Of a DNA stretch of 64,000 nucleotides, positions 1 through 64,000 are shown one piece after another (position 1 is the first letter of the stretch; every line of letters starts with the position of its first letter). The stretch lies in NCBI GenBank assembly GCA_000182565.2, contig KQ257458.1; one strand, 5' to 3'. The position numbers were made by a program, and so were the translations under genes. Source of the stretch: Spizellomyces punctatus DAOM BR117 (taxonomy: Eukaryota). The notes beneath the pieces are model-generated. The model saw nothing but the letters and a program-made list of their open reading frames with translations, did not search any database and had not been told where the DNA came from.

Positions 1-1482
1 TTTTTGACGTGGGTGAATTGGATGAGGGGAGATTGTCAGGTGAGGAGTGTTTTGGATGTTGAGGGGAATGGTAGGTTTGTTGTTTTGGTGTGTTGGGATA
101 TAATGGGAATCGTTACTTTTCCATTGGCTTTCGTAGTCTTTTTGACGTTTTACGTATTTCAGTTCATTCATGTGTTTTTTTTCTTGGTTTTGCTGTGTAG
201 GGAGGAATCTACCTATGCAATTTGATGATTCGTGGGTTGTCTCGGTCGTCTTGGGCGAGGACGGCAAAGTGGTAAGTACACTTGTTCAAAATCCTGATAT
301 CATCAACCTTCCTAACAACTCTTGACAGTGGGATATGGAAACAGGCGAATGCCATTTCCGCCTCGTAGGGCACCAAGGAACCATCTCAGCAGTAAAGGTA
401 ACACCACTTCACCAACACACTACAATATAAAGAATGTCTCTCTAATATGGGTTTCTCTTTTTTCGTTTTCTCTCAGTTTGATCGGAAATACGTCGTAACG
501 GGCGGGATTGACACGACACTGAAAATCTGGGACACATCGTCTGGAGAATGCCTACGGACCCTCGTAGGACACCAAGGCGAGATCGTTTCGGTACAATACG
601 ATGATGATGTTGTTGTATCTGGATCTGAGGACTGTGATATTCGGGTAACGATTCTTTTTTTTGTATTTAATGTTGTTTGACTATTAAAACATTTCTTGTT
701 GAAATCTCTGGATTTTTGGTGGTTCTTAGGTCTGGCGAATGGGCACTGGAGCGTGTTTATCGGTTCTTAGTGGACATACTGGGGCAGTCTGTTGTCTCCA
801 ATTTGAAAAAGAAGTGATTGTATCTGGGTCGGCAGATCATACCATCAAAATCTGGTAAAACCCCCCAAAAAGAAGGAACTCAATCATCTCCCATAGACTT
901 ACCACCACTCAACATTTACAAGGTCGTTATTGACACCCACAACCCCCCGCACCCTAACCGGACACACAGGATACGTCTATTGCCTCCAATTCAATCACAC
1001 ACGAATTTGTTCTGGCTCTGAAGACGCTTCTATCAAAGTATGGGATATGGCCTCTGGGGAGTGTCTTCAAACGCTTTTAGGACATGAAATGGGGGTGGTT
1101 TGTTTGCAATTTGATGAACGAAAGATTGTAAGTGGGAGTTCGGATAAGAGTGTCAAGGTGCGTTTTGTTTTATCAATGTCTTTAACGTTCCTCATCTGTA
1201 CTCACAATCTGTTCGCTTGCATTTGGATGGCTAGGTGTGGGATATGAAGACGGGGTCATGTCTCTACACTCTTAAACAACATACTGAAACGGTATGCCAA
1301 AAGTACGCTTTTTACCTGCACAGGTCGTATTGGTATCTCAACAATCATCCCAGGTCTGGAATCTAAAATTCACATCGACGAAACTCATCACGAGTTCATT
1401 TGATCGGTCGCTGCTAGTGTGGGATTTTGCTGTCATTGATGATGACGATGATAAAGAGGAGAACGAAGAAGAAAAAGAATAA
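1..1482 (+). CDS. WD40-repeat protein, Cdc4/Fbw7/beta-TrCP/Met30-like (5' partial, multi-exon)
   Basis: Repeated GH...WD units across short exons (LVGHQGEIVSVQYDDDVVVSGSED; LTGHTGYVYCLQFNHTRICSGSEDASIKVWD; LLGHEMGVVCLQFDERKIVSGSSDKSVKV). Acidic tail, stop at 1480-1482. No F-box is visible in the window. Confidence 0.85.
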
Positions 1483-1603
1483 GACGCATAGAACCGGAAC
1501 CGTATAATTAGAACATTTAATCAAACACAATAATCAAGAATGGATGTATTTTGAGCGAGAAAATGAAATAATCACATAAAATTCAAAAAGATAAATGCGG
1601 GGG

Positions 1604-3257
1604 TTATACAAATTGAGTGTGCAAGTTATCACCACTTTTTGACTTATTATGCTTTGACTGGCGTTCCTCGGTGCATCGGAACGTATCTTGGATGCCCGGA
1701 CGGGGTGAACCACGAGGAGGTGCAACAAAGGAGGGTATGGTCCCTGGAGGGAGTTGAAGGTTATTGGAGCGGGATGAGGAGCGAGATGTTGATTTGGGCG
1801 AGGAGGGTGTAGATGGATTTGATAAAGACGAGTCAGATAGACCTAGGGCATGGAGTAGTTCGCGGCGTTGGGTTTTGGGAGGGAGAGGTGGCAGGATTGA
1901 CGGATCTGCTAATGTATCAGAAAGGAGGTTGCTCGATCTACTTCGGTACATGGTAGGTTCTTGTGTTTGTTGCTTATTGGTACTTGCAAAGAGCTCTGCA
2001 ACCGATTTCCGGCGGGCTTCAGGTAAGATTCTTTTGACACTCTTGCGTTTTTCCTGTGGTGTCAATGGAGTAGAAGATAGTCCCATGGATCCGCTTAATG
2101 ACTTTCTGGACGACGATCGTCGTCCCATGGATCCGCTTAATGACTTTCTGGACGGCGATCGTTTCATGTACCCAGCATCTCCACTTCGTGCCAATTCCAC
2201 CGCACTTTGAAAGACAACTCTTCTGGGACGATCTCCCCCAGTTCCATACGCCAGTATAAACTCATTGCAGTCCCCAATAGGATCAACACCCTCCACAGCG
2301 GCTTTCCGCATACCGTCCATAACTCTACCAGCAAAAGAAGAAAGGATCTCGCATTGGGTTTCGGTGGTTTGGGTCAATATCGATTTGTAGAGTTTAATGC
2401 GTGCCATTTCGGTTTCTTGGATCGTGTCTTGGAGGGAGCACATTTTGTCTTCCCAGTCGTCTTGGGCTTTATCGAGTCGTGTAAGGGCGCTTCGATACTC
2501 GGATTCGGCGCGGTCGGCTTCTTGCTTTAGCTTGTCCGTCTTTTTGGTTATGCATACAGGTTAGAATATACTAAAGGCCTGGTAGTCTCATCAAACTCAA
2601 ATACAAAACAAACCTTTTCAGACCTCATAATCCCATCAACAGATTTCCACACCTCTTTGCTTTTGCCCATAAACTCTCTAGCATGTTTCTGCAGTCCACT
2701 CGTCTCCTTTTCCAAAACCTTGTTTGCCCGCTCAAACTCTCCTTCAACGCTTTTCTTGACCCTCTTTTGCGTGCTTTCGATAAAAGTCTGTAAAGGCTCT
2801 ACGACTTGTTCATTCACTTTGGTCGCGTATTGCCGATGAGCTCTTGAGAGTGTCGTGGTGAAATTGAGCAGTTTTTCAAGTGTTGTGAGAAGGGAGGGTG
2901 TGTGGAGTTTTTCGAGGGTGGGCTTGTACCGGTGCGCAAGACTTTGCAGGGACTTTGCATACTCTTGTTCTACCTCGGCTCTTGAAAGAAGCGTCAACAG
3001 GTAATATCTCAAATCAAGTCTTGGGATGTTTTTTTTTGTTACCTTGCAATGAAGAATTCCAGCAGGATTTCAGAATCTGCTACGCTACAACCACATTTCT
3101 CTATCAAGGTCGTCATACCCGCATCGCCTTCCCCCTAAACATTTAACAAAAAGAAAAATCAATGTTAAATGCTGGAAATCATCCAACCAAAAGGTATTGC
3201 AGTTACCCAAAAGTTTTCTCGAAATGGGACCGGTCGTAGTGCTGTCATGGCTGTCAT
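1604..3257 (-). CDS. F-BAR (FCH) domain protein with Ser/Pro-rich tail
   Basis: N-terminal PFRENFW, then RAEVEQEYAKSLQSLA and long helical coiled-coil exons (2548-3012, 1604-2443), separated by GT-AG introns. Confidence 0.75.
2081..2153. repeat. In-frame 42-bp-period duplication in the F-BAR gene (SRKSLSGSMG twice)
   Basis: tcccatggatccgcttaatgactttctggac occurs at 2081 and 2123. Confidence 0.9.
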
Positions 3258-4697
3258 CGTTCTACGTCCTCTGTAAAAACCAGAGTAGAAAGATGCAAAA
3301 AAAAGACAACTTTGATAAAAAGAAAATGGGGTGAGCGAATTTAGAAGAGTCTCCCAGCTTGCACATGTGAAATAGCTGCAATCATGTATAAATGTCTTTC
3401 TTCTAAAAATAGGATTGGAGAACAAGGATGATTTGGATTGTGCATTTGGGATATGTTTCTTTTTTTGGGGAGATGTTTTGGAACATATCTCTGTCTCCCC
3501 TATGCATTTGTTTAAAAATAGAGGTCGTTAGTGCCAATTGCGTCGAATAAAGAGTCTATCGCAAGCTGCACCAATATAAACGCTAAGCAGCGCATGCTGA
3601 TCCAGCGCTGCATGTGTTTTATGCTCGTTAATTGATATGCAATCATAGCATATTATCCACTATGGTTGTTACTTTTAAGTGTGGCATTATGATACGGCTG
3701 ACTAATTCCATATCCATAAATTCAGTAAAACATTAAAGTTCATCTGAAAAGATATCATCGTTCAATTGGCACCTTTGTCAATAGTCTCTTTGAATGGAAT
3801 CACGTCCGACCAAACAACTGGTTTGTTCACATGCCTGAATATTGTACTTTTCCGGCCATTCCTCCTCCTTATCAGCAGTAAAAGTAGGAAGAACATCCAT
3901 TGCTTTTGTCGCCCTTTTGTCCTCGTGGTCGAAACCCAAGAATGAGCACTCTTAGCACTACTAGCGGCAATTCTAGTGTTGTAGGTTATCAGTATATGTT
4001 AATCCCTGCAGGTCATGACACTGGTCCCGATCAAAAGTAATCACTTCAAATTATGTATGATAGTAAAAACAACTTGTGTGTAGTATGTGTAATGTGCTGC
4101 TATAGTCCTGCTCTTTTTCATGGTGGTCTCACCCAACATCTACCTCACCAACATAATGAGCCAAACCCGCGCAAATGGGAGATGCGCACACACAAAGCCG
4201 TGTGTGTGCGCTGATGGGACTTGCGCCGCGCTTGTCGTACATGACCTACTTTTACGCTACTTTCAACATCTAAATGAACCACCTCATAAAAACGGACTTT
4301 AGGTCATCTCACGTTTTTGTGGTTGACCGTACGCAACATTGTCGTGTGACTAGAGTTGTTAACAAAGAAAATCGCATGTGCTCCACACACACGCGCGTTG
4401 ATCGTGAATTCCATTTGTACTGTAGAGGAATTCTTTGCAAACCGACTTGATTCTTATGCAGAACTTATGGATTGCGGCTGGCCGTTCAAAGCTGCCAGAG
4501 TACAAATGTCGGATTGTGTGAGGAGGAATCCGAAGATTTTTATTCCGTGACAAACGTTATGCAGGTTTTGTCATGTCATACCTTTCGATACCCTCCTTGA
4601 ACTCGGGTAGGGGCATAAGTATAAATACGCAATCCCCACCGACTTTGGGTATCCCCATACATAAGCTCACAGTAGAATATAGAAACAAAGCAAAAGC

Positions 4698-5780
4698 ATG
4701 CAGCTTACATCCGCCCTCATAGTTTTATCCACTCTCGCATCAGCGCACGGATTTCGCCTCGTCGATAACTGGTCCGGTCCTTCCTTTTTTGATCAGTTTT
4801 CTTTTTTCACTGGCAATGATCCGACGCATGGTTATGTTGACTATGTTGATCGCGGGACGGCTCAGGCACAGGGGTTGATTGGAACGAGTGGACAGACGGT
4901 TTTTCTTCGTCCTGATAGTACGAACCGTGCGGTGGGTCGTGGGAGGAAGAGTGTGAGGTTGACGAGTAACAAGGTAAAGTTTTTGTTGATATAGCTGCGT
5001 ACTGTATGTTTGAAATGATTTTTCTCATTCGCATTTCTAGTCGTACAATCAAGGATCCCTCATCATTGCTGATATTGGGCACATGCCGGTGGGCTGTGGG
5101 ACATGGCCGGCCTTTTGGACGGTAGGTCCCAACTGGCCTTCGTCAGGAGAAATCGACATTCTCGAAGGTGTCAACAACCAAAACAAGAATCAAGTTACCT
5201 TGCACACTACGGCGGGATGCACGATGGCTGGTGTTGGCAGGGACCAATGGGCGATTGCAGATGCACTCAACTGTGATGTGAACGCACCAAACCAATTTCC
5301 CAACCAAGGCTGCTCCAATGTTGATCAGAATACCAATTCCTACGGGCAAGGATTCAACAATATTGGCGGTGGTGTGTATGCAACTCTATGGGACGCTAGT
5401 GGTATCAAGGTGTTTTTCTGGTGGCATGACATTGTGCCCCAGGACGTTCGCAACGGGAATCCCAATCCTGCTGCCTGGGGAAAGCCCACTGCAGTCTTTC
5501 CCTTTGGATCCAATTGCCCTGCGAGTCATTTTCAAAATCAGCAGATTGTCATTAATCTGACCTTTTGCGGTATGTATTCTTTTGAATGTTTGTTTGAAAA
5601 TACCATACATAACAATAACACATGCAAAAAAAAAAAAAAACTCATCTCAAAGGGGACTGGGCTGGCTCGGTCTTTTCGCAAACCTGCCCGGGCGACTGTA
5701 TCGCTTTTGTACGCGACAATCCGCAAGCCTTCCGTGATGCATACTGGGCCATCAACTCTGTCAAGGTCTATCAACAGTAA
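4698..5780 (+). CDS. Secreted GH16 endo-1,3(4)-beta-glucanase (fungal Lam16A type), 3 exons
   Basis: Signal peptide, FFTGNDPTHGYVDYV, GCGTWPAFW, catalytic GEIDILEG, NLTFCG/DWAG. Introns about 4974-5040 and 5570-5652, TAA at 5778-5780. Confidence 0.93.
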
Positions 5781-5927
5781 AAAGAGATTCAAAAATGACC
5801 TCCACGCGCTCCCCTTCCGTTCCGCAACCTCCGAGATCCACGTTCATTAAACAATCCCTCCGAGATGGGCGGATGCGATGCAAGCGTCATTTTACCAGCA
5901 GTCAAACAACAATAATTTCACATGTCT

Positions 5928-5987
5928 GTCTGTGTGTGTGCTTGTGCTTGTATGTGTGTGCTTGTATGCTTGCATGTGTGTGTATGT
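5928..5987. repeat. Imperfect (TG)n microsatellite
   Basis: tgtgtgtgtgcttgtgcttgtatgtgtgtg... run. Confidence 0.85.
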
Positions 5988-6699
5988 GATATTTGGTAGT
6001 TCCCCCTCTATGAAAATAATAAAAAACAAAAAAGTGAAGGCTGCGCGAATCGAACCCTCCGCCCCAAAATCCCAAAAATATTAAAAATTTTAGGTTTTAA
6101 AAAGGAAAAATCCAAACGTTTTGGGGGAATTCGATTTAGAAAAAAAGGGAAAAACCTTAAAATTTTCCCTTGTTCTGTTGAAAAATAAAAAACATGCCAA
6201 CTGTCAAAAACATCCAATCGAATAAATCACAAACACAGCCTCCCTTCCCATGGGTACAATTGGGTGGTTTGTTGCCAAGGAAACAGGCGGAACAAGTTCC
6301 GTTCTCTTTAATAGAAAGCCTTGGCGCGGATGTGGCCGTTTTTGTTGTTCGTTTCGGAAAGGAGTCGATAAGGTTAAAGTTTTTAGAACAATCCAATTGC
6401 ACGATTTTAGCACGCACGCTTTCTCTTGAATTGCCCCTCGGGGGACTTTCTCTCAAACAACAACAACAGCACTGCCGACGATACATCCTATATTGCCCGA
6501 CTCGGGCCTTTTTCTCCTCTCTTTATGGCGGGTCACTGTCAAAAGGTGGTGATGAGCCTCCCTTTTCTTGCTTGTTATGAATGAAAAAACTAGCAAAAGC
6601 GCTTGTTTAGTATGAGCGGATGTTGAGCGGAATTACCCGTTCGTTTTTTTGTTGATCAGTATGTGCCTCCGAGCCAAGCCATCTTCCACTATTTTTGCT

Positions 6700-6869
6700 T
6701 GTGTGTATGTGTGTGTGTGTGTGTGTGTATATACATACATGTATATAATAATATGACTCTGTGTGTGTGNNNNNNNNNNNNNNNNNNNNNNNNNNNNNNN
6801 NNNNNNNNNNNNNNNNNNNNNNNNNNNNNNNNNNNNNNNNNNNNNNNNNNNNNNNNNNNNNNNNNNNNN
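6700..6869. other. (GT)n microsatellite followed by a 100-N assembly gap (6770-6869)
   Basis: Directly visible. Exactly 100 N usually denotes a gap of unknown size. Confidence 0.97.
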
Positions 6870-7106
6870 ATGACGCGTCTTCTCAAAAGACCGAAAAGGA
6901 ACCTTCCGTTTATCAAACTTTAGGGTTGGTGTGACAATAGTCTAAAACTCAATTCTCCCCCCCCCCCCCTCCCACAACATAAATGGAGTGCCCTTTCTGT
7001 TCTCCCCCCCTTCTTTCTGCTTGCTTGCTTGCTGCCAGCGTTTTCTTTTTTTTTTTAGTACTGATGAATACGGGCTTTTAGCATACTACTTTGGCATTAA
7101 CAAGCA

Positions 7107-8778
7107 ATGGTTCAAAAGACAACGTTTATACAAAAGCTGTACAAGTAAGTGTTCAAGACTGCGCATATGGCAAATGGGAACAAGCAAACTTATTGTCTCT
7201 ACAAAGAATCCTCGAGGACGAGGATTATCAGCAATTGATTCGATGGAGTTCATTGGGAACGTCCTTTCTCGTCATGGACTCTGCAGAATTCTCTCGCAAC
7301 GTCCTCCCCAAAGTCTTTAAACACAACAATTATACCAGCTTTGTTCGTCAACTCAATTTGTACGGCTTCCACAAGACCAACCGCTCCTACCATCGTCACG
7401 CGGGCATGACCGATGCGGAACGGGAAGCAGAGCCACGAGAATTTTCTCATCCCAAATTCATTCGGTACCGACCCGACTTGTTGGGTGAAATTCGCCGCAA
7501 GTCGGCGCAAGATCGCCTGCTGTCAACGTCCCAAATCAGTGGGTTCCCTTCTGCTGCCGATGAGCTACATGCGGCCACGACGCTAGCGGGCGTTGCCTCT
7601 GCTTCACGCCCCATTGCACCTGCACCGCCTTCGGTCGCTCTCATGTCAGAGAGGAATGCCCAACCCCACCACCACCAACGCAAGGGCAGTCCGCCCTTGT
7701 CCACTGTTGGCGCCTCACCCCACTCGCCAATGTCTCCAGTGGATAGATCCCCCCACTACAGTTCGCTTCCCCCGCCGGGTGTGTACAGTCATCCGCCTCC
7801 CTACCCATTGCCGCCAACGCAGCCCATAGTTGGGACTTCTGCTGCTGCTAGTCGCATGGAGCAAGGAGGGTCTACTCTGACAATGATGCAGGATGTACAG
7901 AGCATGATCATGAAGCAGCTCTCGCATCTTCAGACCAATGTGCAGGATTTGATGGCCGAACTGCGGGACGTTCGAAAAACACAAGACATGCAGCAACGCG
8001 TCATTGAGAGTTTGCTGCGCGATGGCAAAATGAGCAATAGTGACAGGGACGCAGATAAAGGACCTCGATCTGTCCCTTCCTCTTCATCCCATCCGCCCCC
8101 ACCATCGCATCACCTCCCACACCATCATCGCCAACACCCGCTCGATCTCCGGACAGACATGAGCCGTGCGGCGGAAGAACACTATTACCAACAACAACAA
8201 CAGCAGCAGCAACGCGAGCACTCCAGCAAGACACGTGACCGCAGTCCACGTGGATCCATTGTGGCGCCACCATCTGCTTCGCCATTGTCCAATGCCGCGA
8301 GCACTCCAGCAAGACACGTGACCGCAGTCCACGTGGATCCATTGTGGCGCCACCATCTGCTTCGCCATTGTCCAATGCCGCGAGCACATCACCGAAAACG
8401 ATCCTTCCGCCTCCCTCTGTCCTTGCATCCTTTTCCCCTTTGCGACGGGGCAGTAGCCCTGGAGTATACACATTTCCCCCGACATCCGCGCCCGTATCCT
8501 CTGCTGCTCCCATTGCCAGCTCAACAAGCAACTCAAAGACGAGCGATGTACCTGTAACGACATCGCCGTACGCGTCACCACCGGTCGATACGCACCGAAA
8601 TTCCATTGATTCTGATGTAGAGTCTGAACGCCATGTGCGTGATCGTGATCGTGAGCGATCTCTACATGGCGATAGGTACCATCCTTATGCAAAAGAGGAT
8701 GACAAGCCCCGGTTTATTCTGCCACCTCCCAGAGGGCAAGAAGAGTGGGGACGGAGGGGACTTGTTGGATGGAGATGA
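7107..8778 (+). CDS. HSF-type DNA-binding transcription factor (frameshifted in this sequence by an 83-bp duplication)
   Basis: Spliced N-terminus MVQKTTFIQKLYK/ILEDEDYQQLIRWS (intron about 7145-7206), FKHNNYTSFVRQLNLYGFHK, coiled coil, polyQ. As assembled it stops at 8557. Removing one repeat copy extends it to 8778. Confidence 0.88.
8213..8387. repeat. Perfect 83-bp tandem duplication
   Basis: Units start at 8213 and 8296. CGCGAGCAC occurs at 8213, 8296 and 8379. Confidence 0.95.
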
Positions 8779-9241
8779 AATCATGTATGATAATAATTTT
8801 TGGATATTGCTCGTTTACAAAGACATGTCATCGCACACACTCCCCTACTCTGTTGCAATGGCTATTAGATATCCATTACACGAACACTCATGAAAAATCT
8901 CCACGTTCCAATTCCATAATTCCCTTTAAAAACGCGCAAAAGAAATTAAATTTTGATGTGATGCAGTGTTTCATCTCCTTTCTTGTTCGGCCGCTAAAGT
9001 TTTTTATTTTCCATGTTTACTATTGCTTAGTCTTCCAAATGGATTTGTATGTTGGAGAGAAGGGTTTTTATTGCAAGAAGGATTTGGGAGTGCGTGTGTG
9101 TGGGAAAAGGTTGAAAGCCAGAGTAGCAGCAAGTAGCAGAAGCAAGCAGGACTTGTGTGAACGAGTAAGTTGCTCAAAAACATACGTCGTTGATGGAAAC
9201 TCGTTATTAATGGGACAATTATCAAACAAGAAGTGTCAGTC

Positions 9242-12200
9242 ATGTCAAAAGCAACGGCAAACGGCACCTCGTACGGACATCCTTCAAGACCAGAGCGTCC
9301 ATACGATCCACTCTATAACCGCTCTCCGGTCTCATCCCCAACTCCAAGCGTTCCTCCTCGCTCCAACGTCCCTCCTTCAGTATTGTACAGGTCACCTTCC
9401 CCCATGTCTGCAAACTTGGAACTCCCTCCAAGGACAAGTTCGCAAAGTGCTTGGGACTCGCTCGATGCAGCTGTTTTTCCTCCTCCATCCGGAGACATCA
9501 CACCTCCATCACCCAGTCTTGTTCGTCCTCCAAAAAAGGCGACGCGGGGCGTTGCATTCGCTTCGGATGCAACACGATCAAGTTCAAATGACGTTGAACT
9601 CTCTCCTGTTTTGGCACCACAGCCGCGCTCTATTATGGCTCGGACGGATACATCAGATACCCTTTTGCCGCTCTCGTCGCCGGCCCCGCACATGGAGCGA
9701 CGGGCACCAACCGCCAATGCTTACGGGACGCTTGTCGGACCACGGAGGAGAAAGACTGTCAAGCTTCCATCGACGGGAAATTTTGTCATTAGAGAGCAGC
9801 TGCCAGAATCGCTTTTAAAGAATGTTGCGTTTAGCAAAGGGGACGAATTTGAAAAGATAAAGTATACCGCCGCAACGACCGATCCGGATGACGTGAGTGC
9901 ATCGTGCGCGGTATCAATTGTGATGGAAATGATATATTGATCAAGTGTGTTACTGGTACTAGTTTGTTAAAGCAGGATATACCCTGCGAGCTGCCGAGTA
10001 CCGTCGCGAAACGGAGATTGCGATTGTAGTCACCATGTACAATGAGGGAATCAACGAGTTGAACAGGTGTGTAAATGGGAAACTTGGCGTGCACTGTGAA
10101 CCCAACTGACATTTATACCAAAAAGAACATTGTTTGGCATCTTTCAAAACATACAGTACATTTGCCAAAAGCGCAAATGGGGCTGGGATGTTGACGGATG
10201 GAAAAAGATTGTCGTCGTGCTAGGTAATGCACATGTCATACTTTTAGTGGTGCAAAAGACTAACGATAAGTTTCTCATAGTCGCGGACGGCCGAAAAAAG
10301 TGCAACCTCAACGTTCTCCTCGCTCTTCAAACCATGGGAGTGTATCAAGAAGGCCTGCCCCAGTTTGCAGTAAACAATACCCCAACCACAGCCCACATTT
10401 TTGAATCCACCGCCCAACTTGTCCTCGACCCCGCTCTTCAAATTTGGACCACATCGAACGGCATCCCCCCTGTCCAATTCATATTCTGCATGAAGGAACG
10501 CAATGCCAAAAAGATTAATTCGCATCGATGGTTCTTTAATGCTTTTTGCCCAATTTTGAAACCAAAGGTCTGTCTTTTGGTTGACGTTGGGACGAGGCCG
10601 ATGGCAGGGAGCATTTATAGGCTTTGGAAGGCCTTTGAGAGAAACCCTCTTATTGCCGGTGCGTGTGGGGAGATCAAGGTTGGCATGACATGGCGAGGCG
10701 TGTTGAATCCGTTGGTAGCGAGTCAAAACTTTGAGTACAAAATCAGTAATCATTTGGATAAAGGTAATGGAAACCATTAGTTGTTGTTGGAAAAATTGTT
10801 ATTCGAATCAGCACTGACATGATGTTTTTAAAGCCCTCGAATCTGTCTTTGGTTACATTGGTGTACTCCCTGGTGCATTTTCTGCCTACCGCTACACGGC
10901 TCTTCTCGACAACATGCCAAATCGCGGTCCGCTTGCCTCGTATTTCAAAGGCGAACGTCGAGAAGACCAAACCTCGAGCACCAATTCCCCAACAGAGATC
11001 TTTAGCGCAAATTTGTATCTGGCCGAAGACCGTATTCTCGCATTGGAACTCGTTGCTAAACCTTTGAGCAAATGGACGTTGCACTATGTTTCCAAAGCTG
11101 CGGCAGAAACCGATGTCCCCGATAGTGTGCCAGAGTTTATTGCCCAACGACGACGGTGGTTAAATGGAAGTTTCTTTGCGCAGGTGTATGCTATTATGAA
11201 TATTGGCCGTACCTTGACTACTCGGCACTCTATTGGGAGGAAACTGGCGTTTATGGTTCAAGCATTGTAAGTCTTGCCTTGATTTTTTCGCAAAGTGTGT
11301 ATGGACATTAATCATTCTCTTTCTCTAGCTACTCACTTGTCTCACTCCTATTCAACTGGTTCGGTCCATCCCAGTTTGCCATCGTACGTATTCCATATCT
11401 GGCCAAAAAAACATTTTCATTCTTTTATCTAACCACACTGTAAAAAAATAGATTTTTTACTTTCTCTTTTCCTCGGAACTCAAGTCGATTGTCCCCGAAC
11501 GCGTCGCTCAAGCTTTTTTCCTTGTCTACCCTGTCCTTCTCGCGGTCCTCTTTATCGCCTCATTGGGCAACAGACCACAAGCTTCGAAAGGGATTTACAA
11601 AGCTTCTATGGTCTTTTTCGCGTTCATTGGATTGGTTATGCTTGCGTTACTTGGATACAAGATTTTTAATTTGGCAAAAGCGAAAAGCGGACTGGGTGGG
11701 GCTTTTGAGATTGGGAGTGGAATGAGGTTTGTATTGTCACTGCGCTTTTTTTTTCTGGCTGGTTAGGGGATGGTTATGAATGATCCTTTTTTTTGCGTTT
11801 AGCTACATTATTGGTCTCTCGGCGACTTATGGTGTCTACCTCCTCGGCTCTGTCTTGCAAGGCGATCCTTGGCACATGTTTACAAGCCTCTTCCAATACC
11901 TACTCCTCCTCCCCTCCTACATCAACGTCCTCCAAATTTACGCTCTCTGCAATATCCACGACGTGTCCTGGGGTACCAAGGGGGATAACGCTTCCAACGA
12001 TTTACCAAAGGTGGCTGTGGGTGTAAATAAAGACGGGAGTGTCGTGGCTGATGTTGAGGTTTTGAGTGGGGGGGATGTGGATGGGGTTTGGCGGGGTGGT
12101 ATGGATCGTGTGCGAGAGTTGGGTGCTGGTCGGGTGGTTGAGGTACCCAGTGCTGTGGATCCTAGGGTGAAACAAGAAGATGATTACAAGAGTTTTAGAA

Positions 12201-12617
12201 CAAACCGTGAGTATTTGTCTTTCGACCTTTTTCGAACGTTGTTTATCGTACGGATTTATTTAAACTCTATCATTAGTCCTTCTCTGGTGGCTAGCAACCA
12301 ACGCAATAGTCTTTGGCGTCGTAACCCAAACCAAAGCCTCCATAGCCGACACATACCTCGTCTCCCTCCTCTACGCAAGCGCAGGCCTAAGCGCCATCCG
12401 TCTGATCGGAGTCATATTTTATCAAACGATATCCTTTTTCGTAACAATCTGCAAATGCGGAGATCGTCGAAAGAAAAATCAAATTAACAAGAAAATTAGG
12501 CAGGAACCTCCTCGTGCTGGGCCTGGACAAACTGTTATTGGGAATGGGTATAATGGGTTTATGGTTGTGGATGATATTGAGGTTGGGAATCGGGCTAGGT
12601 TGTTTATGGATGCATAG
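9242..12617 (+). CDS. Chitin synthase, division 1 (class I/II/III), multi-exon
   Basis: YTAATTDPDD, TMYNE, KERNAKKINSHRWFF, QNFEYKISNHLDK, YLAEDRIL, ETDVPD, QRRRWLNGS, CNIHDVSWGTKG and TM helices. The last exon read by eye ends at TAG 12615-12617. Confidence 0.95.
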
Positions 12618-13459
12618 ATTTTGTTGTTTTTTTTTTGTGTAAAAGAGGTTTTTTATATAGTTTTTGTTGGTGGGATTTGGGGGTAGACTTTTAGATGAAT
12701 GCATTTCTTTTTTTTTGTGTATAGCGGGATATAGCCTTGTTTTACATACTAGATTTTTTTCTTTACGGTAGACTATGCATTACATGAGCGTATTGGGGGG
12801 TTTCTTTTTTGTGCATTTTGTTTCTACGTGGGGGGAAAATATTTTCGACATGATTTTTGCAAAAAACATAAACAAACCCCTTCCATGTTTTCAAAATTAA
12901 AAACTACAAAAAGAAAAAAACGTATAACCCAAGTGCATCCCGAAATTAAATTTATTAACAACATTTACTCTTGTTTTATATTGCTATTACGATACTTTTG
13001 CATACAAAAAACTACATATACTCTTACAATACACTCTTGATCTCTAAATAAGCGTTTTTAGCCAAATTGCTCTTCACTCTGTCATCACTTGATACAAACG
13101 TTCTCTCTGCCTCCTATTTACGACATACCTTCAAACACGATCCATACTATCCGTATATGCCACCTCACCTCTAAAATTCTCGGCTTGCACAGCTTTAGCC
13201 CGCTTTTCTAAATGTTGTTCAGAGTATAGTTGGTATGAAATGGTATATACAAAAACATTTCGCAGTTGGGTATCCCGGTTGTTGTCCATATGTTGAAATT
13301 ACGGTGTCCATTATGACATTTTGCCTTTTGCGTATAGGTACTGTTTTTGGCTTTCCGAGGTTGATCTTGTTGTTTAGTTACTTGTCGTCCTCGTAGTATG
13401 GGCTCTCAGTTTATTCGCGTTCAGTTTGGTATGCTTCTTACTTTTGTCGCTTTTGGAAT

Positions 13460-14250
13460 CAAGTAAAGGGACATGATTTCCAAAAGTCAACCTTGTTTAT
13501 CGCAGTGACCGCACTTGCTTTGAGGGCCGTTGCGATTTTCTCTGTGGACCCTTCCCGCCGGCCTCGGCTTCATCGTCTCCGCTCTTGTTGAAAGTCTGGG
13601 TTTAGTTTTCGAGTTTCTTAAAATTCCCTACTACATCCACAACGCGTTTTATAAGGAATTCCAGGGTATGACTACGGAGAGGTCCTTCAATAGAAAGGAA
13701 CAGTTCCTCCAACACTTTTGGGTGCAACGCTTTGATATAGTACTCTCTCGCCTCAGAATCAGCAAGATTTATGCGAAACCTATGTTCGTCAAAAACGCGA
13801 TGAAAGGTAACGAGATCCGGAAAGTTTGCTTATCGGATACGTTCCAACTCTTGTCTATGTAGCAAGTTCTCGGCCCCATCAACAAAAAGTCGGTTCAAGA
13901 AACCAATCTCTACAAGTGATCCAATCCGTAACGGCATCTGGATGGCGTTCTTTAAATTCGTATCATTTGAGAGCGGCCATACCCTCAAGGTTTGACACTG
14001 CCAATGTCAATTGCATTTCAGCCGAAAGTTTTGAACAGTTGAGGTAGCTTCCGTGTCGCCGGATAAAGCGCGGTAGCGTTCCGTGGGGTCTGTTCCATCG
14101 AAATGAGGGAGTGCTTTGCGTAAATCTCTTGTAAAGGTCTTTACATCGTGATATTGGCCTTCTGCTTCTGCTCGTTCTAGGCGGTGGCGTTTATCCAACA
14201 ACTTTTGTTCCAGCAAGTTGAGGCGAGAATTAAATTGTTCCTCCAATTGC
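13460..14250 (-). mobile_element. Decayed retrotransposon gag (capsid plus CCHC zinc knuckle) relic
   Basis: Across frameshifts: LPHFDGTDP / RFIRRHGSYLNCSKLSAEMQLTLAVSNLEGMAALK*YEFKERHPDAVTDW / ELERIR*ANFPDLVTFHRVFDEHRFRINLADSEAREYYIKALHPKV / KCGHCDKQG-x-FWKSCP. Confidence 0.7.
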
Positions 14251-14750
14251 TTCAGCGAGCTATGATTAGATTAGTTCCACTGTTATGGCGGGTGAAGTTC
14301 CCGCTGCATCTTTTGCCGTTGACAAAAGCGACGGCTCGTTTCCTGCCTTCATGCTGACAGGCTGTGTGGTGTGCTCTGTGAGCTAGCTGATCTAATCCTT
14401 TGGATTCACTCAGCGAGTCTTCTTCCGCAATTTCACAGTCTGCCGGCGATGCGGACGTTGATCGCTATCAACAAATGTCGGCGATGAATGTTAATCTTTA
14501 TCGCACCAAGTCTCATATTCGCCCACGTCAGATCCATGTATTGTTTGTTGTCATGGTGACGAGGTGACAAATCGAGGGCATTGACTTCTCCACAGCTTTT
14601 AGTTTTTCAACACCCGACTGCATTTTCCTTTCTGCTTTTGTGGGGCAAGCTGGGATTCCGCTTTTTTGTTGTCACGTTTGAATTTGACTATTTCGAAAGC
14701 AGGAAACGCTTTATACACTTGTCTTGTTGTCCGATTCGCTGTCGTCAATC

Positions 14751-16094
14751 ATGGCTGCCGACGTGGAAACATCCTCAGTTTTTTCAGACACCGCCTCTGA
14801 CTTTTCCGACTTTTCTCGGGCGTCCACAGCGGCCACGACCGCCTCCCGAACGCATCTCTTCACCTGCCTAGCTTGCCACGTTGCCTTCCGAAGCGCCGAT
14901 GCCCAACGAGATCACATGCGGACCGACTGGCACAGATACAACCTTAAACGCAAGGTTGCCGAATTGCCACCTGTTACTGCCGAGAATTTTGCGGCTAGAT
15001 TAGAACAGCAGAAACACAAGAATGAGGAAGATGAGACCCGGAATGCGTTTGTTGCAGAGTGTATTGCCTGTCGAAAAACGTATTCCAGTCAGAATGCCTA
15101 TTCGAATCATTTGGGTAGCAAAAAGCACAAGGACGCTCAGGTGCGGTTCAACGAGTTGAAAGCAAAAGGCATAGATCCTTTGAGTCGACCCGAGAAAAAG
15201 GCGTCGAATGTGGTTTCTGGTGTTTCGAGTTCAAGTGGGTCCGCCACAGCTCCACAAAAGAATTGGAGAGCTGAGCTTGCGAATGCCACATCACAAGATC
15301 AAGTATTGGACATTCTTGCTCGAAAAGCCGAACAAGCCGAACGTCTTACGGAACTGGACTGTCTGTTCTGTTTGCATTCTGCGCAGTCTTTTGAAAACAA
15401 TATGGAGCATATGGCCAAGGCGCACAGCTTTTTCATCCCCGATATTGAGTACCTGGTTGATCTGAAAGGATTGATAAAGTATCTTGGCGAAAAGGTTGCG
15501 GTAGGACATGTATGTTTGTACTGTAATGGCAAAGGACGGGCGATGCATAGTTTGGAAGCTGTGCGCAAACACATGGTCGATAAGGGCCACTGCAAAATCT
15601 TGTACGAGGATGGCGCTGAGCTTGAGATTGCCGATTTCTACGACTTTAGCTCAACGTACCCTGATGAAGTGGCCGAGGAAGGAGAGGAAGGAGATGGAGA
15701 ATGGGAAGATGTTGAAGAGGGCAGTGACGAGAACGAAGAAGAGGAACTTGGCGATTTATCCGAGTCACTAGGTTCCATCCGTATATCACCTGACGAAACC
15801 CAACTCATCCTTCCCAGTGGAGTTCGACTGGGTCATCGCCAGTTCAACCGATTCTGGAGACAGAATCTCAAACCCGAGGATTCACGCGACTCCGTATTGA
15901 TCCATCGGTTGGTGGGACAGTATAAAATGCTGGGATACGAAGCTACGCCGTATGAACAAGCGGTTGCGGCACATCAACGACGATTGGAGGCAAAGAAGGT
16001 CTTGTATCGGAATCAAGAGTACAAGGCGAGAGTGGGGATTAAGCACAACATGCTGCAAAAGCACTTTAGATCGCAGATTGGATTTGGAGTATAG
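14751..16094 (+). CDS. REI1: Cytoplasmic pre-60S maturation factor Rei1/Reh1 (ZNF622), intronless
   Basis: FTCLACHVAF...HMRTDWHRYNLKRKVAELPP, HSFFIPDIEYLVDLKGLIKYLGEKV, HMVDKGHCK, LILPSGVRLGHR. Confidence 0.95.
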   Translation: MAADVETSSVFSDTASDFSDFSRASTAATTASRTHLFTCLACHVAFRSADAQRDHMRTDWHRYNLKRKVAELPPVTAENFAARLEQQKHKNEEDETRNAFVAECIACRKTYSSQNAYSNHLGSKKHKDAQVRFNELKAKGIDPLSRPEKKASNVVSGVSSSSGSATAPQKNWRAELANATSQDQVLDILARKAEQAERLTELDCLFCLHSAQSFENNMEHMAKAHSFFIPDIEYLVDLKGLIKYLGEKVAVGHVCLYCNGKGRAMHSLEAVRKHMVDKGHCKILYEDGAELEIADFYDFSSTYPDEVAEEGEEGDGEWEDVEEGSDENEEEELGDLSESLGSIRISPDETQLILPSGVRLGHRQFNRFWRQNLKPEDSRDSVLIHRLVGQYKMLGYEATPYEQAVAAHQRRLEAKKVLYRNQEYKARVGIKHNMLQKHFRSQIGFGV

Positions 16095-16322
16095 ACTGGT
16101 TGAATGTGGGGTTGGGGTTTGGGTTTGGGTTTGTTTTGTTTTTCGCATTTGTACATGAAGCCCATTTTACAACTTGTCGATTTTTGTTTGTGAAATTTCG
16201 GTCTTGGGGTATTACTCTAGTCTTTTGAGACTCTCTATTATATACTCTCCACATCCAACCTTATATACAAGATCACAATGCGGAAAAGTCGATACGGTTC
16301 TCCGCACTATTACATTCGGCCA

Positions 16323-16753
16323 CTATGCAACCCCATCTCGCTGTTTATCAATTTTCGCCTTGTTTTCCAGGGCCTGTCGTACGGACAATGTTGGGGGAAT
16401 CACATCTGATATACGTCCAAGGGGTGTAAGCTTATCATCTCCATGCCATACTCAGATCACACTCCCTCACCTTCCAAAAATGCCATTTCTCCATGATCAC
16501 CAACAGCCCGCGCAACATCCTTATAACTAACAATCTTTCTCATCTCCTTCTTGGTATTCTCAAAACTTTTATCAACCAAGTACTCTAAAAACATTTCGGT
16601 AGCCAATGTCGCTGCAAAGACGGCGTCATGTGAGACTGCAGATAGATCCTTGTCTTCGCGCATTATGGTTTTGACACGGGCTTGTGGGAAGGCGGTTTTG
16701 AGTGTTTGGGGAACGTGGGCGGAGGATGGGTTTGGAGAAGGTGGGTCTGTCAT
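16323..16753 (-). CDS. H2A-like histone-fold protein (Dpb3/POLE4/CHRAC1 family), 2 exons
   Basis: FPQARVKTIMRED...ATEMFLEYL...RKIVSYKDVARAV...FLE/DVIP, with one intron of about 60 nt. Confidence 0.85.
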
Positions 16754-16851
16754 TCTTGCCCCAAAGCGATCGAGAATTGTAGAGGTAATTAACGCAGGAT
16801 TTGGCTTCTGAGTGAGTATCTCCCCAGTTGGGAATTCGGACGAGGGGATCT

Positions 16852-16861
16852 GTCACGTGAC
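16852..16861. promoter_or_regulatory. Palindromic E-box GTCACGTGAC in a divergent promoter
   Basis: Perfect 10-bp bHLH-type palindrome between divergent ATGs at 16753 and 17036. Confidence 0.45.
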
Positions 16862-17035
16862 CTCGGCTTTGAACCAGCGTCGAGAACACAGGTTGAGGGT
16901 TCGTGATTTGTCGTGGCCGAGTTGGATTTTGTTTTTCCTACTTTTTGCATTGCAATTTTCTCGAGGGCTTGTTTATCGTCTGGAGCGTTCCTGTGGAGCT
17001 CTTTATTCGTCTTTCAATAATACCGGCGTCTTGTC

Positions 17036-19802
17036 ATGCCTCCACGGCGAAAACGTTCTCGAGCTGAACGTATGTTACGTTTTGCTGTGTGCGCGCGTCA
17101 AAAAGAGTTTGTTTAACGCTCGTTCTTTGCAGATTCGGACGAAAATGGCCATGAGGACACCAATGAGGAGCCAATCACTCCCGATAGCTCCGCGATAGAT
17201 CCACCATCCAATGGTGACCGCGTCTCACCAGCACCCGCCGAGCAGCCTACAGCATCTCCAACCACCTCCCCCCACACCTCACCTCAACAAGTCCAAACAG
17301 AATCACAAGCACCGAGCACCACACCTCGAAAGAGAGGTCGGCCACGAAAACAGAGCGTAACGGAACCTGAGGACAAAAAGGACCCTGAACCGGATATCGA
17401 TGACTTGTACGATGTTTTGGAAAAGTTGTTGGTAGTTCTCTCGAGGTATGTTTTCGTGTTTTCTTTACGCACTCCACTTGATATGCACTAAAGATTGGGG
17501 CTTGGACACTAGTGAGGACGAAGAAGGCTACTTTTCCCGCCCTGTCAACGTCGAGGCCGACTCAAAGTACCTCGAACTCGTCAAAAAGCCCATGGACTTT
17601 GGAACAATGGAACAGAAACTCGCTGAACGGTCCTATCGTGCTTTATGCGAGTTCCAGGTAAGCACTGGTCCTAGCGCTCGGATTTTCACGCCTCATATCA
17701 CTGACGCTCTGCAAAAAGGATGACTTTGATCTAGTCATGAAGAATGCAATGTCATATCACCCTGCCAATGACGACATTCATCAATTGGCTTTACGGTTAT
17801 GGAAATTCGGCACACGGCTGATTAATAGTCAGTATGAGCGGTTTCCAAAACATTTGACGGTTGAGCCCGATGATTCACCTTACTTCAAGACGACGAGGAG
17901 CAAGGCGAAAGCTGCGGTGCGTCTTGGGACTCGCGTTTTCGTCATTGCTTGGGGTACTATCTGACCTTTTGTATTTTGTCTATCGATTGGTTCGTTTTAG
18001 GAGGTGAAAGGTACGCTTTTCTATTCGTGCGACGGAAAGGGAAGGTTATGCTCATCTTGTTTACACAGAGCGGGTTTTCCGTCCTCAGAAATATTCATTA
18101 TGTCAGCGCGGACCAGACGGCACATTTTTCTTTTCCAGTGCACAGACCAAGCCATTGGACGATATACAACTGGGTAGGTGCAAGCTCTGAGAAGCCACTT
18201 TTCTGGAACGCGGCTAACTTGTACCCGCCAGTTGAGGATGTTGGCAAAGTCAATATCATACCCTCGTACTCTGAAGATCAAACACAAGTACCTCCGTTAA
18301 AGTCGTTGGTGCACCCTTCTTTGATTGCTGGGCGGACCCTGTCCAAAAGCCGGCACAAACGGAATGAGCCTGCGCCAGGTTTGCGTCGATCCCAAAGTAA
18401 TATCTCTTTTGACAGCAAGTTTTGACAATTACCTGTTTAGTTGAATTTGTGGAATACGGTCCGTATTACACTTTTGCTCCCATGGTCGACACATCCAAAG
18501 CCACGCTGTCCCAAGCCGAGTCCGTGAAATACCTAAAGCCGGGTCAAGTTGTTATACTGGAACCCGAAGGCGATGCGAACGAGCCACCTGTACCAGAGGT
18601 AGCGCGGATATATAGAGGAGATGAGTTGGAGGCGACAAATGGGGATGGGACGGGCTCGACAGTGGAAGTTCGCGTTGATAATCTCGAAGGCATAGAAAAA
18701 CTGGTTGATCAAGCTCGATTGGATGCGGAAGGCAAACGGATACTTGAAGATGAAGGCGTAGATCTCGAGGCTGTTTTGTCTGTTCAGGATTTGTTAAAGG
18801 AAGCTCAGGAGGGAGAATCAGATCAAGGAGATCAGGAGAAGGGGTTGGACAAGATGTCGCTGGAGGATATTTTGGCATTAAATAAGGACCTTTTGGCCGA
18901 ATTGGAAGCGATGCAGGAAGAACGGTTTGAGGAAGGGAGTGGAGAGATTTCAACGGAGGAACTGAGTATAGGTATGTGGCCAAAAACTGCCATTCTTTTA
19001 TGCAGCGCTGCCGACTGGACAATTTATGCCCTTTTTCTTCTTTTGTTGCTCAGCCAAACGGCTTTTCTGGAATCTCCATCACCTCGCCTCCCTCTCCCTC
19101 CCAGCCCACCTCCTCCCCAAGTCACTCATCTCCTCGTACATGTCCCGTCTCCGCAAATATGACCCAGCATTCAAGGGCACCCTCCCACCGCGCAAACAGT
19201 ACATTTACCCGTCCAATCTGGGCGGCAGAACCGCGTTCCCCACTAACGCAGGTACTATCCCACCGCATGCGGCTGCAAAAGATTATGTGCCCCCGCGATC
19301 CAAGGTGCTACCCACTAGTTTTGGTGGGCCGAGTTCCGGTCCAGGTGTCGCTACATCCTCAGTCATGATGACATCGTTGGAAACTAGTTTACCGCCGCTT
19401 GGCACTCCATTGCCACCCCTTAGTTCCAACCCGTACCTTCAAAACCTAAAACTTGGCACTTCGACTGGCACACCGTCGACATTTGCGGGCATGGGAGTCT
19501 CAACACCAGGTGGATTGGTCGGTACGACGCCCCTGACCAGCCTTCCCACGTCAAGTTTGTCCACTTTGGGTATGCCATATTCGAGTTTGGCTGGATTGAA
19601 TCTCTCATCTTTGGCTACGTTGAATACGTCTCTTCCCATGTCCATGACCCCTGGGTACCCATCTCCCCACGTGGCAACAACATCTGTCTTGGGGACGCCG
19701 GGAGCCGCGTTGGGAAGTCCGTCGATGGCGAGTCAAATGATGACATTTAGAGGCGGGATGATGCCCGGTTTGAAAAAGAATGGTGCCTGGAAGTTTTCCT
19801 AA
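17036..19802 (+). CDS. AT-hook plus bromodomain protein, BRD7/BRD9- or Rsc58-like
   Basis: MPPRRKRSR, AT-hook TPRKRGRPRK, bromodomain YFSRPV...YLELVKKPMDFGTMEQKL...KNAMSYH, then YGPYYTFAPMVDTSKATLS resembling the BRD7/9 post-bromo motif. Confidence 0.75.
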
Positions 19803-19994
19803 TTTGGTACTACACTAGGTTTTTTGGGATGGGTGCTCTTGTTTTTTGGCCTGTCTTGAATATACAAAGGGTTTATCTATTGTCATCCATGTGCTGCTTT
19901 GGCATCTTCTGTTGAACAGCTCTGTAAAAAAAATGCATGCCGCAATTCATAAGAAGGCAGCACATTCCACCCATTATCATGTATTACAGGACTC

Positions 19995-22900
19995 GCTATG
20001 TGCGCTCAACTGGGAGTCCTCTTTCGAACGATAATATCTCCAAAACTACAACGTAGGGCGAGTTAGGACCAACCAAGAAAAACTAACCGTACTCAAACCA
20101 ATCTCTGCTTACCTATTCCCGCCGCAACAGTAACAGGCCCAGCCCTCAACATGAACCGTCCCAATTCCTTACTATCTTTGAACGTCTCCAAACAAATCGG
20201 CCGCGATGTCTTGATTTCTACAACAGCCGTAACGTTTTTCGGTAACGCCCTAGGATTCTTTTTGATGGTTTCGCCAGTACTTTTGTTCAGCAAGGCTGAC
20301 AGTTTTGTAATGGTTGATTGTTCGGTAAGGGATTGGTGATGGAGTACCACCTGCCGACGGTCATTGGGTTAGTTCTAGTGCGGTAACATAATAGTTTACA
20401 GGTTTATATACCGGGACGCCAATGGTGAGTGGAATCTGGATATCAAAGGTAACAATCTGTGCTCGAAAGTGCGATGTAACCGCTACCGGCGCAGAGGGAT
20501 CGCACAGAATGCTCCCCACACTTTGAATTACATGGTCAGAAATGCGGTTCATCTGTAAGACTATGTGTACGACTCACTTTATATGGGCAATCTCCACACC
20601 CGTTAGACTCATGAGGACGCTATCGCCCGCAGCAGCCCATTTGACCGCTTCTTCGCTCACTTCTAGCGCTGTTAGGGATGAACATTAGATCAAGCGTGAA
20701 ACAGCAACATGCCAAATTCTCACCCACCTCGTACGGTCCCGTACTCGTTGATCGGCATTACAAGAACAACTTCTCCAACCTGTATACCCCCTGCTTCTAT
20801 TCTCCCACTGACTGATACAGCTCCTCCGCCGCCTGCGCCGATACCACCCTTAAAATAATCCGCAATCGACAGGCGAAAGGGTTTATCTACAGCCCGTTGG
20901 GGTGCCTCAAATGCATCTGGATCGCGACACAGATTAAAGTCAAAGCATATTATCAAGTCCCCATTGAGCACGTACCGATTTGTTCCACCAGTGTTGATCC
21001 ACTGTACCAAGCATTCAATTTATCGCTCTCCCGTTTTACCAAGTTTTCTCCGGTATATCCACTGGTTGGGATAAACGCGACCTTTTGCTTTCGAAATCCG
21101 ACTTGTGAAAGGAAATGGGAAAGCTTTTCTGAAATTTCGTCAAAGCGGGTCTTTGACCAATCAACCTTTGCATAAATACCCGCCTTTGGTCAAAACAACT
21201 CCCTCGTGCTGTAGGTAATAAGGAAAGAACAAACTCACCACGTCCAGCTTATTAACAGCCACAATGAGTTGCGTAACACCCAGACTTCTGAGTAAAACTG
21301 CGTGCTCTCTTGTTTGTCCACCAGAATCAAACCCAGTTTCAAATTCACCGGGTGTAGCATCGACTACCAGGATCGCTACATCAGCCTTTGACAACGTGTA
21401 TTTTAGTTGAGGTGCATGAACCATTGGTTATGCTACCAGCACGTACCTGGGCAGCTCCAGACATCATATTTGGGATAAAATCCCTGTGTCCAGGTGCATC
21501 AAGTAGAGTGAACTTTCGGTGAGGTGTGTGGAACTTGGTAATTGCTACATCAATGGTGACACCCCTAGCGTCAAGTGCGAAGACATAGTTAGCTGAACCC
21601 CGAATCTATAACATTGGTCCACTAACTACCCACCGTGTCCGCTCCTCTTCAGTTTCATCAAGAACCCAAGCGTATGCGAAAGAGGACTTTTTCATCTTCT
21701 CCGCGTCACGCTCATACTTTTTCATTGTTCGCTCATTCACTTCGCCGAGGAGATATAGTACGTGCCCCATTAGAGTACTCTTACCCGCATCCACATGTCC
21801 TGCGATACAGCGAGTTACTCAATAGGCAAGGTTCAAGCAGCGGTATGATATGTGAGAGGAAAAAGGATATCCTACCTACGACAACTAAATTTAAAGATTC
21901 CTTCTCCGCATTGCGCTTCTTGTACTCCTCAGCCACGTTGATGCGCTTGAGCTTCGGGGAGCTTCGTCCGGTACTTGAGGACGACCCCGTTCTAGCCATC
22001 GCAGGAGGCGCTAATGACGAGTTTGAACTCGAGGCGGAAACTGTTCTTGCCATTGCTGGTGGTGGTGCCAGTGTTGCCGATTTTGGGGGTGCAAGGTTCA
22101 ATCCAGAGAGATCCATCTGAAGCTGATCCATTGGCTCTGGAATGGGTTCTTGCTTCTTTCGTATTTGAGGTGTGGGTTTTGATGAGGGCAACTTGGCAGA
22201 TTTGCCAGCTGTACGTTTATTGTCCATGCCTATTAGAGATTGCGAGTGCAGTGCGGATACTTCATCATCGCAAACTACTTACAAGGTCCTATTTTTGATC
22301 TTGCTTGATTGACCACATCGTCCGGACTTGGTGCGTCAAATGCAAAAGGCGCCACGTCGTCTGCTGGTACAAAAGGGGACGACAGAAAATCATTAGAGAT
22401 GGCACTTGTTTTGTCTCCATTCTCGTGGTGTGTAAAAAACTGAGCAAAGGTCGAGGGTGCTGCAACGAGTGGGTCGTCATTTGCGTCGCTATGATGTCGA
22501 GGTTTGGAAGAGCGGAGCGGAATAGTGGTTGGCAGCCTGACGGGTTGTGACTTTGGCGTGCTGAAGGGAATTGACGTTTCGGCATCCGGTTTTCCAATTC
22601 CTGAGTTTGGGAGGGTTTTAAATGGTGTTGGGAAAACGGACAAGGGCTCCTTTGTTGACGCAGCTGGAACAGTTCCAAGAGACCCCTCAGAAGCGTTTCC
22701 CGCACTCTGAAGCGAAAATGCCGCCAGCGCCGATCGAATGGCATCTGTGCCGCTCATGATGTTTGCGGAATTTGATGCCAATTGACTCAGACCTGGGGCG
22801 TCATTGATGGATGATTTCTGAGTGGCTCCCAGTAACCCAGATGTACCCGAGAGTGATGAAAGATTGCTTAAAGACAGCGGTGTCGCCGCCATAGTATTTC

Positions 22901-24526
22901 CCAATGAGACCGAGGCCAGTGAAGATAGCGGAAGGGCCCCAGAAGGTGAACGAGTATTGCTCAACAGCGACGATAGCGATTGCGATTGTGGGACTGCCGG
23001 AACGGGAAAGGGGACAGATTTGACGGCATTCTCTGGTGCTAAACTGTTGCCAAGCACTCCAATTGCATCCCCGCTCTTTGTTAGAGAAGAAGTAGATTGA
23101 TGAAGTGATGACAAGAGGGTGCCTTGTGGCTGCAGCGGGAACAGCGAATTGGTCTGAGAGAGGTTCGAAGATGGACTTTGGAGGAGGAGTGATGACAACG
23201 GCTGTGCTTGTGACAGCGATGATACGGCTGTTTCTTTAGCTCGCTGTTCAGATGGTGGGGCACCTGCCAATCCTTGAGGAAACGCAAAAGGCGCAAGTGA
23301 CTGTCCAGACGCAGGCAGGGACGATAGCAAACTGCTGCCCAGAGAGCTTGGTGCAGGCAAGCTGCCGTACATAGAATTAGCTGAACTGGTCGCCGAAACG
23401 GCATCGTGTTTTGCTGAGGAACGCGCGTCGATGAGCCTAAAGCTGTCCGTCGGTGAGTGGGTTGTCTGACCAGCCTGTTCCTTAATATCGGGAACTGTCG
23501 TGGATGCTTGCTCCACTTGGCGTGGGCTACGGCTGGTTTCAACATCAATCGTTTTTCCGCTATCACTCTCCATCGACTCGATCCCATCCACCAACTGACG
23601 TTTTTGGGAGTTCGTTCCGGTATCCTTCAATGGGAGTTTCGAAATCTCCACCGTTACAGGATAGGCAGTGCGGAAGGCGACACCATCTTCCTCAGCTTGA
23701 ATGATCGTTAAGGTCTTGTCGGATTTTAGACCTGGACGGAATTCCAGATGTCACCGCCAGATCCTTGAAAACAACTCGTGTGATGCAAGCATTGGCGTAC
23801 TGTGCATACCCCGGATGCTTCGACAGTAATCACCAAGACGCAGACGCACCCTTCACCCACACCTTCGCACGTACTGTTAAAAGTCCTGAAGTGCTTACCT
23901 GCAATACGCGATGCTGGTTGTCGTGAATCCGATTTCAATGCAAATCCTGGCGGTGGGGCTACTGGGAAACCAGGAGGAGGAGCGATCCGCGGACCTTGGT
24001 CTAATATGCGTTAATAGAATCAGAGTTCTGTATCAAAAGTTTACGTACTATAAGCGTTGCATTATCCGTTACCGTATAGTAAATTCACAGCACGCTCAAT
24101 ATCATTGCCGCTGTCTTGCAATACATCCGATATTTGTTCGGTTGGAAAATCATCACCGACAATGTTTCTCACTTCTTCGACAAGGTTAATGGCACCTCGG
24201 GTTTCTGTAACAGGCTTCTGTTCTGTATCTATAAATGATGCCACTGTGTGTCCCCCCTGGGCTTCGTATGTGTAATCGCCTGCAGTAGGGATAAAAGTCA
24301 TTACACTGTCGTATCCCATGCCCATACAGCAGCCATTTTAGAATAGCACCGTCATCCCCCATACCGTCATATTCCTCCTCATCGTAGTAGTCGTCATCGT
24401 CATAGTCTTCGTCTAATTCATCTGAGAGAATGAACGGAATTAAGAAAACCGCTCGAAAGTGAATCTCTGCGCATAGGGTAAGATACCATCAAGATTTATA
24501 TTCCTAATGTTCCTATGCCGGGACAT
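19995..24526 (-). CDS. HBS1: Hbs1 translational GTPase with a Ski7-like cassette exon
   Basis: MSRHRNIRN start, HBS1_N/CUE-like region, [60 protein letters not shown]-terminal LGRFMLR. Confidence 0.93.
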
Positions 24527-24728
24527 CTTAAGCTCTTATTTCCTGGCACCCAACCGTTTGGCCAATCTGTGGATCTCCAACTTATCCAAAGGGTTGCTTG
24601 TGTTGCTTGCATCCTGGAGCCGTGACTCATCACAGCTGTGCCACCTGCGAGATCCTCCCTCAACCAGCGCTCGTTCGTCGTCGATTTGCCATGCGGAATC
24701 CGGCAAGCCATGAGGGCTTGGGGGTAAA

Positions 24729-27700
24729 ATGACAATAGAGTTTACCTTAAGGAATGCCTTGTCGAAGATTGATTCCGAGAAAGCAAAGGTGAGGTAAACC
24801 GCTTTCGACATTTAAGCTATAAATGTTTCCCTAACATTGTTTAGGACCGAGACTCCGGCCTTGCGACCCTAAAAACTCTGCTATCAGATGATCGTAACGT
24901 GTTGGACGTCGATGAAGGCACCTGGAAGACAATTTTTGAAAGTTTCTGTAGGTAAGTTTTCCATATAATCCACAGCGATCTGTATTTTCGTCGTAATGTT
25001 TGCATGAAGATGCGTAGAGAAGCAGAAGGCGCTCTTCTTAACGAAATCCTCGGGCACATCCAAGGCCAGCAGTCAAAACGCCGCTGCGAGGGCCCAAAAA
25101 GCATTGAGCGAGCTTGGTCAAGATTTTCGCTGGCTTTGTGAGCGTGCCCATAGATCTCTGAAATGCGCTTTGGTTAGACCAATTCTGGAGCATATTCTTG
25201 CAGTGCTACCATACCGTCATGGCCTCTTTAAACCTCTCGCAGTGTCATACACTAGAGCTCTCCGGCAGATGCTCTCGTGCCGCTCGTACAGGGATCATAT
25301 TCCGTTGAATGGCTGGGACGCTCTTACGAATCTTTGCATGAACGGACTGAATGCTGAGGATGAGGACGGCGATAGTTCATCTGGATTCGAATCCGTTGAG
25401 ACACCTTCACCTACGTCCTTGCCTAACTTTCGTAGCTCGAGGCGGTCAACATCGGCCGATAGTATCGAGCTTGCCCGAATAATGGCTCTGCTGGTAATCG
25501 GATGTCCAAAAGATTTGGGCTCCTGTGCCGACTCCTTTTTGGAGTTTTTTGGTTGCTACTTTGCGCGCCATTTACACGAGACACCTTGCCATACTCCCCT
25601 GCTGACAGCAACGAACCACTTGCTTTTCGAAACAGCTCACCAGAATATGCAAGCGGTAGAGGACTTTCTGTCAACAGCCATACCACATCTGTTACCCCTA
25701 TGGGAAAGTCGCTCAAACCACACATTCCGTTATCAATTATTGTGTATTATGCGGTTCTATCTCCATGTCGCGTCTACCACGAATCCGGCTCCGGACTGGC
25801 AGACTAACTGCTCGCAAATTTATGAATGCGTTCAGCGCGAAATGAGCAGCAAGTTCGGCTTTGGTCCACTCTCGAGTATAGCTCTCTTTGTTTGGGCAAT
25901 CAGAAAACGGCAGCCAGATTTTTTGGTCCCTATCACGAAAGAAGACTTGCTCGTATATAATCACATTTCACCCAAAGATATGATGACTTTTGCTTTTCTG
26001 GACCTGTGCTCGGACGTCTTCTTCCATGTACTTGCACTGGAGGCGAAACCTGAGAAGGACCAAACCCACGGTCATGATATCACGCCGGCTCAGGATGATG
26101 TCTCCGACACGTTGAGCAAACGGAAGAAAACAAAGAGAAGCGATGTCGTAGCTGATATCACACGCATACTGGCGCTGAAGGCTGCGAGTAAGGATGAGAA
26201 GATTGCCCTATTGCAAGCTGTGACACTGCTGCTCGTCAAACATGGGTCCCACGTATCAGAAAAACTGTCCAATGTGACTGCCAGCTTGAGCAGCATTGCT
26301 GCCGGTGCCGACATTGATTTGCAAGGATGGGCATTGATATGCCTTGGGATATATGGAATGTCCGCTGACTCGAGAACATTTCCATTCACGGGTTGGGAAA
26401 TAGCGTGGAATACCTCTGTGCGACTCATGGTCACGGATACACCCGCAGCCGAGGCTGCATTTTACGCAATGGAAGTTATCACTGAAAAACAATTGATATC
26501 GGAAGAGATCATCGTCGGAGCGAAGGCGGAGATCTTGAGGGCTATGCGCGATGGTGTCCTGGTACCATCACCTGGCTCTCTTCATTTCCTGCTGCGGTAC
26601 ATCGAGTGGACTACAGCAGCTGGAGATGCTGCTTCCGGCGATCAGGCATTTCCCATACAGGAAGTGGCGTCATGGGTTTTGGCACCTTCAAATGCTTCAT
26701 CAAACACGAATAATCTATCAAGGAACCAGTTGATTACACCCCGAATATTGGCTTCGTTACTGCTATCCTTATGTGGGGTGCCATCAACGGGCTATGAGCG
26801 AACATTCGATGCTGTCGACGCCGTACCAGTACGTATTTGCGGAGGAGAAGAGCACTTGTCAGAGTGGCGATTGTCATTGGTGAAGATACTATGGAAAGAC
26901 ATTGTTAATGAGGACTTTGAGCATTTGTCCAAATTGAAATCGCAGGTGCGAGTGCCACTGCCAAAGGATAGGACAGGGTTGGCGCACCAGGGCATCTGCG
27001 TCTTGAAGGGATTGGAGGAGCATTTGCAGAATCTACTCAGTTGTTGGGACAGGATTGAAATATCAAAAGTCAAGCCAAGTGCTGAGCAAAGCGATACACT
27101 GGGGCGAATCGTTAGACAATCATTGGATGCCTTGTCCACTACTATTTTCGTTTCGCGTCGAATGTCGTACACCGGCGACACGGCGAGACGTCATGTTAAC
27201 GAGTCAAACCTCGCATTGCTGTTGTCAGCCATAGCTGCTAGGCTAAATGAAGGTCTCCGCCAGCTTAATGGGTGCGATAGCTTTGTAGGCATTCTTGAAC
27301 GGCTAGTGCAGATACTGACTGAGTGCCATGACTGCATGGAGGGAGACTGTGTTGCTCCCACGTCTGTATCTACACGGCCGGCAGAAACGCATTGGTATCC
27401 TCTTTGGCCAATGCCAGTTGATACTGGTATTGCCCTCATGGCTGTCATGCAAGCGATGTTTCATGCTGACGTCAAACGAAGAGGTGTTGCAAACAATCAA
27501 ACCACAAAATCATCTACAGCGGCGTTCGATGAATTTGATAGCCCAGACACAACTGTCGGTGGAGGGAGCGGCGCTGTAATCACCTCGTTACAGATGGAGT
27601 ACTTTTATGGGACATCATCGACACCTGTTGGGACGGTTATAGAAAGAGACTCACTCATGTTGCGGGCCATGCGACTTCTGTATAGTATGAATTGGGGCCA

Positions 27701-30700
27701 AGCAGCATCTGCAGAATTGGGTTCATTGCGGAATATGATTGAAAATACAGTGGCGACCGCAATCCCGACAGACACGGTTGACTTGTTTCATTTAGGTTTC
27801 GAGATCGTCGATTTTCTGGAGTGCGCATCTGCCATCCATCTGACGACAGGTGAGTGATGGTTTATAAGATGCAAGTCAGCCGTAAGGATACTGATTTCCA
27901 CACCATACAGATCAATGTCGAATTGTTATCGAGAGGAGTGCTGACCTTTTATCAACTTATGATAGCGAGAGGAACCAGTGGGTCTGGATCTATATCATAC
28001 GAAGTTTAAAGTCCCTACTGCCCGCGTTGGTAAAAGCCACGGAGGAGGCGGACCTTACCGATCAAGTTGGTAGTTTCCTTGCGTATTTTATGAAGAAGGT
28101 ATCTGGCAACACAGTTTGCTGGCGCGTGTGTTTAGAGTTAGGGCAATTACTTCTCAGGTACCTGTTACTCGATCCTGGTCAGGTAACTGCTTGCTTATAT
28201 TTGATGACAAGGCTTTCGGGATCAACAACGTAGTTTCCTTTCAGGGGTATTTTAGGCGATGTCTCGGATCCGACAGCAAGGACTCAGCCTTGGTCATTGT
28301 CCTCGGACTCTTGACGCATGAAGAATTCATTGTTCGAATCCGTATGGGCCACGATGTGCCAAAGATCTTTGGCATTTTCGACCCAGAGGACCATTCAAAC
28401 ATTTTTAATGACATTCACGATACCCTAGCCAAGAATTGCTTTGGATATCTGCATCTCTTGAGTAACATTCTCACTCTCGGGGAGGTGTTCTTGGTGACTG
28501 AGCAAGAGCGCGCCAGCGTATTGCTCTCCTTGCTCCATATGAGCAAAGAAGACGATGCACAGCACATGGTGGAGGCCATTATAGAAGTTGTAGCACATCG
28601 GTTGAGCCTGAAGGACGGAACGCACCTTTTGTCGGAACTGTTGCCACATGTGCTGTGGGCCTGGGATGACGACATCGGCAAATTCCCCTTTGGACTGTTG
28701 ACGATTCATTCGGCGAGCGATTTCTTCATTGCGTATGCGGAACATATTGTGCCCAAGTTGCTGCTCTCCAGTGATTTCGATTCTGTAAGAACGCTTATTA
28801 AAGAAAGTGGGGGTGACGCACTTCGAATCTTGAAAAGGGCCTTGCCATGGTCAATGGTAAGATACCATGCTGGCTAAGGATTACTTTGATGTAGCATTAA
28901 TCACTTCTTATTCAGGCTTATTTACTACCCCGACTGATTGATGGGGGCTTGCTCAAGGGAAGAATCGGGCAATCTGCGAAAGCGAGGACAGCAGAAGCCG
29001 CAATTCGCTTTATGAAAGACTTGATGGGTGACGAAATGTTTAACATTGAACTGACGAAAAGAACTCCGCGAATTATTGCGAATTTGTTAAAGTCTGTCTT
29101 CGACTCGAAAGCCATGGCAACATGTATCGATGATTCAGAGTACTCCATTCTAAGTGAAGCTCTCCAAAGAATGTCTGTCCCAGCTACCGGCAGCGCTGCA
29201 CATCACTCATGCCTATGGAAACATCAGTATCTGCCCTCATTCGACAGTCGTACCATCATTCAATCACTTGAATATTTGCAAACTTTGTATCAAGAGGATC
29301 AACGCGCCACCACTGGAGATTGTACAAGTGCGCTTCATGAGTTCTTCAAGCCGGGTCGCCTACAGAGAGTCTTGCAGGACTTGCACGAGTCTTTAGATCA
29401 GATGGTTTTTGTCCATGACAAGCACCGATTGATTTCGAATGGGTATCGTCTTGTAGTCGCGATCTCTGCTCCGGCATTGATGCACCCGTTTCTTTTTGAA
29501 ACAGTGCTCCAGACGCTACTTCAAAATATGAAGTACCCAGAAATGTCCTCAGTGTGTTGCGTTATTTTGGAATATCTTTATTCTTTTGCGGTAGCGAATG
29601 ATCAATCTGTTATCGGTTCGACCCTAACTTCGATCGCTCCAGCTTTGGCCGAGCAAATATCCACCTATCTGGCTTCGAACACCCAGGAAGCAGCTCTCAG
29701 GGTGAAGACCCTACTTGACAGTATTTTGGACCTTTGCTGGAAAGTTGATCAAAGAATCGTCACGCTCTCCATACTCCAGCTTGATTCCAATCTGTCCTTG
29801 TTCGAGGGTCTGCGAGACAGACATGGGGCGACGAAATGTGATGGAGATCCCCAGTTGGTGTTAAGTTTAGTGGCGTTAGGGGATGCAACGGCATCGGCGC
29901 AGCTTGCCAGAGTTAGATACCTCCGACGTGCGCTGGAGAGTACAGATCTGGTTAACAGATTACGCATATCCGAAGATACGGTGAGTGTAGTTATAGCGCA
30001 TTTGCAAGCAATGCTGCATAGCACGCAATGCGATGACGTTTTAACGGAAGAGATCGTTAAATGTCTGGGAAGGCTGTCGCCGGTGGTAACCCACCGCGCG
30101 GTTAAGTACGATTATTCCATCTCGCGACATCTTGGAAACACAGGACCTGTAACTCGCAAACTTGCTGTTGGCTCTCCCGGACACCGCGTGGCTCTCAGTT
30201 ACCTCCAAAAACACTTAATGGACTCCGACGTGAAGCAAGTCAGCATTGTAGTTCGAACGCTCAGACAGCTGCTATCGTGTGACGCTGGAAACTATGCTTT
30301 TGAAAGTCTTGAGCTCGATGTGTCCAAATACATTAATATATTTCGGGGGAAGATCGCACCGAAGACCAAAGTTTTGGCAACTCAACGCGCATATCCTCCG
30401 CTTGAGGATTTAGACGTCAGCTTGCCGACATCCGACACATCCATGCACCCGAACGCTCATATTCAGACCTTCGACGACTGGACGGTTACGTTGGCCAACA
30501 GCTTGATAGCCTCATATCCAACGGATGAGTTCTATCCAAATCTCGGACTATGCTTTGAATTTCGACCGGCCTTTGCGGACATGATGCTCCCTTACCTAAT
30601 TCATAGCGCATTGTTGTTTGAGGCGGAAACAATCAAGGGATCGACCAAAAGAAAGCTGCCCATGTCGTTGAGAACGCTACTGTCCGAAAAGGTGAAGGCC

Positions 30701-33700
30701 ATCATGGAACAGAATCAAAAATTAGATTCACGCATTCTTTCGTCACTGTTAAATGTTATTGAGGTGAGGGGGAAACATTGTCAAAACAAATTGCAGCGAG
30801 TAATTTGGTCACTCATGAACTTCCTCTAGTTCCTCAGAACCCAACCTCACCCGTGTAGCGCTACACCGTTTGATAACAACGCTTGGCTGGACCTGGATTT
30901 CCTCTGCGTAGCGCAAGCTGCCGCGAAAACTCGATCCTTTGCAACCGCGCTTCTGTTTCTAGAAATATCACAGGAGAAGAACAAGAGATTATGGGCCCCA
31001 GCGCTGCCCATTAACCAAACGAATCAGTGTGACACACAGTCACTCGCTAGGCTCCTGCTTGATGTCTATCAAGCCATTGGGGATTCTGATGGTTTCGAAG
31101 GCGTGATGACGTCTATCGGGTCGGAAACGATGCTGGATGATCCATCATCGCTCGTTCAAAAGTATGAACATGATCGGGCATGGCAGAAGCTTTTTAGCTT
31201 TCGAGAGACTCAGCTTCAAGTTGGACATATTGTCAATGCGAAGAAAGATAATCTCAGTATTGAGATTGGATTGATGAAATCGTTAGGCAGTTTAGGCTTC
31301 CACCATGTGCTAGACACATACATTCGAGGATACAGTAATCAGCAGCAGGGGACACCAATGGACCAGCAAATGCGCGAATTACATTATGAAAGCCTGTGGC
31401 GAACTGCACGTTGGGAAATGCCCACTGATAGAGCTCGTTCCGGTAAGGGAGCTGGACATGCATGGAGGTCTGACCACATATATAACCCATGTTCACATAG
31501 GTCATCCGCAATCTCAAGAACACCTGTACAATTGCATGAAAGCATTCAATGATCGAGACCTTAATGGTTTATCGTCTTTCCTTTCTTCCGCGCTCAGAAG
31601 AATGGGAGATGTTGTCCGCGGACACAGTTTACGTGGAACACTCAATCCTTTTCCGGTGATTCGCCCTTTGCTAATGTTTACTGAGCTTGATGAGCTGGCT
31701 AGTGTGGCGAAGGCGGTGAACATAGAAGCCTTACAATCGCTTATGCAGCGGTGGAAATTGCGCATAGTTATCCTCTCAGACCGGCAAAGCTTTCCAGAAT
31801 TGGAACCTGTCCTCGCCAGCCGCACTTCCACTCTTTCTGTCCTCGTTTCTCAGTATTGCACTCACAAACGAAGCGATGACGTGTTTTCGATCGGTGCTAC
31901 TAGGGCTCTTTGTGAACATTTCTTAGGGTATGCGGAGCTTGCACGAAAGGCAGGAAACCTACAGATTGCAAACGCTGCCCACGCAAGGCTCAGCGCCGTC
32001 GTAGCTAATGCGATTGGTAACCAGCTGCTCTTACCAACGGACAAATTACAGGCACTGATGAAGCTAGAGGGTCTTAAGAGTTTATGGGCTCAAGATGATC
32101 GTACGGTTGCCACTCGATCGTTGAAGCACTTTCTACAATTGCACGCGAACGACCAAGCCCGAACGACAGGTGTTAGCTTGAGTAGAGACATTGAGGCGGA
32201 ACTCTTGTATCAATTAGGACAATGGGTCGCCGAAACACGATTTGAGCCGCCAACAACCATATTAAAGGATTATTTTGAACCGGCAGTGCAAGCCAGTGCT
32301 CTAACAAACTACGGCAAACTGCGGGCCAAGGCACACTACCATCTCGCAAAATTCGCAGACGGGCAGTATCAAGAGTTACTTGTGAACGACCCACGAGAGC
32401 AGATACGAGAGCATGTTCGCTACAAGCAGAGTGAAGCTAATGCATGTGAGGATTTGTCCAAGCAATATGCTGGACGGGATGCTAATGCGGCAAAACGATA
32501 TGCGCACATACGTGAGAAGATGCTTTCACAGATCAAGCTTGACATGGCTGAAGAAGGCCGCTACATGGACGACAGAAATACCTTCTTGGAGAAGAGCGTG
32601 GAGAACTATTTGCAAAGTTTAGAGTACGGCCACACCCACTCGGAAATGTGCGTCTTTAGGCTATGCACATTGTGGTTTGCTAATGTTGAGCGGAATCAAA
32701 TCAACGCCCAGATGCTGGGGTACATTGAGCGGATCCAGTCCTGGAAATTTTTGGTGCTCATGTATCAGCTATCAGCCCGGCTTACATCTAGGCCGCCCGC
32801 GCAAGAGGCGCAGTTCCAGTCGGTGCTCCAACGATTGATATACAAAATGACCAAGGACCATCCTCACCACACGTTATATCAAATCATTGCCCTGAAGAAC
32901 GGGAATCAGTATGGTTCTCCTTCGTCATCGAGACAGCGTACACCTGAATCAACACCGACTGTTACAGCGGCCAAAGGGCTTTTACAGAAACTAAGCGCTC
33001 CGGAAGCACTGGGTGACCTGGTGACTCGGGTTGACCGGTTATGCGATGCGTACATTGAGTTGGCGTGGCGAGTTATTTCAACAGCAATGTTGAAGGAATC
33101 ACGCGTCCTTCCGTTAGACAAGAGATCAAAGATTGCAGGCATTGCAAAATACGGTCTTGATGTTCCCATTGCTACGGTTGAGCATCCCGTCAACCGGAGT
33201 TGCCGCTATGATGATTTGCCGCGGATTCAGGGTTTCAAAGGGAATTTTGCAGTTCCCGGTGGAATCAATATGCCAAAGCGAGTTGATTGTGTTGGGACTG
33301 ATGGGAACATCTATACGCAATTGGTCAAGGGAAATGGTACGTCCTGTTCTGGTTGAAGGAGTTTCGAATGCCACCCTGTATAGTAATTATTTGCATTAGA
33401 TGATCTCCGACAGGATGGTATGCGACAGCTCAACTCTGGGGATTGTGGCGAATCCTTACTCACCTTATTTTACAGCGGTGCTATCAAAGATCTTCACTAT
33501 CATGAATGTTCTTTTGAATAAGAATTTGGAAACCAGAAAAAGAAATCTGACGATAAGAACATACAAAGTGGTTCCGTTAGCCCCGCGCGCTGGGCTTGTT
33601 GAATGGGTCCATAATACACTACCCATTGGAGAGTACCTAAGCAAGGCTCATGTGAGGTATGACTGACCTAGGGAAACAAGTGCTCGATGTGATTGTCTGA

Positions 33701-34823
33701 GTCTGACATTGGGATTCTTTTATGAAGCTACAATCCAAAAGACTGGCGGCCGTCAGAATGTCGTGCGCGCATGAACGAGGAACACAAAAAGGGTAACCTT
33801 CAGACGAAGATTACCCTGTATCGACAAATCGAAGGCAATTTCCATCCTGTCTTCAGACATTTCTTTTTTGAAACGTTTCCTGACCCATTGGATTGGTAAC
33901 ATTATGTGCCTAGCATTCATACATCTTCTGGTCATTCTAATTCAATTTACGTGGCAGGTTTGAACGGCGTCTGACATATACTCGAAGTGTTGCCGCGAGT
34001 TCAATGGCCGGCTATGTGGTAGGACTGGGGGATCGACACGCTCAGAATATTCTGATCGACAAAGGGACAGCTGAAGTCGTGCACATCGATTTGGGCATTG
34101 CCTTTGATCAGGGCCGAATCCTTGCGGTTCCGGAACTCGTTCCCTTTAGGCTGACCCGGGATATTGGTGAGCTGTCTGCGATTTGATGATCTCATTAGCT
34201 CCTACCAGCCGCTGAAACCATTCTGGCCTCTTGTAGTGGATGGGATGGGGATCACAGGTGTGGAAGGCGCATTCAGACGCTGTTGCGAGGAAACCATGAA
34301 GGTTCTTCGTAATGATTCCGAAATTCTGTTAACTATTCTGGATGTGTTCCGCTATGACCCCCTGTATAACTGGTGCGGAGGTTGTACTTATTGCATCCCC
34401 TTCCTCCTTGTCTTACGGTTTTTCATTCATAGGAAAGTGACACCATTGGAACAGCGTAGGCGACAAGGCGCGCCCGAGGAGCAAGTAGCCATAGACATTC
34501 CTGGGAGAGATGGGACGGTCATAGGGGATGACCGGGGTCAGAACAAGGAGGCGGAGCGAGCATTGTTCGTCGTGCGAAAAAAGCTTTCATCGGGCGTAAG
34601 TGTCGAGTGCCAGATAAATGAGCTCATCCAAACGGCAGTCGACCCAGGGAACCTCAGCAGAATGTATCATGGATGGTAAGAATTTACTAGCTCTTTCTTT
34701 ATTTTCCGATATCTCGCAATCATATTCATTGTCTACTTGAATCGTCCCGCAGGCAGCCATGGTAAGTAATGTTTGGGGTTGACCTGGTTGCGGGGTCGCG
34801 CTAACTTGACATTTAGGATGTGA
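24729..34823 (+). CDS. TEL1: ATM/Tel1 PIKK kinase, multi-exon
   Basis: N-terminal TAN-like [23 protein letters not shown] region, [75 protein letters not shown]. Confidence 0.95.
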
Positions 34824-35018
34824 AGCGATTGGCAGTGGAAGAAGGTTTATGCAAACTGACGTGTCTCATGTCTTAGGAACATGAAGGGTAGTATCTCAGG
34901 CTAGCACCTGCGTGGTCCATGTATATATAAAACCAACGAGAAAATCTGAATCTGTAGATGCAGGTAGCGCATTAGGCAGAACATTTACTTCCATGTGAAT
35001 AGCTCGTGATCTAAATAT

Positions 35019-37862
35019 TTAAGCCTGCCGCCCGCCATGGTGTTTCGCCTTGGCCGCCAACATCGCGACAGCTTTGGCTGCTTCATTTGATATTTCGTTC
35101 CAATCATCAAACCCTTCAGGTGCCTGTGATTGATAGTTTCGGCTCCAGATACTATAAGGGTGCGTTGTTGGACGTGGCGTGTCATCTTCCAAGTGTTCAA
35201 TGTCGTGTGCTGCCGAACCGCGTGAAGCTTTCGACGCTGGTGCGGTTGCAGCTCGCCCTACAGGCTTCTCCTCCCAGTCCGAAAACACTCCAGATACAGG
35301 TCGGTTGGTTAATTTGGAGGGTTTGATAAACGAACTTAGTGCTCCTTGAGATCCGGATGGTTTCAGCGTCCCAGGATGCATCTCACGAGGGCCTGACGGC
35401 GACACATTTGGTCTCGATCCAAAAGCGTGGGCTTCACCCATCTGCCTAGGTCCCTTTGGGACCGTCCGCTCGCGCGTAAGAACAGGGGAATCTGATGGCG
35501 ACTGGATGGTCGTGGATCGGAATAGCAAAGCGCTTCCTAATGCTTGTCCAATCACCGGTTGTGGCTGAAGTGTATCTCTTGCGTCCATACCTGGGGGATG
35601 TGGGCCAGCCATTGAACACAGCATTTCTTCTGACTGGCGTTTTTTACTGTCGAGCATACTGGATTTGTGTTTTCTGAACCATCCCTGTGCGCTGGGTCCA
35701 GCGTATGCGTTCGCGGGACGCGCTAGCGATGAGGTGGCCTTTGAAGCTTCTAACGGCGCACCGCGTCGATGTCGAATATGGTCACCGATTACCCAGACAC
35801 AAACTCGAATCAAGCCCATAAAGAAAACCAGCGACCCAAATCCGAATATTGCGAGAAAGGGAAGGATCTGCTGACGAAGGCTGTTGCGATATGACTCAAG
35901 AAAAGCTTCAACTTCCCTTTTGAAGATGCTCTCTTCATCGTCACTTACAGTGGTTGAATTTGCGTCATCCCGTCGCACACGTCTGACAAGAGTTCCATTG
36001 GTAGTCGCATTGCTGTTCTCAGTCGACCCATCCATCGTCGCATTAGTATTAGCCGCAGGCGAGGTGTCCATGATACTCTGCGCTGTTTGCAGCTGCCGAC
36101 GGATAGCATCATCATCCAATCCGGCAATCATGTTGAGGTGAATCCTCGGAAGGGTAAGGTGGGATTTCGTCGTGAGAGCTTCGAACACCGCTTCAAGAGT
36201 CCGGATTTTAGATCCCACAACACAGTTTGCAAAAGCAACAAGCGCCGTTTTGAGTGGCGGAACGGATCCAAAAGCTGAGTTTAGGGCATTGTTAAATCCT
36301 TGTTCGAACGTGGACATGGTGTTATTGATGGCATCTATGATGTTGCCTATCCATCCAAAAAGCACTCGATTTGTGGTAGTCTCAACCAAGTCGATCTGAT
36401 TGTTTGTTGCGTCTACATAGGGTTGTGCTACGCCATAAACTTCTGCAACCACAGTTCGTACAAGTTTATCCATGGACGCGTGAATTCCTTCGCTGACGGC
36501 TTGAGCGGTTTTCTCTTTAACTATGTCGATCATCCACATTTGGAGCAGCACCATACCAAGCCCTAAAAGGCCTGCGCAGACACACAATAAGCTCGGTTTG
36601 TGTGAAACGTAATCGACAAACCAATGGAATCGAACACGGCTCCTTTCCGATCGAAACAGAAATTTAGTAAGTCGGTCCATCCAACGATACTTGGCCGGAC
36701 TACCCGCTGCATGGATCAAATCTCGAGCCGTTGCATGGAGAGCGGCCTTTTCATCTTTCGTGGTGCTGATCCCAGGCCGCCCTTCCAGAACTGGTGTTTG
36801 ATTGATTCCTTTATGATCTTGCAGTATCTTTGCATAGAGTCGCACACTTTTTTCAAACTGCCAATGGTCGTAGACGACCGTCACCATGTTTGCAAGAATG
36901 GAGAAGAAGGCTATGGCAGCCACCAACCCTGCGCCAAGAAGCAGGGCCAAATTTAGCGCATGCACCAGTTCATCGATCCACCCGTAATCCATTGCATCAT
37001 CGCAGAACTGGACGTGGCCTGCCACTGCAGGTATAGGAACAAGTTTCGCATCATTGGCAATACCCTTCAAATCTCCCAATTGGTCGTCAATCAACCCTTC
37101 TAATAGCCCGAAAGGTTTGGATATGAGCGTAGCGAGTTGTTCCCCCAAGTCCTCAAATGATGGTACTTCATTCGACAAGTTTTTCAATGTATTCACAAAG
37201 TCGTCCGGAATTTGGAAATTGAGTTTGTTGCTAACGGACGGGAATCTTACTGGCTGAAAAACTCCTCCATCTACATGCCCTCCAAACACATCTGCGATTG
37301 TATTGATCGCATCGCCTAGCCGGTCTACAAAGTTCTGCAACTGCCCATTCAGAACATCCAAACTTTTTTCCAAAGCATTTGAAATAACCGCTAACTGAGT
37401 GTTTAGGAAATCGGTGATCTGTTCGGCGTACATTGCAACCGTGTTGACTGCCAGCCCGACAAACGCATCCAGGATACAAAACAGGAGATTCGTATAACTT
37501 TGCAAAACCATAAGGACCAACTCGTTCAGCATGGCCACGGCACCGGAAAGCATTTTTGCTGTACTTGACGTGATGGCATTTATCGAGTCGACGGTCGCCT
37601 GATTGAAGCCTGCGGCGGCATAGTGTGGAACCGACGCCATGGCAGTGGCTGCAACTTCCATGCCGTTACATCCGCTACGCAATCGCTGCTTGGTCTCTTC
37701 GCCTTTTTCTTTCACGGTTTGTGCTAGGATGAGTAGGGTGTATAGAACGACGACCAAGGCAAACACAATATGCGTCACAAAGGCTCGACTGAGCTTCGCA
37801 CTGAGACCAACATAGGGTCCTTCGCTTTCAGTGTCTTCATTGAGAGTCATCGTTGATCCCAT
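35019..37862 (-). CDS. PRM1: Plasma-membrane fusion protein Prm1 homologue (947 aa, single coding exon)
   Basis: PYVGLSAKLSRAF plus TM, CNGMEVAATAMASVPHY, four spaced extracellular Cys (CNG, FCILD, FCDD, NCVVGSKI), WFVDYVSH, about four TM segments. Confidence 0.85.
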   Translation of the reverse strand: MGSTMTLNEDTESEGPYVGLSAKLSRAFVTHIVFALVVVLYTLLILAQTVKEKGEETKQRLRSGCNGMEVAATAMASVPHYAAAGFNQATVDSINAITSSTAKMLSGAVAMLNELVLMVLQSYTNLLFCILDAFVGLAVNTVAMYAEQITDFLNTQLAVISNALEKSLDVLNGQLQNFVDRLGDAINTIADVFGGHVDGGVFQPVRFPSVSNKLNFQIPDDFVNTLKNLSNEVPSFEDLGEQLATLISKPFGLLEGLIDDQLGDLKGIANDAKLVPIPAVAGHVQFCDDAMDYGWIDELVHALNLALLLGAGLVAAIAFFSILANMVTVVYDHWQFEKSVRLYAKILQDHKGINQTPVLEGRPGISTTKDEKAALHATARDLIHAAGSPAKYRWMDRLTKFLFRSERSRVRFHWFVDYVSHKPSLLCVCAGLLGLGMVLLQMWMIDIVKEKTAQAVSEGIHASMDKLVRTVVAEVYGVAQPYVDATNNQIDLVETTTNRVLFGWIGNIIDAINNTMSTFEQGFNNALNSAFGSVPPLKTALVAFANCVVGSKIRTLEAVFEALTTKSHLTLPRIHLNMIAGLDDDAIRRQLQTAQSIMDTSPAANTNATMDGSTENSNATTNGTLVRRVRRDDANSTTVSDDEESIFKREVEAFLESYRNSLRQQILPFLAIFGFGSLVFFMGLIRVCVWVIGDHIRHRRGAPLEASKATSSLARPANAYAGPSAQGWFRKHKSSMLDSKKRQSEEMLCSMAGPHPPGMDARDTLQPQPVIGQALGSALLFRSTTIQSPSDSPVLTRERTVPKGPRQMGEAHAFGSRPNVSPSGPREMHPGTLKPSGSQGALSSFIKPSKLTNRPVSGVFSDWEEKPVGRAATAPASKASRGSAAHDIEHLEDDTPRPTTHPYSIWSRNYQSQAPEGFDDWNEISNEAAKAVAMLAAKAKHHGGRQA

Positions 37863-38798
37863 TACTAAGATATGAAATGGTCGTCAGTGTGGGAGTTTTC
37901 GTTCACCTCAAAAGACAAGTTACATACCGCCCCCTGTATTCCATTCTTTCACACTAAAGGTTGTTGGAGCGCCTTTTGACAAAATATCAAAGCCCAAAGA
38001 GCTGACACCCAGCAAGTCTCCTCCTGATTGCTGAGGTGCCAGTCCTTCGTCATTCTTTCGCTTGGGCATGCGTTCTTCACGAGGAAATGTCTTACACCGT
38101 CGACGTTGTCGTGTGCAGACCGCCCGCTTGGTTCCCCACTACCGCCCATATTTGACATAAGTTACTATGAAGAGGACAAGGGAAGGACACTATTGAGCCA
38201 GCAGTTATTTTGTGTTGCGCCCTTTCACATCTGATGCCTGTTCAAGAGACTTTCAAGATGTTGAGAACGCGACGTGCTGGTTGACACGCTGTGTGGATCA
38301 AATCAAGACAAAGGGCGTTCGGACAACCTCCAATGAATATGAAGACCCCCAATCCATCAAAGGGCAGGAATCGATGGGGATATCTCTTTGCTGGAAAGCA
38401 ACTTTATTTCCATCATTCTCCTTTGTCTAAAATGCAGCACAAGAATTTGTGACTGGCCTACAATTTCGTCTTTGAGATATCCTGTTAACAACATTCCCAA
38501 TAACTACAAAATGCAAGTTACAGTCGAGCAAAGGAGAGCAGGCCTTATTATACATGGTGGATTCTTCAATGCTCGCAGTCAGGACACGAAGGGTCTCTTG
38601 GTGTAGTTGGTTATCACATCAGTCTAACACACTGAAGGTCGCCAGTTCGAACCTGGCAGAGACCATCGCTTCGATGCTCGTTGATTTTTTGGCCTGACTG
38701 CTCCCAGACGCATCGTAAAATAACTTAAAAAAACAACAGACAACTATGGTCAAAACGACATTCTATCTACAAGATACAGCTATCCACGTCTCCGCAAA

Positions 38799-41700
38799 TC
38801 ATCGAAGACAACCAAGATTCACTTTCTCTCCTTTTAAAATTTGTTCATATATGACCTAGGGCAAGCTGGATCACCATGGAGCCCGTTACCGCTCAAGGAA
38901 ATATGTCAAGCTCACCTTTGACATCTCTTCTATTGACACTGAGCCTCCAATATCCCGGAAAGCAAGGACTTGCTGTACGATATCCGTTATTAACGTTCGA
39001 TCGAGTGGGACTGCAGCTAATGGACCTACGTTTAACAGCCATCAGTCACCATGTATCTCACGACAACCTTAAAAACAAAAAAAAAATACCTCTAGTACTA
39101 GTAGTACCCGCAGGGTGTAAGAATCGATGTGCAAGTAGCTCAGGTATTGTCATTCTCTTCCTGGGATCCCTTTGCAAACAACTCTGTATAGCTTCTAGGA
39201 GACTAGAGTCTTCTATCGGTCCGTATTCGATAGTGTAGGATGGGTCCACAATGCATTGTAACTTTTTCATCACGGGAAGGTGCGCAAACGGCGGACGCCC
39301 ATAAACTAGTTGGTAAAGAATGCAGCCTAAAGACCATACATCGCTCGAGCGGCCGAGCTGGGTGGGTGAACATTCTTAAGCAAATCTATATGGTGGCCGC
39401 TGCTAGATCGGTTTTTCATACCTTTAGGTATTGCCGCTTTGAGCCGCTCATTTCAACAAAGGCAATAGCCTCGGGTGCCATATAGTTGATCGTTCCTGTT
39501 AACATCAACCAAGTCAGAAGTCAATTGAAATACATCAAGCAAAAATATGAAACAGCATAAGCACCTGTCTGAAATACAGAATAATTAGCGACGTTCCAAA
39601 GCATATATATCATCAGAACTCCGAGCTTACTTGGTGATCTCGCTGAATATTGGTGGTATCATTGGGAATTGACTTTGCGATGCCAAAATCGATCAATTTC
39701 AAGGCGCCCCCGACAAGGAGAAAATTCTGCAACATTAATGTGAGTCCTGGCCTCTACCCTGATGAGCCACCAGATAGCCATACCGCTGGTTTGAGGTCAC
39801 TGTGTATGATATTCTCCTCGTGAATTGCGTGTACCGCCCGCAACATCTACAAACGCCACGGACGAGGTTATTCAATGCTGCTTTAGATCACCGAATCTAA
39901 AAGGACCACAAACCTGTTCCCAATACATTCGAATGAAATTAAGACTCAATGGTACCCCTTGTTCCTTTTGCAGCACATGGGCCAAATCAATCTCCCCGTA
40001 CTCTAAGACCTATGGCAATGTAATTACTCATTTGCCAGCACGTTGCTGACTAACATCACCATACGCACCATTAACAGGTACCCCTGCTCTTCATTGATCT
40101 CCGCATTGACCAAACGGATGATCCTTTCATTGCCATCCAATCGTTTCAATAGCGCTATCTCGTTTAGATAGCCTTCAATGGCACTATCTTCTTGTCCCTT
40201 TAGTTTAACTTTCTTCATGGCAAACAATTTGCCATCTTCAGACATGATTTTGTACACCTTGCTACTACCCCCGCGTCCAATGAGCCCCAACTTTTTGTAC
40301 AGCACCCCATTGACCTACGAAGCCTTATTAGCACAGCACTTGGTCTTTTTTAGGAGGCATGATCACTTACCATGATACTTGTCTTATCTTTTGCTGCCTG
40401 CTGACTCTGCGCGGGTACGCGCCAATCCATCATTGCACTGCTGTTGGTAGGGACGATAGTAGGTGTGATCTGAAGTATTTGATCATACGTGGGTGGGATG
40501 GGTGTTGAAAGATGCACAGCATTCAAGGCGGGAATTGCGTCTATTCGATTAGATGGCGCGTGCCATCCTGATGAGGCGAATGCAGAGCTCGAATTTGCAC
40601 TCGGTTGATCGGAAATTGTAACGGTGCGGCGCAAAGGCGGGCGCTGAGTGAGGGATGGCGTGGATACGCTCCAACCTCGCCTACCAAGGGCGTCGTCTAA
40701 TTGTGTGTGACGCGAAACGTTAACGGGAGGAGCTTGCAGTGGCATTGGGGTTAATGTGACGTGTGATGCTGAATGTGTTGATATTGAAGGTGCTGCTGGC
40801 ATTCGTTCGTGGTCAGTAGCAGTACTCTGAAGATTCGATAATGGCTTCAGCATCTCTGTCCTCGCTATCGGATTGGTTCGTGGTACAATACCTGCAGCGG
40901 CCGTACAATCGTACGAGAATGGGCACTGGTTACATCGGCATTTGACCTATGAACCTCGATCGGCTTCTGTAAAACAACAAAACAATAAAACATGGAGCCG
41001 AAAACTTGGATTGTCCCCACCAATCCTTACGCCTTGTTGCTCTTGGAGTGACAGCGCCGTACTAGGTAAATGAGAGCCCATGGGTTGCGAAGGCGGCGAG
41101 GTGTCTTTAGAGGTCTGCAGAGAACTAGAGATAACATCTTCCCCTTGTGAATCCATCGACATGTCTAATACGAGCCTTTACGATCAGAAAAAAAGCTGTG
41201 TTGCAAAAATGTGGAAGGGATGTCGCACCGTCTTCAACGTCAGATGCGCCCTCCAGAGCTGCACTATTGGGATTGTCGTCCACTCCTTGCGGTACCGATA
41301 CGCGAGCTGGCGGGCCTGGCAAAGATAGAGTTTGCACAAATGCTCGGGATGAAATATGACGCTACGTTGAAAGCTCCTGACTTACCTAGTTTCCCGATTC
41401 TGCTTCTGGTTAGCCCTTTTCGGTTCTGCTGTCGGCTACTGTCATAAATTGATAAGCACTTAGACTTGTCCGGGTCACTCAATGTTGCGCGTTCTCACCC
41501 TTGTCCAGGCGGTGACGTGCTAGAAGAAGCTGATTCTGACAGAGATTGTTGACTTGCAAAACTAGCGTCCTCTGAGAAAGAGCTGTTGGCGGTTGCCGGA
41601 ACAGGTAGCGAATTGCTGCTGACGGGCGCTTCCATTATATGTTCCTTCAAAGTATGCTATCTGTGAGTAAGGTAGACAATTTCAGCAGGTCTAGTCTGTC

Positions 41701-42524
41701 TCACCAAGGGCACTTTCTTGCTGTTCGCGGCAGGAGCTTTGTTGATTCTATCCGTTCCTGTTCCACTGGTACCCACCATGCCACCCACGAACTGTGCTGG
41801 GCCTCTTTCGGACGTAACATTTTCACTCACGATCTTACTGAGGAGTGACCGTAAATCGTCCACCGGATAGGCGTTTTGGCTGATGCCGGTGAGAAGGACA
41901 TTTTTCGCACGGTCTATGTAACCTTTCATCAACGCAACCATGGTCAATATCACGTTTCAAATACGAGACTTTGGCATTCGACCTCATTCGACCGTTTCAT
42001 ACCAGCGACTCGCTCAAAATTGGCCCAAGCCAAGTATAACTTTGCATTTCCGGCGCCAATTCTTGAGGATTTCAAAAACTTGTATTGATCTCTTATTGCA
42101 CCATGGTCTTCTCCGGACGCTCTACAAATGACCAGCATAAGCATCCGCTTTTTGGTGTCCTCTACAAATGAGTGCTGACGGCCGTACCGTAGCAACTGCA
42201 AATTATCCAGCCATAGTTCTAGGAGAAATGGATCGTTCCGATATTTGTCCGTCGGTATACTGACCAGACCACCAATCCTAGTAAGTATCTTATTCCACTT
42301 GTTTTGTGCAGAATCCTACCCAACCTGCTTGTTGCCTCCTTGTATAACCTCAGCATATTTCTCGCATTTGCACCCCTGTCCTTCTCTATCCGGAGATGCT
42401 CCCACCACGACGAAGGTGTGAGATCGCGGAGCGAGGACACTTTGCTCCCGGGTATTGATGTTGGCTCGGGCGGCTGCTTGAGCGGTTCCTGCGATGGCGC
42501 GGCCACGGCAGGATTGGCCAACAT
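38799..42524 (-). CDS. MPS1: Mps1/TTK spindle-checkpoint kinase with N-terminal TPR-like region
   Basis: [80 protein letters not shown]. The 3' end is approximate. Confidence 0.92.
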
Positions 42525-42956
42525 TTTAGAATGCAATAGCAGCAAGGACAGATAGACTGGAGGGAGGGTCGTATGTTGTGGGTCTCTGTCGCGGCATTCC
42601 CAAAGATTCGTGCTGATTTCACTGCCTAGATCGTTGCTTGCCTCCCAACGCCCGACTGGACGCGTCCGCAAGCCTCACTTTGAATCTTGCTTGAACAGGT
42701 TCAAGTCCTATTTACCCCAACTTTCAAAGCCTTTGGGGCTTCAATTCTATAACGACTCTCCTCGGAGTAGGGAGTATTCGAGGAAAGATATTGAAATGAC
42801 TGCATCCTCTAATCAGTATCTTAAACGCATAGGCTGAGTGAATATTGGCCATGAATGTATCATCTTTTCAATAGATCAGGAGGGCTCTCTTTGGATCCAC
42901 AGCACTTTCTCCAGCCAGCATTTCTCTTTGTCCCTTCTCTAAAGATAATTAAATAA

Positions 42957-43811
42957 TCATGATTCCTTTTCTATTCTTTCAGCTTTTTCCATGCGTCGGG
43001 TGACTTGTTTCACAGCCCTCTCCCACTCCCGTATCAGAGAGTCGTCTGCGGCTTGACGCTCGACAATCATCTCCACCACCTCTCTAGGCATAATTTCTTT
43101 GTCTCCCCACGTCTCTAAACATTTGTCCAGCGCTGAATCTTGTACATAGACGATTCGGTCCTCGGTCTGCAATCTCTTCAATGTTCGAATACCCTGGAGG
43201 GCTCGCCAGTTTGAGTAGAGACGAAACAGATTCCATGCAAGCGGAACATTGGGTCCGGGAAAGACGACAAACATCATTGAGAATGGCAGACAAACAATCG
43301 AGAGTGTTAGGCCACGGTGATGGAGGGGGGTGCGGCGATTGATGAGGTCATTAAAGTTTCCTACTACTTGTGGCTGTAAAAGGGATTTAGGGTAGTGAAC
43401 AGGCACCTACATGACAGGTAACCACCATTAAACTTTCTTGTAGCGATCCCAATCAAAGCAAAGCCGAACACCACTAACCGTAACGCCTTGAAGCTGGTCC
43501 CAATCAATCTCGTCAACTCCCGGGACTCCTTTCAGAAACCATTCATCAGCATCAATAAAATCCTTCACTTTCTCTCCCCATATCCAGACTCTCTTGGAAA
43601 CGCTCTCTGCTGGTTTTCGGCTCATATTGTCCCATTTCTTTGATGCCCATGACGTCCAACGTTCACTGAGGCGAGGGAGAAGTTTTCGCTCTTTGCCATC
43701 GAGGTTGGGTTGTGTTACGGAAGGATGGAAGGCGGATGTGGCAGGGATAGAAATGTGCTTGAGAAGAGGTTGCGGGTGGGATTTCACAATCGGCAGAACT
43801 GAGATGCGCAT
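42957..43811 (-). CDS. Mitochondrial K+/H+ exchange-related protein (Mit_KHE1/YDL183C family), 2 exons
   Basis: MRISVLPI start, WASKKW...IDADEWFLK, PGPNVPLAWNLFRLYSNWRALQG. Confidence 0.72.
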
Positions 43812-44230
43812 GTCGAAGGTTCTACCTTGTACGGACGGATTACATCAATGCAAATATACTTTGCACAGCCACCTAGCGAACCAACACGTTTCTCTCGACG
43901 AGTTTGAAATTCATTTGTTGCTACTCTGTAAAACTACTGAACGATTATCTACTCCATAACATCATTGATTGATTACTATCTGGAGACAAGGGATAGGAGT
44001 ATGGTTCCTTTGTCGCCACTCTTCTTAGATATACATGATCTATGCTACATACATCTGGAGATCCACCAGAAAACGTACGACATGCGCGTAAGGGCACATA
44101 GTGAGAGAGGCAAGTTCCATACTTTGCTTGCTGCTTCGTAGCAATATGACTGCCAGTATCTTCAACGAGTACTTTCCTTCCGGTCGATTTAGAGATCTGC
44201 ACACCAAGTATATACGGAGCTTAATAGTCA

Positions 44231-44943
44231 CTACTGATCCTTCTTGCTTGCCTTCGACTTCGCAGTAGGCTTCCGTTTGAGCTGTTCCCGCTTAACTTTG
44301 ACAACCATGTCCCCAGCTTGTCGGACTAGCATTATCTGTCCCGAAAGCATTCGCTTAGGAAAATTCCAGGACATTGTGACTTCGGCTCAGCACATACCAC
44401 ACAAAAAATCAACTCGATCATCAAAGGGCCGGCCCACATGATGCTCATAAACACCCCTTGTGCATCAAAATAGTTTGTTCGCGAGAAAGTTGCCCAATGC
44501 TGTGACGCCAGATAGTTGAGGGGCTGTGCAGCTAATGCTAACACGCCTATATAGCAAATACAGGTAAGGTAATCGTTCACGCACAACAGTACCACCAAGA
44601 AATACCTATAGCGACAAAGTTGCTGGCTGTTAACGTCTGGTTGTTCCGTGTTAGGACGACCCACAGTGCCAGGAGTACATGAAACGATATGAGAACGGCG
44701 ATGAAAGGTTCTGTCCAGTCGATTGCACTTATAAAAGTAGCCGAGTCCGCCACAAATTCCGATACAGCTCTGGATACCGTCTCCGGGTCTGCGGGATTAA
44801 AGAAATAACGTTCATGTCCGCGAGTTCCCGTGTGAGTAGCTGTGGCCAGGCCAAGAATCAGTCAGCACACAAGGGCTGTACGGGATGAAGCCGCTAGGTA
44901 GGAAGGTGCATATTAACGCAACTGGACCTTTCACTTTGTCCAT
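44231..44943 (-). CDS. TMEM18: Transmembrane protein 18 homologue, multi-exon
   Basis: AIDWTEPF, LNYLASQHWATFSRTNYFDAQGVFMSIMWAGPL, basic C-terminus VKVKREQLKRK. Confidence 0.85.
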
Positions 44944-45131
44944 TCGCCCGCCTGGGGTTATTGTTCAATGCTTGTATAGATCGTGATCTACTCTGAGCTG
45001 GAGCGAGAAAGTTGGTTCGGTGACAGATGCCCAAAGTGCTGTGCCGCCTGAATTTCATAGTGACCTAAAACCGGTTATATTACGTTTTTGGACTGGTCTG
45101 CAGACTCTTTCCACAAGAGATCTCTCTAATC

Positions 45132-47176
45132 ATGGCCGGTCAAGTTGAGACGAAAGAACAAGCAGGAACAACGAGTTCAGCGCAAGCACTTGCAGTAACA
45201 TCTGGAGGACCGTCAGCCGATTCTCAAACGAATACCAGTTTTACCAAGGTGACAGGCGCTGGACACAAGAAGCTACCCTCGAAACCTGCCGAAGCGACAG
45301 GTAATAAAGGAAAACCAGTGCACGGGTCTTCAAGTCCCAACGGCAAGACGGGTGGACAAAAATGGGGTCGTGGCGGCCGAGGTGGGCGAGGGGGTCGAGG
45401 CCGAGCTACGTCAACCGCCCGAGGTGGATCTCGGCAAGTTGAAGCCAACCTCCGCCCTGAGGTATCTCAGAATCAAGGACAAGCTGCAATTTCTGGTGCT
45501 CGCCCACATACTGCGTCCACCGCTCCAGCTCAGCGACCGCGTGGAAGAGATCCGGTTCCGCAGCGCAAAGGCTCCATATCATCTACGCATTCGCACGGAT
45601 CGGGTTCGGAGTCAGAGTCCGACAAAGACTCCACCCGTTCCTCATCTCCAGCACCACCGGCGGTACCGCTGACATTTTGGACACCGATGATCTTTCTTTG
45701 TCCAATGCCCGACTGTCCTCCAAGCACGGAGCCGACTACGAATCCCACGGTCGCTCTCGATCATCTTAGGACCGCACATGGCGTAGATGTGAAGAACGCC
45801 CATCACGTTTTACCGTACCTGGACAGATACATTGAACACTGGGCGAAGTGTATTCGTGAGCAGGGAATAGAGAAAGTTGGTTACAAATCCGACCACAAAA
45901 CACCAGATGGAAAGCCTATGTACATTTTGGGCCATGATTCGGACCTAGAAGACAAGGTATTCCGGGAGAAGCTTCAAAGAGACAATTTGAATCAAATGCT
46001 CAAGATTCAAGAAAGGGAGAGAAACGAGGAGTCCCATATACCACGCAAATGTCTCTTTTGCAAGGTTGTCTGTGACAGCAGAACACTATTATTCCGACAC
46101 ATGTTCAGCGAGCACGGTTTCAACATTGGCTTACCTGACAATTTGGTTGAAGTGAGTGCGTTTTTGGAGACCTTGCAAACGAAGTTGGCAGGGCTGCAGT
46201 GTCTATACTGCGAGAAGATATTTAAGACCAGCGCTGTACTGCGTAAGCACATGCGGAAGAAAAAACATTTCAAAATCAACCCGCGTAACAGAGGATACGA
46301 CCGTTTCTATATCATAAATTATCTGGAGCCTGGGAAGAACTGGGAGGCATACGAGAATGAGAGATATGAGAGTGATGAGGAGCGGAAAGAAGAGTAGGTA
46401 TGGTTTTGCATTAAGGGCCGGAACTAGAAACTCATCCCTATGTCTGTGTAGAGAATGGGAAGATTGGAACGAGCCTGATACCACAGAAGATGCAACGATG
46501 TGTCTTTTTGATGAGTGCGTCTTCCCATCGGCATTTGACGCGTATGAGCATATGAAGAATGATCACAAGTTTGATTTGAGAGAAGTTCGTCATGAATTGG
46601 GTAAGTTCCCTTGGTGGAAATTAAATCTACAATACCGGACTAACATGTCGCACCGTCATTTCCTTGCAAGGACTGGACTTTTACGGGTCAATTAAGCTCA
46701 TTAACTACATCAGAAAGCAAACTTCCCTTTGTCGATGTTACGCTTGTGGCGCCGAATTTGAAGACTTGACCGAGATGACGGCGCATATGAAAGCCACCCA
46801 GCATTTTTCGCAATTGCCTGACAAAGAGGCAGAATTTTGGACCGATCCTCAGTGAGTAACAACCAGTTTCGGTCGGTGCCGGCTTATTGCCAACCATAAT
46901 TTATACAGGTACCTGTTCCCCTGTTACGAAAATGATCCTCTCCTCATGTTCGACGTCACGGAGGACAATGAAGACGAAAGTGATCCAGACGTCGCTGCCG
47001 GAGAGGAAGAGCTTCGTAAGATCGCTATCGCCGAGCGGGTAAAGGCAGAGGAGGCTAGCAAGCTAGCGGATGTATTGGATGGTAATATCTCACCGGGGGA
47101 GTCAGATGTGATTTTGTTGGGGGTGGATGAAGTGAAAGCAACACAAGGCGTGGACGAAGAGGTTGGTGCGGAATAA
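45132..47176 (+). CDS. ZNF277: ZNF277-like C2H2 zinc-finger protein
   Basis: HMFSEHGFNIGLPDNLV, CLYCEKIFK...HMRKKKH, YDRFYIINYLEPGK, LDFYGSIKLINYIR, YLFPCYENDPLL, plus an N-terminal RGG tract. Confidence 0.88.
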
Positions 47177-48185
47177 AGGTAGACGGAGGTGATAGCAACA
47201 ATGTGACTCCTGCTGGAGTGCCGCATCTACCTCATATTGTCGGGGTCGGGCGGCTCAGCGCTTTTCAGGACTTTAGCTACAAGATATATCTACAAACAGT
47301 ACTGCAGCATGTATTTCATTTATCATAGACTCATAGAATTTCATTTTTAGTGTGCAGGTGGTAGAAAATGTCACTAGGGACAAATTCTCCCTCCAACCCA
47401 CTACAGCCGGTCTAATTTACAATTAGCCAGCCTGTCCAACCCTTCATAACCTACCCTGCAAACGAGTCCCACCCCTATCCTAACTCGCTACAGGTTCCAG
47501 CCTGGGTTGAACTGGGGTACGTGCAAAGCAGCACGATTCCACTAACTACCACTAGGCCCAATTACACATGCGATACATTACGGTTGTTCTAACCGGGTAA
47601 CTAAGCCCACCACACGAGAGAAATCCTACTAAGCCCTTGATTCCGAAATTCTGAGTCGGAGGATGTTTTCAGATACTAAGGTAAACTAGAATAATTAGAC
47701 TGAGAAAACGCGCATGGGAAAAATCAGCAAGATATACCTGCGATCGTAGCAGTATAGTAGTAGCAGCATTTGCAAGGGGTTATGTTGTTTTTGTCGGGAG
47801 GGCGAGGTCCTCGACACCAGAGCGGCATTCTCATGATTGATGAGAGTTGGGCAGATGCTTGTGAGTCGAGGATGGGTAAAGAGGAAAGAGGGAAGAGACA
47901 GCAAAGGCCCCCCTTTTATAGACCTTCCACATGCACCTCACTGCAGTTTAAAAAAAAAAAAAACATTACATGCATGCCACACCAATCTGAGCGATAGAGG
48001 GGGTGCTGATTATGCGATATGACTAACCGGATTAATCCGGATAATAATGAGTTCTAGTGGCACCTCCACACTAAGTTGGGTGGAGCCACGATATTGCTCT
48101 GCAATCAAACCGGATGCAGTCATACGAATCAGTTAACCGATCGTTGGCTTTCCAAGCTGTTCTTCCAATCGCAACCACACCGGCC

Positions 48186-49112
48186 ATGGCAAAGAAAGAA
48201 CGCATAGCGCAAAAGGCAGCAGCAGACGTGGAAAAAAAGACCAAACAGTCTGCTCAGAAGGAAGCGGAAGAGGCAGCGAAATGGAGTGACGGAGCCAAAG
48301 ACAGCAAAAAGAAGCAATTGGAAGAAGAAAAGCGGGTACGCAAGGATCACAATATGTATCTATTAGAAATAGATACAGTACCATATCTCTATTGATCGTC
48401 CTTCCATTTTAGCAAGAGGCTCTTGCCAGGAAGAAGGAGCGGTAAAGATTATCTTGACATTATGTAGAATTGGCGCCGTTTTTTCACGACAAGCCTTATC
48501 TCTCAAACTCACTATAGGGAAGCCATGCTTGCCGCGGAAGAAAAGGAGCTGGCATCGATAAAGGCGCCTGTCAAGGGATCTGCAAAGAAGGCTGCTCAGC
48601 GATCAGAACGTGTTGAGCAATATGCTGCAGATGCTCGAGCGGATATTCCAGAATATGCTGCTAGTGGCATAGATGCCGCTCTTGATCTGATGGATGTCGC
48701 AGCGACGGGAGCCAAGGGAAAGTCCTCGGATAAAATAGAAAGGCATCCAGAAAAAAGGATGAAGAGTGCTTGGGCCGCATTCGAGGTATGATACATATCT
48801 GTTGAATGAATGCCACCAGGTTTCTCAAGTAGCATAACTAGGAGAGGGAGATGCCTATCCTAAAGGCAGAGCAACCGGGTCTGCGACTATCGCAGTACAA
48901 ACAAGTTCTTCAGAAAAAATGGAAAAAATCGCCCGAAAATCCAATGGTTGGTTCCCTCATTTATGTTGCCGTTCCGTGTCGTGCATCGACTCACGACAAT
49001 ATGGTTCCTACAGAATCAACAAACTATATCATATGATGCCGCCCGGCAGGAAGAACGCGAAATAATTGCACAGACGGCCGAAAAGACTTTAGAATCAATG
49101 CGCGTTAAATGA
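48186..49112 (+). CDS. CCDC124: CCDC124/Lso2 ribosome-associated (hibernation) factor, multi-exon
   Basis: YAASGIDAALD, ERHPEKRMKSAWAAFE, MPILKAEQPGLRLSQYKQVLQKKWKKSPENPM. The start could instead be 48114. Confidence 0.9.
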
Positions 49113-49641
49113 ACGTGAATTGATGCATCATATTCAAATCCCAGCATTGACATCACTATCTTTGACTAGTCGTAAATAACCCAGCTTTTGGAGCTAGTAA
49201 AAATAACATATGTAGATATTAAGGGTCACCGTATCGCTGAGGCATCCGCGAATACGCAACATTGTACAACGGATCTACGTTGGCGAGGAACGCATCGATT
49301 TGATGAATTTCAACGACTATGAACCCCTAAAGTCCTTAGTTCTCTCATGTAGTTAGAGCTTGTGAGAAAAATAGCGGTGCAGCATCAAGAATTGTGCTAA
49401 TTGGATGTTGAAGAGGTTCATCCAACCACAGGTTAAACACTAAACTTTTGATTGAGTAGCTTACGTAATGCATCTGGCCAGTTTCTCCGTCTCTTTCGTC
49501 TTTCTGTTTACGGGCTTTTGCCTGGCGGGTCAGGAATTAGATGTAAGCAAACACTACCGCGGCTACACAATTTAAATTCCCGCCATTATAGGGCCCTCCC
49601 CGCCTGCTTTTCAAGAGGATTTCCCGCGACATAGCAAGAAT

Positions 49642-52600
49642 ATGGCATCGCAGCGCAAGCGGTCAAGCAAGGACAAGATCGCTACGAGGTCACTACCCGT
49701 TAGTTTCGAGACGGAGCAACAAGATCGTCCCAGTGACTTCAAATCGCCAATTTTAGCCCAATCTCCTGATGAAGGCGATAATCATGAGAGTTACATTGTC
49801 AACCCCCTCTATGAACGGCCTGACATTGAGTTGTCCGCAATGCATGAGCAAGGGTCCCATAGCGGCGCACTTCAAAACATATTTGTTCCCAGGCGGGAAA
49901 CCACTTCCACACCCAGATCTGCTGGAGTAAGATCGCCGGAAGCACGGCAGCGAGGTAATACTGTCGAATCGCCTACTATGCGATCCCGAACAGCCAGTAT
50001 GTCATCATTTAGCGCGAAGCTAGTTGGGAGAAGTAAGCCAAAAGTTATGCCAGTTAGCGACGATCAAGATCAACTGTTCAACGATGGGGATAATCATAGT
50101 GCTGACAGCAAAAGGGTGAGCCTCTAATGCTGCCTGCCTCATAGAGTTGTCATCCTAACAGTCAAATGAAGGTGTCCCTGACTGCACGGGCATTGAGCGA
50201 CAGCTCTTTAGGTTTTACTTCCGCATATACGGTCGCCCAAATGCCCGGGAGCTTACAGCCCGTGAAGGGAGGAAAGTTGAACACATCGATCGCATTTGAC
50301 GGGTCTGCCCCGGTAGAGTGAACCCTGCGATATTGAGATGTCATCGCTATCAGAACTTCTGAAACACGTTCGTTTGAGCTTAGAATATTAGAGCTTTAGA
50401 TAGCGATCAAGGCAAAGAGTTACAGAGCCTCCGATCTGCTCGTGCTTCAAATAGTACGATCGGCAGCACAACTGGCTTGATGACTGGCCACGGTCGAGTA
50501 GGAAGCATCATGAAAATGGCTGGCGTGAAGGAAGTGATAAATGAAAATGGTCAGTTCCAGCTTCGAATCCTGTAATGAAATTGAGCTTTGTAAACAAATA
50601 CCTTTGCAGAGAATCAAAACATCAAATACTCAAGAGTTGTGACGATGGATTCTTCTGGTGAAACTCCAAACCAACGTCGTGACGACACAGCCAGTCCCAA
50701 GCGTAAACAGCGTATTCTTGTGCGCACTGGGAAGCGCTTTCTCATTGGACATATTCGGAAGAGTCTCGAAAGCGACTCATTTAACATCACGTCATCCACT
50801 GGAATGAACTCCGCGCAGCCATTGAACAAGATAAAGTGCACAATATCCGGCCATGGCTCGCCGCTACATCTCGCTCCGTCATCTTTCGTCGTCATTCCAA
50901 CGCAACACTGGTCATCGCGTGATCCTCTTCGTGTTGGCGAGCCCATCATTGCGCGGATCGTCAACGAGGAGTATGCACTAGCCACGGTGCTAGGAGGGTA
51001 TAAAGAAAAGATTCTGGTTCAATTCGTTAGCGGCGGATGTAATTTGGTAGCTCCGTCGGATATAATCCGTAATCTGGTGTTGGATGCGGAGAAGCTTCCC
51101 ATCATCAAACTTCAACACAGGGAAGCGAGAAAGATTGCCACAATAGCTGCTTTTCTGAGCGCGGTGGAGATTGCTTTAGCAGTCTTACTATTATTTGTAA
51201 AGTTACCAAGTGATTATACCATGAAAGACGATGGATGGTTGAACACAAGTAAGTTTGGAGCATGCTATGATCACCGAAGCGCGCAATGTTTACACATCCC
51301 GTTACAGTTCAAACAGCTGTCGCTGTCCTCACAGCTTTAATATGCGTGAAATGTTTATACCTATCTTATTCTGTCACTGTCGATTTCAGCGAAACCACCA
51401 AATGGTTCATCACATACAAGATGATCGTTCTCTGCTTCTTCGACGTACTGTCGCTGAGCGCGGCATCGATTCCTCGGGCTTTGTTGACTGGTGGAGGAAT
51501 GCTTTTAAGAATAGGGCAGCTCACCTGGTTACACATGCATCCTAAGATGGTCTCACATTATCGTCGAATGCGCCGAGAAATTCAGAATAGTTTCCAAGAA
51601 CTCCGGCACCGCCATTTGGAGATGACGAACTCAAGGGGAGATACGTTATATCGTAAGAACATGGTATCGTGGAAGTTCTTTGGAACACTGTCGATTACCT
51701 TTACGATATTCCTTGGAGTGGTATTGGGCTTGGAGCTTTGGAGATTGATCACGAATCAGAACCCAATGCTAAACTTGGAGCAGTTGGGAGTACTCAGACA
51801 AACGGTTGCTGGAGAGCAGGAGCGGCAAGGCGTTTCGAAACTGGGAAATCCAACGGGATTGAAAGCGTTTCTAGTGATATTAGACGGAATGCGGGCAGAC
51901 CATCTTCAATCCAACAAGGATTTCAAAGATTTGCTACAGGACCCAAGTATCAAAAATGATTTGATGGTAGCACCGATGATGGTAATGGTCATGCGTAACT
52001 TCAGATTTGAGGAGGCAAATCCTCACGCTCTTGCCGCACACAGGTGCAACTTCCTAGCATGTCGGTTCCAAACTGGCTCACGTTCATTACGGGAAGTCCA
52101 CCCTGGATGACAGGAGTAATTGGCAATGCGGCCGTTCAACTCTCCTCATTTGACAGTATCTTCTCCCTGGCCTTTACTAGCAACCGTACAACGGGGTACG
52201 TGCATTTACTTTGTTTTTGAGTATCAGATACTGACATTCGCGTGTGTAGTTTGACTGGATCTAGCTGGTTTGGTGACCTTGTCGAAAGTTACTTGGACCT
52301 GACGAGCATGGGAACAAACGATGCAGGATTTGGATACCAACAGGGTGTCGCTAACTCCCAATTTGCTGATACCCAGCGGGAGAATGCTGTTGAGCAGATA
52401 GTCTCCAGAAGACAACAGTATGAATTTTATTTGGCTCATTTTTCGGATATTGATGAAAGGTAATACTATACTTGACGTACGCAGTCAAAGATGCTCTGAA
52501 TTTTAATCCACATTTGAATAGGGGGCATCTCTCCGGCGTGACAAGAGAATATAATGAACTGGATACCTACAACAAAGCGGTTTCGGATAAGGCACAGATA

Positions 52601-54268
52601 CTGCGAAATGTGTTCACAAATATCGGTAATGATACTGTGGTCATAGTTGTTGCGGACCATGGACACGTAGGTAAGAAACGAAGTCTGCTATGGAAGACGG
52701 TACCGTTGCTGACTTATGTTCTATTATTCTTGCATGTAGATTCAGGAGGTACGCCTAGCTCAACTAATTTCTGCATTTTCACTATGCCTACTGACAGCGG
52801 TTTTATTAGGCCATGGAGGAACCAATCCGGTGTTAATGAACACATTCATGCTGACGTATATGAAGAGCTCTAACTTGGGTCGTCGAGCACTGGATCCTTT
52901 TAATCCATTCAATTCTGTGGACGTAGCGCCGACCATTTGCGCATTGCTAGGTATCATCCCACTTGTAACAAAAGAGTTAGTTCATCCGACCCTCCGCTAA
53001 AAACGCTTATTCCCTCCAGGTCTGCCAATGCCAGCAAATAACATAGGGCGCATTCGACATGAAATCTCAACACAGATCATCACCTCGCTTAACCAAGATG
53101 AGGCCCTTTATCAATGGGAAGCTCAACAAAGAGGGTTGCGTCAAGTCTTTGACTCCATGCTGGGCACATCCTTTTATACCCAAGCCCTAGGAAACGGCAC
53201 CTTGGACACATCGAAAGACTTTTCCGAGGCGGTTTCAAATGCCTATCGAAAAAATGTGGTCCCAAATGTGTTGTTGCTGACCTTGTACGCTATTTTGATG
53301 TTCATCGCCTTGTGTGCATTCGTCACCAGAACGACGGGCGTCGACTCGCCTGCCCGTCTTTTGATCAAGGCTTTATATCAGACAAAATTTGGGAAAGGGC
53401 GACGTGCGGCAACTGATGTGAAGAGAACCAATTCTCAGGACGGACGGGCTTTCAAGATTGCGGTGCTGTTAGTCGCTGCTTATCATTGCATTACCTTTGT
53501 GGTCTACATTGTTGGCTGGAGAATGAAGGGAAAGTATGATTGGGATTCAACGACCATTCATCATCCAAACCGTAAGTATATTGCCGTCAGTTTTCCGTTG
53601 AGAACTATTTCAAACTATTTCCATATCTCTTTCCTTCAGAGATGGTCATTATGGCGCTGCTTACCTTTATTCCTGGAGCCATCCTCGAATATATTATCGC
53701 TCGCACGATCACGTATCGTTGTCAGTTTCCTCATGACTCCCTTCCGCATACCTACAAGGCTGCACCGCCGGAAGAACCTGACCTTGAGCAAGCAGCAGCG
53801 ATTGCAAGTGGCACAACTGGCGATATTCACGGCTCTATATTTTCTCTCCGGTCGGCGATTTATCTCCGCTTTAATTGGGCCTGGGTGCGAGCTCTGCCAC
53901 AGCAAATGTTCGAAAGTATCAGCCGAGTTGCATACTTCCAATTAGCCCCACGTATTCCACGGCAAGGTAATGCGGAACTTGTGACGAAAATCCACATTTA
54001 CTCATTTTTGCTGGAGGTACTCTTCTTGCTTTCCTGTTTTGTCCTCACTGGTTGGTATGGAGGTATCATAAAGTTCGTTCGAGGAGTTGCCTACATAGAT
54101 GTGATGGAATGGCAGCTTCGATTCAGGAGTTTATGTCTCATGTTCATGGGTTTACCTTCCCTTATTGGAAAAGTTATCCTATGCTGCAGCGCGCTGAGAA
54201 AGTTGACATGGTTCGGAGTATGTGATCTGGCAGAGGACGAGGAAGAAATGGAAGTAGAAAAATTGTAA
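49642..54268 (+). CDS. Multi-pass membrane protein with an alkaline-phosphatase-superfamily (phosphodiesterase-like) domain
   Basis: FLVILDGMRAD, QLPSMSVPNWLTFITG, AHFSDIDER/GH, VVADHGHV/DSG/GHGG, DVAPTICALLG, with TM helices on both sides. Joining the 5' exons (49642-50600) to this gene is inferred. Confidence 0.7.
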
Positions 54269-54509
54269 TACACTTTTGTGGTTAAAAGATTACCTGCAAA
54301 ATAGAATTATGCAAATAATGCAACATCGTATCCAAAGTCCTAAGGCGTGATTGAGGTACCGTGGTAGAGTTTGAATTTTGTGGGCGGTGTTGACTCTTGC
54401 CTGCCCTTTCTGTGACCGCGTACGGACCAACACCGCCCACAGAATTCAAAGGGTCCGCCCGGTATCAACCGCAACGCGAACTGATTTCGTTTTCAAGCAG
54501 CGATTCTGC

Positions 54510-55031
54510 TCAGAAGTTCGACGGCGGAATGGCAGAATGGTACTGAGACTCTATCTGTACTGACAGCTTGTCGGTAGGTGTGTCTGTAAGTTTCAGTATA
54601 TTGGCGCGTCGTCGTATTAATGCATCTACAAGTGCGTCGAAGAACCAAACTGAGCTATCATCAATAAATTTTCCGATCAGAAGAGCGAATGGTTGTACAC
54701 ATGGGGTCGGAAAGGGCATCGGCTGTGCCAAACTCTGCATGTTTCTTGAGTTACCGGCATTCAGAGAGCAATAACGCACCGCGATATGGGTTTGATCAGC
54801 AGCCGCTCCATCTCGCTTATGGCAGCACATGAGGTTTGGCATTTGCTTGTCTCTCTTGATTTGCGGGAACATCAATCGTATCAAATCGCTCGCTGGGATC
54901 ATATATTTCTGCTCATTGTCAGAAATGTTCCATTTCTTGTGTTCAGGAGGTTTTCGGAGGAAAGAGTCTACAAGAGCACTTATTGTTCTTATGTCTGCAG
55001 CGGGACAAATGTGTTTTACAACGTCGTCCAC
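54510..55031 (-). other. Unassigned 173-aa ORF (possible hypothetical exon or relic)
   Basis: Open frame only, with no recognisable motif. Confidence 0.2.
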
Positions 55032-55380
55032 TTACATGCACCTGCAAATGCCTAGTGATCTGCCGCAAAGGCGGTCATGAACCTAGATATAAAGTGACGT
55101 TGTCTTGCGGAAAAAAAAAGGGCAATCATATCCAACACATTATTCGCAACGTCTTGCAGTTTGAAATAAATGCTTTATTGCCAGAGCCATAGTAAGACAT
55201 CATTTCATTTAAATTCTAATGTTTGTCTGATCGGCCTCCGTTTTTGGGTATCTTTTATGCGCCGTGGTATATTGATCACGCTCACGTAATCTAAGCGAGT
55301 TACTGCGCGTTAGCCATTCCGATGCAAAGGTATTTTAACTTTTCGCAGCATATAATATCATACCTGCTCTGCTCCTCTGC

Positions 55381-56445
55381 TCACACATTGTGGTCTTCGC
55401 TCATAGTATCCCGCTTTGAAGCGATAATGGTAGGTCCTTTGTCATCCGTGGTCTTGGTCCTTGCTATTGTTGAATCTGTCGGCTTTTTCGAGTTGGATGT
55501 CGTCGTCGTCGTCGTGCTGGGAGAAAGCTTTTCAATGCACTCTTGGAAACGAGTCGAGTCCGTGAGAATAATCATCAAAATGAAGGATGGACAGAGAATT
55601 GGATAGTTCCAATTTTTCAAGTACGGAATGATGTTCCCGAGCGAAACATAAATGAGTGCAATGTTCACTATGTAGGCTGCGGACCTCAGCAGCCCTTTCG
55701 CGTAGAGCACAAGTTTAATCTTGTTTGTGTCTCCGGATTTTAGAGTGGCTGCTTTGACTTGAATTATCTTGTACTGAATCATCAAGAATAGGATTGATTC
55801 GACGAGGCTGTAGTAAATCAGAACGACGATCTCCATCCTCGAAGAGATCTCAGATCGCAACGTTCCGTAGTTTGCTTTGATATTCATTCCCCTTTGCAAT
55901 GAAAAAAGTGTAAGTGCTTGTCCTCTCACCATTTATATGACAAATATGAAACGGACAGCGCATCATCAAGGATAGTATATCCGATCAACGCAGATTAACA
56001 CCTACCAGTAGTACGAAGCTGCCCCGTGAATGAAGCCTTGTGTCAAGGCCACACAAGTCGCCGCTTTCGCAGTATGAGGAAACCTTGGAGCCAGAATTAA
56101 GGTCGCACGATAGGCGCTGTGAAATACGAGCGACGTAAAGGCACCAACGTAGGTGACCTTTCAATCAACTTTTAGAATCAGTTAACCTCGTAACGCGTAC
56201 TCGGTACTCACCTGGGTGACTATCATGAGGTTCGCAAACTTTTCGAAGTTCCCAACGATGAGGCTCTCCCACGCTTTGCTCACGGTTATCGTCGCGATGA
56301 ACATCAAGCAGGCGTAGCTAATGATGGAACCAAGCAGGAACTTGTTCCTCACTTTCTCAATCTGGTCAATAAAGGTGATACACACTACCACTATGGCAAT
56401 CGTGCCCCCTTTCGATATGTTGGCAATGTGTTCAAAGTTGTCCAT
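55381..56445 (-). CDS. Multi-TM (about 6-7 helices) receptor-like hypothetical protein, 3 exons
   Basis: Hydrophobic ORFs 56182-56445 and 55381-55932 plus a middle exon (about 56004-56157) with GT-AG borders, and a Ser/Thr-rich cytosolic tail. Confidence 0.6.
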
Positions 56446-58295
56446 TGCAATGAAAGTTTAAACAAAGAGAGGGAGTAGGTATAACGGAAGTGAATTCACG
56501 ATGTTCAGTCCTAGGGAGACGGTCAGAAGCGAGGCTTTTATGCACGCTCACTCAGTCCCCAAACACTGAAGACGAGGCCTGGGACGCACGCTGAGCATAA
56601 ACAAAAGCAAGCAGAAACAATACGCGGCGTTGCATCCTGCCATTCCCAGCCACAAAACAACTCCGAAAGGTATGGGGGAGGGCAGGATCAGCAATAGTTG
56701 CTGGGCGTATTTGAGTAATTGAACCAATACATGTCTGCATTCGCCAACACTTGACTTGGCTGGATCCGCACGCGAATGATATGCACGCTCCATCACCAGG
56801 GGAGTTCAGGGGGATTACGACGTTGCAAAGGCGTGCAGTCAGCAAGAAGCTAGAGGAATTCATTCATGCTGCAAACCACCGAACAGTGTGGTTTCAGCAG
56901 CCGCGTCCCCAGCGTCAGAATGTCCCTCTTACGACTGTCACCGTTGAGCTGGTTGGTGAGCCAGGGCCAATTCACACCAGAAAAGATTGACTCCCGTTGG
57001 AACCGCTCATAATATCCAACTTGAGCCATGGCTGAATCCAAAGTTAGAATCTCGATTATAATGTGCCAAGGGATTAACATCATTCAGAGGAATCCAAGGG
57101 TCGAGGTAAACAGTCAAACAAACCAGAAGGCGCAGGCGCTGAATGAACCAAAAGTGGGTGACAAAGTCCGACGATCCGATAATTGTACGCGTGGTCTGTT
57201 TTGTTTACGATATGGCACGATAAGAATTCCAGGAACGTAGGTAACTGTCGTGCGCTGGGGGACGGAGTCGAGTTTCTCCGGCTGACCACAATTAGTGGCT
57301 TAGTCACGCGCACGCCACTGGTTAACTTAAAGAATGTCAATGGGGGACAAGCATTTAAGACAATGGAGATTATCGTCAACTCTGCATTATTATTTTGTTA
57401 ATTATCAATACGCATAACTCACATGACGATAAGCGCCAAGCTAATCGTGATTGAGGATGCAAAGTGACATCCTAAGTATGATTGCCAAAATAACTTTGTC
57501 CAAGAATAATCAGCATTGTACGTGCATGGAGGGCTATCGGACTCAAGGTCATTAAAATAACTCTACTAAATAAAGGAACGAGCTCTAGCTTGGCTGTCTC
57601 AAATTATTGTGATTAATACAAACACAGAATGCAAGGCCCATAACGTTAGCCAGGAGCAATGGGAGGAGCATGGGACCTGGGCGGGAAGGGATATATTAGC
57701 TAAAAGAAGAATCAGTTAGTAATGCAATATCGAGACAAAGTGGGGTAGACAATTGACCAAGGCCCAAAGCCAGCGTGAAAATGGGGTCGCCGCCTGTCCA
57801 GAAATTCCGTATCGTTTCTGACTCTCATTCCCATTGGAAAACTATCCCCGCCCAAGCTGGATGTCATCCGGGTTTAGAGCTGGACATTGCACTCTACAAA
57901 TCAGATCCGCACAACATCTGTCCTATATTATACATATTCCCTTACTGAAGGATATAAATGATTCCCTCATACGTTCGTCATCAGCATGATATATTATCCC
58001 TGATTTTCGCTATTGTTTGACATGCTGCAACTATCAACTAAAATGGGTTGCAAGGGATGAAACTGCATTCGGAGGGTATTATTCGCTTATCTACCTATTA
58101 TGCTATCGTCGTCACAGTATACTGGAGTGACTTTAAGCCAACATGGGATGCTGGAAGCTGGAAGCCCGCAGCAAGCTGTTTGTTAGATGCACGCTGTGGT
58201 CGATGATTCATCACGTGACACTACCAATGCAATTGCATGAAGTCTCGAAGCCAGATGCATGAGGGATCTAGCCCGCAACGTTGTATCAAGCGAAA

Positions 58296-59494
58296 ATGAA
58301 CGGTGAAGCAGATAATCCGGAAGAGCTATCTCACCTTCTCTCGTCGCTCTCTACCAATCACCCCGAAACATTTGACGCAACTGCCTCCAACCACCTGGAT
58401 GAGCTGCTCTCGTCGTCGGCTTCCGTCAGGTTCTTGAAAGGGATCGCTGCCCGTGACTGTCAGCGTGAAGGGCTCAAAGAAGTTACGTCCGAGGCAGATG
58501 AGATTCTGGAAGCTGACTATATTTACGAAGGTAAGGAGTGTAGCAAGATTGGTCATCCCTAGATTGAGGAGCTCAAGCGTGAATTCTGCAAAATCCTGAT
58601 GTTGTAGCAAAACGGCTGTCCAGTATCCTTGATACTTTGAGAGTTAGTAGACAGCACCTGTCGAAGGGCGGCGAAGCAAATTTGGATGCCTTGACAAATC
58701 TAGCCATGATATTAGGACTTGGCGAAACAAATGCTGTCAGGTATACCAGTGCTACCCAAGTTGGTTGGTTTGGAACTTCCTAACGCGAAACAGCTTCCAG
58801 TGTGCCATGACAGATCTCCTCATAGAAGAGCAGGAGGCTGAAGAAAACCATGTACGTCAAGCAAAGCTACTTGAGTCGCTGGAACGGCGAATGCACGACG
58901 TCGATGAATATTCTGGACGAGTGGCTAGGTGAGTGCAAAGAATGTTGTTATTATACTTGGCATATATTTTCTGAGAGAACCGATCGTTCTTAGTATATTT
59001 TCAGAACTCCAAGAGGGGGAAGAAGTGGATAACCAGCGGCTGCTGGAATACAATCGAAATACAGACGTTCTGCGGCAAAAGGGTCACGAATATAACAATA
59101 GGCTGGCCGAGCTAGAGGTGAGGGCGCCGTTCCATAAGTCTATGTGGGCCCTTGACTGCGTATTCTCGAGGCTCTGTTCTGATAACCCTGCATAGGCTCT
59201 TATACCCCCAGATATCGATCTTTATCGTCATGACACCATCTTGGCCCTGCAGTCTGAGGTTGACGCGATGGCCAATGAACTGGAAAAGAAGGACATCACT
59301 CTGCGAAGCTTCTGCGATTTGCCTCCAGACATGGCGCTAGCTCGACTAAAGCTTACCGAGCGAAGACAGGAGCTGGTACGCACCTTCTTCAGTAGAATTG
59401 TTCTGTTGAAATTACTGATTCGCTTTGCATTTAGGCACGCCTTATAGAGAATAAACAGGCAGTGCTCAGCTCTATTGCACATGGTATTTCATGA
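58296..59494 (+). CDS. HAUS1: Augmin subunit HAUS1-like coiled-coil protein, multi-exon
   Basis: DYIYE/AKRLSSIL, LDALTNLAMILGL, SFQCAMTDL, QKGHEYNNRL, SFCDLPPDMALARLKL. Confidence 0.72.
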
Positions 59495-59847
59495 GCTACG
59501 AATGCTGGTATCTGATCGGTTAGGCGCTATTTGCACAATAGGGGCTCAAATTCCAGGCATTCCATGATGGCATTCCAAGTGGAAGACTTGCGCCAATCCT
59601 ATCGGAACATGTACTGTATATACTATTTATATTATTTAGGATATCGATATCCACCAGTGCCTTTCAGGATAATTAATATCAAAGTTTGCTTTAATTAATA
59701 ATTTACAGAATACATCAGTTAGCGCCATGTTTTATAGAACACTGTCCTCAAGTCACCGATGTGTTCATTTCCTCAGCATATTTACCACACGACCCATATT
59801 TTTATATCCAATATACATTTGAAGTATCTACAAGAAATGCAGTGTGG

Positions 59848-61617
59848 TTAGACCACAACTGCAACACGACTCTTCTTCGGAGCATTCGTACTGGAAGGTA
59901 AAGAGGTACGTTTCCGAATCGAAGCGGCAGCGGTACCGTCCTCCAGACGGTTCTTCATGTCAATATCGATGGTTGTCAGATAATTGAGAGTAGGAAGCGC
60001 ATTGCCCAAAGGTGGAAGCTTGTGGAGCGAATTCATGATGGGCGGAAGCGTAGAGTCATTCGAAGTCGAGTTACTGTTGGCTGCTCGAACCGTACATTGG
60101 GAGACCTCGAAAGGGGAATGAATGCAAGATCCAGTATCAATATCAGGGGAAGGTAACGGAGAAGGTAAAAGATTGGTGATGGCGCTGGTGATATTTTTCC
60201 TGTCCATATTGTCAACAGTACCCTGTCGCTCGGTGCGCTGTGTTGCCATTGGACATCTTCTGGCTGTTGTTGGTCCAGTTTTCTCAGAGAAGGACCAATA
60301 CCCCCCTTTATACTCGTTCTCGTTGAGACGGAAGAAGCAAGTGTTCACAGACAGAGCGTGTCGAACCGCGTTCCTCCAGTTATGTCCTTTCTTGCCCGAT
60401 CTCACCCGATAATAAGGATGTGTACGAGCGATTTCGGCGTAGATGTCGGAGACACTATCAAATCTGAACTATAAGGCACTGAATGATGAAGCATTTACAG
60501 TATGCTGTTCAACTCACAGTAACTTGGTCTTGCCAGACGATTTGAATGCACCAATGATCAGGTTTGCCCAAGACAAGTTTGGCCGCATGTGTACACGATC
60601 CATGTCCATGGGCTCCATTGATGGATCGGGAGTCCTAGTTATAGGGCAAGGCACCTTTGGTGTTTTACTGAGCACGGATGAGCCGGCCGACCCATTCATG
60701 CAAACCCCTGATATAGCCAAGCCAAGATAGGAAGGGCATCCGGCAACTGCTCCCGCGATGCGAGGGCAATAGATATCACTTGACCGAGAGGGAAGAGCTA
60801 ATCCCGCATGTCGCCCAGTGACAATTGGTGAAGGTACATTTGGTCGAAGGAAGCAGAATCGCGCGTTGTCCAGCCGAAAGGTAGAGAACGTTTCCAAGAC
60901 CGCCGGATGACTGTTCTGACTAAATGTATTGATCCCGACCGTCACGGTCCCCTGTCCACATACACGAAGTTCAAAACGCTGGGCAAACGGGTTCCATTCA
61001 ATGACAATATAAGGACGTTGCTGGGAAGCAGTGCCAAGATTAATAGTAAACCTGGGGCCATATCCAATTCTACAGAGACGATTAGTAAGATCAATGCTAT
61101 ACAGCACGGAAACACTGGATTGTAGAATGCTAACAGCGTCGATATTCTTACCTTACAGGTGCCGTATAATCCCCTATTACAGTGATCTCCCCTTCGAAAT
61201 TTCCATGGGTAATGCAACGATTTGGAGACCGGGGGGGTGTGTCATTTGTAGGAGGCTGATGCTTCTTGACAGTATTTTCTTTGTCCTCCAAGAAGGCCGC
61301 TTCCAGTAAAAGAGTAAATCCATCCTTTGTGGTAGGTTTACTGGCAACAGGAGATGAACAAGCCGTGGAAAGTTCGGAAGAAGGCAGGGAACCGCTGGCA
61401 ACAGAATACATGTCGAATGATGGAAGACGACTGCGTACACAAGTAGCGGGTAATGCAAAGGGGAATGTTGGCGATGGAGCTGCAGAGGGCTCGTCTGCTG
61501 AAAGATATTAGGAACCCGTGGAGGTTAATGTGTGAAGTGTCCTCTTCAAAAAGGCCAACGTGCTGCGAGAAGACGAGGAATACCTGTTATTTCAACTAAA
61601 TCCATAATGTTCGCCAT
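59848..61617 (-). CDS. Forkhead transcription factor with a divergent FHA-like domain (Fkh/Fhl1/FoxK architecture)
   Basis: RPNLSWANLIIGAF...SDIYAEIARTHPYY...WRNAVRHALSVNTCFFRL...GGYW, with an upstream beta-rich IEWNPFAQRFELRVCGQGTVTV. Confidence 0.82.
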
Positions 61618-62546
61618 CTCAAGTGGTCCCAGTGGTCGATGGTAATTTCAGATGGGACACAATATAGTACAAAGCATATACAGAAAGGTGGTAACCTAGC
61701 GGACGACGGAAGCGGAGTCGTTGCTCGGCCCCTTTTATGTCCTTCAGTGTTCAATACTTGGGCACATCAGATTGCTGCAAGTGGCTTGAACATCCGGTCC
61801 CGCCAAGACAAAAAAAAAAGTGACAAAGGCAGCAAAAAGCTTCTATGGGGAAGGCGCAGTAGGCAACCCCCACAGCGTCATTGCCGATACAAATGATGTG
61901 GGACACCCAAGGCATTATTATACTCAGTCGCATGTAGATAAGCAAACCTTCTAAAAGTGTGCGCGGATGTCTAGTGGGGCGAACGCAAACAAAAGCCCTG
62001 CCCACGCGGAGTTCTTTTTGCGCGCTACGGACATGTGCCAATGAGAGGTTGGAAGTTGGAATGCGGCATGAAGGGGATTTTGGTGAAAGACGCAAATCAT
62101 TCTGTAAATGATTCTTAAACTCCGCTATCGATAACTGCGCTCGTGGGTTGTATCAATCCCGGAAAAGATATAACCGGCCCAACACATTCCTGTAAACTTG
62201 GGAACGTGACGGGAAGGTTCACGGCGAAAAAGTGGCTCCTGAATTTAAAAACCCGCCGCTGCGCGGCGGATGCACGAGCGGCTAGTTGGATCTTCAACGG
62301 AAGTGATGAGATTTCCCGCCTGGATTGACCAACGCTAATCCGGACAGACTACTGCGCACCACCGCGCTTGAAATACACATTCAATACGGAATCAAAAAAA
62401 TTCACTAGTCGACGAGGCTTCCGCCATACAGCCACTGAGGTGTTTTGCAGCATTTGTTGAGCTTGATTGTTAGAGGGCTCACAGACGACGGTTAAATTAG
62501 AGCATACTCAATCGCCACGCAAGACCAGTTATATGTACACTTTATT

Positions 62547-64000
62547 CTACCGGACTTCAATACTCAAGATGTGTATATCTTCAAAGGGCTTATCCGTCTT
62601 GTCTGTCCTGGCAGCTTCAATACGCTGGATGACATCCATTCCACCGGTAGCTCGTCCGAAAATAGTGTGCTTATTGTCCAACCATGGCTATATACAGGAT
62701 CAAACCATGAGCATTATTCACCGCACCGCGGCATGAGAATCAGTATGAGACTGCGCACTCACCGTTGGCACTGTAGTAATGAAGAATTGACTGCCATTGG
62801 TGTTGGGTCCAACATTCGCCATACTTAAGGTGTATGGCCGATCATGCTTGACCGCACGGTTGAACTCATCCTCGAAATCGTTACCCCATAAGCTTTCGCC
62901 TCCGGTACCATCACCAAAAGGATCCCCAGTTTGAATCATAAATCCTTTGATCACTCGATGGAAGATCACATTATCATAATAGCCCTTCTTCGCCAGGCCC
63001 ACAAAGTTCTCGACCGCCTTGGGGGCATACTCGGGAAACAATCTAACGTGAATGTCGCCATAAGATGTATGAATTATGGCAGAGCTTCCAAGTGTGCGCG
63101 AAAGATTGGACTGTGCTGCCGCAACGGTCTGCTCTTCGCGAGAAGGCTTTTCGTTAAATATATCGCGTCCTGTGCTGCTGCCACCTGATTCCTCAGAATC
63201 GGCATCACGTTTCGAAAAACAGTAGAACCGGTTCCGCTTATATGCCGTGCAAAAAAGCGTCGGATCCAGAGCTTCGGTCTCTTTGTACACCGGATTGTCC
63301 GACGCCGCCATTGCAAGTGTAATCAGTCCCTTCTTTCGAGGAGCTCCTTGATATAATGCCACATTCAGGAATCTCTGTGTCTCGGCTTTGCCGATAAGCC
63401 GCACCACCTTGTTGGTTCGAATATTCACTACTTTAATCCCAAGAAGTGTGGGATATATCACGAAGTTGCCCGACTCGTCAAAAACTGCATTTGCTGTCGC
63501 ACTCTGTCCACCTTTCACCTTTTCTATCTCTCGTTCAATGGCCAAGCGTCGTCCGAACTCCATGTCGTCTAACGAGTATATGGCGGTTCCAGCCTGCTGC
63601 ATCTCGGACACTACAGTCAAGCTTTCATCATACTTGCGGATCAGCTTGCCACTACGGAAATTGAAAACTCTAATTTGTCGATCACTGAATCCAAATGTGA
63701 CAAATTTAGAAAAATCTGGCGAAAAGGTCAGGGAAGAGGGTGCTTTCTTCGCCTGAAAGGGTTTGTTTCAGTATATCGTATCTTCCCAGAATCAAACAAT
63801 AAGTGCCCACCTTTTTGAATTCATAAAGATCAGTGTCGCTTTTGAATTCCCAGTCAACCACAGGCGGGCTAGGTAAAGTATACCCGCTATCCACATCGGG
63901 ATGCCAATACTCGACCATTCCTCCGCTATCCACACTGACAATCACATCCGCTACCGGGTTATAACGCATGATATGAACTGGATCGACATGCAAATTGTTG
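62547..64000 (-). CDS. PPWD1: WD40 plus cyclophilin protein PPWD1 (5' partial)
   Basis: [81 protein letters not shown]. Confidence 0.95.

Follow-up and report, generated by a model that had tools for sequence, protein, structure and literature searches.

One gene of Spizellomyces punctatus, a genetically tractable soil chytrid, very probably gives rise to both Hbs1, a ribosome-rescue factor, and Ski7, an RNA-degradation adaptor. The two would part at a single donor, 23899, which picks between two acceptors: the proximal site at 23731 would yield the 1161-aa long form, composed of the N-terminal domain, a long disordered segment, a SKI7-like helix, Patch 4 and the GTPase, and a distal site at 22363 or 22360 would yield a 705-aa Hbs1 that lacks 456 codons, the SKI7-like helix among them, and retains Patch 4. 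By homology, the long form would serve as Ski7 and the shorter protein would act with Dom34/Pelota in ribosome rescue; the intron at 22282-22209 would be removed from both. The splice signals are present in the DNA, and this choice between acceptors is, on balance, the probable main route. A preliminary description of the locus had proposed one gene for two factors, which the single HBS1 locus and the single in-frame Patch 4 in the genome back, and had assigned the switch to skipping of a whole exon; an internal acceptor, overlooked in that model, and the closest short orthologue instead favor alternative 3' sites that keep Patch 4.

The HBS1 locus and its protein

The gene lies on the minus strand of the window, the whole stretch of 64,000 nucleotides that was analyzed (Table 1). 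RefSeq annotates the long form only, as the 1161-aa protein XP_016607234.1 (P0001), which the last 78 residues of the alternative exon match at 100%; it carries the name EF-1 alpha there and is the sole member of its cluster. By homology, the C-terminal part is an HBS1 translational GTPase, eRF3/EF1A-like and closest to Hbs1 orthologues: Pfam matches include GTP_EFTU (1.3e-9) and GTP-eEF1A_C (3.6e-26), and the best protein relatives, 78-79% identical in the nearest genera, are named HBS1-like. At the N-terminus, UBA_Rad5 (1.7e-6) and CUE (2.5e-5) match above the cut-off and HBS1_N (E 0.007) under it; an AlphaFold model, poor overall (mean pLDDT 42.6, 9 sequences), places helices at 65-103 in this domain.

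Table 1. Coordinates of the HBS1/SKI7 gene and its features in the window
Feature	Position	Strand	Description
HBS1/SKI7 gene	19996..24526	-	ATG 24526, stop 19998-19996; exact spliced mapping of the RefSeq long form gives 15 exons and 14 introns
Exons 1-4	23899..24526	-	acidic N-terminus, UBA/HBS1_N-like helical domain, proline-rich end; common to all proposed isoforms
Intron 4	23732..23898	-	at 167 nt the gene's longest intron; GTAAGC donor; branch GTGAC departs from consensus; ends at proximal acceptor 23731
Proposed Ski7-specific alternative segment	22364..23731	-	1368 nt, 456 codons, Ser/Leu/Ala/Pro-rich; would be removed by distal acceptor use
Exon-start short motif	23643..23705	-	common to other chytrids
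Conserved amphipathic stretch, DAIRSAL-like	22707..22751	-	seen by eye in P0004, P0007, P0063, P0166, P0184
SKI7-like motif AxPSxFA	22431..22469	-	equivalent of the human RRP43/MTR3-binding helix; profile alignment to 9g8m_E
Internal 3' splice signal	22361..22396	-	CTAAT branch 22396, pyrimidine-rich tract, tandem CAG-CAG; next exon would start at 22363 or 22360
Patch 4-like / S3 motif PFxFxxPSPDDxV	22299..22349	-	Csl4-contacting in solved structures
Intron 5	22209..22282	-	74 nt; GTAAGT donor; in-frame TAG 22277-22275; branch CTAAT 22236; acceptor 22208, alternative AG 22229
Exons 6-15	19996..22208	-	linker, then translational GTPase with G domain plus domains II and III
3' UTR and poly(A) site	19910..19995	-	site 19910, the only one seen for the gene; 5 reads with untemplated T-runs before 19910; read peak ~19910-20300

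In the GTPase exons, a Powellomyces query is 71-79% identical to this locus; its matches on four other contigs (32-61%) read as other translational GTPases. The locus is thus the single HBS1 among 17 genome matches, and no separate HBS1/SKI7 paralogue was found among the best-scoring candidates. The S. palustris orthologue is 91% identical over the whole protein, with indels in frame and the reading frame of the exon conserved. Seven RNA reads confirm the last intron, 20112-20046.

Ski7 motifs and the content of the exon

The preliminary description had put two motifs near the 3' end of the exon, at 22469-22431 and 22349-22299, and both lie there. A profile built from the motif region encoded in the window and that of 17 relatives, early-diverging fungi picked for having both motifs (17 of the 22 displayed sequences), was run against 177,635 PDB sequences. 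With E<=10 as the cut-off, it returned five matches only, namely human HBS1L isoform 2 (E 2.9e-6), in which both motifs align, and four yeast Ski7 constructs (E 0.004-0.016), which align through Patch 4 only. This alignment bears out the earlier view that the 3' end of the exon is Ski7/HBS1LV3-like; the single-sequence motif region gave no match in a PDB search, and only the profile matched. The P, S and A of the SKI7-like motif are invariant in all 18 selected sequences, and the motif follows the animal consensus A+PShFAahL except at the basic residue and the final Leu, which are not kept. As far as they are given by Brunkard and Baker (2018; PMC6143672), the published SKI7-like and Patch 4 consensus motifs agree with those in the window. 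In the human structure, RRP43-MTR3 is described as the binding site of the first motif and CSL4 as that of the second (PMC11540850), and the first motif is reported to be necessary and sufficient, with a minor role for the second (PMC5389692).

How many genes could supply such a protein? A loose Patch 4 pattern gave 54 uninformative matches in the genome and was replaced by a stricter one, which gives two; the other match is interrupted by an in-frame stop, leaving a single in-frame copy. Together with the single HBS1 locus and the motif profile, this makes the gene the one candidate Ski7 source found in the genome. Among 32 candidates, no protein of 265-844 aa bears the motif region, a weak indication, and the partner domains Ski2_N and Csl4 are both present. 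More widely, 548 proteins match the profile at E<=0.001; 129 of 143 matches end 30 aa or less from SPDD, and many of these are probably gene calls running into an intron.

The rest of the exon has no confident predicted fold: pLDDT is ~30 throughout the alternative segment, in a model too poor to add more, and a Pfam search found no domain within the exon. Short conserved elements are nevertheless present. Besides its four seeds, P0166 (7e-7) and P0184 (6e-4) match a local HMM of the exon-start motif; LSxL-type repeats and a conserved helix-like stretch were seen on inspection N-terminal of the exosome-binding part; and the DAIRSAL-like stretch is a candidate SKI3-binding helix.

Splice signals and competing readings

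The boundaries first described for the exon stand: it begins at 23731 after CAG and ends at 22283, followed by the donor GTAAGTAG, and its 1449 nt (483 codons) are stop-free and phase 1 at both ends. The symmetry is real and yet not special, as phase 1 is shared by introns 1-6 and by 9 of 14 overall, so that exons 2-6 are all symmetric. Neither phase symmetry nor an early stop was kept as a sign of regulation, since both are common among the gene's introns. An acceptor at 23763 was also rejected: it is out of frame and runs into a stop.

If one donor serves two acceptors, what marks the second? The internal site sits in the interval that separates the SKI7-like motif from Patch 4, both of its CAGs are in frame with donor 23899, and the tract between the branch and the acceptors is 77% pyrimidine and AG-free. 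Under a strict rule (in-frame YAG, CTRAY branch, no AG between), 22363 is the sole site in the 1145 codons of the long CDS, against a background of 5 in 8740 codons of the window's long open frames (~0.006 per 10-codon window); the rule passes just 5 of the gene's 14 true introns. The internal site's branch point lies 30/33 nt from the AG, farther than in any of the 14 annotated introns (16-25 nt), and the distal intron would span ~1.5 kb vs 57-167 nt for the others. When the same protein is recoded with synonymous codons, 484 of 5000 trials (~10%) contain a site of this kind, so protein constraint could account for it.

The protein that distal acceptor use would produce resembles known short forms. 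At 705 aa with G1 at 274, it compares with 710 aa and G1 at 276 in Powellomyces hirtus and with 705 aa and G1 at 274 in Zopfochytrium, and it aligns to the Powellomyces protein with a score of 672, vs 590 for a form lacking the whole exon; in the annotated Powellomyces protein, the proline-rich exon end is joined straight to Patch 4. At the protein level, the pair at -7/-6 relative to the Patch 4 Phe reads P-A, S-A, T-G and T-A in four long forms, which fits a phase-1 YAG, and G-G in Geranomyces, which is incompatible with one there. In metagenomes, 1 of 10 ascomycete-like loci has a strict in-frame acceptor immediately ahead of Patch 4; by inspection, no chytrid-like locus is among the best 80 of 517.

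Predicted orthologues were counted in 74 fungal entries, that is, the first 76 rows without two non-fungal ones, with 44 animal-type rows also set aside. Long or both-motif annotations make up 19 of the 26 chytrid entries; six entries that the HMM scored as S7-negative were classed as long on visual inspection. Six short annotations have Patch 4 and no SKI7-like motif (3/26 chytrids, 3/48 other fungi), and short annotations that also lack Patch 4 come from three chytrids (Polyrhizophydium, Lobulomyces and Clydaea, plus one unclear) and from 23 further entries, the majority of Mortierella type. Both motifs and the GTPase share one frame in a 2854-nt Logan contig that clusters with Gigaspora (P0018).

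The RNA sets consist of unspliced low-depth contigs without joints (X1-X3) and a single run of unknown stage, 6% of it read (X7), that covers essentially 3' ends only and that, judging by its coverage and poly(A) tails, is probably a 3'-end-type library. With almost no RNA coverage there, the alternative region has 0 junction reads, and since none spans it, we infer the isoforms from the DNA.

Patch 4-free short orthologues, such as the three chytrid and 23 other entries above, are what skipping of the whole exon would produce: donor 23899 would join 22208 (or 22229), the reading frame would be kept and a 678-aa Hbs1 with neither motif would result. Exon skipping is also described in basidiomycetes by Marshall et al. 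(2013; PMC3597508), and fungi have low exon-skipping rates in general (PMC6142364). Here, however, skipping would have to pass over a perfect donor that lies 74 nt from its acceptor, as well as the consensus internal acceptor; the closest short orthologue, that of Powellomyces, retains Patch 4; the phase symmetry is shared with exons 2-6; and no RNA read holds the skip junction, in a region almost uncovered. Skipping of the whole exon is therefore unlikely.

A third, GTPase-less isoform had also been proposed, and retention of intron 5 does stop at once, two codons in. Retention or polyadenylation within this intron would give a 620-aa Ski7 that is compatible with either route to the short form and ends 13 aa after SPDD, like human HBS1L3 (12-13 aa in animal-type matches). 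GTPase-less annotations with an intact N-terminus exist in Rhizophlyctis rosea (619 aa), Dichotomocladium and Actinomortierella, though they may be split gene models, and in 9 of 10 ascomycete-like loci the corresponding position combines a weak donor with a stop (taxon and donor assigned by eye). In S. punctatus, by contrast, the intron 5 donor is the gene's strongest, the sole 6/6 GTAAGT among 14 introns, and the early stop is not unusual: on retention, 4 of the 14 introns stop within three codons and 9 stop inside the intron. X7 has ~48 bases of sense coverage in 22138-22805, about one read, against at least 148 reads piled before the poly(A) site at 19910; no intronic poly(A) peak was seen near the exon in this 3'-biased run (one run, 6% read), which counts against the GTPase-less form because an intronic poly(A) form would have peaked there. 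Retention ending at the distal poly(A) site would escape X7, and it would place nine introns downstream of the stop. The third isoform thus has little in its favor and is improbable.

Least probable is a constitutive, bifunctional Hbs1/Ski7 in which the internal acceptor arises incidentally from the encoded protein sequence: the long-only RefSeq annotation, the prevalence of long or both-motif chytrid entries and the recoding trials agree with it, but the Lachancea kluyveri long form is reported to fail to complement hbs1 (PMC3597508), no second HBS1 gene was found in the genome and relatives have annotated short forms. Alternative acceptors at 23731 and 22363/22360 are left as the preferred reading, under which the RefSeq model probably misses an Hbs1 isoform.

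All forms that splice out intron 5 share its acceptor, which had been placed at 22229. RefSeq uses 22208, and the CTAAT branch at 22236 directly adjoins the AG at 22229; from this branch to the AG at 22208 there are 25 nt, a distance in keeping with the gene's introns (16-25 nt). With 22208, 12 aa separate the motif from [G/A]KS, and with 22229, 19 aa; the figure is 11 aa in all five other-genus chytrids that have the pattern at consistent spacing. The S. palustris model takes the upstream AG, the counterpart of 22229. Because branch distance and chytrid spacing fit 22208 better, it is the more likely acceptor.

Comparison with known systems

No publication on a chytrid HBS1/SKI7 gene is among the literature matches listed, and the chytrid case may still be published. 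The 2018 PNAS survey of Marshall and colleagues reportedly samples diverse eukaryotes and may include early-diverging fungi. Splicing of HBS1/SKI7 has already been reported in animals, fungi and plants (PMC7491326); the mechanism itself is not new, and what the present gene adds is the extension of a known, conserved event to a genetically tractable chytrid.

The closest counterparts are L. kluyveri, Aspergillus nidulans and Saitoella complicata, each of which is described as using a single gene with RT-PCR-proven alternative 3' sites at the intron before S3, just upstream of it (Marshall et al., 2013; PMC3597508). In that account the ascomycete long form complements ski7 and the short form hbs1, both carry the GTPase, and the Saitoella short form retains S3; S. 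punctatus would follow the same plan, with the long form as Ski7 and the short one as Hbs1. As far as that account goes, S. punctatus differs in being a chytrid outside Dikarya, in its animal-type AxPSxFA and in that its isoforms are predicted from DNA signals; its alternative segment is 456 codons vs a difference of ~26 kDa in L. kluyveri.

A bolder proposal combines several of these features: chytrids would use the ascomycete-type acceptor before Patch 4, might also make a GTPase-less Ski7 by retaining intron 5, and might have SKI-binding elements of their own in the long insert, in the form of the exon-start motif and the DAIRSAL-like helix. It is a long shot; if true, the acceptor mode would date to or before the chytrid-Dikarya split, and one transformable early-diverging fungus would show all Ski7 architectures together.

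A cassette exon and a zinc finger characterize the plant arrangement, as described for Arabidopsis At5g10630 (Brunkard and Baker, 2018; PMC6143672), unlike the two acceptors and long low-complexity insert of the S. punctatus gene. Human HBS1L3/HBS1LV3/SKI7 is described as ending in a terminal exon that carries a separate poly(A) site and as lacking the GTPase (PMC5389692, PMC11540850; PDB 9G8M), whereas X7 (one run, 6% read) has no such peak in S. punctatus; the Arg and final Leu of the human RxxxFxxxL are Ala and Phe in the chytrid. The basidiomycetes Cryptococcus and Ustilago come closest to the model first proposed for this locus, with skipping for Hbs1 and possibly a truncated Ski7, yet their downstream "intron" is reported to have poor splice sites and conserved read-through (PMC3597508), in contrast to the perfect donor and two-codon read-through of S. 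punctatus. Set among these systems, the chytrid gene helps to order the changes in how Ski7 is produced: two acceptors, skipping and a terminal exon.

Possible intron retention in ascomycete-like metagenome loci

Among ten metagenome loci that carry the motif region and read as ascomycete-like, nine (L007, L009, L010, L012-L015, L019 and L021) have a weak donor past Patch 4, placed after an A-K codon pair. In these same nine, a stop follows 17-23 codons past SPDD, a part of Patch 4, and an acceptor lies shortly downstream. Together, the weak donor, the stop and the nearby acceptor suggest that these loci produce a GTPase-less Ski7, a form ending shortly after Patch 4, by intron retention.

Intron 4, conserved stretches and neighbouring genes

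Intron 4 of the S. punctatus HBS1 gene is twice as long as the gene's other introns; its reading frame is continuous with that of exon 4 and stays open until just beyond the intron end. An internal AG at 23763 (-) was rejected as an acceptor: it is out of frame and would run into a stop.

Two stretches inside the Ski7 segment recur in other proteins (see table); the exon-start motif matched no family in a Pfam search. The Thoreauomyces gene model starts at the Met immediately preceding the DAIRSAL-like stretch.

The TEL1/ATM-like gene is arranged head to head with HBS1. On the other side, the poly(A) site of HBS1, at 19910 (-), is separated by 25 nt from that of its convergent neighbour, at 19885 (+); the neighbour's DUF3512 match (Pfam, E 0.001) falls under the cut-off.

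Features in and around HBS1
Feature	Position	Strand	Remarks
Intron 4	23898-23732	-	
Exon-start motif of Ski7 segment	23705-23643	-	Common to Geranomyces, Borealophlyctis, Rhizophlyctis and one Logan protein
DAIRSAL-like amphipathic stretch	22751-22707	-	Found again in several chytrid orthologues
TEL1/ATM-like gene	25008-27857	+	TAN domain (Pfam, E 8.6e-12)

The Polyrhizophydium stewartii orthologue

The annotated Hbs1 of the chytrid Polyrhizophydium stewartii (P0009) is without Patch 4 ahead of the GTPase and has a Ski7-type segment with both motifs C-terminal of it, at residues ~690-1130; either the exon may have moved, or a SKI7 gene next to it may have become fused to HBS1.
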